From assembly GCA_977017575.1 (NCBI GenBank), contig CDRNVI010000007.1, positions 124,001 through 188,000 of the forward strand: a DNA stretch of 64,000 nt, given 5' to 3'. Made by a program: the position numbers and the translations under genes. Numbering within the stretch: the stretch's first letter is position 1; the number at the start of each line of letters is the position of its first letter. This DNA comes from Paramoeba atlantica (Eukaryota > Protista > Discosea). The notes beneath the pieces were generated by a model that searched no databases, was not told where the DNA came from, and worked only from the letters and a program-made list of their open reading frames with translations. Of this stretch, positions 1 through 64,000 are shown piece after piece.

Positions 1-868
1 GAACAGTAAAATGAGCGAGCTGTGCGCAGAGCCTTCTTTGATTAAAATATTGTAACCTGAGATGTTGCGTTTCAATAAATTTCGTCACTCATCCATACAA
101 CAAGAGGTATACGTATATACCTGTTTTTAACCTTATCGTGAGCAAATAAATATGTATCTTTGCTTATGGTAAAATGCTGTTGTTTTAGATGACCAGTCAA
201 TAATAATAAATTTCTTACTCTTCCTTTTGATAACATTGACTAATCTCTTCTTACACCTTCTCTATACTTTTGATGCGCATGGCTTGTCAACGATGATTAG
301 AGCAGGCCTGGAACGCCTGAAGTGTTTTCCACATCTGATGCTGATGAAACTTGATCGTCATGTTCTGCCTGAAAACTATAGCTCTGCAAGATTTTTTCTA
401 TATATATTTTAGGTAAGCAGAAAAACCATTCCCTCCAACAAGGCATACTCTCCCCGATCCGAGCACCCAGATTGCACAGATTTCGCACCCGAATTTCACA
501 AAAAGTCGACCTCTAAAAATATAGGTACATAAAGCTTTAAAGGTACTATAGGTATTTTATAGTAACTATATTTATTTTTTCTACCTATATATAAACTATA
601 TAAAGTTATTCGGACCCCTGCTATAATTATAATTATAAATTCAAAAAAGTTATAATTTATACTTATAATTACTTATGGAGGGGGGAGTACCTACAGTGTA
701 GGCGAGATCATTTAGTAATGTGTATTGTAACTTCATTAAAGCCAAGTGTCTGTCTTGGTTGTATACCTTAGCTTTTATTTGCTAGTATACAACGATAAAA
801 AGAAGAGATAATAGTAAAAAAGAAGGGAGCAAGAATAATTACGCGCGTTATTTTTTTCTGCCTGTATA

Positions 869-1855
869 ATGAAGCGAGCTCGTTTATCTCACGGAACTTC
901 TTCGATTCGAGCGAAGTCGAGGAAGCGGAGCAAAAATGAATTTGGGGATACAAAACTCATTGAAAACGAGAACAGCGTTAACAGCGGTTTGGTCTACAAT
1001 AAGGGCCACGGTCAACATATTTTGAAGAATCCTTTAGTTTTACAAGCGATTGTGGATAAGGCGGGTATCAAACCTACTGACGTTGTACTTGAAATTGGGC
1101 CAGGCACAGGAAACCTTACCGAGAAGCTTTTAGGAGTTGCGAAAAAAGTTATCGCTTTTGAAATAGATAGCAGAATGGTTGCCGAACTGAGGAAGCGCTT
1201 TCAGAGTGCAACAATAGGAAGAAAATTAGAGGTCATTGAAGGGGATTGCCTACGACAGAATTTTCCCTATTTCGACAAGTGCGTAGCCAATACGCCTTAT
1301 GCAATAAGTAGCGCGCTGGTTTTTAAGCTACTTCGAGGTAGCACGAGTGGCGCTTTCAGAGCCGCCGTGCTAATGTTTCAAAAGGAATTCGCACAGAGGC
1401 TGGTAGCGAAACCAGGAGATGAACAATACAGCCGATTAAGCGTCAATACGCAGCTACTTGCGAAGTGTTCTCACTTGATGAAAATCAGTAAAAACAGCTT
1501 TGACCCACCTCCCCAAGTGGAGAGCTCGGTCGTGAGGTTAGAGCCGCGGCGTCCAGCTCCTAAAGTAGACTTTGATGAATGGGACGGCCTAATGAAATTG
1601 CTTTTTAACCGCAAGAACAGGAAAGTTTGCTCTCTCTTGTCGTCTAAAAATATTCGAAGTAATTTGTACCGCATACATCGAAGTCATAGCACGATGAAGG
1701 AAAGCGCCCCTATTGACGAAGATGTGTTCAATAGAAGAATCTCCGTTTTACTCTCGGGACCTTCGCTATGTAATCTTCGAGCCCGGCGCATGACACAAGA
1801 CGATTTCGCCATGCTTCTTGCAAAATTTCATGAACAGCACGTTTATTTTTCTTAA
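869..1855 (+). CDS. DIM1: 18S rRNA dimethyladenosine transferase Dim1 (KsgA family)
   Basis: GQHILKNP, VVLEIGPGTGNLT (SAM-binding), ANTPY, MFQKEFAQRL and SFDPPPQVES motifs in the 328-aa ORF. Confidence 0.96.
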   Translation: MKRARLSHGTSSIRAKSRKRSKNEFGDTKLIENENSVNSGLVYNKGHGQHILKNPLVLQAIVDKAGIKPTDVVLEIGPGTGNLTEKLLGVAKKVIAFEIDSRMVAELRKRFQSATIGRKLEVIEGDCLRQNFPYFDKCVANTPYAISSALVFKLLRGSTSGAFRAAVLMFQKEFAQRLVAKPGDEQYSRLSVNTQLLAKCSHLMKISKNSFDPPPQVESSVVRLEPRRPAPKVDFDEWDGLMKLLFNRKNRKVCSLLSSKNIRSNLYRIHRSHSTMKESAPIDEDVFNRRISVLLSGPSLCNLRARRMTQDDFAMLLAKFHEQHVYFS

Positions 1856-2064
1856 AACTTGTTTTTACCTTTTTTGGTTAATTGCCTTCGAAAAAGCATA
1901 CCTTGGTTCACGAACCAATGAAACTGGTATCACTTTTTAAAAGTGATGAGCACCACCTACACATAAAATGTGATACAACTGTCACAGTTGATACACAGTC
2001 AGTGTATCAACCACATGCTTAGTGTAGTACTGTTAACTATTTCGTTTTCGCATTGTAACCATTT

Positions 2065-3308
2065 GGTAAATTGAACAAGAATTCGTTTTCTTTATATTTT
2101 TTAAAAATTTCTTCTATTTATGCAAGAAAGAAAGTTGCTTCATACACTTGTTTCGCCGCACCTCTCACGTGCTTACTCGTGCTTTTCCGACTTTCTCACA
2201 CCTCTTTGTGTAGCCAATATATTAAACATCAATAACTTCACCGAAATACCGAAGATTTTCCAGCATACGAGGTAAAACGTCGGTACCATTTTTCCTCAAC
2301 TTTCCATTTCTTTTCTCAGCTAAAGTTCGTACTCGACTGCCTCGCTTTTCATCCACCCGACCGAGTACGCCCCTTTCACGTTTGAGCGTCTTCTTCACAA
2401 GTGAATTGGCCGATTCAACTGTGTTTGTATGAACGCCTTCTTGGGTTACCAACCCGCGTCGGTGCACCACCTTTTTCCACTTGTATCCTTGCAGTTGCAG
2501 ATTATGACGTGCTGAGTCAGTCCAGATCCTAGTTCTGAACCCCGCTGTCAGAGCTTCGATGTTTGGAATAAGTGAGGCTGTGCTTCGATCAGGGACAACG
2601 TCCATAAGTATTTCAGAGATTTTATTTTGTCTGGTCATTTCAACTATAGTTTAAGCGACTTGCGACCCATCACGTCTGACACGTCGAGTGCAATTGCTGT
2701 CTCCCCGCTTCCTCATTGAGAAGACTGTTTCATCGCACTGTATGGAGTTCAATGTTCCGTGGCGACGAATTCTTGGGGGTACGTGTATTGTCCCGATCAA
2801 TGATCATCATAAAATCCAACGCTTCGCGCAGCCTGACCATGATCGTCACACTTAAGCCCGTCTCCTCCGCTGATACTGCATGTGGCTCGCCACGGGAACA
2901 CAAAATAATAAATTTCAGAATTTGTTTTGCAGTGCGTTTCGCATTCCCTGGAACCAGAGACTCAAGAATGTCGTACACCCTTGTACACCTTTTAGTACAC
3001 CGCCACTTCCCGTCGCTCAATCGCATTTCCAATGGCGAGGAGTGACTTCGCTTGTTGCGTGTCACGTTCCTTACAACAAGATCATGGCATTTAACCGGTG
3101 TCTACATTGAGTCTCTGACCACTTTGCCACCTTAATACTCAGCTTCCGACGGCACGCGTATCCCCGACACTCCCGACACAACCATGTGAGGAATTCAGAA
3201 AAACTTAAATTTTTTTTCCTAAAAAGTGCACGGATATTTTCCGTTTTTCCTCGTTTTTCTCAATATTTGTGACCAAATTTTTGAAAAGCGAATTCTCGTT
3301 CAATTTCC
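2065..3308 (-). mobile_element. Decayed Merlin/IS1595-type DNA transposon
   Basis: Imperfect ~26-bp TIRs GGTAAATTGAACAAGAATTCGTTTTC (2065-2090) and GAAAAGCGAATTCTCGTTCAATTTCC (3283-3308). Minus-strand transposase remnant inside. No clean TSD seen. Confidence 0.8.
2222..3065 (-). pseudogene. Merlin (ISXO2-like DDE) transposase pseudogene
   Basis: Manual translation gives QCDETVFS...(TAA)...RIWTDS...VVHRRGLVTQEGVHTNTVES, with one frameshift near 2735 and one in-frame stop near 2650. Confidence 0.85.
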
Positions 3309-3352
3309 TCTAACTTTTCAATACCTGTTTTAATGTTTATGATGTTGCTTTA

Positions 3353-4585
3353 ATGAGTATTTGGTTGGATGAACAGTGTGTTTCGTACGATTGGCGTAAC
3401 AGAATTCGTGCTTTTAGCCGAGAGGACTTTCCATCATTTTGTGAAACCATATTCAGAATGGGTGAGCATGTTTCCGATTCGTCAAAATGTGATAATGTGC
3501 TTTTAGGTACGGTTCAGAAGAACTATTTTCTGGCGTTTTTCTTTAGGAAGTGGCGACAAAGTGGGTTTCCGCGTCATCTACGATTACCAGTACCAGAGAT
3601 ACGGCAAAGATTAAATTGCATGCTCGAAGGGAATCTAACTCACCTTGCTCGTATGGAATTCGAACTATTCGCTAGAGATGTTGAACATCATCGTGTTCGG
3701 CGAATCAAGGAGTTCTGCACCGCAGCATCTTGGAATCGTGCAGAAGTGAAAAATACCATTTTATCTTATCCAATTTCCATTAGACCTGAGAAAAATTCGA
3801 GTGCATCTTATATTGCAGAATGGGTGACAAAATATTTAGAGGATCGGTCTGCAGAAGAGTGCCAAATATCTCAAATCAGTTTCAGTTTACGTGATCCACT
3901 TACTCGCAAGCGTATTGATGTCGCAGTGAGAAGCCTCTCTTGTGCTCACATGCAACCGTTTGACTTAGACACTTTTCTTGCGTACTACGAATGTAGTCAG
4001 GCTTTGCAAACGGAACATCAGAATACTCATTGCGCATGTCCCGTGTGCAACAAAGTGATTTTATTGACCGATGTGCATCACGAGCCTATTCTTGATTTTC
4101 TTATTGAAGATCTGCACGAGGACGGCGATTTTGTATTGGTCAATAAAAATGGAAATTTCAGTATATCTGGGCTCACTGCAACTTACAATATTGATAAAGT
4201 TGAGTGCGAAAACAAAGAAAATGGGAATGCACAGGCTAACTTGGCTACGGCGACTGCTTCCAGTCACATTATCAGTTGTCATAATCCCGGTCTCCAGGAC
4301 ATAGAAGAAAACGACGAGAAATGCCTAGAAAAGGAACCCTCTGAAATTGCTTGCATTCAAGAAGAAATGAGTCTGAGTCAAGCAAATGTTATACAAGCGT
4401 ATAGTCAACATGCAATAAAAACAAATGCCAACTTGTTGGACCACACGTATCTTGACGTTTCCACAAAGGATCATGAGGTGGAATCAATAGCGAAAAAACA
4501 TGTGGATGAACTAGAACATTCGGAGCTTTCCCCTATAAAAACGGCTGAGTCAGTGGGGTGTGGAAGGAAAAGGCCTAGAAAATAG
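3353..4585 (+). CDS. SP-RING (MIZ zinc finger) SUMO E3 ligase-like protein (Siz/PIAS family)
   Basis: SLRDPLTRKRI..AVRSLSCAHMQPFD...CACPVC matches the zf-MIZ pattern. Confidence 0.78.
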   Translation: MSIWLDEQCVSYDWRNRIRAFSREDFPSFCETIFRMGEHVSDSSKCDNVLLGTVQKNYFLAFFFRKWRQSGFPRHLRLPVPEIRQRLNCMLEGNLTHLARMEFELFARDVEHHRVRRIKEFCTAASWNRAEVKNTILSYPISIRPEKNSSASYIAEWVTKYLEDRSAEECQISQISFSLRDPLTRKRIDVAVRSLSCAHMQPFDLDTFLAYYECSQALQTEHQNTHCACPVCNKVILLTDVHHEPILDFLIEDLHEDGDFVLVNKNGNFSISGLTATYNIDKVECENKENGNAQANLATATASSHIISCHNPGLQDIEENDEKCLEKEPSEIACIQEEMSLSQANVIQAYSQHAIKTNANLLDHTYLDVSTKDHEVESIAKKHVDELEHSELSPIKTAESVGCGRKRPRK

Positions 4586-4899
4586 TGAATTCGCAGGAAA
4601 CGGATGCCGCGGTGCGCGTGAATTCGTACTGCGAAGCATCTTCTGTTGCAACGGAACACAGTAGATCGGTAAAATATTTCACCTACAATCTTCACGTCGT
4701 AACTGAAAAAGAATGAATTCGAACGCCCACGTACGTGTACTTTGAGCACGAATCATCATCAGTCAATACGTTTGTGTCATCGCGACCTCCTCAAGATGAC
4801 ACAGATTTTGAGTGTTCCAAATGGAATGTAGGGGTAGTTCGGTTTAAATATTTTTACAAAATATATTTTTTTATATTTTCAGACCCTTTTTTTATATTA

Positions 4900-6384
4900 C
4901 TGTCCCCCCCTACTTATGCGCAACCGTTTGACCCGGCCACTTAAGCGCAATTTTGACGCATCGTTCAGAATAACAGCGCCGCAAAGCGGCGCGATTTTTT
5001 TTTGGGGGGTACGAATTTTTGTACAGATTTTCGCCGCTATTGAAATGGAGAGTGCAAGTAGTCCCTTTGGGGCGTTCGAGAATTATCTTCATCGATCTCT
5101 AGAGATCTCTGATCCACACTGACCACCGATCTGTACGGTGAGTCTGCATACTGTACTGTACATCAGTCTACAGTGGTGTTCAGCCTCTTTTACCCCCCCT
5201 ACAGGTCTTGCATTTTGTTCGATTTTGGAAATATTTTGTATGGGACTGTTTTTCGACCCAATCGTTCCGAATCCGAGGTCCTTTTCACTCGTGGACACCT
5301 GTATCATACCTAAACCGGGAAAAAACCCGAAAAAAAGTCGATTTGTTTTTTCACAGAGTACATTTTTTTTAAATTTGGTACACTTGTTGGTGATTCATGA
5401 CGAAGAAGCACCGCCCCCTGTGCTTACTTTCCTGCCTCGTGTGCCCCGAGAAGCGCACGGCACTCGCGATCGATTGAGTGCGACTTAAGTCCTATAAGAC
5501 ACTCGAAAAATTTCATAAACTTAGCCCCGGGTCCATCATTGAAACTTTTCGCCTTTTTTCTGAAGATTAACCGGAAACGTTTAAGAATGCCTTCCGGGAC
5601 TATAGTAAACGTTTTCTTTTGGTCAAGGAGGCTAAAGTGCATATGACTAAATACTAGAGATTACTTTGCACTCCTTTTCCACGTCTTCTGACCTACTTTA
5701 CTACTGTTCCTCATCCGAAACATTCAAAAAAATGAACCCAAAAAAGTTGTAATTAGTTTTTTTGACCCCTACCTGGCTAGGGGGGTAGGGGGTCGCTCGA
5801 GTGAAAAGGGCCTCGGATTCGGAACGATTGGGTCGAAAAACGGTGGTATACCAAATATTTCCAAAATCGGACAAAATACAAGACCTGTAGGGGGGGGTAA
5901 AAGACGCTGAACACCACTGTACATCAGTCTAAGTCCGTTTTATAGGGCTTCCTTGCTGTCTTTATCGCAGGTACCTTGGCGACCCTTGATAAAAACTTCT
6001 TCTAACTTCACGCGGAATACATCCGAAACTTTGGCTTTTGGAATGGCCGCGGTTCCAACCCATTCATGTACCTCAGACACTATCGCGCCACATAAATCAT
6101 TCTTATACATGCAACGACCCGTGTCAGAAGAATGGGACATCGCTTTTGATATCGACTTTTGAGGACCGTAGAGGAAGAAGGGGGAGAAAGGCACAAAGCA
6201 GAAAGCGGATTGCTAGGGGGGATAGTATATAAAAAGCAACCCCGAAGGGTACCCCGCGTATATAACTCATGATAGAAGCACGCGTCGCGAAGCGGCGCGA
6301 ATTTATTTTTTCACTCTTTTTTGACCCGGCTACTTACGCGCAATTTTAGGCCAAAACCTGGTTGCGTTTAAGTGGGGGGGACAG
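4900..6384. mobile_element. Non-autonomous TA-flanked TIR element of the same family as the pogo-like element at 50262-52413
   Basis: TA|CTGTCCCCCCCTACTTATGCGCAACC ... GGTTGCGTTTAAGTGGGGGGGACAG|TA. Shares the subterminal motif TGACCCGGCYACTTAAGCGCAATTTT with the 50-52 kb element. Confidence 0.85.
5171..5919. mobile_element. Nested MITE with ~120-bp TIRs starting CAGTGGTG
   Basis: About 5171-5290 is the reverse complement of about 5798-5919 with scattered mismatches. Flanked by TACATCAGTCTA on both sides. Confidence 0.85.
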
Positions 6385-6873
6385 TATATTGTATGCTGTC
6401 CCTCCCTGTTTACACTTCAAAGGGGTGAAACCCCCCTTTATACTAACATCATCCAGACGATGCAAAAATATACCATTTCGCCGGAATCCGCGGACGGATA
6501 CGCCAAGTTTTTTTTCATACTACTGCCGCAATAGCAGTATTTGCATTCTACGTGATGTCACTTCAAACAAGCATATATTCGACTCAAAAATGAAAACAAT
6601 TTATTGCACTGATCTTTTTACGTTTGGTATTGCACGCAATCAAAAAGAAGAGTCCTAAAATTCATTATGTCTTCCCTAGGCATTTTTCAAAACAAATTTA
6701 GCAGAAGAAGAACCATTTTTTCTTATCTCGAGCTCGAAAAAGAATCAAGTCAATTGTCTACCGTTACGAAAAAAACTCGTGGTGTAATATACACTCGAAA
6801 AAAACTCGTTGTGTATTTCTTATGGATACTTTTTTCTAATATGAACATGTAAAGAATTATAGATTTTGATATA

Positions 6874-6916
6874 CACTAGCAATCGGCTATACGCCTCCCC
6901 CTCGAATTTTGAAAAA
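6874..6916. repeat. Solo TIR remnant of the 28984-29749 MITE family
   Basis: TA|CACTAGCAATCGGCTATACGCCTCCCCCTCGAATTTTGAAAAA matches the reverse complement of the right end at ~29706-29749. Confidence 0.7.
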
Positions 6917-6991
6917 GTGAAAAAAACACATGTACAGTGTATGTGAGGTACGACAAGATAAAAAGATGACTGTTTTTCAATTTCAGTAGTC

Positions 6992-8404
6992 ATGCATCTC
7001 TGGTTTTTACTAGTTTGGCTTGTATGGAAATGTCCACAAAGGTCACTGCTTCTCACTGGGCTCTTAACTAGCGTAGAAGAAAATACTCGAAATCGATTAT
7101 CGGATCAAGACCACCTAAAGAAAGAGTTGGAGAATGTCACCACTATCACGTTCGGAAGTTGTAATCGTCCAGACAAAGCTCAATTAATATGGCACGCTGT
7201 GTTACAAGATTCCCCAACAGCATGGATGTGGCTTGGGGATGCAGTCTATGCTGACACGAGAAAATGGTTATTTCGTTTCCAGCCCAGTTCACTGGATCAC
7301 ATGGCGCGTGTATATGAAAAGCAAAAAATGAGCAAGGAGTATCAAGAACTTTTGAGGAGCAATATTTCGATATTTGGGGTCTGGGATGACCATGACTATG
7401 GAATCAATGATGGTGACAGAACATTTTTCAACAAAGACGCTTCTCAGAGTCTGTTCTTAGACTTTCTCGACACTCCTATGGATCATCCTATTAGAAGACA
7501 AAATGGAGTGTATCGTTTCTACTCACTTGCTCAGGGGCGCGTGCTGATTATTCTTTTGGACGTGCGCTACTTCAAGGATCCGTATGGTACGTCGGATGGG
7601 GATTTCTTGGGAGAAACCCAGTGGGCGTGGCTATCCCGTGTTCTAAATGACCAGCCCGGGGATATTGTTCTTATCGGTTCCGGCGTACAAATCATAAGCG
7701 ATAACAGGCCCACAGAGCACTGGGGTCGCTTTCCTCGTGCCAGGAAGAGGCTTGTCTCTATTGTAGCGTCCAGCGGTAGGGGTGGCATCCTTTTCCTATC
7801 CGGTGACATTCACTTTTCAGAGGTGCATCGCCTAAACTGCTCACCTTTAGGATATCCTGTGTATGAATTTACATCGAGTGGGATTACTCACCACGTCCCG
7901 TCGTGGTTAAGTGCTCTTGTACCTTCTTTGCCTACACGAATTGCGAGTTACTTCGGTTTGAATTACGGGAAGATTACCATTAAGTGGGAAGAAGGAGAAA
8001 TTCTACTCGAAATTAAAGATGTAAAGGGATTCATCCGGTGGAGTCATACAATTCCCTTTAGTGAACTACATGTTGGACAGCACACAACTAGTGCATGTTT
8101 CCGAGAAAGAGATTTGGAAAGACCAAATTTAGTTTGTGATTTACCTGAACATTCGCCTCACATACTTCTGTGGGTTATGCAAATACTAGAACGCTCTCGA
8201 TTTCGACACTTCTGTCCGCCTCGAGAACTCCTTGCCTGGCTTGTCATAACCATTATTTTGACGGCGCTTTTACTTTTTGGGACAATATTCTATTTTTATA
8301 AGAAATCATTTTCTTGCTCACGGGTGGAGTCTTCCACGCCAATTGAAAGCACGAGACAAGTTACAAGAAAGATGTTGCTGCAACCACGGACTGGTACTGA
8401 TTAG
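6992..8404 (+). CDS. PhoD-like alkaline phosphatase D family metallophosphoesterase with C-terminal TM helix
   Basis: FGSCN, WLGDAVYAD, WDDHDYGIND, LLDVRY, LSGDIHFSE and EFTSSGITH motifs; hydrophobic helix near the C-terminus. Confidence 0.88.
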   Translation: MHLWFLLVWLVWKCPQRSLLLTGLLTSVEENTRNRLSDQDHLKKELENVTTITFGSCNRPDKAQLIWHAVLQDSPTAWMWLGDAVYADTRKWLFRFQPSSLDHMARVYEKQKMSKEYQELLRSNISIFGVWDDHDYGINDGDRTFFNKDASQSLFLDFLDTPMDHPIRRQNGVYRFYSLAQGRVLIILLDVRYFKDPYGTSDGDFLGETQWAWLSRVLNDQPGDIVLIGSGVQIISDNRPTEHWGRFPRARKRLVSIVASSGRGGILFLSGDIHFSEVHRLNCSPLGYPVYEFTSSGITHHVPSWLSALVPSLPTRIASYFGLNYGKITIKWEEGEILLEIKDVKGFIRWSHTIPFSELHVGQHTTSACFRERDLERPNLVCDLPEHSPHILLWVMQILERSRFRHFCPPRELLAWLVITIILTALLLFGTIFYFYKKSFSCSRVESSTPIESTRQVTRKMLLQPRTGTD

Positions 8405-8936
8405 GAGCATACGTCGTCTTCTTGTAAATTGAAGATGAAAAAGAGTGCTTTTTGATGTGATGTTCGCAGTAGAGGTCAGTAGCGAGTAATTGAACATTCG
8501 TCGGAGGGAACATGAGGTCGCCAAATTTCCTCTTAAGCGACCAACATAGTGGTTTTGTCTTATCCAATCATCATGATAACCCTTTTCCACAATTCTCTAT
8601 AGGACACTTTTTCTGACGACCATAGGACGGCGATGGTGTCGCCAACCTGACTCTCGGCTATTAACCTCGCAATGCGAGAGTCAGAGAGTGGGGGAAGCTC
8701 ATTCATTATGCATTTTTCTGCCTTAAAAAATAGGTTCAACTTCAAGATACCGTGGATGCCCATACAACAAGGCACTAAGCAACTAGGGTAACGTTCATCC
8801 TAACAAATCACGACTAGAATAGGTACCAACGGTACCGTATATAACCGGGTGCGTTTTAGAAAAAAAAACATTTAGATAGTATTGAATTTTAGATATTACT
8901 TGCAATCCACCATGATATTCGTGAACAGGGTGAATC

Positions 8937-9402
8937 AGCTGAGGGGCTGCGGGTGAGGCCCGATAAGAGATCATGCGAGATCACGCGAGATCTCTCTAGA
9001 GCGGATTTGGCTCGGGAGGGTGGTTGGACGACCTCAAAACGAGATCACGTGAGATCACGCGAGATCATACCCGCAGCCCCTCAGCTAATGCCAGGGGGTC
9101 TAAAATTCGTAAAACTTGGCCAATTTTGGAAAATAATAGCGCAGTCGAGAGCTCTCACACAGCCCTCCTGTGGATACAGGTATGTCGTTTCCCATGCTTT
9201 TACACACGTGCTTTCACGTTTCAGGGAAAAGCGTCAGAATTTCTTAAAAAACTTGCACTCAACGTTTTTGACCCTCCCACCATTTTATAAAACTGAGGGG
9301 CTGTAGGTGAGGACCAAAATGAGATCGCGTGAGATCACGCGAAATTTTTCGGAAACGGATTTGGCTCGAAAGGGTGGTTGGACGATCTCAAAACGAGATT
9401 AC
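8937..9402. repeat. Composite repeat: two ~115-bp direct copies carrying GAGATCACGC 10-mers; first copy bounded by an 18-bp perfect inverted repeat
   Basis: AGCTGAGGGGCTGCGGGT (8937-8954) and its inverse at 9069-9086; second copy at ~9293-9402. Confidence 0.75.
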
Positions 9403-9692
9403 GAGGGATTAGCATTAACTGATCCCCTCTGTATCTCTTCACATTCCTCTTCATCATCACTTAAAAGTTAGCTTTCGAGAGATTTACGCATCGTACAAGA
9501 GTATTGCGGTGCATCGTTTCAACCCTCAATTGGAATTTGATTTGTTACGTTGAGTTGTTGGGCGAAGTCAATCGACGCGCGCACGTACTGTGTTCCTTCA
9601 TTTGCACACCACCCTTACTCTTTTCTCCTTTCCAGAGCTCTATTTCTCCCTCCTTTCTCCCTCTCTTTATTTTGCCATTCTCCCCCCACCCC

Positions 9693-9920
9693 ATGTCCTC
9701 CCTCCTCCTCCCTCTCCTCCTCCTCTCCTCCCTCCTCCTTCCCCCTCCCTCCCCCCTCCCCATTTCCCTCACGGACAACCCCCACACCCACACGACCGCT
9801 CCCACCACCCGTCGACACAAACCCCTCCCCCCTACCCTCCCCCCTACCCTCCCCCCTACCACCACGAAAACCACCACCACGACCCGTCGTGTCGGTACGC
9901 TCCCCGGTCCACCCCCTTCC

Positions 9921-9952
<32 letters not shown>

Positions 9953-11381
9953 CCACCCCCCTCCCCGTCCCCTCCTGCACAAACCCCCCGACGCGCCCTT
10001 ATTCCAGGAACGTTCCCGTCTCTCCACCCACCCCTCCGCGGCCCCAAGTCGGCTCACCCCGATCACCCCCGTCCGTGGTCGGCACCCCTCCCCCTCTTCG
10101 TCCTCGATGCGTAGCTCCCGCTCTTCTTCTTCATCGTCTTCCTCTTCCTCTTCCCCGCACACCACCGAGGAGGATGTCATTCACCATTTAGTAGAGCTAC
10201 TCGATCTCAACCTTAGCCGCATCCAGGAGCCCTACAGCCCCTGGGAGGCCCCCTCCGGGGTCCCCATGCGCATTGACGTGTTCGACCGCAGCAGCTGGTG
10301 GGACCTGGTCGCGGGGCGACGGAAGGTGTGTGTGCCGCGACCGGTGCTGCTGAAGATCCGTTTACAGAGACGCTCCGAGAATGGACACGTGACCTGGGCC
10401 GACCCGTTTGAGGAGCAGGGGGTGGAGGTGAACACGGGGAGGCTGCGACGGGAGTTGCACTGGTTCGCACGGAGCTGGAAGACGCGTGCGCAGGTGGTGC
10501 TGGGGGATTGGGTGACGGCGCTGGTCGCGGGGGCGGTACGGAAGTATATCCGGCATGCGTTTTTTACGGTTCACTCGGAGTGTTTGGCGTGTGATGTGCT
10601 GCAGCTGCAGTGGTTTCATCAGGATAGTGTGATTTTGATTAGTGACGTGGACGGGTCGCAGATTACGGATGTGGCGAAGTTCACCAATGGGCTGTTTCCC
10701 CAGCTGGATGGGATGGATACCACAGCGGATACCACCACTGTGAACAACTTCCTCCACATGTACGAGACCGTGATGGCCGGAGACGCGATCCGGGACTTTC
10801 GCTATCCTGCCTCCCGGGTACCACGTCCCGCGCTGGACTACGTCTATGCCTTTAACGCGCTGTTCTCTTCCTTCACCGCAGGGGATGTGCCGCGTCCGGC
10901 GTATGAGGACGACACCCCGGCGGCGTACCTCCCGTTTGAGCCCACCCTGCTGCCGATTCAAGTCGACCACCCGGGGGCTGTGGACGTGTTATGGTGTCCC
11001 AGTCGGCCGCACCCTACCCCATGCAAAGGTGCACTCCCACTGAGCTATGCGGTCTACAACGAGGAGTGCTTCGTGCTGGTAGACACCGGGAAGGCTGAGG
11101 GGCTGGGGATCCTCCGGCACCAGACCGGGGAGGTGTTCAGCGTGCGTGAGCGAGGTCGGTTTCTCCAGCGGTACGGGGAGGAGCCGTGCGCGCTCACGAT
11201 CACGGACCCCGCCAAGCAGGTCTACCACCTGTCGCTGGAGGAGGGTGCGATTCTGCATTGCCTCCCCGTCAGTGAGAGCCACACAACGGAGCCCTTCCAG
11301 GAGGTGGCTCAGGAATGGGTGTATAACAATGTGAAGTTTATGGACGGAGGTATGTGTGCAGTAGGCATACGGGGGGACTAA
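9693..11381 (+). CDS. Signal-peptide, Pro/Ser/Thr-rich protein with a HAD-like (LNS2/App1-type) phosphatase motif
   Basis: First ATG at 9693 gives MSSLLLPLLLLSSLLL. VILISDVDGS resembles the DxDx(T) HAD motif I. Family assignment is tentative. Confidence 0.55.
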
Positions 11382-11697
11382 GTGTATGTGTGTGTTAGGA
11401 TTCGAGACGATGTTATAGCTCGGCATTTATAGATTGGGAGCACTGTTTTGTTGTCACGTTCCATGTTAAAATACCAAAACACTAACTAGCTCCTTACAGC
11501 ATATATTTTTGTATTTAGTCGCTGAGCCGGATTATTCATTACGGAGTTTTGGCTCCCAGATGAGGTTTCATTTGTAGTGTTAGTTCTAGTAAAAAAGCTT
11601 CTGAAACTTTCAGTCAACAGTACTTATTCGTTTACACCATCTCAAAGGCTTTACACCTCTTCACTTTACTTTGTTTTACTTTGCTTTACTTGGGGTC

Positions 11698-12168
11698 ATG
11701 CCCTTAAACTATTTCCGTGGGATTAGGCTCTCCGGCGCGGCGTCAGAAGGAAGTGCTTCAGGTTCGCAGAACATTTCGAATTCCAATGCTTCGGCGGGAG
11801 ACCATCAAGGTTCCGATTTTTCACGAGGTTCTGACTTTGACCAACGTTCCGAACGCAATTCCCCTTTCAAAACGGGAGTTGATAGAAGTATGACTTCTGG
11901 TCTACTCACCCCAAGTGAGATAACATTTCTCTCTGATCAGTCTCGCCGCGGATTGCTGAAAGGACACAATCCAGTACGACGATATCTCAAGTTGAGAGCC
12001 GATAAGGAAAAACCGTCTGCGCACCCTTTCGCAGGTTCCACCTTTGAAAACAGTGCTCCACGACCCGAGGAGTTTTCGCCTCCGCCTGAATCGTGGATGG
12101 ACAGTTTTGATCGTGCTTCACCCGTTCCTATGCCTGGGGACGCTCGACGGCGGTCTGTATCGCACTAG
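11698..12168 (+). CDS. Hypothetical protein (Ser-rich)
   Basis: ORF on the cluster strand from ATG 11698; no recognised motif. Confidence 0.5.
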   Translation: MPLNYFRGIRLSGAASEGSASGSQNISNSNASAGDHQGSDFSRGSDFDQRSERNSPFKTGVDRSMTSGLLTPSEITFLSDQSRRGLLKGHNPVRRYLKLRADKEKPSAHPFAGSTFENSAPRPEEFSPPPESWMDSFDRASPVPMPGDARRRSVSH

Positions 12169-12331
12169 TACAATTTACAAAAAGTGGGGGTTTGTGTCCT
12201 CTGTAGTTCGTTTAGTGAGTTGGCTTAACACTTTTTTTGCTCTAATTGTATGAAAGCACCAATTATCAAATCACTGTCTTATTGAAGTGTTTAGTATATT
12301 TTATTCTTCACGCCTCTCGAGTCTTCACAAA

Positions 12332-13792
12332 ATGCCACTCGATATAAATCTCTTTCGCATTGAGAAAGGCGGCAATCCAAATCTCGTACGTGAAAGCCAA
12401 CGTCGCCGATGGAGCAATGTTAAACTGGTGGATGAGGTCATTGAGCTTGATACCCAATGGAGACACGCCCAGCACTCCCTCGAAGGCATGAACAAATCCG
12501 TTGGACTGTGCAGCAAGAAAATCGCAACCGAAATGAAAAAATCCAAGAACACAGCGCCCTCTCTTGAGTCCCTGACGCTCACAACCGAACCGATCGAGCT
12601 CCCCCACGAGCTCCTCGAGTCCTGTCGCACCGGGAAGCTCATGATGGACAGCCTTGACTCCTTGACGGTACCAAAACTCAAAGCCCTCTCCAAGCACATC
12701 TCGTCCCATCTCGTCCCACAGGAGATGGAGCGTGCGAAGACGCTTGAGGCGGCACGAGACCACGTACTCGCAGCCATCGGGAATATTGTCCACGAGTTTG
12801 CCCCGGTCCACGAGAGTGAGGAGCACAACGCTGTGCTGCGCACCCGCGGGGACTGTACCACACGTAAACCCCAGCACCATGTGGACCTCATGGAGGCGCT
12901 CGGGGTGATGGACTGCAGCGAGCGCGTCACCCGGATGTCCGGGGGCCGGGCCTACGTGCTCCACGGGGATCTGGTGCTCCTCCATGTCGCGTTGCTGCAT
13001 TACGGGATGAGTTTTCTGGCAAAACGGGGCTATATGCCGTTCTACCCGCCGGTTTTTATGACCAAGGAGTGTATGGGGGAGGTCGCCCAGTTGTCGGATT
13101 TTGACGAGCAGCTCTACAAAGTCACCGGGGAGGGGGAGGATAAATATCTGATTGCCACCTCCGAGCAACCGCTATGTGCGTACCACCGCAACCGGTGGTA
13201 CAATGAGGAGGACCTGCGGGTCCCGAAACGGTATGCGGGTTACTCCTCGTGTTACCGTAAAGAGGCCGGCAGTCACGGCCGCGACACCCTTGGTATCTTT
13301 CGTGTGCACCAGTTTGATAAAATCGAGCAGTTTGTGGTGTGTAGTCCCCGGGATGAAATCTCGTGGACCGTCCATGAGGAGATGATGAAATGTGCGGAGG
13401 AGTTTTACACGAGTCTTGGGATTCCCTACCGGGTGGTGGATATAGCCTCCGGCGCGCTGAACAACGCCGCTGCCCGGAAGTGGGATCTTGAGGCGTGGTT
13501 TCCTGGAAGTGGCAAGTTTCGTGAGCTTGTGAGTTGTTCAAACTGCACGGACTACCAGTCCCGTAGTATTGGGTGCCGGTATGGTCCCACCACCCGCGGG
13601 ACACTGGCCTCCGCGCTGAAGGAACATCCACACATGCTCAACTCGACGCTTTGTGCAATACCACGTACGATTTGTTGTCTTGTGGAGAATTATCAAACAG
13701 AGACTGGGGTGATGATACCAGAAGTGCTTCGTCCGTTCCTGCCCACTGTGAATGAAGAAATGAAATTCGTAACGAAAACGACGCAGGAATAG
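12332..13792 (+). CDS. SARS: Cytosolic seryl-tRNA synthetase
   Basis: MPLDINLFR..GGNP..VRESQRRR N-terminus; YLIATSEQP, YRKEAGSHGRDTLGIFRVHQF and ELVSCSNCTDYQSR class II motifs. Confidence 0.97.
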   Translation: MPLDINLFRIEKGGNPNLVRESQRRRWSNVKLVDEVIELDTQWRHAQHSLEGMNKSVGLCSKKIATEMKKSKNTAPSLESLTLTTEPIELPHELLESCRTGKLMMDSLDSLTVPKLKALSKHISSHLVPQEMERAKTLEAARDHVLAAIGNIVHEFAPVHESEEHNAVLRTRGDCTTRKPQHHVDLMEALGVMDCSERVTRMSGGRAYVLHGDLVLLHVALLHYGMSFLAKRGYMPFYPPVFMTKECMGEVAQLSDFDEQLYKVTGEGEDKYLIATSEQPLCAYHRNRWYNEEDLRVPKRYAGYSSCYRKEAGSHGRDTLGIFRVHQFDKIEQFVVCSPRDEISWTVHEEMMKCAEEFYTSLGIPYRVVDIASGALNNAAARKWDLEAWFPGSGKFRELVSCSNCTDYQSRSIGCRYGPTTRGTLASALKEHPHMLNSTLCAIPRTICCLVENYQTETGVMIPEVLRPFLPTVNEEMKFVTKTTQE

Positions 13793-14104
13793 ATGGTGCT
13801 TTACACTGCAATACTGGATCTAGAAGTTGCTGCAGATTCTAGATGCAGTCATGTTCGCAATTCAAAGATGTGAGTTGGGAATTCAGCTTGATACATTAAA
13901 TTAAAGAAATAATCATAGCTGTCGTTCGACGGTCGAAAGGTCGAAACATTTTGAGTGCTTGGGTGGTTTCTGAAAGAATTTTTTTTCAGCAGAATATATG
14001 TTTATAAAATGTTTAAAAAATGTATTTGCAATCAGTCTTCTACTTTTTAGTGTTAATTTACTTGTTTTTTCACAATACACACCTCTGTTCGAGGAAGGGG
14101 GCGC

Positions 14105-14680
14105 ATGATTCCTATCCGCGTACCTTCTCCCCCAGCTCTTTCATCAGATGCAATCGTGCCAACTTTAGCTGAAGCAAATTCTTCCGAATCTGTTTCATCT
14201 ACTACTCCTTCAGTTACTTCGGTTCGTGCCAAGAGAACCAATTTGGCGAAGAAGAATAGAACTGCCATGCAGCGAGATGCTTCCACGGAAGCAGCAGATG
14301 GTCCCACCCACAGCAGATTTGAAATTTCCGATAACGTTCCGTCAGGGAGTTATGTTCCTGTCTCAGTACGACGAGAGTGTACCGCGAGGCTCGAAGAGGA
14401 AATGTCGTCCTCTCCATCACAACAGGCAAGCTCTGTAAGGCAAGTAGTTCGAAAACAGCTTGTACAGGACCCAATGCGGTTTCCCCGTATTTCGACAAAA
14501 TTCTTTCGTGAGCGCTGCTTGGGAATGGATACCCCGACTGGTAGAACGAAAGATTTGGAGAAGAAAAACAAAGAGTGTCGTGAATACGCCGAGAAATATC
14601 CTCGGTCCCATCACGTGAATAGGCCAGCGGACTCACATAAAATGTCGCGACTGTCCGTCGTGGAGTCATTCGCTCCATAA
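14105..14680 (+). CDS. Hypothetical protein
   Basis: 191-aa ATG ORF on the cluster strand; no motif recognised. Confidence 0.5.
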   Translation: MIPIRVPSPPALSSDAIVPTLAEANSSESVSSTTPSVTSVRAKRTNLAKKNRTAMQRDASTEAADGPTHSRFEISDNVPSGSYVPVSVRRECTARLEEEMSSSPSQQASSVRQVVRKQLVQDPMRFPRISTKFFRERCLGMDTPTGRTKDLEKKNKECREYAEKYPRSHHVNRPADSHKMSRLSVVESFAP

Positions 14681-15242
14681 CAACCATTACTATCACCATA
14701 TCAATCACACTTGTTTAGTGCGCGAGGGACAGAGAATCGCAACCGAACCGGAACTTTTTTCACTGACCCCGAACGACAATTCAATGAGTGTAAATGTTTT
14801 TGTCCGTCGCTGCGTTCCCTGTTTTGTGGCAAAGACGAACTTGTCATGCAAAGCTGCATACGCTTTACTTCGTAACTATGAACAATTACGCCCCAAGGGA
14901 GCAAATACTGAAGAAATTCTCAATGCACTTGGCAACAATCACAGGATCATGCGTGATTGGGAGAAGGACTTGGCCAACGAAATATGGGAAAAAATGATTT
15001 CAAAAAGCGATATTATAATATTATTATTATAATACGAAAATGACCTTCCGTTTTAGAAGAAATAGAACGAAAATTAGAGAGGTTATTTCGAACCTTTCAT
15101 ACATTTCTAAAAAGTATACGTAGTCCTACATTCTATCTATCGAGACGTGCATTGTAATGATTAATTACATGCCGGATATACTAGTACGTTTTCGTTTTTT
15201 ACTTCCTCAGTTTTAATTATCAGTATCTATTTCCCTTGTTCA

Positions 15243-15434
15243 ATGCCTTCCAAACAAGGAGGAAAGCAGAAGCCCTTGAAACAACCCAAAAAACAAACGA
15301 ATGAAGTAGACGATGATGATGTGGCATTTCAGAAGAAAAAACAAGAGGAGGCAAAGAAAATTGCAGAGCTGGCTCAGAAGGTAAAGTCGAAGGGAGGTCC
15401 CCTTTCACAAGGAGGAATCAAAAAGAGTAAATAG
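15243..15434 (+). CDS. TMA7: Translation machinery-associated protein 7
   Basis: MPSKQGGKQKPLKQPKK...DDDDVAFQKKKQEEAK...KGGPLSQGGIKKS is the typical TMA7 pattern. Confidence 0.93.
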   Translation: MPSKQGGKQKPLKQPKKQTNEVDDDDVAFQKKKQEEAKKIAELAQKVKSKGGPLSQGGIKKSK

Positions 15435-15802
15435 CTTTGTACAATGCGCTATTACCCCACCAGACATATTGTGTGCCAGAGTATGATGAGCAATAGGTGT
15501 CATTTTGTCCTCTATAAAGGGTTGAGGTAGAATCTACGCCACCTATTCGTTTGATGTATAGTTTGATGTTCCATATCGTATGCTTTGATTTTTACATTGT
15601 TTATGTACGTACAACACCATTCATAGGTATAAGCGCATTCCACATAAATTTAATATCATTGCGCTATGTTATTTCATTGTTACCCCGTGAATTTATGCAC
15701 ACGAATGAGAAAAAGAGATAGGAATAGTATCAAACGCAGGATTTTTGGATTATTTCTGCTTTTTAAGCATTCGGATATTTCAGAGACTTAATTTTTTCGT
15801 AA

Positions 15803-16348
15803 ATGGGAAACTCATCGAGCTCGGCTACTGCGGATGAGCAAAACAAGGATATAGTCGTTACCACAAGAACACACTCATCTCCTCTAGATGTACGTAATGA
15901 TATTTCAATTCCTCGGCCTGATTTAACGCCGGACCGGAATAAGAGTCTAGCAACCTTAAGTGTTGGTCCTCAGATCGTTGCTCGGGAAGATCAAGCTGCG
16001 ATTAACAAAGTAATTCAGAACATGGAAGGGCTTGATATTGGTCAGAGGCGACGGCGAGAACTTTCTGAACAGTGGAAATTTTACCTTGGTAGTGAACCTT
16101 TTCAGCGTGGAATTGACGCTGGACTGGTTCTAGGAGGTTTCGCTGTCGTAGGGATGTGTTTTTGGCCAAAAAACCGTGTACCCCAGCGTCTCATTCCGGT
16201 TTGGTGTGCGGGATTTGCGATCGGAATGATTTCATACCCGCTTTACATCATGTATAATGAAATAAATAATGAGGCACGCATGATGCATAGAGAAAAAACG
16301 ATGTTTGCAAAACAGCGAGCGGAATACTTGGAAAAATTGAAATCATAA
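15803..16348 (+). CDS. Hypothetical two-TM membrane protein
   Basis: 181-aa ORF with two hydrophobic segments and an MGNSSS (possible myristoylation) start. Confidence 0.6.
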   Translation: MGNSSSSATADEQNKDIVVTTRTHSSPLDVRNDISIPRPDLTPDRNKSLATLSVGPQIVAREDQAAINKVIQNMEGLDIGQRRRRELSEQWKFYLGSEPFQRGIDAGLVLGGFAVVGMCFWPKNRVPQRLIPVWCAGFAIGMISYPLYIMYNEINNEARMMHREKTMFAKQRAEYLEKLKS

Positions 16349-16765
16349 CACTTATTGCGCTCTGACCCAGGATGTCTTTTTGGACTCCATTTCACCAAAC
16401 AGTGTGGTAGCAACTATAACTCACATCTCATTAAGGAGTAATAAGATTATAGGATTCTGGCACAAGGCAGTCTCCAGTCTTACGAAACATACCAAGCAGT
16501 GTATTATGTCAAGAAAGAGTCTTTTTAAATGTCTTTTTCCAGATTGCATACACTTCGTTTCGTCTAACCTATAGATTATGTAAGTCTTCTAATCCTATCT
16601 TATTAAGGTAGATACACGTAGATCATGTAGGCAGAGAAACATGTAGGACAGGTAGACCTTGCATTTTTTTGTATATTTCAAATATACGAACAAAATATAC
16701 AAACAATTCAAATATAACATTCGTACGTTTGTTGTAATTACATGGGTACCACTGTATAAGATATC

Positions 16766-17371
16766 ATGCCATACGAACACGTAGACCACACAGCAGACCT
16801 AATGTTGCACTGCTGGTCATATAATCTTGTCTCACTTTTGGAGGAATCAATACTATCCCTTTCCTCTGTGCTTCTGGGTGAATCCAGCGTACGTAACGTG
16901 ACTATTTCGGACACTCATAGTAACGATAAACCTCAAGGTTTAGAGTTTAAAAGTACCTCACTGATTAAAGACATATTTTCTTCCGCACCTGATGAAACAT
17001 CTATCTTGTACGATCTTCTTGAGCAATATTTGCACATATCCGCAACAAAAAGAGTAACCTGCTCCACTGTAAGAGTATTCCTTTTGGATAATATTATTGA
17101 TTTACCTAAAAATACAAACAAGTCCTTTACTGATTTAGTTCAATCTCCCACTGACATAAGTATCTCTCGACACAAATCGCAAATTCAGTGTGGCGCACGG
17201 TTATGGTGCATATCAAACAATGGAAATACTCCGGCTGGGGGCGAAGTCAAAGCGATAACAAAACACCGACTTGCTATATGGAAAGGCCCGAATACGTCCA
17301 TACTAAATCGTACTGAGTTGATCACACCTTTAGAATCCTCGTATCACGCAACATTTGTTCTTGATGTATAA
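16766..17371 (+). CDS. Archease (RtcB cofactor) family protein
   Basis: YEHVDHTADL N-terminus; GEVKAITKH and FVLDV C-terminus. Confidence 0.88.
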   Translation: MPYEHVDHTADLMLHCWSYNLVSLLEESILSLSSVLLGESSVRNVTISDTHSNDKPQGLEFKSTSLIKDIFSSAPDETSILYDLLEQYLHISATKRVTCSTVRVFLLDNIIDLPKNTNKSFTDLVQSPTDISISRHKSQIQCGARLWCISNNGNTPAGGEVKAITKHRLAIWKGPNTSILNRTELITPLESSYHATFVLDV

Positions 17372-17537
17372 ATTTCAACCAGTTGTGTGTTTCCTTTATA
17401 CGGCGTGTAATCCTTTATACGGCGAATCTTGTTCGTGTGTCCTTGTGTTTATATCGTATCTTCCTTCCGCCCGTATTTATTCCACAACGAATTGATATTT
17501 CGCACTCTTATTAAAAGTAACATTAAGGATTTATTTC

Positions 17538-19400
17538 ATGTCTGACGACGTAGAAACTCAAACGCCTGAGAAAAATCACGGCACCGAAGAAGCTGATGGG
17601 GATCGACGAAGCACACGCATACGGAGGGATGCAGTTTACTTTAGTCCGACGGCCGCGACACCAGTGCGCAAAGTGACGTATGAAGTCCCCGTAGACGGCA
17701 GTGGCGTACCTCTTAAAGATTTCCCTGAATGGAAGAAAATATTGCCTACAGATTGCACTCCTCTATACCGGATACTTGTTGGACGTCCCGGACTAAAGCA
17801 ATCGCGAAAAAGAGAATTAATGAGCTTCCGTGGCTTTCTGGGATCTAGTTCAACTAGAGGGATTACGGCTTCCCACTTAACTAAAGCGATTGAATCACAA
17901 ACTCGTAAGGAACTTAAACCTATTCTAAAGACTTTCAGAATTTTAGGGAAAACTGTAGCGGAGCAGAATCAACATTTGAGTGAGTTTTTGATGAGTCCTG
18001 TACTATCTCTTGATGCGCAAAAAAAGGAAAAGAGAACCGTGACAAAGAAGAAAAGGAAAACTCGGAAAACCAATAAAAAGCTAAAAACTGTTTCCCGAAT
18101 TAAAAGTGCCAAGGGACGATCTACGAAAACGCCCGCCAAGTCTGGCAAATCGGCCACAGCGAAGTCAAAGAAAAAGGATACATCTCAAAAAAAGAAAGAA
18201 CGTCCCACCAAACGAGGTAGAAGTGATAGCAAAAAGGAAGAGACACCACAGCCACCTGCCAAACGGCAACGCCAAGTTAAAGAAAAAAAGAATGTGGTAG
18301 TTGAAGAAGTTATACCGTCTAATAATGAAATTCAGAACTTTATAAGCACTATGATGCGTACTACCTCGGTTGAGGACGCCGAATCTCTTTCCCTAACGGC
18401 TGTCCGTTCTCGTATAGAGGCGCACTACAACCTTGCACAGGGCTCGCTCAAAGAGAAAGCCAATGAAATTCGTTCATTTATTGAACTTGCATTCGCAGAA
18501 CTGGAAAAAATAGAGCATGGCGCAAGCGATTCTGCAACAACCGCCGTGGCAATGCAAGAAATAGAAGAAGCAAGTCCTTTGAGTGAAACTCCGGCCGTAG
18601 AGCGAACTGTGGCGGAAGCCAGTGCTCCACCCGAGAAGATACCGGAGTCCACTTCAGAAGAAATTGCATCATCTACTGTTGACAACATTATCGTAGCGCA
18701 CCCACCCAGTACGCACTCCACTCCCATAAAGTCTCAAACAAAAGCGCCATCCGAACAGTCAACTCCGATTCGAGAGGCACCACTTACCCCCGAGCAAGCG
18801 CTCTCCGCACTGGCAACTCCCGCACGTGAAACGGCCACACCTGTGACAACTACTCCTTCACACCTCTCGAGTCCAGTGGTTCAGATCACTGCAGCTGTCA
18901 CCCCGGAAACCACAAGCCGCAGGGCTCAAAGCACGGAGGCACTCAGTTCGGTAAGTCCTGCGAAATCACCAGCTGCGTGTTCTCAACCGCTAGCCACTTC
19001 GGAGCCAACCGAAAGCGTTGTGGAAAACACGTCTGAGGTATTAGGCGTTCCATCTGAAGCTGGACAGGATATGCAGGAAGAAGAAGTACAGAGCCGCTCT
19101 GGAGGGATGGCAGATCCTCTCAAGGAAGGAAAGGATGCCCCTGAGAATGCAGCGGTTGTGGATGTAGCCGCGGTGAAGGTCAGTGTACCCGAGGTCAACG
19201 AGGAGAAAGCAATCCCACAAGAAGTAAGCACTCCCGTGGAGTTCACCCATGCTGTGACAGAAGAAACGACTCCTAACGAACCGTCTGATAGTGCAGATGA
19301 AGTCAATGTCTCAAAACCTCAGGTAGAGACGAGTACTCCAACAGATTCCTCCCCTGAGAAATATCTTCCGGAAATTTATAGTCCAGACGAGGAAAATTAG
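17538..19400 (+). CDS. DEK-like chromatin protein with a long acidic S/T/P-rich tail
   Basis: RRSTRIRR, LYRILVGRPG...KRELMSFRGF (DEK N/SAP-like), a basic linker and PSNNEIQNFI...LSLTAVRSRIEAHY (DEK_C-like). Confidence 0.7.
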   Translation: MSDDVETQTPEKNHGTEEADGDRRSTRIRRDAVYFSPTAATPVRKVTYEVPVDGSGVPLKDFPEWKKILPTDCTPLYRILVGRPGLKQSRKRELMSFRGFLGSSSTRGITASHLTKAIESQTRKELKPILKTFRILGKTVAEQNQHLSEFLMSPVLSLDAQKKEKRTVTKKKRKTRKTNKKLKTVSRIKSAKGRSTKTPAKSGKSATAKSKKKDTSQKKKERPTKRGRSDSKKEETPQPPAKRQRQVKEKKNVVVEEVIPSNNEIQNFISTMMRTTSVEDAESLSLTAVRSRIEAHYNLAQGSLKEKANEIRSFIELAFAELEKIEHGASDSATTAVAMQEIEEASPLSETPAVERTVAEASAPPEKIPESTSEEIASSTVDNIIVAHPPSTHSTPIKSQTKAPSEQSTPIREAPLTPEQALSALATPARETATPVTTTPSHLSSPVVQITAAVTPETTSRRAQSTEALSSVSPAKSPAACSQPLATSEPTESVVENTSEVLGVPSEAGQDMQEEEVQSRSGGMADPLKEGKDAPENAAVVDVAAVKVSVPEVNEEKAIPQEVSTPVEFTHAVTEETTPNEPSDSADEVNVSKPQVETSTPTDSSPEKYLPEIYSPDEEN

Positions 19401-20574
19401 TCATCAATCTATGGTAGAATACCTTTGGATTTGAGAATTTCCGACGTGCGGAATTGTGTCTATCAAAAATAATTTTAAGTATAAAGTTGTAGAAAGCGTG
19501 AGGATCACTGAGTATATCACAATACTTAGGTCTTTGTATACAAAAATGTGTTCAAAGTACTCTTTGAACACAGCTGTAGCTTCCTAAAGTAGTTTTTTTA
19601 GCCAATATCTCTTTTGAAGGCTTTGTGAAGAATAGAGTGTGTATTAAATTTTGTCTTCAAAAAAATAGTTTGTATGGCATTAAAAATTCGGTTTTACAGA
19701 ACGTTGTGTACACGCACTCCTCCTTTTTTAACTACTTTGCAACTCACTTCAATGCGCACTCAACAGTAAAATAATTCAGAATAGCATTTAACCTTGTGCT
19801 TCTATAGAGTAGGTTTTTAAATCCTACATGTGTATTCAAAAAAGTAGCGTTTTGCGGAGACATATTGTTTTGTATTTTTGTATCAATAAAAAAAATAACC
19901 TGTTGATCCATTCTTTTGATTTCCATCTCCTTACTAAAATTAATATACGGACAATAAATCATGACATATATTTCCCAAGGCCGCCTCTCGGATTCACGAC
20001 CTTGGTCGGTGGAAATCCATGATGGAACAGCGCTACTATTTTCTCTGGTAGCTCTTTTCCTTCAAACACTCTTCACCACTGCTCCGGTACGAGAGCACGT
20101 GGACAATTTTCGTCATCGAGGTCCCGGCGACAACTCAGATAACAGGGCCCCAAGAGGACCGCGTATTTCCTGCCTACCGAAACCCGCACAGTTTGGTGGT
20201 GCCGGAGGCTGAGGATAGGCGCAAGGTGAGACATCGTACTATTTCATTATTTCCGCAGTGCTCACCTTGCGCTTCGTTCTTGCCATCTTTGGCGAAATCT
20301 GTTTACTGTGAATCATCGGGTTGCATTTTTATGCTCGAAACTGTTAGCCAGCAGCCGCCCGATGAGGATACCTCTCTTTCCAGACCACCTCAATCTTTTT
20401 ATGTTTTTATCTGTTATGCATCCTCTAAATTATTCACATTTTTTTGCAGTATAATTAGTAAATCTTTTGCAGTTATTATTTAGCTAACTACTTTCTGTTT
20501 TTTATCTACCTTGGGACAGATTACCATACTACTTTTGACCACTGCGCTATAACATTTTTGTAATTATGAATTGA

Positions 20575-22200
20575 ATGTTGGAGCACCTCTTGGAGTTTCC
20601 TTATAATGAAGATCGCTTTATTATCCATGTCGATCTTGATTGCTTCTACTGTCAAGTGGAGCAGCTACGGCTTCAGATACCCCATGATGTCCCTTGCGTA
20701 GTTCAACAATGGGGCAGTCTCATAGCTGTGAACTACGCTGCAAGGGCTCGTGGCGTGACACGATTTATGCATCTCTCGGAAGCTTTGAGAGTATGTCCCG
20801 ATGTACGGGCCGTTCACACGGCGACCTACGCTCTCGGAAGTGTGAATTATGAATACCACTCGAACCCGTCAAAATCTACCCACAAAGTAAGCTTGGAACC
20901 TTATCGCCAAGCCTCGCGGCGGATACATAGTCTGATTCAGCGTGTGGCGGGATCTCTGTGTATTTACGAAAGGGCTGGTATTGATGAAGCTTATATAGAC
21001 GTCACTCGAGAAGTTTACTTGCGATTGCGAGAGGATGGGAACAATTATGTACCGGACATCTCCCAATGGCTTACTGGATTCGGTACTGTTTTACGCAATT
21101 CAGCTGCGGACGACACACACAATATCAAACATTTTTACCTTGCGGCAGAAGTCGCGCACGAAATCCGACAAGCTGTCTTTCAGGAATTGAAATATCGTCT
21201 TAGTGCTGGAATTGCATCCACGAAGCCTCTCGCAAAATATGCCTCTTCAAAGTACAAGCCCAACCAACAAGCTGTTCTGCTGGACTCCGGAGTTTCTGAT
21301 TTTATGAAAGACATTGAAGTACGTAAGCTAAGGGGCTATGGCGGCGATTTCGGTAAAAAAGTCACATCTTTACTTGGTGTGCGGACGGCATCTGAACTGT
21401 GGGAACATGATTTTGATGCGGTTCACTTGTATTTTGATCTCTCTACCACAGACTGTATATTGCGCTCGGCTCGAGGTTACTCAGATGCCTCAGTTATTCA
21501 AAGAACGCTTCCGAAAAGCATAGTTGCAGCGAAAGAGATCCCGCCAACGACAAACTTGTTACCCTGGTTGCAAATGTTGTGCGCAGAGGTGGTACATAGG
21601 GTGGAAGATCTTGTTGATCTACAAGATGACCGTAGATACCGGGTTGATCACGACATACACTTTGGTGCATGCCGTAGTACCTTTTACCCGAAGCGCATCA
21701 CATTAGTGCTACGCTGTGTCCCGGAATGCGGCAACTTGACAAGGACTAGTTCATATCCTGCGGGCGCAAACGTAAAGGATACGGATGATTCTACGGCATT
21801 AGTAGATGCCCTCTTGTCGGACCTTGTTTCACATGTTCCGAAAAGTAGTACTGAAAACCCATACTGTTTTAGCTTTGTATCGATAAACGCTCATGGATTT
21901 GAACATTACAAATACTCAGATCGGGTGAAAGAAATGCAGCGTAAATCAATTACCCGATATTTTCCGTATAGTGGTAAGAAGATCTGCAGTTCCTTTGCTG
22001 GTAGCGATGGGGTGGTGTCCACAGACTCTGAACGTATTGGTGAACATGGAAATTCCTTAGCTTCATTAAGAAAGAGAAAACTTGAAAAACTAGACACACC
22101 TCACTTAGTACGTGGCACCAATGTAGTGGACACGGATGGTACGAGTCACACAAATTCGAAAGCAACCAAAAGTAATAGCGAATGTATAATCATAGATTAG
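20575..22200 (+). CDS. POLH: Y-family DNA polymerase eta (Rad30)
   Basis: IHVDLDCFYCQVE, VQQWGSLIAVNYAAR, YRQAS, RAGIDEAYID and SAGIASTKPLAK motifs. Confidence 0.9.
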   Translation: MLEHLLEFPYNEDRFIIHVDLDCFYCQVEQLRLQIPHDVPCVVQQWGSLIAVNYAARARGVTRFMHLSEALRVCPDVRAVHTATYALGSVNYEYHSNPSKSTHKVSLEPYRQASRRIHSLIQRVAGSLCIYERAGIDEAYIDVTREVYLRLREDGNNYVPDISQWLTGFGTVLRNSAADDTHNIKHFYLAAEVAHEIRQAVFQELKYRLSAGIASTKPLAKYASSKYKPNQQAVLLDSGVSDFMKDIEVRKLRGYGGDFGKKVTSLLGVRTASELWEHDFDAVHLYFDLSTTDCILRSARGYSDASVIQRTLPKSIVAAKEIPPTTNLLPWLQMLCAEVVHRVEDLVDLQDDRRYRVDHDIHFGACRSTFYPKRITLVLRCVPECGNLTRTSSYPAGANVKDTDDSTALVDALLSDLVSHVPKSSTENPYCFSFVSINAHGFEHYKYSDRVKEMQRKSITRYFPYSGKKICSSFAGSDGVVSTDSERIGEHGNSLASLRKRKLEKLDTPHLVRGTNVVDTDGTSHTNSKATKSNSECIIID

Positions 22201-22394
22201 AGACAACAGTTCAGACTTGTGTGCAAGTTGCAATTCTTTTTGTCCAGAAGAATCCGACTTCAAATTTATTTTCGTGCTGTTTTCATGATGTAAACGTAAC
22301 ACTATAAGGGCATTGCAGTACACTAACTCTTTTACTATAAATCCTTTTTATTGAGTTCATGTAGAGTATCCCGATTATCCTTGCAAATGTTCTA

Positions 22395-22913
22395 ATGATT
22401 CATATATCTCGACTTACACGTGCTTGGCATTACATACACCCTAAATCAGGAAAGCCCGTTAAGCAACCCAGACAACACGGCGACCCTAGGTATATCAATA
22501 ATGAAGCTGCCATGATTCGCGGCATATGGGGTCTCATAACAACAGATTTTGGGTGTATTACAATGTCTCAAATGGAAGAGGCACGATTGGCAATTCTCCA
22601 GCGTTTGCCCTCGTCCGGGTTCTTTCAGCTCCACATGCACTCTGACCGGGAAGAAATACCGATAGGGTACAAGCCAACCGAGGCAAGAATGGGGAAAGGG
22701 AAGACAGCTATTCATCATTACGTATTTAAAGTCACCACGGGTGTGCCACTCTTTGAGATTGTTCTACATCCCGATCGAACAGATCCCACGAGAAGGATAA
22801 TGATGTCTCGAGCTGAAGCTGAGGTTATTTTTCTGAAGGGGAGAGTCTGTCTCCCGATAGAAACCATTGTAGTTCCTCAGGGCAGAGTAGATGAATATCG
22901 CATCTTTAAATAG
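22395..22913 (+). CDS. Mitochondrial ribosomal protein uL16m
   Basis: MEEARLAI...KPTEARMGKGK...GVPLFEI matches the L16 signature. Confidence 0.82.
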   Translation: MIHISRLTRAWHYIHPKSGKPVKQPRQHGDPRYINNEAAMIRGIWGLITTDFGCITMSQMEEARLAILQRLPSSGFFQLHMHSDREEIPIGYKPTEARMGKGKTAIHHYVFKVTTGVPLFEIVLHPDRTDPTRRIMMSRAEAEVIFLKGRVCLPIETIVVPQGRVDEYRIFK

Positions 22914-23098
22914 CCGGTGAACAGAGATAAGAAAATGCGTTGGTGATTTAAAGATTCACTGTAATTATTTTACCATAATTTTCAACAGAAAACACGAGCA
23001 TAATGAAAATCGGTGATTTGTTTACATTAATCTACATTTCTTAGTTTTTACGTGGGCATTTTTGTTTGCCCTTGCTTCAATAAATTAAATAGTAAGAC

Positions 23099-24493
23099 AT
23101 GTCCGCGGTTCATCTTCCGAATGGTTCTCAGCCCATAGAGGACAAGCACACCTGTTACCACCCGCTTAGGGCAGTTAAAAAGGCCACATTGCTTGAGATT
23201 CGTAGAGCACATCCCGAACGACCTCGACCTCCGCCTTCTCCCCGACATCGCGCAACGAGGGCTCTCATGATTGCGCTCTGCCTTTGCTTTGGATTTATGA
23301 TTCTTGAGTTCTTCGGAGGAATTTATGGTCATAGTCTTGCCTTGCTTACAGACGCTGCTCATCTACTCACGGATGTGGGAGCATTGTCGGTTGCACTCCT
23401 ATCCGTTCGTCTGGCTTCTCGAAAGAGCACATCGAAATACACCTACGGGTGGCACAGGGCTGAAGTTGTGGGAGCCTTAATATCAGTTCTCACAATATGG
23501 GCTTTAGTTGCGCTTATTCTAATAGAGAGTGCACAAAGAATGTATCGATTTGGCAAGTGCCGGCGCAGCATAGGAAGAAAACTGTCTTTTGCTACCGATC
23601 TTAACGACACATACTTTTGGAATCCCTTTCAAGAATCTACTCCCGAATCCCATCAAGAGGTTTCTTACTCGAAAGATTATTGTACGGAAGTCGACGCTCG
23701 TATGATGACCATATTAGGCATAGTGGGTCTCCTTGTAAATATTTCCGTCGCTTTGATTCTTCACTTTGCTTCTCGTGAAAGGAAAACATCATGCACATCA
23801 AGTCTCGTGCCGTATTCGGAGGACTTTAATACTCTTTCAGAGCCGCAAGTCGAAGCTTCCGTTGGAAGCTCTAGTCCCCAACAGGGGGAAGCTCAACTCA
23901 ATGATGAGAGTAATTCAAAATCAAGCGCCACAAAGGAGATTTTCGCACAGGAGCCACTGTTAAATTCGCAACCTGCACACGTAAATTTAAATATCCGAGG
24001 CGCCTTTTTGCACGCCTTGGGTGACTGTCTGCAGTCCATTGGGGTTATTCTCGCTGGGATGTCGATATGGATAGGGGGAATTGGTCCGTGCTCAAAATAC
24101 AACATTGCTGATCCATTATCTTCATTAGTGTTTGCTGCCGCCACATTGTACTCTACAAAGAATTTATTTCGAGACCTCTGGGGTATATTACTCGAGTCGT
24201 GTCCCCCATCAGTGTCTTATGCTGATGTCTATGATGATTTACTCAATCTTCCTCATGTGAGACAAGTCGACGACATGCACTTATGGTCACTCAGCAATGA
24301 GCATAAATGTGCAACGGTCCGGTTAATTATTGACAGCCAGGCGGGAGAGGGTCGAGGGAGATATTCTCGAGCCGTACAAGATGCGAAGCAAATTTTTATC
24401 TCGTACGGTATAACACATAGCACTGTTGAAATAATGTTGGTCGATTTTATTGCTGATCCCGCAGTGAACTATGGCACAGAGTTGTTAACTTGA
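23099..24493 (+). CDS. Cation diffusion facilitator (ZnT/SLC30) zinc transporter
   Basis: HSLALLTDAAHLLTD, TYGWHRAEVVGAL, NIRGAFLHALGD and DMHLWSL motifs. Confidence 0.94.
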   Translation: MSAVHLPNGSQPIEDKHTCYHPLRAVKKATLLEIRRAHPERPRPPPSPRHRATRALMIALCLCFGFMILEFFGGIYGHSLALLTDAAHLLTDVGALSVALLSVRLASRKSTSKYTYGWHRAEVVGALISVLTIWALVALILIESAQRMYRFGKCRRSIGRKLSFATDLNDTYFWNPFQESTPESHQEVSYSKDYCTEVDARMMTILGIVGLLVNISVALILHFASRERKTSCTSSLVPYSEDFNTLSEPQVEASVGSSSPQQGEAQLNDESNSKSSATKEIFAQEPLLNSQPAHVNLNIRGAFLHALGDCLQSIGVILAGMSIWIGGIGPCSKYNIADPLSSLVFAAATLYSTKNLFRDLWGILLESCPPSVSYADVYDDLLNLPHVRQVDDMHLWSLSNEHKCATVRLIIDSQAGEGRGRYSRAVQDAKQIFISYGITHSTVEIMLVDFIADPAVNYGTELLT

Positions 24494-24935
24494 TGTTGGG
24501 GAAAGGCTTTGAGCACATTATCCAACCCTTCTGTATTATTTATACAAGACATATTATTGACACAACAATACATGTTTATGTATTGTGAGAGTAAGCAACC
24601 AAGGAAACGTTGCCCCTTTTTCCCCTGCGTTACTATGATTTTTTCCTTCGGGTGAGTCGTCATACATGTACTGGATACACTGTATCGTACAGTGCACGTA
24701 CAGTATGTAAACAGTATACGTATGAATATGTCTATGAGTATACTGAATACTCTTGTTTTTTCCGGTTTCAAGCAAAAAATAATATAGACGTGTTCTGAAA
24801 ATTAGCATTCAAAAAGTGTTTACATCTCAAATAATTTACAAGTTACGTTCTCGATTTCCAGACTTTAGCATAACTATCACAGGGTGTTTACGTTGTTGAT
24901 TTTCAATGTAATTAGGGTTTTTTAGCACATCTTAA

Positions 24936-25859
24936 ATGAGAAAGGGTTCTGGCGGAATTCTCTGTTCCATTCATCCAAGAAATGAAGGCTTGGCGAGAAA
25001 AGAATGTGAACAGATCGTGGAAGAATGCCTTAATTCTGTTTCACATGCCTCTAGTTCTGATCAAATAGTGCCCAGCAGTTCAGCATCGCTTTTGGAATCT
25101 TTTCTCAATGAACTTATAGAATTACAAGATATCCAAAGGCGCAAAAGTGAAAAACACGTGAGAAAGGCGAGACGCATTGTAGCTCCGAGTGTGCGGGGCT
25201 ATCTTTTTGCACGAATAGAAACCCGTCCTCCAGGCAGAGACGATATGAATGATGAAAAATTGGAAACGATGGGAATGATAAAAACTTCGAATGATGACAC
25301 TCAAGGCATCACAAGTGATACATCCAGCACCAATGGCTTTCCTTTTGGATTATCAGCGCCTTTTGCAGTCTGGACCTGGATTCGCAAAAGGAAATTACAT
25401 CCTCGCAATGTATACCATATTTATCCTGTGACCCACATTTGTCGCTCCAAAGTGAGCGAAATTCTACATACGAGCTATAGTGTCATAAGTGAGGCGCTCG
25501 CCATGATCCATTGGCTAGAAAAAACACTGCCTCCTCATGCTTCTTCGGATTTACCACCGCTTTACGTTACTGTAGATATTAAGGTTCGATCACATACTAG
25601 GCTTTCTGCTGAATGTAGTAATCTTAAATGTGCTCTCCTGAACCACTGTTGGGAAATTTCTAACCGCTTCATTTACGAAGACCGGCATAGCAGTAAAAAA
25701 GGGGAAGAGAGTGTCATTAATATGAAACGAAATGCTCCACAGTCGGTATTATTTTTTATTTTCGTGCTTCATCAAGAGGCTTATCTGGGATATTGCTTAG
25801 ACTACAATCTCCTCGGACAATACAATTTACATTTTGATGTCGAAGGAAAGCTTGGGTAA
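24936..25859 (+). CDS. Probable THUMP-domain tRNA modification adaptor (Tan1/THUMPD1-like)
   Basis: N-terminal GILCSI..RNEGLARKEC and C-terminal FIFVL..AYLG..LDY..LGQYNL resemble the Tan1 termini (judged by eye). Confidence 0.5.
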   Translation: MRKGSGGILCSIHPRNEGLARKECEQIVEECLNSVSHASSSDQIVPSSSASLLESFLNELIELQDIQRRKSEKHVRKARRIVAPSVRGYLFARIETRPPGRDDMNDEKLETMGMIKTSNDDTQGITSDTSSTNGFPFGLSAPFAVWTWIRKRKLHPRNVYHIYPVTHICRSKVSEILHTSYSVISEALAMIHWLEKTLPPHASSDLPPLYVTVDIKVRSHTRLSAECSNLKCALLNHCWEISNRFIYEDRHSSKKGEESVINMKRNAPQSVLFFIFVLHQEAYLGYCLDYNLLGQYNLHFDVEGKLG

Positions 25860-26024
25860 AAATTCGCGGTACATTACACTTACATCACTATAGATTTTGA
25901 TACTAAAGTGTCGGGCATGTGTATTGAAGTTTAAGGTTTAACAATTACACTTGTATTTCTAATCGTAACATTCTTCTCGTCCGCAGAACTTTTCACGTTT
26001 TTACTCCACGGTATTTAAGATATC

Positions 26025-27188
26025 ATGATTTCAAATGGACGCTCTAGAATACCTGTTTTCTGCATAATAGCGTTTATTGCTTCGAACATTTTGGGGGTGC
26101 ACAGCTGGCCCTTTGCTCCGCAGAATCAGGAAGAAATTACGGATCCGGATTATTACGGAGTTCTAGAACTGAATGCAGGAGAAGATAGCTCAGTCAAAGA
26201 CATTAAAAGGCAGTTTCGATTGTTAAGCAAGAAATACCACCCCGACCATAATACTACCGATGAGGCGCGTGATAGGTACACAAAAATTCAAAGAGCTCAT
26301 GAGATTCTTTCCAACCGAAAAAAAAGAAAAGTGTACGATATGAAGGGCGAAGCTGGTATTAAAATGTTTGAAACACAAGAAAAGGCCGGGGGTACTCCTG
26401 GACATGATCTATTGACAAAACTTTTTGGGGGGAACGTTGATGCAACACATGGGCCTCATTTGCAACTTGCCGCAATGGTTAATCTCACAGATATTTACAA
26501 TGGCGCCAATCACGAGGTGGTGATCAGAAAGCAAAAAGTGTGTAAGGAATGTAAAGGTACGGGTGCTGAAACTCCGGATGATCTTAAGGCCTGCGTTACG
26601 TGTCAGGGACAGGGTATTGTGCTCCAAAGAGTAAGTCTTGGACCTGGTATGGTACAACAAGTTCAGAGCCAGTGTCCATCTTGCCACGGAATGGGTAAAA
26701 GTATTGTGCGAAAATGTCCTCGTTGCAAAGGCAAGAAAACGTACAAAACGAATTTCACGCTCGAATTTGAAATTGAGAAAGGCATTCCGGACGGATATAA
26801 AATCGTTTTTGACCTCGAAGCAGATGAGAGTCCTGACACGCTTCCGGGCGATATTATATTGCGAATCATCAACGCAGAGCATCCAGTATTTACGCGACAC
26901 AAATCTAAGCCAGAAGATCTGGTCGCGATGCAAACTCTTTCTTTATTCGAGAGCTTAACTGGTTTTCAGCGAATTCTACCACATTTAGACGGTCACGAAA
27001 TACACATATTCAGGGACGCATCAAAAATAACGGCACACAATGAAACCATTACCATGAAAGGGGAGGGTTTGCCCCTTCAAAATGTACCCAGTGAAATGGG
27101 TGATTTGCAAGTTCGATTCAACGTACAATGGCCCCAAACATCCTTTTCTGCGGAACAGAAAGAAACTCTACGGAGGCTCCTAAAGTAA
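26025..27188 (+). CDS. Type I DnaJ/Hsp40 with signal peptide (ER Scj1-like)
   Basis: Hydrophobic leader, J domain with HPD, four CxxCxGxG repeats and a DnaJ C-terminal domain. Confidence 0.93.
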   Translation: MISNGRSRIPVFCIIAFIASNILGVHSWPFAPQNQEEITDPDYYGVLELNAGEDSSVKDIKRQFRLLSKKYHPDHNTTDEARDRYTKIQRAHEILSNRKKRKVYDMKGEAGIKMFETQEKAGGTPGHDLLTKLFGGNVDATHGPHLQLAAMVNLTDIYNGANHEVVIRKQKVCKECKGTGAETPDDLKACVTCQGQGIVLQRVSLGPGMVQQVQSQCPSCHGMGKSIVRKCPRCKGKKTYKTNFTLEFEIEKGIPDGYKIVFDLEADESPDTLPGDIILRIINAEHPVFTRHKSKPEDLVAMQTLSLFESLTGFQRILPHLDGHEIHIFRDASKITAHNETITMKGEGLPLQNVPSEMGDLQVRFNVQWPQTSFSAEQKETLRRLLK

Positions 27189-27470
27189 AAGCCTCTGAGT
27201 GCAGCGCCATACGTGTTGGGTGAGCTTATCCGTGTTGGATTGTTTCTCTACGCAAAACAATGAGGTGGTCTGGTAGTGGCAGAAGGTAAATTTTAAATTT
27301 AGTTTGCTATTTTCCATATTCTATGTAATGGGAATAAATCTTTTATGGGAAGAAACAAAGGTTGTACCAAATATTTAATCTATTTTAAGACCTGGCTATA
27401 TTTACACAAACATTTTACACCCATTTTCCTATCCCGTGTTTTGCCGCACGGAGAGCAACAATAGTTCAGT

Positions 27471-28604
27471 ATGCGAAAAGAAAGAAGAAAACCTACGGGA
27501 CTGACACTAGCGGAGGGTATGTGCCCTACTGAGGCAGAATCTCACCTCGGACTACGGATTACGGACACCCTTACACTTCAGATCGATCTCCCGCTAGCTA
27601 GAGAAGGAAATGGGGAGGATAGTCCCACACCTCATACCCAAGTGCGCGTAAAGCGGGATGGCGTAAAAAGAGATACCGAAAGCGCCACACAAAAGATACG
27701 ATTCGAGGATTTGAAAATTGGCCAAGTTATCGGAGAAGGATCACAAGCGAAAGTCCGCAAAGTACTTCACCCCGCAAGTGGCACCATATACGCCCTCAAA
27801 CAACTAACCTTCAGCGATGACCGCGACGCCATGCGCAAAGTCCTCCAAACCGAACTCCGCAGTGTCGTCCTCATGCCCCCCCACCCCCACCTCGTGAAAT
27901 CCTTCGAGGCCTTCTTCCGCAACGGGGTCCTCATGATCCTCCTCGAGCACATGCCCTACGGCACCCTCTGTGACATCTACCACCACACCACCACCATCCC
28001 CGAACCCCCGCTCTCCGTCATCGCCGCCCACCTCCTCTCCGGTCTCGTCTTCCTGCGCCACCAAAAAGTCGTCCACCGGGACATCAAACCCACCAACCTG
28101 CTCGTCTCCCCCACCGGGGTCACCAAGATCTCCGACTTCGGGGTCAGTGCCTACGTGCAGCCCAGCCGGCTCGACCTTACCCTGGCCCCCGTGGGGTCGA
28201 CCCCGTACATGTCCCCCGAGCGGGCCCGCGGGGACCCGTACTCGTACCCCAGCGACGTGTGGAGCGCGGGGGTGACCATCGCGGAGTGCGCCCTCGGGGC
28301 CTACCCCTTCGGCGCCCCCCTCAAGGCGATGGCCTTTGAGCTCAGCGCGGCGATCGCGGAGGCCCGGGTGGTGGTGGGGTGGGGGGAGACGGGGCCCTCG
28401 GAGGCGCTGCGGTCGTTCGTGGGGCTGTGCCTGACGCCGGACCCCCGGGAGAGGCCCTCGGCGGAGACACTGCTGTCGCACCCGTTTGTGGTGGCGGGGA
28501 GGGGGGAGGAGGGGAGGGTGGAGGCGTGGTTGAGGGGGGTGTATGGGAGGGGGCAGGGGAGAGAGAGAGAGGGTAAGGTGTCGCAATGTTGTGAGCGGGG
28601 ATGA
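27471..28604 (+). CDS. MAP kinase kinase (STE7 family)
   Basis: IGEGSQAKV, YALK, HRDIKPTN, ISDFG, VGSTPYMSPER and SDVWSAG motifs. Confidence 0.92.
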   Translation: MRKERRKPTGLTLAEGMCPTEAESHLGLRITDTLTLQIDLPLAREGNGEDSPTPHTQVRVKRDGVKRDTESATQKIRFEDLKIGQVIGEGSQAKVRKVLHPASGTIYALKQLTFSDDRDAMRKVLQTELRSVVLMPPHPHLVKSFEAFFRNGVLMILLEHMPYGTLCDIYHHTTTIPEPPLSVIAAHLLSGLVFLRHQKVVHRDIKPTNLLVSPTGVTKISDFGVSAYVQPSRLDLTLAPVGSTPYMSPERARGDPYSYPSDVWSAGVTIAECALGAYPFGAPLKAMAFELSAAIAEARVVVGWGETGPSEALRSFVGLCLTPDPRERPSAETLLSHPFVVAGRGEEGRVEAWLRGVYGRGQGREREGKVSQCCERG

Positions 28605-28983
28605 AGGGTTGGGATGAGGGTGGGGGAGAGGGGAGAAGTTGCGGCCGTAGGTCAGGGTTGGGGCAACAACCTGGCGTTGTGGTGTTGTACGAAAACCGTA
28701 GCGGAACAATCAAGAAGCGGAACACGCTGTTCGTGCTTGTGGTCGGGTAGGAGAAATCGCTACATTGGTGTCGACCTAAATGCTGAAATTCCTCCGCAGT
28801 GGGCTTATGTTTTGTTTGGGCCTCATCGGGGGATGCCTCGCTTCGGAAAAACCATAAAGGAGATTTTCCAAGTTCACAATTAGTGCCTTGTGCAGTTGTT
28901 GCGTTATTAACATGAAGTATTAAAATTCTCTGCGAAAAAATTAGTCTTTTTTTCAAGAAACAGTGCTCATAAACGGACATGTA

Positions 28984-29749
28984 CACTATCGTTCAGCTAT
29001 AAGTCCCCCCCTTTATTTTTGGGTCGCGCGTCCGTTTGACCTAATTCCAGCGGCAAACGAGAGATCTCGATCTCTAGCCTATCTTTGCCGGTCTTCGTTT
29101 TTTGTAAGAACTTAATATACGCTTTTGGCACTCAAAATACTGGTCAAAAATGGCACTTTCCAATGTACAGTCAAATTTTCCCTTTTTTTTCTCATTGACA
29201 CTACCCGTTTTATACCCATGGTGAGGAACCACAGGTCGAGTTACCTCAACTCGGAGCGTACGACGCTCGCAATGGGCATTTCGTTTGTTATTGAACGAAA
29301 ATGCGGTGCTTCCACCACTTCCATCTCTAAAAAATATAAAGTTGATAAAACAAAATGGTACGAAAATGGGTAAAAATGTACAATGAGAAAAAAATGTGTT
29401 CAGAGTACTTAAAACATACACCTTCTTGTATGAACAAGGTGTTGGAGAGCGGGGGTTGGAATATCGGATATTAAGCTTGTCTTTGTGTAATCTTCTTTTC
29501 CTGCGGTGAGTGTATTTATGGGGTTTTACCCGGCAAATATATCAAAAAATGGAACATTTTTGTAAAAAAATCATTTGTTCGGCTCATTTTTTTCAAAAAA
29601 TAATTCGATCCTAATGAGTCGAGAAAAACCAGTTTAAACGTCGGGAAACGCACTTATGTAAAATTCTCTACACGTTCAAAAAAAAGATGATAAAAAACAG
29701 ACCTGTTTTTCAAAATTCGAGGGGGGGGACTTATAGCTGATTGTTAGTG
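28984..29749. mobile_element. TA-flanked MITE (Tc1/mariner-type ends)
   Basis: TA|CACTATCGTTCAGCTATAAGTCCCCCCC ... GGGGGGGACTTATAGCTGATTGTTAGTG|TA; no credible ORF inside. Confidence 0.82.
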
Positions 29750-29842
29750 TATACGCGGCATACTCACTTTAATTGTATTACTTTTGCTTCTTACTTTAAT
29801 TGTATTACTTTTGCGAGATAATCAGTATTATCTAAAGGAATA

Positions 29843-30061
29843 ATGACATCTTCCAGCTTCTTCCAGCGTGCATTCAAAAGCATTCAACTTACAGCAAGTC
29901 ATCCCTACCGTGGTCAGCTGGTGACGCTCAGCTTTCTGACTCTTAGTGTCGTTACTATATGGGTACATCGAGACCAGCATGATAAATCATGGAAGCACCT
30001 TCAGCGAGAGGTTACTTCGACAAGAGGCAAGGATGCATCGGTATGGAAAAATGGCTTCTGA
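29843..30061 (+). CDS. Small single-TM hypothetical protein
   Basis: 72-aa ATG ORF with one hydrophobic segment; weak resemblance to Pet117-type assembly factors (unverified). Confidence 0.35.
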   Translation: MTSSSFFQRAFKSIQLTASHPYRGQLVTLSFLTLSVVTIWVHRDQHDKSWKHLQREVTSTRGKDASVWKNGF

Positions 30062-30682
30062 CGGAATTGAGCTCGTTGGCCCGAACTGCCAACTAAGTTT
30101 GATGGCGCATGGTATAAATCAGTTGAGGTTTTCCTATGAAGTTGGATATAAGTCGTAAATAATTTTTCAATACTTTACCTCGAGATGCCTCCATCTTACT
30201 GCATCCACGTGCCCCCCATCTTGGTGTACCAGTGAACTATGATTTCAACGCGGCTCTTAAAAACGTAGTAATTGTTCGTGCTCTTTCCCTGTCGTCAATG
30301 TAGAAGGCAGGGGGAGGCACAGATTGCAAAGGGGGTGTCAGAGGGTCTTTATTAATGGGGGTCACAGTGTACAGTGGTTCTCTAGTCAAGGGGGTTAAAC
30401 GGGAGTTCACAGCCCTACTAGTTTAATTTACTAACTAAAGTACGTTTCGCTAGAGAGAAATGATTTTTGCTGCGAATTCGAGCAAATTAAAATTGTCGAA
30501 AATTTTACTCAAGTGGTAATGAGCTTACATATTATTCTTCAACTTCGTAATTTCTTCGACTCGTAATAAGCCTATCTTCTTCTTATTTTATGGTAAAGTG
30601 ATATGTGCAGAGCCAAAAAGAATTAAATTCACTAAATGATTTACAATATATTGAAAATGTGAATTGCGAACCTATTCATTCA

Positions 30683-33220
30683 ATGACCCTGAACGCGGAT
30701 CTACAAGAGGATTTGGCTAGCATTTCAACTGCAAACATTGAAATATTGGACGTGGGAATATCCGACAGTTCAGAAGAGACACCTGAACAAATAATCATAA
30801 AACGGAAAATGCAGCTTAAGCGAGTGGAGCAGCATCAAAAAAAGGTTATGGTTGAAAAACAGGCTGAAATCCTTAGCGTAGTGTCCGGGGTTCAAAACAT
30901 GCTTGAAAAAATAAAATCTATTCGAAAGATTATCGTGAAATTTGGAAATCAACTGGAACACGTTAAACTCCTTACCTCACTTCAGAAGCAGATAGCAAAG
31001 CAAGCTGGTAGGCTAAATAATACACGACGAGTTATTGAAGTAATGCGAAATATAACTCGCTTAATTGATGCTACAGAAAAAGTAGAACGCAACATTCGTG
31101 AAAGGAAGTTCGCAGATGCAATTTCACTCCTTGAAAACTTTGAAGTTTCGCCTAATATTATGCGCTTGACATTTCTTACTGAAATTGCACAAAAATGGCA
31201 TCATATAACATCCGATTCGTTTCTTGATTCGCAAGTTGAAACCTCGATAATACCAGAAGATCTGCTGTTCGATTCCGATTTTCAAGAGGAAAGTATTCAA
31301 TCATGGTTCTGGCTATTGAGCAGACGAACAGGTTTTCATAGCAAAACGATCGCCGATGATTACGGAAAAAAATTGCACGCTTCCCTGAAAGCTGTTCTCA
31401 GAGATATAGAAAATGTTTCGTCCGACAGATCTTTCAAAGATCATAATTTAAAATTTTCTACTGAGCACACCTTTACGGTATGCAGTTCTGCAATTGAAAA
31501 ATATTTCCTAATTTTGAAATACGTTTCAGAACTAGTTCAGTGGTACGAGCATTATGATCCTAGAACACCAAAGTTTTTATCGGAGAAGAAGAAAGAATAC
31601 GAAATGTGCATATGCTCGCTACGCAAGTGCATCCAGATAAGTAAAAAACTTTATGTTCAAGAAGTGGTCACTGCTCTTTTACAAACTTACAAGAGCTGTG
31701 AACAAACATCTATTGATCCCATCAATTTACTTTTCCTAGGCTCGGCCGTGTTGTCATGTGTTGAATACGCCAAAGAGATTTCAGGGGTTGCACGTTCCTT
31801 TGTACTTGAAACTGAAACCATGTTACATTCGACATTCTATGAGAGAATTCACGTTCTTCACCAAGTAAGTTTATGGAGGGCTTTAGCTAACGAAAATTTT
31901 CAAAATATTCCACCAAGCAGTGTATTGGTCATACTGCCCGAAGCACTGGAACATTGGAAACTTCAGCAATTCAAAAACGACCTTCATAGGCGTATTAAAT
32001 CCAATCCACGATCTACCATTTTTTCCCTTTTAAAGATATTGGGTATCGAAAAGGAGCGAAAGAGGCGAGAAACGAAGAAACTGATTTGGACGAAATATAT
32101 TCCTGCAAGCTCAAGTGAAACTCAAGAAAATTTTGTTGTAGGTTTAAGTTGCTTGAGTAGTGCATTCGCAATCGGTACAACTTTGGCGCACTATATGTGC
32201 GATTGTGTTGGAAATTGTCCCTTTATTGCGAAAGGAGTTCTTTTGGGGGGTATGGAATTACTGTGTAGCACATTTTATTTTATACTGCACACGTGCTACG
32301 TGCGTAAGAAATCGAGTTCATTTCTTTTTTCGCCAATAAAGCAACGGTCTGTGGAGGAAGATACAGAACTTTCAAGTAGAGCTCGTAAGATCATAGTTCA
32401 TGCAAAAAAAGCAGCAAATATTTCGCTACCCTCAAGCCACAGCTTTCCGATGCGTGTCTGTAGGCAGACTGACTCTGCATTACGTTCTGAAGAAACGCAG
32501 TATGGTGTTGCTTATCGATTGAATGCTTTTTGCTCCCTTGACAACTCATTTGAAACGTGTTTTCATGTTCAACAGAATTTGATTGTCTTTGATTTTCCAG
32601 AATCTATAGATGCACACAACCTTCTTAAGGAAATGAGGCATGCGAAACAGGAAGTTCTAAACCTAGTGCTAAAGCGTATATGCATTTTAATGCTGCCCAA
32701 AAAACTATTTCGGGAAGAAGGCGCTGAATGTTTATACTTTAGGCGTGCGAGAGTAAAGCTGCACGACATTTGGAAACGTTGCACGGAGACGGAACGCAAA
32801 TTCCCTAATAAAGAATCACATCAACTCTTTCTTCGTTGCACTTTTCTTCATTTTTTCACATGCGTTTTAGATGGAGTAGTCAAGCAGAGGGGTACCCAAG
32901 TTGAGACCAGGGTCGTAGAAAGCCTTCTTGATGACGAAGAAAAGCTCATATACACGGAATTCAACTACACGATTCCAAGCGGAATTATGTTTTTTGCGAA
33001 GAATTACTTGTCAGCTGTACGATTAGATGCCAGAGGCATTCTAGAATGGGTGGAACAATGGCATCATTTGTACACCAAATCTCAGCTGCTTGCCATCCTT
33101 GCCTGCTGTTGTAATAAAACCGATGCTTTACATACTGTTGAATGGCAGACAACAAACATGAAAAGGATATTAAGCGAAGGCGGGCATCAAGATATATCAG
33201 TTTTTGATGTTTTTCTCTAA
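30683..33220 (+). CDS. VPS50/syndetin-like tethering complex subunit
   Basis: N-terminal coiled coil (Vps54_N-like) and C-terminal YLSAVRL...EWVEQWHHLYTKSQLLAIL resembling Syndetin_C; first in-frame ATG at 30683. Confidence 0.62.
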   Translation: MTLNADLQEDLASISTANIEILDVGISDSSEETPEQIIIKRKMQLKRVEQHQKKVMVEKQAEILSVVSGVQNMLEKIKSIRKIIVKFGNQLEHVKLLTSLQKQIAKQAGRLNNTRRVIEVMRNITRLIDATEKVERNIRERKFADAISLLENFEVSPNIMRLTFLTEIAQKWHHITSDSFLDSQVETSIIPEDLLFDSDFQEESIQSWFWLLSRRTGFHSKTIADDYGKKLHASLKAVLRDIENVSSDRSFKDHNLKFSTEHTFTVCSSAIEKYFLILKYVSELVQWYEHYDPRTPKFLSEKKKEYEMCICSLRKCIQISKKLYVQEVVTALLQTYKSCEQTSIDPINLLFLGSAVLSCVEYAKEISGVARSFVLETETMLHSTFYERIHVLHQVSLWRALANENFQNIPPSSVLVILPEALEHWKLQQFKNDLHRRIKSNPRSTIFSLLKILGIEKERKRRETKKLIWTKYIPASSSETQENFVVGLSCLSSAFAIGTTLAHYMCDCVGNCPFIAKGVLLGGMELLCSTFYFILHTCYVRKKSSSFLFSPIKQRSVEEDTELSSRARKIIVHAKKAANISLPSSHSFPMRVCRQTDSALRSEETQYGVAYRLNAFCSLDNSFETCFHVQQNLIVFDFPESIDAHNLLKEMRHAKQEVLNLVLKRICILMLPKKLFREEGAECLYFRRARVKLHDIWKRCTETERKFPNKESHQLFLRCTFLHFFTCVLDGVVKQRGTQVETRVVESLLDDEEKLIYTEFNYTIPSGIMFFAKNYLSAVRLDARGILEWVEQWHHLYTKSQLLAILACCCNKTDALHTVEWQTTNMKRILSEGGHQDISVFDVFL

Positions 33221-33348
33221 TAAAGTGGTGTTTCGCGACATGTCCCCCCTACATACCACCGATATGATATCGGTATGAAGTTTAGCTTGTACTAGGATAT
33301 AAATGGTACATATCCTGTGTGAATTAAACTACTTGCATACAATATTCA

Positions 33349-34024
33349 TTATTCAATATCTGGACGTTTAAGACTAAAATAATCGTAGAACAACACGTTA
33401 CCATGGAATTTCCGTCTTTGATCATTAATATGTTTAGCATCGTTCTTTGTACTAGACAGGGAATTCTTTTTCTTATTCTGGCATACAGGACTACCACTTT
33501 TGTGCCCTACCTGACCTCCGCAAGTGAAACAAAACGTTTTGATTCTGCACGCGGCCGCAAAATGACCAACAAGTCCGCTGTTATAACATCGATTTTCGCG
33601 CAGGCGCTTTCGTTGGGGCAAACCCGACCCGAATGAATTATTCTTGAGTAGTGTTTTCTTTACTCAGTAAAGCAAGCCTCAGTAATACTGAGGCAGTGTG
33701 CGAATGTTCTTCTAAATATATTTTACCTGCAGCTGAGCGCAGACGAGCTGTTGCTGCCATTACTTTACTTCCTTGTTCAATCGCTGAGCGAAGTGCTAAC
33801 GCTGCCTCGTCTCCATCAAGCACCGTCTCGTTCGCGCTGATGGCAGTAAAGTCTACTTGGGCGCCACGATTTTTTGCCAGCTGTGTTAAAACAACAGCAG
33901 CCACCCTTTTCAATAGGTTCCACACCATGCGATGCACCCTTAGTTCCATATATTTTTGTGGGAGTGGTCCTGGTCCTTCAAGAGTGATCACTTGGAACAG
34001 CTCACCGTCTGCTTCTTCAATCAA
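33349..34024 (-). pseudogene. Decayed gag/ORF1-like remnant with two CCHC zinc knuckles
   Basis: RCYNSGLVGHFAAAC and CFTCGGQVGHKSGSPVC, preceded by FIRVGF after a stop or frameshift; antisense to the gene cluster. Confidence 0.6.
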
Positions 34025-34371
34025 AATCTATTTTCTGTTGCATTGGACCCCCTGCAACTTAGTGTCTTTTTTGGGTCCATCCGGGTCCACTCGGGGCCAC
34101 AGTGGCCTACTAGGGGGCATGGTGGGCCACTGCTACTGATGCTTGTTGATCATTTTGTATGTCGTCATTTTGTTTGTCGTTTCACTAGTCGGAGGCTAAA
34201 TTCATGTTTTTTTAAGAAATCGAGCAATCCAACTTTCGCTTACGGCGGTAATGAAGCCATTCGAAGATTCAATGGGGTGTTCCTGAAGACAAAGGTTCGC
34301 TTCGTTGTACATAGACTCGAATGTTACTATCCTATGAGCGCTGCGTGCGCCTCGAATAAAAGCATCCACTA

Positions 34372-35073
34372 CAGAGGGGAAAAAGTTATGTCAACAAAAG
34401 TCGAGGCAACAAAAGTTGTGTCAACAACTTTAATGCTTAATGCGAAAACGTGGTGAGGAACAAAAGTATGTTAAAAAACAGAATGGTTCTTTACTTTTGG
34501 TAAAATGGGTGCATACTCGCTCTTTTCCCTTGGAGCGAAGGTCACTTGACCATCGAGAGTGCGGTTTCAGGGGTATTACATGACGCTCTAGCACTACTAT
34601 CTCACTGATGGAGGGGACAAAAGTTGTGGCAACATAAGTTGTGTCACCAAAAGTCGTGTTACACCCCAGCCAAAAAGTATTGTAATTTATTAGTATTGAC
34701 CACGAATTTTTGGTCGATACTAATAAATACAATACTTTTTGTCGATTTCCACGAGTTGCTACTGGCCTCCAAAAAGTTGGACATTATCATATCGGATCTG
34801 TGTAAACGTATAGTGAAGCATAAAAATAGGAGAGAAATCACTCAGCTTCTCTCGAGATGATCAAGTGGCCGCGTACTCAGAACTCATTATGCTAATTTCC
34901 TGAAAATTCGAAAAACAAAAAACTAAAGTTCAGGTCAAAACTCAAAAAAATGGTCGATACTAACAAATACAATACTTTTTCTGTCGGCCTTTTTTGTGAA
35001 CAATACTTTTTGGCGGGGGTGTAATCCCAAAAATTAACACGACTTTTGGTGAAACAACTTAATTTCCCCCCTG
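34372..35073. mobile_element. TA-flanked MITE with AAAAGTYGTGKCAAC subterminal repeats
   Basis: TA|CAGAGGGGAAAAAAGTTATGTCAACAAAAGTCG ... CGACTTTTGGTGAAACAACTTAATTTCCCCCCTG|TA. Confidence 0.65.
34662..35021. mobile_element. Nested 360-bp TA-flanked MITE
   Basis: TA|CACCCCAGCCAAAAAGTATTGT ... ACAATACTTTTTGGCGGGGGTG|TA, with internal inverted and direct copies of TGGTCGATACTAATAAATACAATACTTTTT. Confidence 0.78.
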
Positions 35074-35622
35074 TATACCTTTCAAATCTGAAAGCGGATG
35101 TTTTGTCCGCACCGAATGTCAATTCGGTGGTAAGATTTCATGAGACCTTCCGTCTTCGGCCTTTAATCGCGATACTCATCTCTACTGCGACGGTGGCTTA
35201 CGGCACCAACATTTGCTTTGTCGCTTTCAGAGCTTGGTTTGACGCTTTCTGCTTCAAGAACGCCGAATGTACTACTGCGTGATGCGATGCTCGGAGTTTC
35301 TGATGTAGCCTCCAAGGCAATCGAAACGGACGTTTCTTCTTATTCCCCAGCTTCTCCGAGGCGTGTGCTACCACTTCCCCTAACTCAATTTTGAAAATCA
35401 AATATATTTGTTTTTGCTAAAAATATCTTTATAATTTCACTGTTTTTGTTCACTTTTTTTCCATAATCGAGGGTAGAACGGTAGTTATACAACCACCACA
35501 ATAAGGTTTCATTATGAAGCTTTCATACCGCAATACACCATTGCCCCCTTCTTATGGGGTTTCAAGGAATATTCTCCTATGGAAATTCATATTTTTTTTT
35601 CGTGCTATCTACACTTTGCACT

Positions 35623-35919
35623 ATGAGTAGGTGCGTGCTTCCACTTCTACACGTATGCCAGAACTATTGCTCAACACGAAATGCGTACTGCAACTGTCGC
35701 AGGGCTTTTACAACTAAGAATAATGGGACTCGATCTCTTTATGCTCCAAACTACACGCCGTTAGCAAATCTTGACACGCCAAATAGCAATGATATAATTA
35801 GCAAATTGGCAAAATCTTTCGTGAAGTTGAGCTTAGTTGAACTCGCTGAATTTCATAGAGCAGTAGACAATCCGCGGTTATTGGAACACCTGAAGTCTTC
35901 TTCGCAGAAAAATACATAA
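35623..35919 (+). CDS. Short hypothetical protein, possibly with a bL12 N-terminal-like segment
   Basis: ISKLAKSFVKLSLVELAEF resembles the L7/L12 dimerisation helix; no C-terminal domain present. Confidence 0.3.
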   Translation: MSRCVLPLLHVCQNYCSTRNAYCNCRRAFTTKNNGTRSLYAPNYTPLANLDTPNSNDIISKLAKSFVKLSLVELAEFHRAVDNPRLLEHLKSSSQKNT

Positions 35920-36181
35920 TACACTTCTGATAATACAACTGTACATACTTCTGTATAAGCCCCCCGTATACATGTACATGTATGTACCGGTATGGTGTGT
36001 ACCTGTGTGTTGGCCAGTGCCGTAGTTTGTTTATAGATTTCGAAGTGTAGTATGAGAACCACGCAATAACTGTGTTTTTGGGCGTGAAGATTTACCGCGG
36101 CCGTGTGAACACGAAGTTGATTTATCTCAAAGCACTATAGAAATATTTTTCCACCCATTTTTTTTCCTTATTTTTAATAAG

Positions 36182-36757
36182 ATGTTGCGTCGAGAATCCT
36201 TGTGTCTTGGACAGTATCCTCTATACAGCCAAAAGGCTTTGCCGCTTACATCACGACGCAAGTGGTGGGGAAATTGGGGTTACAAACGTTTTATGCATCG
36301 GCCTACCATGACACAGGCTGTTGGACCTCATGTAAATATCATGAACGTAGACCGTGAATGGATGCATTACGCAATGGAGACAGGCGTACGCCAATGGGTG
36401 ATGTATCGCAGAGTCTCATGGGGGGCTTCTCATGACCGTGCCAAGGCGGATACAATATTTTATCGCTCGCGTCGCGCAAAGTTGCTTAATAGAAATTTCA
36501 ATGCATACATGCATTTTCGTATTCGCAAACTTCTTGAAGAGCAGGCTAAGCTCTCTAACAAATACGGTCAGGCTGCCGTAAATCAGGCATTAGGCTCAGA
36601 ACTTTCTGATCTAAAACAGAGCACTGAGAAAAAGAAATGGGAGAACATTCGCTTTCGGATCCAAAAGCTTCCACCCTCACGACCGGTGACGAAACATATC
36701 ATTACAATGAAACAAATTCACAATGACCGTTTTAACAAAATATTCCGACAATATTAA
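36182..36757 (+). CDS. Basic, probably mitochondrial protein (possible mitoribosomal, weakly bL20-like)
   Basis: MLRR transit-like start; Arg/Lys/aromatic-rich; YRSRRAK..RNFN...RI segment. Confidence 0.55.
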   Translation: MLRRESLCLGQYPLYSQKALPLTSRRKWWGNWGYKRFMHRPTMTQAVGPHVNIMNVDREWMHYAMETGVRQWVMYRRVSWGASHDRAKADTIFYRSRRAKLLNRNFNAYMHFRIRKLLEEQAKLSNKYGQAAVNQALGSELSDLKQSTEKKKWENIRFRIQKLPPSRPVTKHIITMKQIHNDRFNKIFRQY

Positions 36758-37411
36758 TGGCAAGAAGCACTTACTGTGTGTACACGTATCGTGAGACAGG
36801 ATTTATCAGTAACGGCAAGGAAAGTACTAATGCGCTTCGTTTGTGACTCCACCCTCAGCCAGACCTGGTCAATATGAAGCCTCATTCACCTCTATTGGCT
36901 CATACGAGCTGTGAAATCTTGTTGCTACCTGCCTCCCTCATCCTGTTCGTAATCATTCGAATCGGCGCGCTGAGGAACGATGGGGTAATACGACATAATG
37001 CGACGTTGCTGAGCATTATGCCGGATTTGGATCGCGCTCTCGACGCGTACGGCCAAAAGCAGGTTATGTGAAATGCTTTTTGCAGCCTCACATACTGCTT
37101 GATAGTCTAGGTCTTTTTTCTGCTATCTTTACGTTGTAGTGTTGACGGAAGTACCAACAGAAAAGTGAATTGTATCCTCAAAATTAGCAACACGAATTCC
37201 TTTTTTGCTCGCAATCAGGTTCTTACTGATTGGTCTTTCTCCCCATTGACTACTCAGTAATCTCTCGCATTTAAAGAAGTTGTAAACTTATAAAAGTTAA
37301 GTACATGTATTGTCGATACTTACTACTCTACTTAAAATGCAATACATACATAGTGTAGCATGTTTCATCAAAAAAGAAACGTTACATTCTACAGCGTATG
37401 AGCGTCTCGCT

Positions 37412-38770
37412 ATGAACGAAACAATTGAAAAAGCTCTCTTGGTTAGATTAGCACATGAACTGAAATGTCCTGTATGCACGAATGTGTTTTTAGATGCTCC
37501 ATATTGTTTTCTTTGCGGACATTCGTTTTGCAAGACGTGCGCCGATCGCTGCATAGATATCTCAGGGGAATGTCCGCTTTGTCGAATTAAAGTCACGCGG
37601 CGTTCCGTATGTGCAGTACCCTTGCTGGGAAATATTGCGAAAAGTATTCGTCACGAGGCAACGACCCACCTATGGACAGAACTTGCCACTCAATTTAACT
37701 TTTCACCAAACCCACGTGTTAGTGAGCAAGTATCTAAAAAGGAATCCATTTCCCGTTTTTCGTCGAACCTTTCTCTTCCTCCCACGGACCAGTTAAGTGC
37801 GCCGTCCTATCACTGTGAATGTGCACAGCGATCCTTATTTCAGATATACCCTAACAACGGTCTTCCAGACGACCCTTCAATGTTTTCTACAAGTTCTCAC
37901 ACGGGAAATATTTTGCTCATGTCTCAACAGGTAATGGGTTTAAAGGCGCGACAAGCATTTGAGCTGAAAGTTTCTTCAGAGGAAGATCAATCAGACGACG
38001 ATAAAAGGGATACAGACTTGCAAGGAACGAGTTTGTTAAGGAGCTCTTCCCCTTCCTTATTGACTCGTTCCCAAAAGGATAATGTCTTTCCATTAAATAA
38101 GGAAAATGAAGTGCAGGTTGATACAACTCGCGTAGACGAGCACAACATGGTTGAACGGGTAGAAACTTCGTCGGAGAATCACGCTAGGAACACTGTCCCC
38201 ACTTGCGCGCTCTGCCAAATTCGGTTTGAAAACCATGAGGAGTTCAATGCATTCTTTGAGAGACTTCAAGTGTTAGGTTGCTTGAAGCACGCTGTGTTGA
38301 ACTCTTCTTCTAAATCAACCCAAATAAGCATAGAATCGATATTCAGTAAGGTGGAAGGCCCATTTCACATAAAATTGAAGTCATCAATGGCAAAGAACGA
38401 ATTCCTCGCGGCTAGCACTCCGCCCAAAAAATATCACTCCGATTCTCACGTTACCATATTTAAACATAAGCTAGCTTGGAATACAAAAAGTGGATACGTA
38501 GATCTGTACGCACATCATTTTTGCCTTTTATGGTCGTCTCAAGTAGGTGTACGGAATGGGAATCTCACCAAATGTGAAAGAGCGCTTTCAAAGGGTTGTG
38601 TTACGAAATGTAAAGTGTGTGGTGAGTTTGGCGCTACTGCACGCTGCACGGTGAAAGGCTGTACAAAATATTTCCACGCAACATGCGCTCACTTCAGCAC
38701 CCAAGCAACATGTCTAACCGGTGAAAACAAATACGAATTAAAGTGTCTGTTACACGGAGAAAAATGCTAA
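37412..38770 (+). CDS. RING finger + extended PHD protein (BRCA1/BARD1- or G2E3/PHF7-like)
   Basis: C3HC4 RING CPVC...CGHSFCKTC...CPLC and ePHD CALC...HHFCLLWS...CKVC...GA...C...C...FHATC...CLLH; the start could also be ATG 37337. Confidence 0.78.
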   Translation: MNETIEKALLVRLAHELKCPVCTNVFLDAPYCFLCGHSFCKTCADRCIDISGECPLCRIKVTRRSVCAVPLLGNIAKSIRHEATTHLWTELATQFNFSPNPRVSEQVSKKESISRFSSNLSLPPTDQLSAPSYHCECAQRSLFQIYPNNGLPDDPSMFSTSSHTGNILLMSQQVMGLKARQAFELKVSSEEDQSDDDKRDTDLQGTSLLRSSSPSLLTRSQKDNVFPLNKENEVQVDTTRVDEHNMVERVETSSENHARNTVPTCALCQIRFENHEEFNAFFERLQVLGCLKHAVLNSSSKSTQISIESIFSKVEGPFHIKLKSSMAKNEFLAASTPPKKYHSDSHVTIFKHKLAWNTKSGYVDLYAHHFCLLWSSQVGVRNGNLTKCERALSKGCVTKCKVCGEFGATARCTVKGCTKYFHATCAHFSTQATCLTGENKYELKCLLHGEKC

Positions 38771-39231
38771 GAACACTATCTTTACTTGTAGAGAAACAAA
38801 GAATTGCTAGCATATCGTTCTGCGCACAGGTCCTACTCATTTCTGAAAGGAAATGTAGGCAGAAAACAGTAAATCTAGTATGTAATAGTTCAACTACACT
38901 TGGTCTGATAATAGAGTTTAACTACAACCGCTATGTATCACTGTTTAACTACAATGGGTACACAATGGATGTACACTGCTGGCGAACGATAGGTTGAGCT
39001 AAATAGGTTGAAGAGTTCACATTCGCTAACGAGTTAGGTCATCTTGCCTACTCTTGCTTGCTTGAGTATTTTTTAAATTTTGTCAGCATTTAGCGTGGCC
39101 CCTGACAAAAGAAACAAAGGGGCATATTTTCGTGCACCCGCCCTGGATTTGTAGTCTTCAAAATAAAACATAATGATGATGCTATTGAATAGTACAATAT
39201 ACATTCGATGATTCGACCGTTAAAAAATGTT

Positions 39232-40450
39232 GGTCAAAGTCAAGCATTATTTCACACTTTCAGAAAAATCTTATATTGACTGGTCATATTGACTTTTATA
39301 AAATTTATAGCACCTTAAACCTCTCTTCGAGTTATCTTAAACGCTAGCTTAAACTTATTCTAGAACGATTTCCACGTTCTCGCAATACCACTTCACGTCT
39401 TGAAACAGGCGACGGAGGGCATGACCGTCTTGTTCTCCTCTTTTCAGCTTGCCGTTTACAACTTCTCCGGCGAACTTCAGCCGGTTGTCTCGCGCTTCTA
39501 CTCCACTACCAAGTGTGCCGTTGCCCCGCATGCGGACTTCTTTTTTCAACATCCCGTTCATGCGCTCAGCAGTCTGAGTGTGCACCCCGGTGACAGGATC
39601 AACCCAGTGACGGCGATGGTTTACTGTTCCATGGTTGAGTCTGTTGCCCAAGGCATTGCTGCCTCTCCATCCATCCGTGTGAACAATGGTACGTTCGCTT
39701 GCGGCCAGTTCAAACACAGGGTCATTAGTCGAGGAACTACGGCGGTCTTCCAGCGTGCTTACAAATATCTGCTCAGCTTTCCGAGAACGAGAGGTCTGTG
39801 TCAGGACGTTTGCCCAGGTTGATCCCCCCTGGCGAATGCGGGCTGGTCGGTTATTACCCCCCCTTTTTGGCTTAGAAAAGCAAGTTTCGTCCTTCTGCAT
39901 GATAGTAACAGTGCCTCGTGCAGCTGCAGTTCGCATTTCATGAACGGAAGCAACAATACGTTCCAACTTTTTTGTCAATTCTGTGACAGTTTGACTACTT
40001 AAAAGTGTTTCCAGAGTCAATTGATCACGACCATTGCCGTTCGCCATACCATATAGAACTTGAAGAATTTGGCTTGGTGTTCGGCGACCGAAGGAACTTA
40101 AGAGTGGCTCCATGTGGTATGTACGACTCCGACACAAACGATCGGGGCAGACCCAATGATCGCCTTTCCGCACGCAAATGCGAGTTTCATGCCGCTTGCT
40201 ACAGCTGACGCTCTGGAAAACAAGTTTGTGGCCTTTCAACCACTCGACAATATCATTTTCGGGGGCGCGGGCGAGCACACTATAGCTAATACTGTCTGTA
40301 CATTGGAAATTGGGGCAAAACGAGCAATCCATCGAGAATAGTGTAGAAATATGCGAAAAATATCCTAAAAAACACTTGTAAGTAAAATATGATCAAATGA
40401 GAACATCAACAAAAGAGTTTTTTTTTGTGAAATAATGCTTGACTTTCACC
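39232..40450 (-). mobile_element. Intact Merlin/IS1595 DNA transposon (1219 bp)
   Basis: 25-bp TIRs with 1 mismatch (39232-39256 and 40426-40450), exact 8-bp TSD AAAATGTT (39224-39231 and 40451-40458) and an uninterrupted transposase ORF. Confidence 0.93.
39355..40332 (-). CDS. Merlin (ISXO2-like) DDE transposase, 325 aa
   Basis: N-terminal Cys/His zinc ribbon; KDETCF, VHTDGW and VNH..HWVDPVTGVHTQTAE catalytic motifs. Confidence 0.92.
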   Translation of the reverse strand: MDCSFCPNFQCTDSISYSVLARAPENDIVEWLKGHKLVFQSVSCSKRHETRICVRKGDHWVCPDRLCRSRTYHMEPLLSSFGRRTPSQILQVLYGMANGNGRDQLTLETLLSSQTVTELTKKLERIVASVHEMRTAAARGTVTIMQKDETCFSKPKRGGNNRPARIRQGGSTWANVLTQTSRSRKAEQIFVSTLEDRRSSSTNDPVFELAASERTIVHTDGWRGSNALGNRLNHGTVNHRRHWVDPVTGVHTQTAERMNGMLKKEVRMRGNGTLGSGVEARDNRLKFAGEVVNGKLKRGEQDGHALRRLFQDVKWYCENVEIVLE

Positions 40451-40502
40451 AAAATGTTTTAATAGTATTGCGTAGAATTTTATGTGGTAAAGATAAACTA
40501 TT

Positions 40503-40931
40503 ATGAGTGACGAAGAATATTCTAATCCTCGGGCCGCTGGCCATGAAGAGGAATCTTCTGAGCCAATGAGTGCTCATTCTGGTCCACCCACTACGGAGCC
40601 AAATACCGAGCAAATGCCTGGAGAGGACAGAAGCGGGCAAACACCCACTGTTAAGAGAGAAGCTTCGCCCACCGATTCCACTTATCAACTCTCTCTGAAA
40701 GTCGTCAACGCAGAGGGAGCTGAGGTTTTCTTTAAAATTCGTCGTCAGACGCAACTCCGAAAGCTGATGGATGCGTATTGCAAAAAGCAAGGAATGGCTC
40801 GTACATCCGTACGCTTTCTCTATGACGGGAATCTCATAGCCGAGGACAGCACACCAGAGGACTTGTCTATGGAAGACGATGACGTAATCGATGCCATGGT
40901 AGAACAGATAGGTGGGATGAACTACATGTAA
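40503..40931 (+). CDS. SMT3: SUMO
   Basis: LKVVNAEGAEVFFKIRRQTQLRKLMDAYC...FLYDG...MEDDDVIDAMVEQIGG followed by a 4-aa propeptide. Confidence 0.96.
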   Translation: MSDEEYSNPRAAGHEEESSEPMSAHSGPPTTEPNTEQMPGEDRSGQTPTVKREASPTDSTYQLSLKVVNAEGAEVFFKIRRQTQLRKLMDAYCKKQGMARTSVRFLYDGNLIAEDSTPEDLSMEDDDVIDAMVEQIGGMNYM

Positions 40932-41287
40932 CTTGAATAATTATTCCGTTACTTCGTCTCGATTATGGGCTACACCTGGAAGCATGCCTGGACTATGTGT
41001 TTTGATGTTCGTTTCTCGATAGATCGATCGGTAAACTGGATAACAGAGAACTGGAGACGGTGTCAAATGTAATAGTCTACTAAAAATAAGAATTCCTCAT
41101 GAATACGGATTTTTCTTAAAGTAGTTTAACGTGAAACTTAATGTGAAATTGTAATGCAAGGTTTTTCAAGATTTTTTCAAACATTTTTCACAAACATTAA
41201 GTCTTTGTATGTCTCCATAGAGTTTTTTTCTTCTGCAAAAGTCGTTTTTGAGCTTTCTTGTCTCACTTCTTAGGTGCCTTTTATCTT

Positions 41288-42592
41288 ATGAGCCGAAATG
41301 CCGATGTACACTCCGGAAACAAAGAGCCGTCTTTGGAAGAATATCGCGAGAAAGAGCGACGTTTTGCGGAGAGTCAACACAATCCATTGTCATGTCATCA
41401 CTTCACCCCACACGAATTCTATTTCGTGCCTCCAAAATTTTCGAAGAAAGAGAATAGCAAAGTAGATTTAGCTACAGACGAATTTGTACAAGTCATAAAT
41501 GCAGTGGTTCATGAACACTTACCTCCTTGTATACCCCAACAAGTCAGTATCGGAAGTCAGCTCAATGAGATCGAATCAGATAGACCCAATGAAGACAAAA
41601 CGGTGTACGCAATACTATCGAGTGCATATGCTAGCTTTTTTTACCGTGCCTCTGCAGAAGGCTCAGTACCATTTGAAGCCGTGCCTTCTAATGAAGAATT
41701 TTCTAAGAAAGAGCAATGTAATATTGATGATCAGCTTTGGTCGAGGTTACAGGAGAACCTAAAATACTCCACACGAGAAACTAAATTTTATGCCGAATTA
41801 TATTCTATTCCGCGTGTCTTGAATTTTATCGAAAGAAACGTAAAGTCCATCAATGCTTTCAACAAGCAAGAAGGAAGTGTATTCATGACCCTAGTGCTAA
41901 AACTGTTTTTGCTGCGGCTCACTAAAAAGGGGTTACGAAAACTGTTGAAACACTCCAATCCCTACGTCGTTGCCTCAGGTCTCGTTCTTGCACGGTACGT
42001 TCTTTCACCCGAAGACCTTGATGACTTGTTAATTCAACCACACCTCTTACTCACCCCGCAGGATGCCTCTCATACGGTTACTACAGTAAAAGGGGAATCA
42101 ATGACCATCGCGGAACTAACACGTCGTTTAGTAGAGGAAGACGAGCTCCTTGAGGCGTGGTTCCCTACCTATCCCACCCATATTCTCTCAACGTTACGAA
42201 CTCACGTGGGTGAGGTACTAAAAGGAGAAAGGAAAAGTCCCGTTGCGTATGATGGGAAAGGAACGGACGCGTATATCCAGTGTTCACTGGTTCAAGGATT
42301 CGAAAGTGTTGGAAGTTTGGTGCACTACGTCAACACAAATGCGAAGTCCGAGGGGGATGTTGTTCCTGGAGCTGATGGATGCTTTGTCGTTCCGCCGACT
42401 CCTTCCATGTATCAAATGAATCAGAAACGCACCAAAGAAGCTTCATTGAGCAGCAAGGAATCTCGAAAGAAAACAAAACGGGAGGTTCCCCCAATAAGAA
42501 TTCACGGCGTATCTTCAATCGATGAAGAATTAGCTAAGACACAGAATAAGTCAAAGAAAAAGCATCCTATCAGCAGCACGCCCTATTTGTAA
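41288..42592 (+). CDS. PRP38B-like pre-mRNA splicing factor
   Basis: LVLKLFLLRLTKKGLRKLLKHSNPYVVASGLVLARY and MTIAEL...WFP match PRP38 family (B-type) segments. Confidence 0.7.
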   Translation: MSRNADVHSGNKEPSLEEYREKERRFAESQHNPLSCHHFTPHEFYFVPPKFSKKENSKVDLATDEFVQVINAVVHEHLPPCIPQQVSIGSQLNEIESDRPNEDKTVYAILSSAYASFFYRASAEGSVPFEAVPSNEEFSKKEQCNIDDQLWSRLQENLKYSTRETKFYAELYSIPRVLNFIERNVKSINAFNKQEGSVFMTLVLKLFLLRLTKKGLRKLLKHSNPYVVASGLVLARYVLSPEDLDDLLIQPHLLLTPQDASHTVTTVKGESMTIAELTRRLVEEDELLEAWFPTYPTHILSTLRTHVGEVLKGERKSPVAYDGKGTDAYIQCSLVQGFESVGSLVHYVNTNAKSEGDVVPGADGCFVVPPTPSMYQMNQKRTKEASLSSKESRKKTKREVPPIRIHGVSSIDEELAKTQNKSKKKHPISSTPYL

Positions 42593-42851
42593 TGCTTATG
42601 CAAGGGGGGTGTATAGGCTCTCTACGCATCGCTACAATAACGATGCCGAAAACTAGTTAACTTCAACTTCTTCCGCTCATTGTACCATTGTCACTTAGAA
42701 CGGTAAACAGTGAGAAACAGATTTGCTAAAAATTTGTTTGGTCAATGGCACAACATTCTAAAACACTCAAGATTTTATTTTATCCTGCCTTATCCCAAAT
42801 CTGTTTTTGTTAGAGTTTATTAGCCTCTATTTCACTCTTACTCGGAACCTA

Positions 42852-43067
42852 ATGTCTGAGGAGCCTGTGGATATCAAACCCGAACTAGATGAGCAGTGTC
42901 TTAAGACTGATGAATGTCTGGCCAAAATTTTAGAGTATGAAAAATGTATGGAGCGTATTAAGGATATTGAACCTATTCGTGAGCCACATTGTTGGGGTCA
43001 ATACTTCGAAATTGTACATTGTGTAGACGTCTGCACTCACCCTAAATTATGGCCCACGTTAAAGTAA
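42852..43067 (+). CDS. QCR6: Cytochrome bc1 complex hinge protein
   Basis: D.KPELDEQC...YEKCMERI...HCWGQYFEIVHCVDVC...KLW..LK pattern. Confidence 0.88.
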   Translation: MSEEPVDIKPELDEQCLKTDECLAKILEYEKCMERIKDIEPIREPHCWGQYFEIVHCVDVCTHPKLWPTLK

Positions 43068-43432
43068 GCTTCTATCTACGAATTTATGCTTATTTACGAG
43101 TAACAAAAAATCTTCGTGCAGTATCTTGACAAGTCTTATTTTAATATTGAAGGGCGTCTCCGCAGCTGCTCACTATTTCGCACCGTCCACGTTCTCTACA
43201 CATGATCCCACTTAACTTTATACGACCAAAATCTTGTTTGCCACAAAATATATACATGTACATTTCACCATACATGTATGTACATTTTACCATTGTAGTA
43301 ATACGATAAGAACTGGTGGAAAGTGAATATAAAAAAATTCGTTCGATCATATATTTTTTTGAAACATTAATTGTTAGTTTAGCACAGGTACCAAAGACTG
43401 GCATAGTATGTTTACTGATGTGAAGCTTTTCC

Positions 43433-44563
43433 ATGCTCACTGAGGACGCCATTCATGGCAGGGTGTGTATCACGAAATCGGGTGATATATGCCGGTTTGA
43501 CACCAATGAATCAGCGACTGCTCCATTTGGTTTCCGTTATGGTCAGCGTGTCTGTACTCCTTTAGGCCCTGCCACAGTTATAGGCGTGCGAGAGGATCAG
43601 CTGTGGTTTCAGATTGATGGGTGCCCGGGTCTGTCCTACTGGGGGTCCTGCCGCAACGAGCTTGACTTTAGTGCTAAGGGGGTCCTTAAGGCCTTGCCTC
43701 AATCGAGCAAGGCTCGCGTATCGCAAAACAGTGAGTTTTCCTATTGTATTGTGAGGCTAAGTTTTATTGCAGATGTTTCCACTGTTTGCCAAGATATCAT
43801 CAATCCTTTGAATGCCACCTTACCTGTTCCTAATATTCTAGAGCCCAATACCCAAGTGGTATTAGTTGCTCTGGTCAATACAATCATACTACAGGGGAGG
43901 ATGAAGATACACGAAATTACTTCTTCACAGAGTTTTGTTGACGGCTTTGCATTGGAAAGATTCTTTATTTATTATTTGCGCAATCGATTGATTGTCATCG
44001 TAGAGAGATATCAAGGTTTTTCTTCTCTTGATGGATGTTCTCTCTACAAAAGGCTTCAAGAGTATCATAGAAATGCTAAAAAGGGTTTATGTGCGATTTC
44101 TCCTTTTCTTGGCGCTGTGCTTCAAAATGAGCAACTTTTTACATTTGAATGCGACAAGTTATTGGGTGATCTGCATGGATCCATCAATCGGCTTTCTCGA
44201 TTCTTTCCCAATACATTCGATGAAGTTAGCGAGAGTTGTAATACGGAGCTATTGCTCTTTGCAATTCTTGAAATCCCCCTCGTTTCAGCGTCATGCCTTG
44301 ATGTTGTCACTAATGTTTCCCAATACTCAAACTCTCGTTCAGCAAGTTATGTTATTGATTACATTACGGGTATAAAACCGGAATTTGGACGAAACCTTCG
44401 CGACCAAATGCAACAAGCTAATTGTGTACTGCTTCATCTAAGCAGTCGTTACTATACGGTTCTGAAAAAGGATGAAAAATTGTACACTCTTGCTCCACAC
44501 AGCCATCAAGAATACATCTTATATGAGATACCACAACATCCATCTGACCGTGTTACACAATAA
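43433..44563 (+). CDS. Hypothetical protein with a MINDY (DUF544)-like region lacking catalytic residues
   Basis: NTQVVLVALVNTIILQG, FAILEIPLVSASCLD and LLHLSSRYYTVLKKDEKLYTL align by eye to MINDY1 motifs. Confidence 0.5.
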   Translation: MLTEDAIHGRVCITKSGDICRFDTNESATAPFGFRYGQRVCTPLGPATVIGVREDQLWFQIDGCPGLSYWGSCRNELDFSAKGVLKALPQSSKARVSQNSEFSYCIVRLSFIADVSTVCQDIINPLNATLPVPNILEPNTQVVLVALVNTIILQGRMKIHEITSSQSFVDGFALERFFIYYLRNRLIVIVERYQGFSSLDGCSLYKRLQEYHRNAKKGLCAISPFLGAVLQNEQLFTFECDKLLGDLHGSINRLSRFFPNTFDEVSESCNTELLLFAILEIPLVSASCLDVVTNVSQYSNSRSASYVIDYITGIKPEFGRNLRDQMQQANCVLLHLSSRYYTVLKKDEKLYTLAPHSHQEYILYEIPQHPSDRVTQ

Positions 44564-44992
44564 ACCACACATGCCACACATTAGTTTTAGTCCACAATAC
44601 AACAAAAAAACAAACATTTGGTAGATAGACAAAAAAACATCAAGCCTTCACTTTCCCTCTCTAAACCTTACACCAACCCCACCCCTCATGCCTATGTGTT
44701 CTATGATCACCTTTTTATGTTCATTCAACACATAAAACACATTTAACACTTTTCGTGGAGGTGCATTTCTCATCGACAAGTACATAATGTTTTGTTTAGC
44801 GCATAGCCAAGTGATTCACTACTGTATTTTAAAAAATCTTTTTAGTCTTCCTGTCTTTTTCCCTTTCTCCGAGTGAAAAAAAAGGAAACAGAAGGGTAAG
44901 TTCCATTAAATGCCAAAACGTATTTCCTTTTTCTTATCCTTCTTTACTTGCAAAGAAGTTTTCCTTACCTTTCACATTTTTGGTGGAATTAA

Positions 44993-45273
44993 CCCAATAT
45001 TGCACAAAAAATATTTTTGTTGCCCCCGAAAAAGAATATTTGAGGACATACAATACTTCTGTTCTGAGATACAGGGGTGAAAACCTCGTGGTGGCGGGGT
45101 CTAAAATTTGTAAAAATTGTCTAATTTTGGTAAATAATAGCGCATTCGAGAGCTCTCGCAGAGTTGTATGTTTTAGCACTGATCTTTGTGTTTAGCACTG
45201 TATCTTTGTGTTGGGAAATTTATGGCATCGAAAATTATAAAATACATTTTTTTTGAAAGTGTGCAATATTGGG
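44993..45273. mobile_element. piggyBac-type MITE (281 bp)
   Basis: TTAA|CCCAATATTGCACA ... TGTGCAATATTGGG|TTAA: perfect 14-bp TIRs, CCC/GGG ends and a TTAA duplication. Confidence 0.8.
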
Positions 45274-45412
45274 TTAATCTGACCCCCTTTTTTACTACCC
45301 TACCCTATTTTACTCACAAAGAAACTATCCTTTCCTTTCCTTTATCTCTCCCCTTTCCCTCATCCTTTTTCCTTTCCAAAACACTTTTTCTTTCCTTTAT
45401 CTTTCCCCCTCC

Positions 45413-45985
45413 ATGTCCGTCCCCCCCGACACCGTCGCCCTCTCCAACCTCCACCCCCGGGTCGACGAGTCCCTTCTCTGGGAGCTCGCCACCCAGGCCG
45501 GCCCCGTCCGCTCCCTCGCGCTCCCCCGCGACCCCCTCGAGGGCACCCACCGCGCCCTCGCCTTCGTCACCTTCCGCACCCCCCGGGACGCCGCCTACGC
45601 CTGTGTCGTCCTCAACGGCACGCGGCTCTACGACCAGGCCCTACGGGTGGCCCCGAGGGGGGGCCCCGCGGAGGGGGCCGGGGGGGTGGGGGGTGAGGGG
45701 ATCAAGGGGGGGGGCTCCGGGGAGGTCTCCTATATCCATATCACGGGGTTGGACCCTGGGGTGGATGAGGCGGTCCTGGCGGAGACGTTCCGCGGGTTTG
45801 GGGGGTTGGTGGAGCTCCCGGTGGTGTATCGGGATGGGGTGACGGGGAGGAGTCGGGGGACGGCGTTGGTGGGGTATGGGAGTGTGGGGGAGGCGGAGCG
45901 GGCGATAGCGGCGATGGACGAGCAGTATTTTCATAATCGAGTGATACGGGTGGAGAGGAGTACGAGGAATGTGGTGAAAGGGTAG
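45413..45985 (+). CDS. SF3B4: U2 snRNP SF3b subunit 4 (SAP49/Hsh49), two RRMs
   Basis: NLHPRVDESLLWELATQAGPV...PRD...AFVTF...DAAYAC.VLNG.RLY...LRV, followed by a second RRM. Confidence 0.9.
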   Translation: MSVPPDTVALSNLHPRVDESLLWELATQAGPVRSLALPRDPLEGTHRALAFVTFRTPRDAAYACVVLNGTRLYDQALRVAPRGGPAEGAGGVGGEGIKGGGSGEVSYIHITGLDPGVDEAVLAETFRGFGGLVELPVVYRDGVTGRSRGTALVGYGSVGEAERAIAAMDEQYFHNRVIRVERSTRNVVKG

Positions 45986-46246
45986 GGGGGAGGAAAGGGG
46001 GTTGAGAAAACCTCGTGGTTGTATTCATTTTTGTGAGGGTTAGATTCCTGATTCCTGTATGATATGTCAAGAGGTACGTTGCTGTTGTGAGGTGTTTTCT
46101 TTATCATGCTTCTATTTTTTTATTCTAGGTTAGGCACTAGTTTCGTCATTTTCTATGAGGAACGTTCTTGTCTACGTCTGCGGAACTAAATTTTACTGTC
46201 TGACCCGATAAGGGGGTTGTAGTCTACCACCGCTTTTCTACTCCTT

Positions 46247-47134
46247 ATGCAGAGTTCAGATTTCTCAGGCAGTGACATCCCCATAGAAGTCAAATCTCTG
46301 CCTTTAGCGGATTCCTTACCTGTCATCTGGCGAGGTAATATAACGTCGAAATCTGCAACTGTAGAACAAGAACCAGTTAGAAGTCAGATATCCACAACAT
46401 TTGTTTCGAATTATGACACCCCACAGCTCTCCAAACGGCGGCCGAGACGTCTCCCTTCGGGAGCCCCATCTTTTGCAAAAGCGGAAAAAGACTTTGATCC
46501 CGAAACAGGGAGTACATGTATGTCCCATATTTCAAACTTGAGCTCTGTTCTACCAAATGGCTTGCCTGTACCTTCTATACCACATATCAGACCAGACAAT
46601 ACATGGGCGAGCATCAAGAATGACAAAATTTCTCCCAATAGATCTCCATCCTCTAATGCGCTCTCCGTGTTGGTTGTTACCCCAGAAAGCAAAAAAGTTT
46701 ATAACTTATCAATGCGAGAGGACCCTTCTCGGCTATCATCACGAATGCTTAAAATGGCCATGCAGTCAATTACGGGGCACAAGGTTTCCTCGATGGCCTT
46801 GTTCCTCAACGGAGAATTAGTTACCGATGAAAGGATGCCTTGCCAATTAGGGATCAACACGGAGTCTCTCTTGAAGATTGTGATTTTGGCATCGGGTCCT
46901 TCCAACACTTCGGACTTCTCTGCAGGAAGATGTTGCCGGTCTGGTATAGAGAATGAGTCACAGAAATCGCACGATGTTCCGTTTCTACTGCAACTGTTTG
47001 GCGAGAACATTCAGACGAAAACGTTCGTTTCCCTACCGCAAGAGGATAGAAAGGAAATCGTACGACGATTAGAAAAAGACTTACATGAGGCGGAACAGCA
47101 CATCAGCATGTTGAAAAATTACGTAAGCGATTAA
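46247..47134 (+). CDS. Hypothetical protein with a central ubiquitin-like domain and C-terminal coiled coil
   Basis: LKMAMQSITG......LFLNGELVTD.....QLGI..ES is UBL-like. Confidence 0.6.
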   Translation: MQSSDFSGSDIPIEVKSLPLADSLPVIWRGNITSKSATVEQEPVRSQISTTFVSNYDTPQLSKRRPRRLPSGAPSFAKAEKDFDPETGSTCMSHISNLSSVLPNGLPVPSIPHIRPDNTWASIKNDKISPNRSPSSNALSVLVVTPESKKVYNLSMREDPSRLSSRMLKMAMQSITGHKVSSMALFLNGELVTDERMPCQLGINTESLLKIVILASGPSNTSDFSAGRCCRSGIENESQKSHDVPFLLQLFGENIQTKTFVSLPQEDRKEIVRRLEKDLHEAEQHISMLKNYVSD

Positions 47135-47282
47135 ACGTGGGAATCTAGAAATAATTCAACGACGCTACTTTTTATTTGATCAGCAAGCACTATGTAAAAG
47201 ATTCTTTACAAAGGTACGAACATCATTCTCTTTGTTGTTCCTTTTTCCCTTCGGTCTTGATTTTTGGCCAAATTAATGTTAC

Positions 47283-48650
47283 ATGCTTCAAGTTTATCTC
47301 AATTGTAGTGGTTTCCACGTTTTTTATCGAATGTTTGAAAATGATTCCAAAGGCACTGAGTTCAGAAAATGCACTAAGAGTATAACAAGCGATAGAATTC
47401 GCATTCTGGAGGATATACTGCTAAATAGCGCGCCAAAGACCCATTTTTCTGCGTACTGCACTAATACAATTCGAGAATTCCGTCAGTGGGTATCTCATCC
47501 TATATATTGCGGATCGTTCTACGAAGCAGTATTACAAAGTTTAAAGGACTCTCAATCTGATACGCGCGAACAGTACCTAGCCTCTTCGGAACGAGACAAA
47601 AATGATCGCGATGAATCAATTTCTGAGCACTGCAACAAAGAACCGAATTTACGAATAGAGGCTAAAAGCTTTTCTTACTTACGTTCTTATTGTCAATCAC
47701 TAACGCTGAGTATTGAGGAAGGTAGAGAATATGCCCTTCATACAAGTCTTTGTAACGTGCTTACTCTGTTGACGTGGGCCCTGGACATTCAGCACCCTCC
47801 TACACGTCAAATCAAAGTATTATGGGAATTCTCGACGTTCCTTAGACATTTTGCAGAAGAGGCAGCATGCTCTCAGTCCGGTGATTTTCTTTCAATTATA
47901 AACCTCTTTCGAAGTAATGTTGAAAGCTATATGAGAAATTTAACACCATTATCTCTTCTAGTATGCATTGAAACTCATTGTCTGGACCTCATAGGAAAAC
48001 AAAAGCGAAGTTCACCGATTCGGTGGTCGATTGTATCTGGGAGTCTGTCGTTAAATGATAAATCTAAACCTTTAGAAAGCAAAATATCTAAAGAATCGTG
48101 TGAAAATCTCACAGAGAAGGGAATAGAGTATAGTGCGACGCAATATGAATGCGATATGGGCATTACTTCACCCAAAGACAGAATAAAACCTTTGACGGAA
48201 ACACCGCAAAGCATTAGTCAGGTAGTTGAGAATGAGTGTACACGTCTCCATGCTGCACTGCACAGCGAAAACAAAATTCACGTTCTTCTGCGTGAGTGGG
48301 AAACGATATGTCTTCAGAAACTACGTGAAGATGCAGACTCTTCTTACTTCACGGTATTTTTGAATGCAGGTTTGCGCCTTTACTTACTTTCAAAGGAAGA
48401 ACTTTCTGTGGTACTGCGCGATGTGCGAAATATTGTTTGCGACATCGTACACTTGGTGTGCACCGATTTGAAATTCGTAAAAGTCATGACAAGCGCACAA
48501 TGGCATAACATTTCAGTTTGTCTTATTATGCTATTTACACCATTACATCTTCCGGAGCAATTACGCGGCGACCTCACAGAATGCGATGTTATTGGAATTT
48601 GGAATTACGAAATTGTGCTACGTTTATTACGCCAATTGAACCGTGCGTGA
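47283..48650 (+). CDS. Hypothetical protein (455 aa)
   Basis: Long ATG ORF on the cluster strand; no motif recognised. Confidence 0.65.
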   Translation: MLQVYLNCSGFHVFYRMFENDSKGTEFRKCTKSITSDRIRILEDILLNSAPKTHFSAYCTNTIREFRQWVSHPIYCGSFYEAVLQSLKDSQSDTREQYLASSERDKNDRDESISEHCNKEPNLRIEAKSFSYLRSYCQSLTLSIEEGREYALHTSLCNVLTLLTWALDIQHPPTRQIKVLWEFSTFLRHFAEEAACSQSGDFLSIINLFRSNVESYMRNLTPLSLLVCIETHCLDLIGKQKRSSPIRWSIVSGSLSLNDKSKPLESKISKESCENLTEKGIEYSATQYECDMGITSPKDRIKPLTETPQSISQVVENECTRLHAALHSENKIHVLLREWETICLQKLREDADSSYFTVFLNAGLRLYLLSKEELSVVLRDVRNIVCDIVHLVCTDLKFVKVMTSAQWHNISVCLIMLFTPLHLPEQLRGDLTECDVIGIWNYEIVLRLLRQLNRA

Positions 48651-48664
48651 CGTGTTTGTACATA

Positions 48665-48814
48665 CAGTCCAGGCCCCCCAGGCCATGGAGAGCACCGTAA
48701 GAGTTTTTGGCCTAATACCTTCGCCATACGACAGATCTCGAAAAAGTTTTCGCTGTTTTTTTCATCCGCAGTAGTGACCAGAGGGAGACCCCCTTTGTAG
48801 AAATCCGTGGACTG
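48665..48814. mobile_element. Possible short MITE with CAGTCC ends
   Basis: TA|CAGTCCAGG ... CCGTGGACTG; TA|CAGTCCACGG recurs at ~61944; the TIR is short. Confidence 0.35.
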
Positions 48815-48957
48815 TGTATCGTACACGTTGAGATAGTTGTGGCATTTGCTTATTTACTGTTTCACAAGTGGGTATACGAACGTCTGCCACTATAGTAACA
48901 CGAATACGTATACGTAGAAGATATAGTACTGTGAAGAAGATAAGTAGAAGATATGTA

Positions 48958-50259
48958 CTGTGACCCCCCCTTTAATTTAGACAGGGGGGATCCCCCCCCT
49001 TATTATGGACAAATCCGACCGGGCGCCGCGGAGCGGCGCCTCTTTTTTTGTCACTTTTTTTTCGTCTTTTTTTCTGTTTTTTAGGGTATCTGTAGCTAGG
49101 TAATTTCGTCAGCTTTCACATCACACAAAGGAGAAAACACCGTCCTATCAATCCAAACACCGTCCTATCAATCACTTTTTGTGGCAATCTACACCGCTCG
49201 TTTTTTTACACAGGGTATGAAAGAAGGCTTATCCGACGGAGCAAGTTCGTCCACGGCCACTTGGACCATGTACCATACATTTTCTATGGGGGAAAGATCT
49301 GGTGAATTGGGAGGCCAATGCTTTAAAATTTCTTTCATTCGGCTTTTAAGAAAGAAAAACGTACCTTTTGGACGACTCGAGACCCCGCCTTCGAAAGCGA
49401 TTTGCAAACCCCATTTTGCCACATATGCTTTTTTCAACTGGAAGTGTGGGATACGCAAGGCCGTAGAGGAAGGAGGAGGCGCAAGGCCAAAAGCAGAAGG
49501 TGGAGCCTTTTTCCCGCAGCGACGACGACTTCCGCGCGTGGGAAGCTCTAAGGAGTCCTAGGGAACATGTTTTTACTGTGTAATCCAGGGTAAAGTGGAC
49601 GAGGGAGATACCAACTGAAATATCAGTGTTATTGTTGTTGTTGTTGGGAGATACCAATAGTGTAGGTGCGGCAGTTTCCACAGAAAAAACGGTATCTCCC
49701 TTATGCCATGAAGACAGGCGCCTAAAAAGGTGGAGACACTGTTTTTTCTGTGGAAATTGCCGTACCTACCCTGTTGGTATCTCCCTCGTCCACTTTACCT
49801 TGGGTTGTTAGTATCAAAAATTCGTGCATCGAATATTTTTTCGTCTGAAAATATGACACGCTCATTTTCCTGATCATAATTTAAAGCAACTTGTACTCTT
49901 TTTGTTTGTTGTAATTCGGTTCCTTTTAGTTTAACTCGTTAAACTGGAAGGGGTACTCCTTATCCTGCTCGTCAGACCACACACCCCACAGCTTCAGCCC
50001 TTCCTTCCGAATCTTTTCCTCCACCTTCTGCGTGGGCTCGTTGGGCTCGTCTTTCCGACGAAAAACCGCACTCTTTCCACTGGTCGTTCGCCTGTCGCAA
50101 TCATCAATTTTTTTCTAACGACTGTAGACAAATGTTTTAAAGCTTGGGTGGGCAACGTCTCGGTAGGCGCGATGTCGTCTGCCCCTGGTGTTACACTTCA
50201 AGGATTACGCAAGGATCCTCGTGGCCATGCATTTTACAGTCTAGATTTTTTTGCCGTAT
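48958..50259 (-). pseudogene. Tc1/IS630-like (DD34E) transposon remnant
   Basis: Minus-strand fragments WKECGFSSE, FRRKDEP...LKLWGVWS and FEGG...WPPNSPDLSPIENVW; TIR-like end TA|CTGTGACCCCCC at 48958. Confidence 0.75.
49585..49803. mobile_element. Foldback MITE inserted in the Tc1 remnant
   Basis: CCAGGGTAAAGTGGACGAGGGAGATACCAAC ... GTTGGTATCTCCCTCGTCCACTTTACCTTGG, plus a second inner inverted pair. Confidence 0.8.
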
Positions 50260-50261
50260 TA

Positions 50262-52413
50262 CTGTCCCCCCCACTTATGCGCAACCGTTTGACACGGCTA
50301 CTTAAGCGCAATATTGAGGCATGACGAACACCTTTTTTTGGAGGATTGTTTTATACTTGGTCATTTTATGGGTAGTTTATATTGTTTTATATTTTTTTAT
50401 GGCATGTACGATTTTTTGTTCATCGACTCATTACACTCTGGCTAGCTTTTTTTTATTTCTTTGGTTTTTTCCATCATGGTTCTCTCTCCACCTTCAGCTC
50501 AATCCTCAGAAGAGAATGTCACCCCCCCTATTCAACCCCCTTCATTGCGCTCCCCACCCTCAGCTCAATCCTCAGCACAAACTAGAAAATTGACTAACTG
50601 GGTACGGATACAGGAGCCACATCCCCGTATCGGTCAATTGGCGAACTGTCATGTCGCGTCAGCTCCAGCAGCACCATCGCTTCCAAGTACTCCAGAAGTT
50701 CGCCCCACTTCTCAGCGTAGTTTGACAATGCAAGAGAAGGTTTCGATTTGTAGATCTTCTTGCTCAAACAAAAAGCTTGCAAAAAAGTATGGGACCGCGT
50801 TATCGACCATTACAAGGATTCGAAAGAATGGTGTACAACACTATCAGAAGCATTTGAATCGAGATGGTGCATCAAGGAAAAGAGAACATGGTTTCAACGC
50901 AGAGCGCCAGGGCGCTATGTAATTAGTTCATAGGGATTTACTGGCGTTGCAAAACGGCATGTTTCATATTTCAAAAGATCACGTCTTTGATCTAATGAAT
51001 AAACACTCTGTTTTTCCTGAAGAAGTGACGGAACGGAGACGTGAACGTGTCTAACAACACTTCAGATATGTGTTCGGATGGACTTGGCAGAGAATTGGGA
51101 GAATGCATTATGTTGCACCAACAGACACTTCTCGGCGCATACATGGATGGTCCCGTCAGTTCTTTGCACAACATAGTATTCGCAAATACTCGTATGTCTT
51201 CTTCGGAGATGAAACCGCAGTATTTGTCGATGGCGAAATACGTGGTATTACGCTTGCGCAAATTGGAACGAAAACTCCCAAAATTGCTGAAACTAACGGT
51301 AAAGAAACCGTCGCTGTTTTCTTGACAGGCTTATTTGATGTTAATTCTAAAAGCGTTGTGCCACTACCACCCGCGATTGTCTTCGAATCGAAGGCTAAAT
51401 CGCAGGCTTCATCTCGTATTCTCTCTGAGACTACTCGTGCTTCCACTGGATTATCGAACGCAGTGTACGTTTTTGTATCGGACTCAGGATGGGTCAAAAA
51501 AAGATATATTCTCTAAAATTCTACAACGGTACATGGGAAGTTTTAATGACTCCTGTTTACCTACTGCTATCGTAGTCGATGATTTTACGGCTCATCGAAT
51601 CATTTCTTATGTACCCTGCGAGCAACAGGCTCCCGGTGAAAATAATTGCGCTATTCACGTCGTGAATAGTACCGTTCTTTGTTCAACAATGACGCGAAAG
51701 ATGTCTTGACCAGGAAAACGTTGAGCCCGGAGTGGTTTCCTACGGATCCGGACCCTCCTTTTTCTGATACCGAGTCGGATGTCAGTGTTATGGTCGAAGA
51801 ACTTGGGACATTGTGTGTAGAAAAGGAAACTACAGATTGAGTTTATTCGCATTGAGTATAATTTTATGTCATTTGTACTTAGGGTACATCTATGGGCGCC
51901 GTGATACTATATTGAGAACGATGTGCTGTTATGATATTACGTTCCGCTGTGTACTACTACAGCCTTCTACTGCATCATACATAAATATACATGGATATAC
52001 ATGTATAAATTTATTACTCGGCCTACAAAAGTTGTTAAAAAATAAGTTACAAGCAGTCTCCTTTTTAGAGTAACTTCACTTTTAGTCATTTTCCGTTTCT
52101 TTTAACGAATCATAGCTACAATAAGCAAATGCACAGAATCGTCAAACATGTTGCATCCCATCCCCCCCGCACTTACCGAGGACACGAAGGTGAGGAACAG
52201 CTTGAAGACGGCACCGATTAGAAGATGACTCACGAAACATAAGTAGACAACATAAATACTAAAAGGCACAGATGATAGCCGCGCCGCGAAGCGGCGCGAC
52301 TTTTTTTATGTTTTTTTTGTCCGAAATATCTTTTCCCCTTGAGATATTTCTGACCCGGCTACTTAAGCGCAATTTTCGGCCAAAACCCGGTTGCGCTTAA
52401 GTGGGGGGGGCAG
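50262..52413 (+). mobile_element. Degenerate pogo/Tigger-like (CENP-B HTH + DDE_1) transposon
   Basis: TA-flanked ~25-bp TIRs CTGTCCCCCCCACTTATGCGCAACC. Fragments: LTMQEKVSI...LAKKYGTALSTITRI (HTH), FGDETAVF, KETVAVFL...PPAIVF, SDSGW and IVVDDFTAH. Confidence 0.87.
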
Positions 52414-52496
52414 TATACTTACATGCCCTATTCTGTACGTTTCTCGTATATTGTTAACACCTAGATAGTACCACTTGTTTTGTTTTTCACTCTAAA

Positions 52497-53681
52497 ATGG
52501 AAATAGATCCGGATTTGGAACTTGAGGAAAACAAAGTAAACGTCGATCACACCATTGTGCTCATGCAGTTGCGATACGAGTATCAAAGTTCGTACACGTT
52601 CTACTCAGATAAAGCCTCTGTCAAGGAACACATACTTGCGGTCATTCAGCAACACAACATGGCTCCGTATTATGCTGCAGCCTGTAAGTGTCTTGGATGG
52701 GAATTCAACTCTGAGATGTTTGAAAACATGCAAAAGAGAAATACTGCAGAAGAAGAAGCACTGCTAAAAGATGTATCGGATGCTAAAGAAAATATGGGAG
52801 AAAGCGATGTTCGCGACGCGCTACAAAAGGTTTGTGATTTCTATGCGAGTATTGGCAATCTCACTATGTGTGAAGAGTATAGCACGGAATGCTTTGATCG
52901 TACTTTGGGTAAAAGCCCGAAGCTTGATCTTCTTTTTCAACGGATACGACTTGGCCTTGCTGCGTGTGATTTGCAACTCGTGAGGACCAAAATTGATGCT
53001 GCAAAAGAAATTTTAAAGTCTCATGGAGACTGGGAGCGACGAAACCGGCTTAAAGTGTACGAGGCACTTTATTTCGTATCTGTACGTAAATTCTCACTTG
53101 CAAGTCCACTGTTACTAGATTCGATATCAACCTTTAGCGCACATGAGGTAATGGAATATAAGGATTTTCTTTTGGTCGCGATTATTGTAAGTCTCGTGAT
53201 TTTGGACAGACCCACCTTACGGAAGCACATTACGGAGTGCAGCGACATCGTGGCTCACTTCCCTGAGCTCCCAGCGTGCGAGGAGGTGCTTACTGCTCTG
53301 CACAACTGCAACTACCGACGCATCTTTTCCGGACTCGATGCTCTGTGTCACTCCGTGCAGCGTAGTGTTTTGCTAAACCCTCACGTGGATTATATTTACC
53401 GTGAGCTGCGCATACGTGCTATCTCACAGTTTCTTGAATCATACCGAAGCGTCACGCTTTCTTCTATGGCCTCCGCCTTTTTCATTTCAGAAGACGCAAT
53501 GGAAAAACAATTATGTTCCTTTATTGCGAGTGGGAGGTTGCACTGCAAAATAGATAAACTGAATGGAAGTGTTACGGCCACAAAGAAGAATCCCGTCACT
53601 GAATATTACCGAAAGATTATGGAGAAAGGGGATGCTTTGATGCACCGCGTTCAGAAACTTAGCCGTGCTGTGGGGAACTAA
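52497..53681 (+). CDS. RPN7: 26S proteasome lid subunit Rpn7 (PSMD6)
   Basis: MAPYY, GDWERRNRLKVYE, LLDSISTF, QFLESYRSVTL and RLHCKIDK motifs. Confidence 0.96.
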   Translation: MEIDPDLELEENKVNVDHTIVLMQLRYEYQSSYTFYSDKASVKEHILAVIQQHNMAPYYAAACKCLGWEFNSEMFENMQKRNTAEEEALLKDVSDAKENMGESDVRDALQKVCDFYASIGNLTMCEEYSTECFDRTLGKSPKLDLLFQRIRLGLAACDLQLVRTKIDAAKEILKSHGDWERRNRLKVYEALYFVSVRKFSLASPLLLDSISTFSAHEVMEYKDFLLVAIIVSLVILDRPTLRKHITECSDIVAHFPELPACEEVLTALHNCNYRRIFSGLDALCHSVQRSVLLNPHVDYIYRELRIRAISQFLESYRSVTLSSMASAFFISEDAMEKQLCSFIASGRLHCKIDKLNGSVTATKKNPVTEYYRKIMEKGDALMHRVQKLSRAVGN

Positions 53682-53995
53682 TTCCCGGTTCTGGAGCATC
53701 CGTCAAATACTGCTTTCTATTTCTTATGCCCTGGAGAACTGATTTTATCCGGAAGTTTTGATGACTATGTAAAAGGGGTGGAAATTAGCGTTCGATGATT
53801 ACAAAATAGGACGCAAAACAGAATAAAACTGAGACAAAATTGATTTAATAACAATTAGTTTTTTGATGCTCGCAGTAACACTCAAGATTTCCAATCTTCA
53901 CCAAAAACGTTGCTTGATCATTGGTCTCTGATATCTCTTAGATTCACGTATCTAGGTCCCTCTCATTTTTTCAGTCAAATATATTTTCTTCATCA

Positions 53996-56536
53996 ATGAG
54001 CAGAGTGGCTGACGGTCTATGGCGTTCGGAGGATATGGTATACGTACGGCTACAAATGCAACGTGAGACGGCGCATGAAACTATAAAACGTATTGGTCTT
54101 TTGGGTGTGGCAGAATTCATTGATCTGGAAAAGAACACCTCATGCCTCTCTCGAAAGTTTTCTTTAGAACTACGACGCTGTGAGGAGCTGGAGAGAAGGG
54201 TTGACTACTTGATAAGCCAGACCGATCAGATTGAATCTCCTGAGGATCACGGTTCTTGCATTCTCCCGCTTGGCCTTACTCAGGCAGCACCCACGCTGGA
54301 CTCCTTGGATGCCAAACTAGAGGAGTACGAAAAGGACGTCCGGGACCTCAACGCAAAGTTCGAACAGATGAACGCCGAGATGAATCGTAACCGCGAGTTC
54401 CACGAGGTGCTTCGCCGAGAGACTGCCTTCTTCCACGGCGGGGATGAGGAACTCACCAACCGCTCCGTTGAACTCGCCTCTCGTGAGCTCCGAGAGCCCG
54501 AACGCGGGCTAAGTCTCCTTACCGGGGTGCTGGAGGACGACAAACTCCACGACCTGGAGAAACTCATCTACCGTGCCACCAAAGGGAACTCCTTTGTGCG
54601 GTTCGACCCCATTGAGGACACCTTCCTCGAGGGCCCAGGCCACTCCCCCCAACACAAAACCGTCTTTGCCGTGTTCTTCTCCGCTCCCCGGATTCACCAA
54701 CGCCTCATGAAAGTGTGTCAAACCCTGGAGGCCAACCTCTACCCCTACCGTGAGGGGATGAGTGCCGCGATCCGCGCCCAGCTCACCAAACAGATCAGCG
54801 CACTGCGCCAAGCTCTTGCCGAGACCCAGCGCTGTCGGGACCAGACCCTCGCGGACGTCCAGCGCGAGATCCACACCTGGAAGGCGTTGGTGCAGACCAA
54901 ACGCGCAGTGTACCAAACACTCAACAAAATCACCTTTGCCGGGATGACCTGCGTCGCGGAGGCCTGGGTCCCGAAAGCGGAGCTCGGGGCGCTGCGTCGG
55001 GTCGTCACCGAGGCCGAGGTCGCGACCGGGGTGATGGCGAGTACGGTGGTGCAGGTGGCGCCCCCCGGGGTGGGGAGAACCCCCCCGACGTTCTTTAGGG
55101 TGGATAAGTACACCGAGACGTTCCAGGGGATTGTGGAGAGCTACGGGGTGGCGCGGTATAAGGAGGTGAACCCGGCGGTGCTTTCCGTGGTGACGTTTCC
55201 GTACCTTTTTGGGGTGATGTATGGAGATGTGGGCCATGGGGTGATGCTGACGGCCGTGGCGGTGTATCTGATTGCGCGGGAACGGTATTTTTTGCGTAAC
55301 TCGCAAGGGGAGATGTTTGATATGATTTTCGGGGCTCGATATTTGCTCGTGTTGATGGGCGTCTTTGCGACTTATATCGGGATGCTGTATAATGACACGT
55401 TTGGGCTTGTGCTTGGGGCTTTTCCCTCGGGTTACCAGTGGCTTCGAGGAGAAGGGCACGATTTTTTGTCTCACGAGGAGTCGGATCTGTCTCCCACGCA
55501 AGGGTTCGTGACGTGGTTTGGGGTGGACTCCGCATGGGCAGAGACGGAGAACAAGCTGGAGTTTATGAACTCGTTGAAAATGAAAGGAGCAATTATTATT
55601 GGTGTACTTCAGATGTTCGCCGGGCTGTTCTTGGGGTTGTTAAATCATTTGTACTTCCGCGACTGGAAGCGAGTGTGGTTCGAATTTGTGCCAGAAGCTG
55701 TGTTTCTGATGTGTACCTTTGGTTACATGGCTATACTTATTCTATTGAAGTGGTGTACCGCTTTCGGTTCTACGCATGACGCACCGTCCTTGCTAGAGAC
55801 CATGACGAATTTCTTCTTGGCGCCAGGCACCGTACTACAGCCTCTGTATGCGGGACAAGCTGGGATGCAAATTTTCCTTTTACTAGTGGCGTTTCTTATG
55901 ATTCCCACGATGTTGTTTCCAATTCCTTACCTGGAGTGGCGAGCGCACAAGAAGCGGTGCTCCGAGGCAGCCGAAAAGGCACGCACTCTTCCCGTCACCG
56001 TTCGATCATGCACGCCTCAACCAGGTTCGCAGAACGTGTATGCCAGCGATAATACGGAACCTTTTATAGATGGCGACAATTCTCGAATGCCTATCCACGA
56101 AGTTGATACGGATGACGGTGGTGCGCACGATCTTGAGACTGCTTCCGTCCCCGCGTTTGACCTCAGTGAAGTGGTCATCCACCAAATGATTCACACGATT
56201 GAATTTGTTCTGGGTTGTGTGTCGAATACTGCAAGTTATCTTCGTCTCTGGGCGCTCTCCCTGGCACATGCAGAACTCAGTGAAGTTTTCTGGAATTTTG
56301 CCTTCTTGAAGGCATTAGACATGGATTCTGGAAATGGTGTGATCGTGTTCGTGGGGTTCGGAGTGTGGCTTACCGTCACCATTGGTGTTCTTCTGATGAT
56401 GGAAGGGCTTTCAGCGTTTCTTCATGCGCTACGTCTTCACTGGGTAGAATTTCAAAACAAATTTTATCTTGCAGATGGGAAGAAATTTTCACCGTTCGTA
56501 ATCAGTGATGCAGCTTTATATGAGAGCTGTACTTAA
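53996..56536 (+). CDS. VPH1: V-type ATPase V0 subunit a
   Basis: GLWRSEDM, PPTFF, YGVARYKEVNP, FPYLFGVMYGDVGHG, SNTASYLRLWALSLAH (essential Arg) and LRLHWVEFQNKFY. Confidence 0.97.
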   Translation: MSRVADGLWRSEDMVYVRLQMQRETAHETIKRIGLLGVAEFIDLEKNTSCLSRKFSLELRRCEELERRVDYLISQTDQIESPEDHGSCILPLGLTQAAPTLDSLDAKLEEYEKDVRDLNAKFEQMNAEMNRNREFHEVLRRETAFFHGGDEELTNRSVELASRELREPERGLSLLTGVLEDDKLHDLEKLIYRATKGNSFVRFDPIEDTFLEGPGHSPQHKTVFAVFFSAPRIHQRLMKVCQTLEANLYPYREGMSAAIRAQLTKQISALRQALAETQRCRDQTLADVQREIHTWKALVQTKRAVYQTLNKITFAGMTCVAEAWVPKAELGALRRVVTEAEVATGVMASTVVQVAPPGVGRTPPTFFRVDKYTETFQGIVESYGVARYKEVNPAVLSVVTFPYLFGVMYGDVGHGVMLTAVAVYLIARERYFLRNSQGEMFDMIFGARYLLVLMGVFATYIGMLYNDTFGLVLGAFPSGYQWLRGEGHDFLSHEESDLSPTQGFVTWFGVDSAWAETENKLEFMNSLKMKGAIIIGVLQMFAGLFLGLLNHLYFRDWKRVWFEFVPEAVFLMCTFGYMAILILLKWCTAFGSTHDAPSLLETMTNFFLAPGTVLQPLYAGQAGMQIFLLLVAFLMIPTMLFPIPYLEWRAHKKRCSEAAEKARTLPVTVRSCTPQPGSQNVYASDNTEPFIDGDNSRMPIHEVDTDDGGAHDLETASVPAFDLSEVVIHQMIHTIEFVLGCVSNTASYLRLWALSLAHAELSEVFWNFAFLKALDMDSGNGVIVFVGFGVWLTVTIGVLLMMEGLSAFLHALRLHWVEFQNKFYLADGKKFSPFVISDAALYESCT

Positions 56537-56814
56537 GTACAGCTTTGTACTGGAGCGCACGAACTATTATGTGCTTGTATGTACTCTGAGGTTACTCAAA
56601 ATCTAAGACTGTTTTTGATATCCGGCGCATCCGAAATCGGATATGGGTAGCATTTGATTTGACGCAGCTTTCAACCCTCTTATTGAGCAACCTTTTTTGC
56701 TGAAAACTGTCTTTTGGAAACGCTCAAATCATATAGATAATCTTGCGTTGTACATCCTTATTTACATTCTACATTCCACTAAAGACTTTTACTTTTAAAA
56801 AGACTCGTTTCTAC

Positions 56815-59800
56815 ATGTCTGCAGACAGGGGACGTGGCACAAGGGGTCGGGGATCTAAGGCTATGGCTACTCCCACGCCGGCGCGTAACGTACACTCCGC
56901 GATACCTCCGCGAACCGTCTCGGCTCCGAATGACATCGGAAACCTTGCTCGAGCAGCACTTGTAGAACAGTCTTCCCGAGCCTCTCAAGGGAAGCCCATT
57001 CCCCCTGTTCGAGGTCCAAATCAACGTGACCCTCCTCCGAAACCGAAGTCAGGCAAGGGAGAAAAAGTAGAAGTCGTAGATAGCGGAGCACGAAAGAGCA
57101 CAGCGGAACCCCAACCCGGACCACCTTTCTCCAACCGTCCCAGAAAACCCGTCCTACACGAACCCACCGGACCAGCTGCGAGATATCCCGAAACCACCTA
57201 CACCAACCCCCCACCACCATTCGTCGATCGCAGACACCCTCAGCACCCCCAACCGATTGGCTACTACGACCATCCCCACCCCGAGGTTCCCCGCATGCAC
57301 GCCTCCCAGCCGATGCAGCCTGTCATGCACTACGCTCCTCACTACGCTTCCCATCACTTTCCGCATGACCCCTACGGGGGTACGCACGCGATCCCTGCAG
57401 GGTACGCCATGGCCTATGGGGTTCGAGGCCCAGAAGAAATACGACACCCCGGGACTACTGGGGTTTTTTACCCCCCGATGAGAATACCCCAACCCTCACC
57501 AGCATATCATAGGGATATGCCGGTCAAGGATGACACCTCTTTAGAAAGCGCTTCTGTACCGGCGCCTGTGAGCGAACCACCGCAGCCTGTTTTGGATATC
57601 GTTATCACGGATGCCAGTGGGAGACGTCACGATCTGCAGGACTGGGTCGCGACCTCGGAACACAATAAAGAGGAGGAAGTAAGGGTTTCGGCAGAGGAAA
57701 CGGACAAGACGTTGGATGGGGAAGAAACGGGACTATCCAAGGATAGTGTTCCGAGCTCAGCGGAGGAAAAACACGGAGGTGAGGAAAAGGAAGATGAAAA
57801 AATATCTCATGATTCAGCTGAAAGGTCTGAAAAAGAGGGGGATATCACGGATTCTTCAAGGACACAAGATGTTTCACAGCATAAACAAGAAGAGAACAAC
57901 GACGTTACACCCTCCAGCTCAGATGATATCTCAGAATCTATGGCTAACCTTAATATCTTATCAGCTCAGGAAACGCAATTATCCTCGAAGGAAGAAGTCG
58001 ATACACAGGATCTTGTGGAAGAGCAAACGAGCTCTGCACAAAGGACACATAATGCAGGTACGGATGTATCCCCAGTGGATGCCATATTCGAGATGTTCTT
58101 GCGACATCGCAAAGCATGGAATCCCGAGACATGTCCTCCGTTTCCCGGAGTCCTTGAAGTAAGACAATCTATAGAAATGTATAACAAGCGTGAAATGAAA
58201 GATAATGTTCTTGTGTACCACGAACCTTCTCGCGAGGAGCATGCGATCATATTCGGAACCGAGGTAAACAGAGCGCACAGTGTACGAGATATATTCACAA
58301 ACAAATCCGAGAATCCTTTTACACATCGCAATAGAAATCGAGAATCCGAATCTGAGGCAACTAAAAAGCATCTCCAGAGCATATTAAACAAGCTGTCCGA
58401 AGCGAATTACCGTTCGCTATGCACCGAACTGCTAAATACTAAATTTAATGCTCTATGTCGAGAACCCGAGTTTATGAAGGACGTTGTAAACATGTTCTTT
58501 GATAAAGCTATTAACGAAACAGCCTTTGCGCCTCTTTATGCACAATTTTGTCAGGACATTTATGCACACTGGAAAAGACAAGCGGTGGAGGATCGCTCTG
58601 ATCCGACAGACAAAAGTACACACCAATCTACGACGTTTCGCCGACAACTCCTTGAACATTGCAGAGAAGCCTTCATGAGCGGCTCTCATGTGCAGAGCGA
58701 TCCCCTTAGCGAGGTCAAGGAGGTCCCAGCAATGGACGATCCAGTCCACTGGAAACGCACCGTCGGAACTGTGAAATTTATAGGTGAGCTTTTCAAACTT
58801 CGACTCATAGCGAAAGGCATTATGCATGAAATCTCTTACAAAATGCTTTTTAGTCCTCTTACTGATAGAATGAGGGATAATTCTTTACTCCTTTTTTGTG
58901 AGCTGATGGAATCTATTGGTCCGCTTCTTGAAAACTCTGAGTCGGAAGTAGGGAATATGCACATTTACTTCGAGAATGTTTGTGTACTCTCCGCTACCTA
59001 TCCCAACATTCGCGTCCGATTTAAGCTTCTCAATTTATTGGAACTTCGACAACGTGACTGGGCAGGAGTTTCCAGCACAGCGCTGAGTAAAACATATGGT
59101 CCGTACTCCCAGGCTATGCCATCACAAGAGATTTCGTCGAAATCCGTCATGAGTTCCTCCGCTTCTCGGCCCCTACCGCCCCACTCCACGGGCAACTATG
59201 CCCGGCCTTCCTTGCGCGGAAGTCGAAGAGAGAACGAATCCCCTAGTCGTGGTAGCTACGCTGAACGTATGGTATCACCACTGGCGCCTAACACTGCGAA
59301 ATCTTTTCCTGCCGTCCGATGCGTCCTGTCGAGGACCTCCAGCGAACGATCGGATCTCTCGGCAATGAAACTACCAACGAGGTCCTCGTCTTCCGATTTG
59401 GATTCTGTACTCAATACACCCGACATTAACGCTAGACTTTCGAATTTGGGCTCAGCGACTACCGACCAGATTACACAAAAACTCGAGGAGAAAGCTATGA
59501 TGGCATTACAGGAAAGTATTCCTTATGCCATTGAAATCGTGGAAGTGTTTAAAATTAACGACTACAACCTTTTCCTTCAAAAGTGCATTGATACGCTGTG
59601 CAGCTCTGTCCAAAGATTTGGTGATGCGAGGTGTGCGTTTGGAAGCTTCTCAAAATCGATCCTCAAAAATACAGACGCGAAATCAGAACTTTCCATTGCT
59701 CTTAACTCAGTTATCCGAAATTGGATTTCTCGGGAGCAATATACTGATGCGCCAAAGCTCTGGGTGACTTTTGCGGAGATCGTTTCGTCACTTATAGAAA

Positions 59801-60396
59801 GTGGGCTACTTCCGAGGGGATATTGGAATGACGCCTTACAGATTGTGCTACAAGCCGGGGAAGCCGACATGAACTTAAAAGGTTACATTGAAGCTGTTCA
59901 TCTTAAAACAGACACGTCAGATATCACTGGCATCGCAAAGGATGTAACAAATATTCCGTATCTTCGAACAATGTCTGTCGCGGAGTGGCCTGAAAGCTTC
60001 GAATTATTAGTCAACGCAGATGTTGAAGAGTCCGCACTTAAGGAGTACAAGGCTATAAGGAAAGTGAAGTGGGTTTTTCCTTCAAAACGTTACGATGCTT
60101 TGTGGGCCAGCCGATGCGCTTCCGTTCTTTTTACATTTATGCTAAAAGAAAAAATTTCATATGAATCGGAGATGTGTGCACGGTTATTGGATTTCGCCGC
60201 TTTTATCGCCGACGGTCGTTCTGTAAAAGAAAGAGCACGAAACGAATTAATACTGCTAATTGAGTTGAATCATTCTGCACACGCTTTAGATATGAAAGAG
60301 GACGTACAAGTGCTTACTGATATTTTGGTGCAGAGCAAGATAATATCGACAGAGACAGTCACAGAGTGTAAAAATCTACTAAAACTTATACCTTAA
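56815..60396 (+). CDS. EIF4G: eIF4G-family translation initiation factor (MIF4G domain)
   Basis: SILNKLS..NY, FDKAINE..FAPLYAQFC, FRRQLL..C...F and GTVKFIGELFK; paralog not determined. Confidence 0.88.
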   Translation: MSADRGRGTRGRGSKAMATPTPARNVHSAIPPRTVSAPNDIGNLARAALVEQSSRASQGKPIPPVRGPNQRDPPPKPKSGKGEKVEVVDSGARKSTAEPQPGPPFSNRPRKPVLHEPTGPAARYPETTYTNPPPPFVDRRHPQHPQPIGYYDHPHPEVPRMHASQPMQPVMHYAPHYASHHFPHDPYGGTHAIPAGYAMAYGVRGPEEIRHPGTTGVFYPPMRIPQPSPAYHRDMPVKDDTSLESASVPAPVSEPPQPVLDIVITDASGRRHDLQDWVATSEHNKEEEVRVSAEETDKTLDGEETGLSKDSVPSSAEEKHGGEEKEDEKISHDSAERSEKEGDITDSSRTQDVSQHKQEENNDVTPSSSDDISESMANLNILSAQETQLSSKEEVDTQDLVEEQTSSAQRTHNAGTDVSPVDAIFEMFLRHRKAWNPETCPPFPGVLEVRQSIEMYNKREMKDNVLVYHEPSREEHAIIFGTEVNRAHSVRDIFTNKSENPFTHRNRNRESESEATKKHLQSILNKLSEANYRSLCTELLNTKFNALCREPEFMKDVVNMFFDKAINETAFAPLYAQFCQDIYAHWKRQAVEDRSDPTDKSTHQSTTFRRQLLEHCREAFMSGSHVQSDPLSEVKEVPAMDDPVHWKRTVGTVKFIGELFKLRLIAKGIMHEISYKMLFSPLTDRMRDNSLLLFCELMESIGPLLENSESEVGNMHIYFENVCVLSATYPNIRVRFKLLNLLELRQRDWAGVSSTALSKTYGPYSQAMPSQEISSKSVMSSSASRPLPPHSTGNYARPSLRGSRRENESPSRGSYAERMVSPLAPNTAKSFPAVRCVLSRTSSERSDLSAMKLPTRSSSSDLDSVLNTPDINARLSNLGSATTDQITQKLEEKAMMALQESIPYAIEIVEVFKINDYNLFLQKCIDTLCSSVQRFGDARCAFGSFSKSILKNTDAKSELSIALNSVIRNWISREQYTDAPKLWVTFAEIVSSLIESGLLPRGYWNDALQIVLQAGEADMNLKGYIEAVHLKTDTSDITGIAKDVTNIPYLRTMSVAEWPESFELLVNADVEESALKEYKAIRKVKWVFPSKRYDALWASRCASVLFTFMLKEKISYESEMCARLLDFAAFIADGRSVKERARNELILLIELNHSAHALDMKEDVQVLTDILVQSKIISTETVTECKNLLKLIP

Positions 60397-60872
60397 AGAT
60401 ACTCTTCTAAAAGCTCGCTTCTTCACTTCGCTTCAATCGTTTTTAAGATTGCATTTCGAGTTCTACCATTGTGAGTGGCCGAGGTATAATATTTTTTCCG
60501 AAGATGCTGGGATTGCATTCTGATATGCAGGCACAGTAAACCATATTTTAAGCTTTCCGAAAAAGCTACCAAGTAATCCTGAGAAAATAAATTTTAAGCT
60601 TAATAAAAGACTTAGTCTGGACATTAATACAATATTAATTCATTGACAACCTAAATTTTTTGGAGGGTTCTTGAGCTTAGTAATACTGTTTTATTAAGTT
60701 AATAGCTATTAAGATAAATAGCTTAAGGTTCTTTTGAAAGAAGAGAAAATAAGCGAATAAGAAAACTTTTTGAACTCTGAATAGGGTAGTGTTACTTCGT
60801 ACACTTTCAATGAATGCGTAATTTCGTCTCTCTATCGTAACCCTTTGAGAACTGAAGTTCCTTGTGCAAATC

Positions 60873-61573
60873 ATGGCGGTTCAAGATGCGAATAGTCTGT
60901 ACAAAGTATTGGAAAAAGGCGACTTCACACTAGAGGCTTTGTTACATTTCGATGAATTTCCCTTCCGTGTTCGGGAGCGACACCCTTCCTTGATGGAAAA
61001 ATAGTGTCGAAAAATGGTTCACTACTAGTGAACGTATAGTGGGGACACTTTCTCTGCACACAAGTGGTCCCTCAGGTTGCACTTCAAAGACAACCACTTG
61101 GGCGGATAAGTTCTCCCAGAAAAACTGTAAGTTCGAGGGATTCAGAAGGGTTAATTGCTCATCAATCTCCGAAAAACTCTGAAAGTCACATTGGAGAACC
61201 ATTTTCAAGTGGCAGTCCCATACAGAAAAACGAAGATAGCAGAATACCTAATGTGAACCAAGACACCGACGTGCTTGATACCGACGAGGAACATTTGCTT
61301 CGAACAGACCCACATGCAACGTTAGGATTTGACTCTCCCGATGCTGTTGATGTATCACTTAGGAGAGATTTATGGACTCTAAATCCTTTTCCTCACTCCA
61401 CTGAGGTTACACAATCAAGTCACCACTCGCCATGTTCTAGTTACCCCGCGCGCCACAGTCCTCTACTGGGGTCCGTAGCCCCACTGGGTGGAGTATCTGA
61501 CTCTCCTGATATGTCAAGAGAGATTTTTGATGAGGAGTTGGCACCTGCTGTCTTCAACGCTTTCAATTATTAG
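60873..61573 (+). pseudogene. Broken reading frames; the first 43 codons resemble a SAPS/PP6 regulatory subunit N-terminus
   Basis: MAVQDANSLYKVLEKGDFTLEALLHFDEF...HPSLMEK stops at 61004; a separate ORF at 61064-61573 has no ATG. Confidence 0.3.
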
Positions 61574-62360
61574 AAACTACGGACATAGATGTTAGAATAG
61601 AAAGATTCTCTTACGAAATAGTGGAAAGGTAAATAAGACGCGAGGCAAAAAAATGTAGAGCACCGAAATTACAACCTACAACGTTTTTATTTATTTAACT
61701 TCAGCACTGTTTTCTATTTTCCTTCATGGAAACGAACTACAGTGCACACAATATTTGTGTAACAAAAAAATATTGAGGGAGATACGGTGAGTATCTAACT
61801 CGCTTACTAAGGTTAATTCCAGGAGCCCAAAATTGGCATAAAACGAGCACAAAAACGATTTTTTCGAAATTTTAAAAACAGAGGTATGGCTCATCAATCA
61901 ACACAATCTCTGTAATTCTCCAAAAATGAAAAAAATCGAGTACAGTCCACGGTTTTTAGAACGCTTTTACCAAAAATGAGACTCGGAATGCGGCTCAGAA
62001 ACGGACATTTCAAATCCGAAAAAAACGCAAAGATCCTCGATTATGTTCCCAAAATTGACAGACTACAGCTGTTTCAAAGTTTGGGGAATATTTTTGAGCT
62101 CCTTAACTAACTTCCAGAAATATCTTTTTTTTGAAACGCATTTCACTCGCCGACGGCATAACAAATGAACGAAAAAAAGGTACGATTTTATCGGCCATGA
62201 AAAACTGGCCAGCTGGCCACTCCCTGAAACAATTTTGAGCTAGTCACTTCCTGGAAAACTGGCCAGATGGCTACCAAAAACTGCAGTTTGCATTTCGTAT
62301 ACGTAAGATGAATCGCGACGTCCAAAAAAAGTCGCAAGCTGCCCACCTCCTGCATGAAAG

Positions 62361-62701
62361 GGAAGCTGGTCACTTTTTCAGGGGGTGGCCAGGTGGCCAC
62401 TTTTTCAAGGGGTGGCCAGCTGGCCACTTTTTCAAGGGGTGGCCAATTGGCCACTTTTTCAAGGGGTGGTCAGCCGGGCACTTTTTCAGGTGGTGGCAAG
62501 CTGGCCACTTTTTCAAGGGGTGGCCAGCTGGCCACTTTTTCAGGGGGTGGCCAGCTGGCCACTTTTCAAGGGGTGGCCAGCTGGCCACTTTTTCAGGGGG
62601 TGGCCAGGTGGCCACTTTCTCAAGGGGTGGCCAGCTGGCCACTTTTTCAGGGGTTGGCCAGCTGGCCACTTTTTCAAGGGGTAGTCAGCTGACTACTTTT
62701 T
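62361..62701. repeat. 27-bp minisatellite, ~13 units, each with a 16-bp palindrome
   Basis: Unit approx. GTGGCCAGCTGGCCACTTTTTCAAGGG; degenerate copies at ~62205-62270. Confidence 0.95.
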
Positions 62702-62790
62702 AGAAGAAGATTGGCATTGTTTTGTCAATTCTTACTGCCATGATGCCCACGAATTTTCCTGATTGATACGACGAAACTATTTTTGTAGAA

Positions 62791-62997
62791 TCCAGGTATA
62801 TAGAGTCGAGGGAGATACGAAGCAACAGATGTAGCAAATTCCCACTGAAAAGAAATCGTATCTCCCTGCACGAAGTTGGCTCCAAGCTAGCAAGCGCATA
62901 GGTAGGCAGTTCTCGTGCAGGGAGATACGATTTCTTTTCGGTGGGAATCTGCTACATATGTTGCTTCGTATCTCCCTCGCCCCTTTATGGACCTGGA
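62791..62997. mobile_element. Foldback MITE (~85-bp arms), same family as 49585-49803
   Basis: TCCAGG...CGAGGGAGATACGAAGCAAC...GTATCTCCCTGCACGA and its inverse; flanks TTTGTAGAA / TTTGTAAAA (8 of 9 match). Confidence 0.82.
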
Positions 62998-63294
62998 TTT
63001 GTAAAACAAAAATTAGTAAATTTTTAATTAGTTAAACACTTTGGAAAATTCACGTTTTACACCTTACATTATTTTTTTTCTTTGTTTCGGAATTCTATTC
63101 TTTTTTACGAAAAGTTTTCAGAGTCCTTAACAGATTAGCAAAAGAATTGGTTATTCGAATACTCATGTAGAATGTTCATGTAGGGACACTGTATGGGAGG
63201 GGGCAAAAGTCAATCCCTTTTGGGGGCATTTTCTTCGAGGTAAAGATACCGTTTACATAAAATACGCTTCACTGAAGCCTGACACACTCAGCAT

Positions 63295-63367
63295 GGGAAA
63301 GCATGGTCGGGACCTCCTCCCGGTCTTCCTTAGCATTACCATTTTGTAGATGATACTAACGCCGACC
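63295..63367 (+). ncRNA. Candidate HDV-like self-cleaving ribozyme
   Basis: P1 GGGAAAG/CTTCCTT, P2 GGTCGG/CCGACC, P3 ACC/GGT, L3 TCCTCCC, P4 CATTAC/GTAGATG, J4/2 CTAA; manual fold only. Confidence 0.7.
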
Positions 63368-63586
63368 TTAGAGTAGACAACCTACTCAAATGATAGAAAT
63401 ACCGTTTCTGTAAAAATTGATTTTATCAAGTTGGCAATTTTTTCGGGGGCAGTGCAAAAAATAGTAAAACAAAAATTAGTGAATTTTTAATTAGTAGAAC
63501 TTTTTGACTATTTTACAATAAAAGTTTTACTAATTTTTGCGAGCACTGTAATTCGTGTCTTACCTTTCTTGCTCACCCCTTACCTC

Positions 63587-64000
63587 ATGACATTCAGAGC
63601 CTCAGAGACACCGAAAAAACCTCCTTGTCCCCCACCTCGAACTCCACTGCCGGAGGATCTGAAATTCGGAGCCATTCTGACGCCTAATGTGCTCCAGGTA
63701 GACTGGACCGCAAGCCAGGGCTGGGGAAAGCCCTACTTTCGGAAAACACAGAAGAAACTTCTTCTGTCCTACAGCTGCAGTGGGCTTCACTACGCGCTGT
63801 CTTGCTTTGAGGGGATGAAAGTGTATCGCGACCCCACAGGGGGACTGCGCCTGTTCCGTCCTGACATGCACGCTGCCCGGTTTCTTCGCAGCGCTCTACG
63901 TCTCACGCTACCGGGGTTTGACGAGACTGAGCTGGTGGAGCTGATCAAAATCGCTGTCCGCCGGGACCAGTCCTGGATGCCACAGCGTGAGGGCTGCACG
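63587..64000 (+). CDS. BCAT: Branched-chain amino acid aminotransferase, 5' part (runs off the window end)
   Basis: Manual translation from ATG 63587: DLKFG...GWGKP...GLHYALSCFEGMKVYR...RLFRPDMHAARF..SA.RL.LP; absent from the ORF track because there is no stop in the window. Confidence 0.93.
   Translation, partial: MTFRASETPKKPPCPPPRTPLPEDLKFGAILTPNVLQVDWTASQGWGKPYFRKTQKKLLLSYSCSGLHYALSCFEGMKVYRDPTGGLRLFRPDMHAARFLRSALRLTLPGFDETELVELIKIAVRRDQSWMPQREGCT

Follow-up and report, generated by a model that had tools for sequence, protein, structure and literature searches.

A gene for a MAP2K-like protein kinase contains one of at least six mirror-skew GC islands, left behind by a DNA process that is two-sided and oriented by strand. 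The islands were found in the 64-kb stretch of DNA analyzed here (the window), which belongs to a deep-branching kinetoplastid related to the amoeba symbiont Perkinsela. Five of them are strong flips from C-rich to G-rich DNA and one is weaker (flip positions 10296, 12879, 28227, 45645, 54941 and 57502), giving a frequency of about 1 per 10 kb.

The kinase open reading frame (27471–28604, + strand, 377 amino acids) matches the Pfam domain Pkinase (E=2e-51), retains the catalytic motifs HRDIKPTN, DFG and SPE, and has best named relatives annotated as MAP kinase kinases, with 50% identity to the Perkinsela protein. Determining codon-position composition in 25-codon bins of this frame, we found a GC3 of 0.36–0.44 upstream, 0.68 from 27771 and then 0.84–1.00, in an island of about 0.9 kb. 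Its C arm (27771–28145, C3 0.64–0.80) is C-rich on the + strand, and thus G-rich on the outward-running − strand, and begins at a sharp left edge where C3 rises from 0.24 to 0.64 in one 75-bp bin. Fourfold-degenerate sites of this arm carried C at 0.85, G at 0.11, A at 0.03 and T at 0.01, and its twofold sites had a C fraction of 0.86 among pyrimidines together with a G fraction of just 0.23 among purines. In the centre (28146–28370), where both drives overlap, GC3 was 0.92–1.00 with C3 and G3 at about 0.5 and 0.45, and the skew changed sign at about 28227. The G arm (28371–28700) is G-rich on the + strand, with G3 of 0.72–0.84 over 28371–28600, fourfold G of 0.87 and C of 0.07, and twofold fractions of 0.86 (G among purines) and 0.50 (C among pyrimidines). 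It passes the stop codon (28602–28604) and extends about 100 bp into non-coding DNA (28605–28700, G 0.47 and C 0.12), and its G-rich tail has lengthened the C-terminus of the kinase by about 20 residues. A C-rich and then G-rich flip within this gene, with the G-rich half continuing beyond the stop codon, had been the original observation, and the binned composition agreed with it in coordinates as well as base contents.

A dyad scan using 400-bp arms, in which a flip was called strong if both arms had an excess of at least 40, found no strong G-to-C flip in the 64-kb window, compared to the five strong ones of C-to-G polarity. The scan also recovered all four of the recurrences that had been proposed, at about 10.3, 12.9, 45.65 and 54.95 kb, and added a further one at 57.5 kb. 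The first island (9601–10800, flip at about 10296, skew −0.8 to +0.4) carries a long left arm rich in C and T, some of it belonging to a low-complexity or non-coding 5′ portion of the open reading frame 9504–11381, and its G arm reaches to about 10750. A weaker island (12551–13650, flip at about 12879) lies inside the seryl-tRNA synthetase gene (12287–13792). The saturated island at 45351–46100 (flip at about 45645) spans an entire two-RRM gene (45413–45985) and both of its flanks, with a dyad score of 113, fourfold C of 0.91 in the C arm and fourfold G of 0.83 in the G arm. An unsaturated island (54251–55600, flip at about 54941) lies in the 5′-most third of the gene for V-ATPase subunit a (53996–56536), with C and G falling off gradually with distance from the centre, and another weaker one (56950–57900, flip at about 57502) is found near the 5′ end of a MIF4G-domain gene (56743–60396). 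Island strength is thus graded across the window. Skew in the arms was about ±0.4–0.9 per 100-bp bin and returned to about zero within some 450–800 bp of the centre, and GC per 100-bp bin was 0.71–0.75 at the centre and lower outward. All islands are contained in open reading frames of an array of same-strand genes, can fall anywhere within the gene and share a single polarity, so that the flips indeed occur without any change of gene strand, as had been claimed. Just two of the six G arms reach a stop codon, and two islands lie in the 5′ part of long genes, so anchoring of the islands to gene ends was rejected. As the C arm and the G arm are equally strong within this one-way gene array, the cause must be two-sided and cannot be sense transcription.

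A trivial cause, that is an error of assembly or polishing, DNA of foreign origin, an inverted-repeat element or translational codon bias, has in our judgement a practically negligible probability. Two independent public sequencing runs, here called X1 and X2, carry the same sequence, in a 5174-bp contig over 26000–28784 with five differences (X1) and a contig covering 27429–28477 with one difference (X2), which excludes an artefact of assembly. Two SNPs and one indel were seen in the MAP2K island in assembler contigs from four small runs. The reading frame and the orthology are unbroken across the island, and codon preference reverses from NNC to NNG inside the gene and persists into non-coding DNA. 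Shuffling synonymous codons within genes (200 shuffles) gave a dyad score of 57.3 ± 6.9 and a maximum of 76 for MAP2K, as compared to 102 for the native sequence. Hence translational codon bias and protein constraint could be ruled out, and neither low-quality assembly nor codon-shuffled controls, two of the explanations named beforehand as capable of undoing the skew, could produce it. A palindrome, hairpin or fold-back was rejected, since the left arm scored no better in local alignment against its own right arm (23.3) than against right arms taken from other islands (23.3 ± 3.6); the fold energy was −355 for own arms and −350 ± 43 for chimeric arm pairs. No k-mer of seven or more nucleotides was common to the centres beyond shuffles, and palindromes at the centres were only isolated ones of 10–12 bp. 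There were no Rfam or tRNA matches in the window that could serve as anchors, and no repeat copies overlapping an island from which substitutions could be polarized. A spliced-leader relic before the ATG was also considered and discarded, with an 11-nt match alone and no fuller match in the window.

The site classes showed that the drive consists of changes from A or T to G solely on the strand running 5′ to 3′ away from the centre, with C appearing on the partner strand. In the G arms, the G fraction at twofold purine sites was 0.74 (background 0.39) and fourfold G was 0.63, or 0.83–0.87 in saturated islands, with the C fraction at twofold pyrimidine sites being 0.40, equal to the background of 0.40. 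The C arms mirrored this pattern. The centres displayed both shifts, i.e. a symmetric bias (fourfold C 0.54 and G 0.37, pyrimidine C fraction 0.76, purine G fraction 0.74), while the arms had only one of them. A Markov model in which only G on the outward strand is favoured reproduced the site classes with a scaled bias of about 2.5–4.5. Fourfold G saturation nonetheless exceeded the expectation of an equilibrium model derived from the twofold bias with C taken as neutral, and under that model C-to-G changes may also be driven on the outward strand. Any model of GC-biased repair has to accommodate a G that is favoured on the outward strand and a C that is either neutral there or weakly disfavoured.

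GC-biased gene conversion (gBGC) at hotspots resembles the islands in several respects. In reports on such peaks in birds, yeast and the ‘runaway GC’ genes of gerbils (PMC7403616, PMC6573468), these are of kilobase scale, include coding and non-coding DNA with GC3 near 1, vary between lineages and have amino acid changes fixed against constraint. The islands likewise have a local rise in GC at silent and non-coding sites that is strongest at the centre. Classical gBGC is, however, strand-symmetric, whereas here each arm gains one strong base and the bias from weak to strong bases is symmetric in the centres only. A symmetric process predicts about equal C and G in the arms and a pyrimidine C fraction of 0.7–0.98, which was not seen; since the choice between T and C on the outward strand stays at background, ordinary symmetric gBGC is rejected for the arms. 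What is new here is a strand-oriented drive, with G gained on the outward strand only. A literature search yielded no report of mirror skew at recombination hotspots, and in full-text searches such islands appeared undescribed in kinetoplastids or elsewhere.

The drive overrides protein constraint, rewriting amino acids of the kinase and the V-ATPase including conserved residues. At codon positions 1 and 2 of MAP2K, C in the C arm was 0.60 per codon versus 0.36 in orthologues, and G in the G arm was 0.76 versus 0.40, about half of the MAP2K dyad signal residing in the amino acid sequence itself. Silent sites are taken to 0.85–0.9 of one base, and non-coding flanks (the 3′ flank of MAP2K and both flanks of the two-RRM gene) are affected too. 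The proposal of a DNA-level effect rather than a constraint on protein or codons is therefore upheld by a pattern that crosses a stop codon, enters non-coding flanks, flips within an open reading frame and changes amino acids. The accompanying idea of rewritten synonymous sites was right for the silent positions, although it understated the effect, as non-synonymous positions have been rewritten as well.

The proposed check of whether orthologous genes share the flip gave a negative answer, the island being absent from five MAP2K orthologues. The Perkinsela V-ATPase orthologue was flat over the aligned codons, no island was seen in the 63 kb of Perkinsela loci examined, and island positions were not shared with orthologues at 50–63% identity. 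In Perkinsela the MAP2K orthologue begins a divergent cluster, and the divergent strand-switch region beside it was AT-rich, unskewed and devoid of an island in three Perkinsela genomes, which rules out an ancestral strand-switch site as the origin of the MAP2K island. The loss of position in relatives also weighs against the islands being functional marks on the chromosome that selection on composition maintains, with G-rich outward strands acting through G4 structures, nucleosome exclusion or protein binding. Although such selection would suit the fixed chirality and the confinement of G4 motifs to the arms, it would need to operate on hundreds of sites that are each negligible and to outweigh the constraint on conserved kinase and V-ATPase residues, and the islands have no conserved motif or spacing and are graded in strength. 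We consider this reading improbable.

The best explanation, which we favour only tentatively, is that the islands are fixed break hotspots at which one-sided copying is followed by mismatch repair that retains G. The MAP2K island would then be one of many fixed sites in the genome with a long-acting drive at the DNA level, reaching about 350–450 bp each way from a centre of about 200 bp, and this centre would be a recurrent hotspot of DNA breaks, i.e. of recombination initiation. After 5′ resection, one 3′ tail would copy a donor, presumably the homologue, and re-anneal (synthesis-dependent strand annealing), whereupon short-patch glycosylase repair, of the kind carried out by TDG/MBD4-type and MutY-type activities, would retain the G of G·T and G·A mismatches. 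In this way any G that the donor contributes to the outward strand would be fixed, and the remaining mismatches would revert to the recipient. The predicted outcome is an oriented GC-biased conversion that is C-rich to the left and G-rich to the right when read on either strand, with symmetry confined to the centre, where break positions would scatter. If GC-rich, nucleosome-poor DNA draws more breaks, the islands should be self-reinforcing, a property that would explain why they have no motif, why their strengths are graded and why their positions are specific to a lineage.

Several observations speak for such oriented conversion at breaks. The orientation of twofold purine, twofold pyrimidine and fourfold sites fits it class by class, and in the unsaturated islands total GC is highest at the centre and decreases outward, which resembles a conversion-tract gradient. 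The lack of a centre motif and of arm complementarity, together with the unshared positions, would fit labile hotspots. In published cases, gerbils among them, biased gene conversion has been given as the cause of a comparably strong drive (PMC7403616, PMC6573468), and experiments have shown that break geometry sets a strand bias in mismatch resolution (PMC9001825). Perkinsela has Spo11, DMC1, HOP1 and HAP2 (PMC5601477), and run X1 contained half-depth allele pairs, suggesting a diploid or polymorphic population. Human meiotic-break hotspots also have a two-sided asymmetry that flips at the centre over 1–2 kb, the explanation being which strand is left single-stranded or has just been synthesized (Hinch et al. 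2023, PMC7615360). In that case, however, C and A are lost from the inward 3′ tail and the mutation rate rises modestly, as opposed to the saturating compositional change found here. The mutagenesis at human breaks, in which the single-stranded 3′ tail undergoes C>N and A>N changes (PMC7615360), is opposite in polarity, and the break model therefore needs a bias in conversion or repair synthesis that outweighs damage to single-stranded DNA. It is also challenged by known skew flips of the same polarity being located at replication origins and CpG-island promoters (PMC2817419), by a left edge of the MAP2K island that is too sharp for a simple exponential model of tract length, and by the possibly driven C-to-G changes, which G·T and G·A repair would leave unexplained.

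Those CpG-island promoters and origins (Polak & Arndt 2009, PMC2817419) are also about 1 kb in size and GC-rich, go from C-rich to G-rich at the centre and have the same polarity of A>G versus T>C. By analogy, divergent Pol II transcription or R-loop/G4 formation could start from the island centres, with C-inserting lesion bypass enriching G on the exposed outward non-template strand and the G-rich strand stabilizing R-loops and G4s in a runaway manner, a reading that we find unlikely. The size of about 1 kb, the GC peak and the sign change in skew do match vertebrate CpG-island promoters, and the polarity, T>C upstream and A>G downstream, is as around human CpG islands (PMC2817419). All canonical G4 motifs in the window (11 of 11) lie in arms and on the outward strand; these include four on the + strand of the MAP2K G arm (28366–28394, 28496–28518, 28534–28559 and 28597–28633), four on the − strand in the C arm of the 10296 island, and those on the outward strands of the 45645 island. 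Sharp edges, the lack of any motif and positions particular to one lineage would furthermore all follow from positive feedback, and trypanosome start regions have G- or GT-rich tracts on the sense strand. However, the islands lie within open reading frames of a polycistronic same-strand array, at any gene position and not at gene starts, and antisense initiation would run into polycistronic transcription. The true divergent strand-switch region by the Perkinsela MAP2K orthologue, as described above, has no island. Deamination of C, the main lesion of single-stranded DNA, lowers GC and should have diminished the pyrimidine C fraction of the G arms, which remained at background. The human asymmetry is also slight and long-range, with A>G/T>C ratios of 0.93 upstream and 1.09 downstream (PMC2817419), whereas island skew reaches ±0.9 per 100-bp bin and keeps to about ±450 bp. 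The ratio of observed to expected CpG was 0.99 in the window and 0.73–1.17 in arms and centres; with values near 1 throughout and a genome bulk that is not CpG-depleted, a CpG island of the methylation type was ruled out.

Fixed efficient replication origins, at which bidirectional forks from the centre and a strand-specific asymmetry in errors or repair near the start site would enrich G on the nascent leading, outward strand, seem to us quite unlikely. GC skew does go from negative to positive at the five strong flips, the classical polarity in bacteria and human (Touchon 2005, as summarized in PMC2817419), and the pattern is two-sided, independent of gene direction and has G4-prone DNA on both sides of the centres. 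Replication skews are nonetheless weak and reach the next terminus, while island skew is strong and short-range rather than extending along a replicon. There was also no parallel skew of T over A: AT skew differed between islands, with both A and T depleted, and no consistent A-to-T switch was found at the island centres. Known kinetoplastid origin spacing is wider than one per 10 kb. The only kinetoplastid origin topology described, from stranded SNS-seq in T. brucei (PMC13179062), is that of intergenic origins with poly(dA) upstream and poly(dT) downstream, and with G4s that occupy the plus strand on the upstream side and the minus strand on the downstream side. It shares with the islands a mirror-symmetric strand-specific arrangement and G4-prone DNA within a few hundred base pairs, but the islands are intragenic, GC-rich and reversed in G4 polarity. 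The initial interpretation is partly supported: its core, a DNA-level effect with one polarity, holds, and its list of intragenic origins, Pol II initiation or R-loop sites, and recombination hotspots can be narrowed, with arms that are incompatible with plain symmetric gBGC, no origin topology of the T. brucei type and no island at the Perkinsela strand-switch region.

Returning to oriented conversion, the more general and bolder claim, which we regard as possible but hold with yet more reserve, is that of an undescribed strand-oriented biased repair acting at fixed sites every ~10 kb, where the newly made outward strand of a two-sided repair or initiation event wins when carrying G, and where about 10% of the sequence, with conserved proteins among it, is overwritten by self-reinforcing C|G islands. 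Kinetoplastids have poorly defined promoters, origins and recombination hotspots, and the lineage carrying the islands is a deep-branching one without genetics. If the islands mark sites of breaks, initiation or R-loops, one could read from the sequence alone where a basic chromosomal process takes place, how wide its sites are and which polarity it has. Should such biased repair be true and tied to breaks, the islands would constitute a sequence-readable map of recombination initiation in a kinetoplastid at base-pair resolution, as well as the first case of heteroduplex DNA geometry fossilized as GC skew. The pattern also reveals a non-adaptive force able to rewrite a kinase and a V-ATPase, for which phylogeny and selection tests on such genes must allow.

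The window proved to be a densely packed array of open reading frames (ORFs) with few introns, nearly all of them on the + strand, and with a GC content of about 44%. The ORF at 27471–28604 (+) encodes a protein kinase (Pfam Pkinase, E=2e-51) whose best matches among named proteins carry the annotation MAP kinase kinase (MAP2K); the closest named organism was Perkinsela sp. CCAP 1560/4 (50% identity), and metagenome proteins matched at 59–63% identity. By these protein matches, the source genome is that of a Perkinsela relative, a Prokinetoplastina-like kinetoplastid. The neighbors of MAP2K in the window all lie on the same strand, unlike the divergent arrangement in Perkinsela-like genomes, and downstream synteny with those genomes (RPN7, V-ATPase a, MIF4G) is partly preserved. 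Immediately 5' of the start codon, AATAGTTCAGT at 27460–27470 equals nucleotides 3–13 of the Perkinsela spliced-leader primer (PMC5601477), probably by chance since no longer match was found anywhere in the window.

Third-position composition confirmed that MAP2K holds a C-rich half followed by a G-rich one, as the original prediction had claimed. Upstream of 27771 GC3 was 0.36–0.44, followed by a C arm (27771–28145, C3 0.64–0.80), an island center (28146–28370, C3 and G3 each about 0.5, GC3 0.92–1.0) and a G arm (28371–28600, G3 0.72–0.84). The G-rich run indeed continued past the stop codon, the 96 non-coding bases directly 3' of it having G 0.47 and C 0.12, with background composition regained by about 28800. 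This flank, together with shifted codon positions 1 and 2, bore out the claim of a DNA-level effect rather than a protein constraint. When flips from C-rich to G-rich were scored from the C excess in the left 400 bp and the G excess in the right 400 bp, MAP2K (flip at about 28227) reached 102, as compared to 57.3 ± 6.9 (maximum 76) in 200 shuffles of synonymous codons within each gene. The pattern was thus stronger than in the codon-shuffled control, named beforehand as a refuting test, with the amino-acid sequence carrying about half of the signal. Low-quality assembly, also considered beforehand, was not the case, as contigs of independent public runs reproduced the island (a 5174-bp contig spanning 26000–28784 with 5 differences, and another spanning 27429–28477 with 1 difference). 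Artefactual or trivial causes of the islands were excluded.

In one sequencing run (X1), the (GA)n tract at 28559 was polymorphic for a 2-bp deletion that puts the G-rich C-terminal extension of MAP2K out of frame, and this tail is therefore probably unconstrained. In that run the island region formed a single unbroken contig, in contrast to 30295–30558, where paired contigs of about half depth, differing at 5/136 positions, suggest a heterozygous stretch or two strains.

Scanning the window with a threshold of 40 for both arms gave five sites (10296, 28227, 45645, 54941 and 57502), with a further, weaker site at 12879, thereby recovering all four recurrences predicted at about 10.3, 12.9, 45.65 and 54.95 kb. 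No flip of the opposite polarity (G-to-C) scored 40 or more in the window, the best reaching 36. The islands covered about 10% of the window, and all 11 canonical G4 motifs within the 64 kb lay in island arms on the outward strand, i.e. the strand running 5' to 3' away from the island center. Gene ends did not anchor the islands in the window: of the six G arms, two reached a stop codon, and two islands lay toward the 5' end of long genes.

Several structures and anchors could be rejected. Left arms matched the reverse complement of their own right arms no better than that of other islands (23.3 versus 23.3 ± 3.6), with fold energies likewise no different between own and foreign arm pairs; the short inverted matches between arms are thus due to composition. 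No k-mer of at least 7 nt was common to island centers beyond shuffles, CpG observed/expected was about 1 both in the window overall and in islands, arguing against a methylation logic, and no tRNA or Rfam match was found in the window.

Other elements were also seen. A 62-bp element at 9095–9156 and 45096–45157 (90% identity between copies), each copy a few hundred bp left of a C arm (islands at 10296 and 45645), could be a small dispersed repeat. Adjoining the MAP2K island on the right, the approximately 750-bp element at 28993–29739 with perfect 18-nt terminal inverted repeats (CAGCTATAAGTCCCCCCC / GGGGGGGACTTATAGCTG) is a MITE-like DNA transposon, high-copy as judged from a summed contig depth of 300–800 versus about 74 in the flanks. 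The GC-rich tandem array at 62364–62701 (27-bp period) had a mild positive skew without a C-to-G flip, and hence some GC-rich patches are not skew islands. A small, weak GC patch at 18650–19200, within the ORF at 17538–19400, was C-rich to the left (skew −0.43 to −0.19) and faintly G-rich to the right, and may be a nascent or decaying island.

Aligning MAP2K with five orthologues (63, 59, 55, 50 and 50% identity), including their DNA, revealed third positions that were flat in all five (C3 and G3 each about 0.2 over the whole gene). Codon positions 1 and 2 of MAP2K held 0.60 C per codon in the C arm versus 0.36 in orthologues, and 0.76 G in the G arm versus 0.40. In place of the Lys, Asn and Asp of the orthologues, MAP2K had His, Pro, Thr and Ser on the left side, and Gly, Arg, Val and Ala on the right. 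Its C-terminus was longer by about 20 G-rich codons, and the catalytic motifs were preserved. The V-ATPase subunit a island (54941) displayed a similar, weaker pattern, with a flat Perkinsela orthologue. A DNA-level force thus overrides protein sequence in the islands. If they were instead selected structural marks, a very improbable reading, selection on composition would have to outweigh protein constraint. A flip position common to relatives was not seen in either gene, and 63 kb of Perkinsela loci contained no flip of 40 or more; island positions are therefore lineage-specific, as possibly is their very existence. In three Perkinsela or Perkinsela-like genomes (loci L001, L002/L003 and L004, around 9200–10000) a divergent gene cluster begins with the MAP2K orthologue, and the strand-switch region there is AT-rich and unskewed.

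Dividing silent sites by degeneracy revealed an oriented substitution pattern. Background genes had A.28, C.19, G.20 and T.33 at 4-fold sites, a C fraction of 0.40 at 2-fold sites ending in C/T (Y2) and a G fraction of 0.39 at those ending in A/G (R2). Pooled G arms had 4-fold G of 0.63 (0.83–0.87 in two saturated islands) and R2 G of 0.74, with Y2 C identical to background (0.40). C arms were the mirror image, with 4-fold C of 0.60 (0.85–0.91 in two saturated islands), Y2 C of 0.79 and R2 G of 0.53 (0.23 in MAP2K), and centers were raised in both classes (4-fold C 0.54 and G 0.37, Y2 C 0.76, R2 G 0.74). On the outward strand, A and T are therefore both replaced by G, with the choice between T and C as elsewhere. 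Read on either strand, the pattern is a C-rich block followed by a G-rich one; it therefore cannot be oriented with respect to genes, and the fixed chirality belongs to the process itself. Left and right arms were equal in strength despite one-way transcription, which argues against any by-product of sense transcription. In a small equilibrium model, symmetric GC-biased gene conversion (gBGC) predicted C about equal to G and Y2 C of 0.7–0.98 in the arms, which differs from the observed values, whereas favoring only outward-strand G, at a scaled bias of about 2.5–4.5, reproduced the site-class values, with C on that strand either neutral or weakly disfavored. Full-text literature searches found no published description of such islands, nor of their oriented substitution rule; they are otherwise a variant of known compositional hotspots, either gBGC peaks or CpG-island-like skew flips.

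The original prediction had listed replication origins, Pol II initiation or R-loop sites, and recombination, which could be graded, not decided. Sites of divergent transcription or R-loop/G4 runaway share shape and polarity with CpG-island promoters, and human CpG islands, where T>C prevails upstream and A>G downstream (PMC2817419), have the same sign, but that asymmetry is slight and long-range. The position inside ORFs is odd for such sites, and the silent-site classes gave no sign of the C deamination that exposure of a strand should cause; we consider this explanation unlikely. Fixed origins are more doubtful still. Bacterial and human origins show a minus-to-plus skew jump (PMC2817419), which is the polarity of the islands, but range, strength and kinetoplastid topology all differ: the G4s of T. 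brucei origins are plus-strand on the upstream side and minus-strand on the downstream side (PMC13179062), the reverse of the islands.

Recurrent breaks followed by oriented, biased repair are our tentative explanation, somewhat short of an even chance. Breaks would recur inside a center about 200 bp wide and be repaired by synthesis-dependent strand annealing (SDSA), leaving heteroduplex on either side in which the newly copied outward strand, with donor information, pairs with the old inward strand. If base-specific short-patch repair retained G wherever it is mispaired with T or A and returned other mismatches to the recipient, donor G on the outward strand would be fixed (A>G, T>G), with T/C and A/C differences there unconverted. 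The three assumptions, if all hold, would orient the drive, and scattered break positions would yield a symmetric center. This break and SDSA model matches all four site classes. Strand-biased mismatch resolution set by break geometry has been shown experimentally (PMC9001825), silent-site saturation with fixed amino-acid changes has elsewhere been attributed to biased gene conversion (PMC7403616, PMC6573468), Perkinsela has meiotic genes (PMC5601477), and pairs of alleles at half depth in one run point to heterozygosity. Weak points are the sharp left edge of the MAP2K island (a change inside 75 bp), 4-fold sites more saturated than the 2-fold sites predict in the equilibrium model, and human meiotic breaks, where the bases mutated are C and A of the single-stranded 3' tail (PMC7615360), so that G would accumulate on the inward strand, the opposite sign. 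Should GC-rich, nucleosome-poor DNA draw more breaks, the islands would be self-reinforcing, which would explain their absent motif, graded strengths and labile positions.

Follow-up and report, generated by a model that had tools for sequence, protein, structure and literature searches.

A spacer between two ORFs raises the question of whether a self-cleaving RNA is encoded within it and, if so, whether that RNA still works. An earlier note had folded 73 nt of this spacer by hand into an HDV-like ribozyme. The window, by which we mean the whole 64,000-nt stretch of DNA analysed here, was re-read at this place, and the letters and coordinates (63295-63367, + strand) proved exact. The helices proposed earlier were all reproduced, with P2 at 6/6 pairs, P3 at 3/3 and P1 at 6/7 including the G1-U wobble; P1 includes a second wobble, G2-U, in addition. 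P1 of the window copy has Watson-Crick pairs at four positions, G-U pairs at two (G1-U and G2-U) and an A-C mismatch at 63298, and the helices follow one another in the order of the HDV nested double pseudoknot, P1-P2-P3-P3'-P1'-(P1.1)-P4-P4'-P2'. G1-U, the L3 U and C63356 are kept, and P1.1 has a single pair. The parts of the fold, all on the + strand, are as follows.

63295-63367, + strand: HDV-like ribozyme module, decayed copy, from the reading of the sequence and the family covariance model R1
between T63294 and G63295, + strand: predicted cleavage site, from the fold
63295-63301/63325-63331, + strand: P1, 6/7 paired
63298, + strand: P1 position 4, A here and G in the consensus of the alignments, which leaves a central A-C mismatch in P1
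63302-63304, + strand: J1/2 of the window copy
63305-63310/63362-63367, + strand: P2, 6/6 Watson-Crick
63312-63314/63322-63324, + strand: P3, 3/3 paired
63315-63321, + strand: L3 of the window copy, TCCTCCC
63320, + strand: L3 position 6, C here and G in the family (63/67 copies), where this G is the signature base of the U-G pair in L3
63332-63333, + strand: P1.1 partner bases of the window copy
63337-63344/63348-63355, + strand: P4, a hairpin of 8 positions with one C-A mismatch (63353)
63356-63361, + strand: J4/2, opening CTAA, with C at 63356
63356, + strand: predicted catalytic cytosine of J4/2, equivalent of HDV C75/C76, in a column that is C in 61/67 distinct copies

Taken alone, the HDV-like fold of this copy is not above chance. 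A loose HDV descriptor (P1 at least 6/7 with G1 paired, P2 6/6, P3 3/3 and a C near P2') was matched about 10 times per dinucleotide-shuffled 64-kb window, and about 10 further places besides 63295-63367 satisfied it in the real window. Once the L3 U...G signature was also required, shuffles gave 0.4 matches and the real window 0, the latter because the window copy does not have that G. The minimum-free-energy fold of the window copy formed without P1, and its z-score of +0.74 was no better than shuffles. In a covariance search of Rfam, of the kind that the earlier note had recommended, a 201-nt slice carrying the window copy gave no HDV-type match at E<=10. A match to Hairpin-meta1 on the minus strand covered exactly 63295-63367 (17 bits, E 1.2) and was taken as chance. 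What raises the stretch above chance is its membership in a family.

A 25-nt pattern running through P2-P3-L3-P1' was found at 122 places in the 45.7-Mb assembly, compared with 0 for the reversed control. About 100 copies were retrieved, and these belong to no fewer than 14 repeat families that differ in their flanks. Covariance model R1 was built from 44 copies, with the window copy excluded and its near-identical haplotig twin (L002) included; P1, P3 and P4 were entered as structure and P2 as sequence only. The model gave at least 150 matches in the genome. On the window, R1 matched exactly 63295-63367 over its positions 1-73 (80.1 bits, E 1.5e-16), and nothing else there. When 14 families were aligned on G1, the mean pairwise identity between families was 0.74 in the 73-nt block, and in the flanking 40 nt it was 0.30-0.35 upstream and 0.27-0.28 downstream. 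In the flanks, wide conservation was limited to A(-2), T(-1) and the T that directly follows P2. Because identity drops outside the block, the conserved unit is taken to extend from the predicted cleavage site to the 3' strand of P2. Neighbouring long ORFs ran sense to the ribozyme in 13 cases and antisense in 6, and 13 were undecided, haplotig duplicates included. Among metagenome contigs, 18 carried the degenerate 22-mer; all scored 20 bits or less with R1, and none was a convincing relative.

All five helices could be drawn on 67 distinct copies, in which 90.4% of the cells pair. Paired cells amounted to 90-92% in the sets of 61 and 67 distinct copies, compared with 30-48% when the partners were slid by 1-3 columns, and none of 500 shuffles matched the observed values for paired percentage, covariation score or count of double-change cells. 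Double changes of any kind occurred in seven pairs, a total that does not exceed shuffles (50/500 and 149/500), and variation in P2 and P3 is through wobble pairs only. The close relatedness of the copies keeps covariation modest, and the support that it lends to the fold is genuine but limited. Compensatory changes from G-C to A-U were observed at P1 pair 4 (in L128) and at P1 pair 7 (in L134 and L135), and the P1.1 pseudoknot pair showed a double change from C-G to U-A in L067 and L108. P4 pair 46-58 changed from C-G to U-A in 12 copies, and three further P4 pairs were also compensated.

The signature bases were conserved in most of the 67 copies, with G1 present in 62, the L3 U in 65, the L3 G in 63 and the J4/2 C in 61; the two positions that follow this C vary (T/A, then G/A). 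The opening pair of P1 was G-U in 55 copies, G-C in 5 and A-U in 2, and P1 as a whole was 94% paired. Most copies have the P1 strands GGGGAAG/CTTCCCT, which form seven pairs opening with G1-U. The L3 consensus is TCCTCGC in family A and TCCTCGT in the D families, P4 is a clean hairpin of 7-8 bp, and J4/2 reads C followed by TAA, AGA or TGA. In most families GG follows P1' and gives a two-pair P1.1; the majority of the D families have these two pairs, and family A, family B and the window copy have a single one. The deviations from HDV that the earlier note had listed, namely C for G in L3, a P1.1 of one pair and an A-C mismatch in P1, are all present in the window copy, and most of them disappear in the consensus of its relatives; the HDV-like reading thus gains its support at the level of the family. 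The repairs are distributed over different families: a perfect P1, the L3 G and the GG of P1.1 were each recovered. A strict intactness test was passed by 34 of the 67 copies. Examples of intact natural copies are given by locus, position and strand.

L006, 1554-1626, - strand: intact copy
L051, 1554-1626, + strand: intact copy
L081, 491-563, + strand: intact copy
L088, 491-563, + strand: intact copy
L128, 301-373, + strand: intact copy

Minimum-free-energy folding recovered P1 in 5/5 intact copies tested and P4 as drawn in 4/5, the family-B copy giving a P4 with an internal mismatch. The z-scores of the intact copies were only about -1.

Judged by sequence, the closest known systems are the Rfam HDV_ribozyme model and drz-Agam-1. 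With the HDV antigenomic ribozyme (RF00094) the family shares the order of helices, a 7-bp P1 that opens with G1-U, a J1/2 starting CAUGG, the 3-bp P3 ACC/GGU and the J4/2 C followed by UAA. The 7-nt L3 of family A, UCCUCGC, is presumably identical to the HDV antigenomic L3, which the earlier note quoted in the same form. The family differs from HDV in the short P4 hairpin of 7-8 bp and in a 6-bp P2 set off by a 2-nt spacer after CUAA; it is also a genomic, TE-borne family of a protist with candidate activity, rather than part of a circular RNA replicon. When a D5 copy was compared with 4227 Rfam families at E<=10, only HDV_ribozyme and drz-agam-1 matched. RF00094 scored 17.1 bits (gathering 50) with P1 and P3 in register, and RF01787 (drz-agam-1) scored 11 bits (gathering 37) with 13 nt of P3-L3 identical. 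This P3-L3-P3' 13-mer of the D families, ACCUCCUCGUGGU, is identical to the consensus of the drz-Agam-1 model, and no alignment was obtained over the remainder of that model. A family-B copy gave no HDV match in Rfam at E<=10, and the gathering score of any Rfam HDV-type model was reached by none of the copies tested (window, family-B and D5). The Rfam HDV-type models tested do not encode the pseudoknot, and in our view models of this style are likely to miss many genomic HDV-like ribozymes. Genomic HDV-like ribozymes were first found through secondary-structure-based searches (PMC6765202).

The TIRs and TA flanks of its element family indicate that the host of the window copy, which keeps only the 3' terminus, is a MITE of the Tc1/mariner type. 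This element and the neighbouring genes were placed as follows.

56743-60396, + strand: upstream ORF with an MIF4G domain, by Pfam
62999-63548 (about), + strand: family-A non-autonomous TIR element (Tc1/mariner-type MITE), 5'-truncated and internally shortened, from a 12-copy alignment with flanks and from genome matches
63001-63043, with partner 63464-63506, + strand: subterminal repeat of the MITE, a direct repeat of 88% identity
63241-63262, + strand: upstream spliced-leader-like box (…GATACCGTTT…) in a 22-nt direct repeat
63394-63415, + strand: downstream spliced-leader-like box (…ATACCGTTTCTGTAAAA), second member of the repeat, in all family-A copies
63587-64000, + strand: downstream gene, a class IV aminotransferase, BCAT-like, running off the window (Pfam Aminotran_4, E 4.6e-05 on 138 aa)

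The 3' terminus of the window MITE (...GCACTG) ends at 63548 and is followed by TA at 63549-63550. The first ~35 nt, comprising the 5' TIR (TA and then CAGTGCACAC...), and an internal segment of ~200 nt are missing. Another dispersed palindromic repeat replaces or abuts the 5' side, and a loose-end contig reads ACAGTGCACACAATT... at 62997. Family A in general has the termini TA-CAGTGC...GCACTG-TA, subterminal repeats and no coding capacity. Family B is an element of ~880 bp with TIRs of ~27 nt (CTCCCTCTCTCATTAA...) and TA flanks in 5/5 copies with both ends seen, and in family D2 matching inverted termini were seen in one copy. TA was found at every complete end examined, that is, at no fewer than 8 family-A 3' ends, at 3 family-A 5' ends and in 5 family-B copies.

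The TIR/TA termini of family A mark a DNA-type element, and the ribozyme, ~300 nt inside it, is therefore internal and not at a 5' end. The direct repeats of ATACCGTTT at 63246-63254 and 63399-63407, to which the earlier note had drawn attention, are real and lie within the 22-nt direct repeat. They had been read as the target-site duplication left by a retro-insertion of 144 bp. Every family-A copy has the two repeats, which are therefore not insertion duplications. The related proposal that the ribozyme marks the 5' end of a small retro-insertion is likewise not supported: every copy carries about 135 nt of shared sequence ahead of G1, within a TIR/TA element, and this upstream sequence is conserved in all family-A copies and is homologous between families A and B. 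In families A, D4, L065, L113 and L121, G1 is preceded at 35-45 nt by a similar spliced-leader-like box, ATAC[CA]GTTTCTGTA, of which family B has a diverged form. A split repeat of the T. cruzi SIRE/VIPER kind was considered and dropped, since the elements have TIRs and TA flanks and the genome is full of other TE types. The MIF4G and BCAT-like ORFs are both on the + strand, which places the ribozyme on the sense strand of the transcription unit, ahead of BCAT, as had been stated before.

Five changes separate the window copy from the family-A consensus. G to A at 63298 creates the A-C mismatch of P1, C to T at 63330 creates G2-U, G to C at 63320 alters L3 position 6, C to T at 63347 falls in the P4 loop, and G to A at 63353 creates the C-A mismatch of P4. 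The change at 63330 does not compensate for that at 63298, since a different P1 pair is affected; in L128, the same P1 change from G to A is offset by C to T in the partner. The twin L002 (contig C65), which is 99% identical over 900 nt, shares all of the changes except the one in L3, where it keeps G. The L3 change would therefore be very recent or possibly an assembly error. Repeat-derived contigs covering 63320 all read G, and there was no locus-specific contig at that position. The only run that could be RNA contained none of the sequence, and the remaining runs consisted of DNA-like contigs.

The module is also carried by retroposons. In one locus (L127, G000:C87:238000-247999), a LINE with an RVT_1 ORF ends in poly(A) and is followed by an array of short poly(A) retroposons. 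A SINE-like element of ~190 nt in this array, D5, has a poly(A) of its own at the 3' end, and its first base, G1, comes right behind the A-run of the element before it. D5 starts were located at L127:6668 and 8268, with about 20 to 25 A upstream and with different upstream neighbours. A start at G1 is what the retrotransposition of a self-cleaved RNA would leave, and cleavage may thus define the 5' ends of these retroposons. The LINE of the array has no detectable ribozyme head, the head of a second SINE gave no Rfam match, and no ORF starting just downstream of the ribozyme, as in an autonomous retroposon with such a head, was seen among the retrieved loci. The array ends at sequence with the motif CAGTTTCTGTAC, which we take to be the kinetoplastid spliced-leader motif, and its upstream junction reads ...GTAACG. 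This arrangement suggests that spliced-leader genes are targeted by retroposons. The leader ...CTCAGCAT before G1 was also considered as the first 10 nt of a spliced-leader exon or insertion site; this was rejected, because no genomic join of CAGCAT and CGATAAAGATACAGTTTCTGTAC exists and the boxes are preceded by ...GTAA/.

We consider it probable, from the comparison of genomic copies, that the sequence at 63295-63367 belongs to a genuine 73-nt HDV-like self-cleaving ribozyme module, which is present in at least 150 genomic copies in many TE families, and that this copy was damaged recently, is impaired and sits inside a MITE. In intact members, the RNA would fold into a nested double pseudoknot (P1, P1.1, P2, P3 and P4) and would cleave itself 5' of G1 by means of the J4/2 cytosine and an Mg2+ that the G1-U pair and the U-G pair of L3 keep in place. 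The predicted products are a downstream fragment with a 5'-OH and an upstream fragment with a 2',3'-cyclic phosphate; every step of this chemistry is deduced from the fold. The opposite extreme, in which an intergenic sequence just happens to be foldable by hand into the HDV topology, would be consistent with the abundance of loose-descriptor matches in shuffled windows (about 10 each), with the lack of an Rfam match on the window copy and with its z-score of +0.74. It is nevertheless extremely improbable, given the pattern matches (122 against 0 in the control), the model matches (at least 150) and a conserved block whose limits agree with the earlier coordinates to the base; we regard it as already refuted by the family evidence. 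Another reading accepts the block as functional and denies catalysis; the block would then be an internal promoter or a signal read at the DNA level, like Pr77, or an RNA structure that binds protein. Conservation with sharp edges shows selection and not catalysis, most host elements are DNA-type MITEs in which no RNA cleavage is needed, and A(-2)T(-1) and the leader are co-conserved upstream of the block. Still, conservation is highest at the bases required for catalysis only (the G1 wobble, both signature bases of L3 and the J4/2 C), whose neighbours are variable, and covariation is seen at the pseudoknot pair of P1.1. In addition, the P3-L3 13-mer is that of a known active ribozyme family, and the DNA copies of one retroposon start at the predicted cleavage site. 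A non-catalytic role is therefore held to be quite unlikely.

If the module is catalytic, the window copy itself could still be active and cut a polycistronic precursor between MIF4G and BCAT, at ~290 nt ahead of the start codon of BCAT, as in the second of the two alternatives given by the earlier note. Such an activity would fit the position on the sense strand of the transcription unit, the perfect P2 and P3, the retention of G1-U, the L3 U and the J4/2 C, and the strict intactness test, which this copy fails at one position only. The single-pair P1.1 is not disqualifying, because L1TcRz is active with one (PMC3185411), and some single substitutions of the L3 pair retain >15% cleavage in HDV (PMC3386971). 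Against these points, the L3 U23/G28 pair is described as perfectly conserved and part of the HDV-like signature, and most of its substitutions abolish or strongly lower cleavage (PMC3386971); its G is C in the window copy. The mismatch in the centre of P1, the second wobble and the C-A mismatch of P4 are further departures from the consensus, and the minimum-free-energy fold is without P1. The private change from G to C in L3 and the A-C mismatch in P1 suggest that the window copy is probably impaired, which agrees with the earlier guess that it might be slow or dead. We regard useful cleavage by this copy as unlikely. Most likely it cleaves poorly or not at all and plays no part in the expression of BCAT, upstream of which it would most likely be an inert relic.

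The association of the damaged ribozyme copy and its relatives with DNA-type elements is unusual. For a ribozyme that marks 5' ends, it is against expectation that the upstream sequence belongs to the repeat unit in most families, and we know of no need for RNA processing in a DNA-type MITE. One option is that the module was inherited from autonomous parents, in which it freed mRNA from polycistronic read-through or served its translation; it may instead have arrived with a captured spliced-leader-gene fragment holding a ribozyme-headed retroposon, or it may have a host-level effect. We tentatively suggest, as a rather unlikely proposal, that cut-and-paste DNA transposons, and not only retroposons, adopted the HDV-like ribozyme as an RNA-processing signal that frees a transcript (and perhaps allows its translation) without neighbouring trans-splicing or polyadenylation signals. 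The MITE copies would then be deletion derivatives, and family D3 would be the coding example. In D3, the ribozyme begins ~20 nt past the stop codon of an ORF, which is found at full length (653 aa) at G000:C39:429025 and C40:421534. A TnpB/Fanzor protein with a ribozyme trimming the guide RNA was considered for this ORF and rejected, as PF07282 did not match there. The last 83 aa had no Pfam match, no atlas match was obtained, and the relatives found by HMMER were weak and uninformative.

By host group and role, the closest known system is L1TcRz/Pr77, and by the logic of site-specific elements it is R2. To our knowledge, the only HDV-like ribozymes described from kinetoplastids so far are the divergent Pr77/L1TcRz ones, which belong to the L1Tc/ingi elements of trypanosomatids. 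Both L1TcRz/Pr77 (of L1Tc, NARTc, ingi and SIDER) and the present family are HDV-like ribozymes in kinetoplastid mobile elements, and D5, like them, starts at the cleavage site. L1TcRz frees the element RNA from polycistronic read-through, and its P1.1 can be a single pair; Pr77 makes up the first 77 nt of retroposons of the L1Tc/ingi clade, in which it also acts as a promoter (PMC3185411, PMC4035085). The window copy, in contrast to Pr77, is internal to a TIR/TA element and is not the first 77 nt of a non-LTR retroposon. The R2 ribozyme is located at the 5' end of site-specific retroposons and processes the 28S/R2 co-transcript (PMC3774820). A comparable situation may exist in L127, where a ribozyme-headed SINE lies in a poly(A) retroposon array that is inserted into spliced-leader-like sequence; a spliced-leader gene would then take the place of rDNA as the target, and the one LINE of the array is without a detectable head.

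Genomic HDV-like ribozymes of eukaryotes are, as here, multicopy, dispersed and linked to mobile elements. In the copies recovered by the Webb/Luptak searches, the downstream sequence is conserved and the upstream sequence is variable (PMC6765202), whereas most families described here conserve the upstream sequence too and several hosts are TIR/TA elements of DNA type. Retrozymes, Schistosoma SINEs and Penelope-like elements carry hammerhead ribozymes and move through RNA (PMC6765202). The elements described here share with such ribozyme-bearing non-autonomous elements a small size, the lack of coding sequence, an internal ribozyme and sometimes a tandem arrangement; families A and B differ from them in their TIRs and TA duplications, features that are typical of DNA elements moving by cut and paste. 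In the literature searched, we found no paper on HDV-like ribozymes in spliced-leader-targeting elements, SIRE/VIPER, MITEs or DNA transposons, and none on such modules directly behind an ORF, as in family D3.

A TE-rich kinetoplastid genome thus appears to harbour a large family with a textbook-like core, the P3-L3 of which is near the Rfam HDV and drz-agam-1 models, and its dozens of natural variants offer a ready mutational series for testing the fold. If embedded copies are active, each insertion in sense orientation would add a self-cleavage site to a polycistronic unit, and mobile elements could in that case reshape mRNA processing where gene-by-gene control of transcription is lacking.

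Repeated units were observed in two places. In L123, units of leader plus ribozyme were 109 nt apart, and contig C21 carried four ribozyme matches at a spacing of 1691 nt.

Repeated ribozyme units were detected at two kinds of loci in the genome, where the leader denotes the sequence upstream of ribozyme G1:

L123:490-680 and L126 (contig G000:C54), paired leader-plus-ribozyme units, head to tail
G000:C21:145880-151015, minus strand, four matches to the covariance model built from the ribozyme copies, 41 bits each among the matches listed

The two units in L123 and L126 were spaced by 109 nt, and cleavage of both would free an RNA of about 109 nt with 5'-OH and cyclic-phosphate ends. The four matches in G000:C21 recurred every ~1691 nt, suggesting that units bearing the ribozyme are repeated there in tandem.

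In the ribozyme-bearing repeat family D3, the ribozyme was located behind a conserved ORF:

L067:550-798, minus strand, D3 ORF
G000:C39:429025-429252, plus strand, locus of a full-length D3 ORF
G000:C40:421534-421761, minus strand, locus of a full-length D3 ORF

The ribozyme started ~20 nt past the stop codon of the ORF, which is 653 aa in full-length copies, and the first leader-plus-ribozyme unit was followed by a second such unit, deleted. The ORF yielded no Pfam match (searched with its last 83 aa), no atlas match and no TnpB-type match.

Retroposons were arrayed on another contig:

L127:1713-8690 (G000:C87), LINE and poly(A) SINE-like array, with an RVT_1 ORF at 3544-6375

Behind the LINE, which carries the RVT_1 ORF and a poly(A), poly(A) SINE-like elements formed an array. 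The array was joined to ...GTAACG on its upstream side and CGATAAAGATACAGTTTCTGTAC on its downstream side, and we take the sequence around the insertion to be spliced-leader-like. A second SINE type shared its 3' tail with the ribozyme-headed SINE and had a different head, beginning CCCGGTCCGGAACGCGCGAATGG, for which no match was obtained in Rfam.

An identical stretch containing CGGGACCUCCUCGCGGUCUUCCCG was common to four GC-rich metagenome contigs (L152, L156, L158 and L162) and scored 20 bits (E 0.014) with the ribozyme family model; it could be a chance match or a bacterial HDV-like motif.

Two repeats were present on the 5' side of the MITE in the window:

62294-62755, tandem array of 27-nt units with a 16-nt palindromic core, GTGGCCAGCTGGCCAC
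62700-63008, dispersed repeat of ~300 bp containing a 76-nt inverted repeat

The tandem array produced spurious, below-threshold matches to miRNA precursors in Rfam. The dispersed repeat (arms 62798-62873 and 62913-62988, 92% complementary) adjoins the MITE and has replaced its 5' end; at least 15 genome copies, matched in both orientations, showed 84-91% identity.

At the other end of the MITE, within 63530-63590, the AG at 63542-63543 was the sole AG between a pyrimidine-rich stretch and the BCAT ATG. Because this AG lies within the 3' terminus of the MITE, the element may, judging from sequence, provide BCAT with its trans-splice acceptor region.
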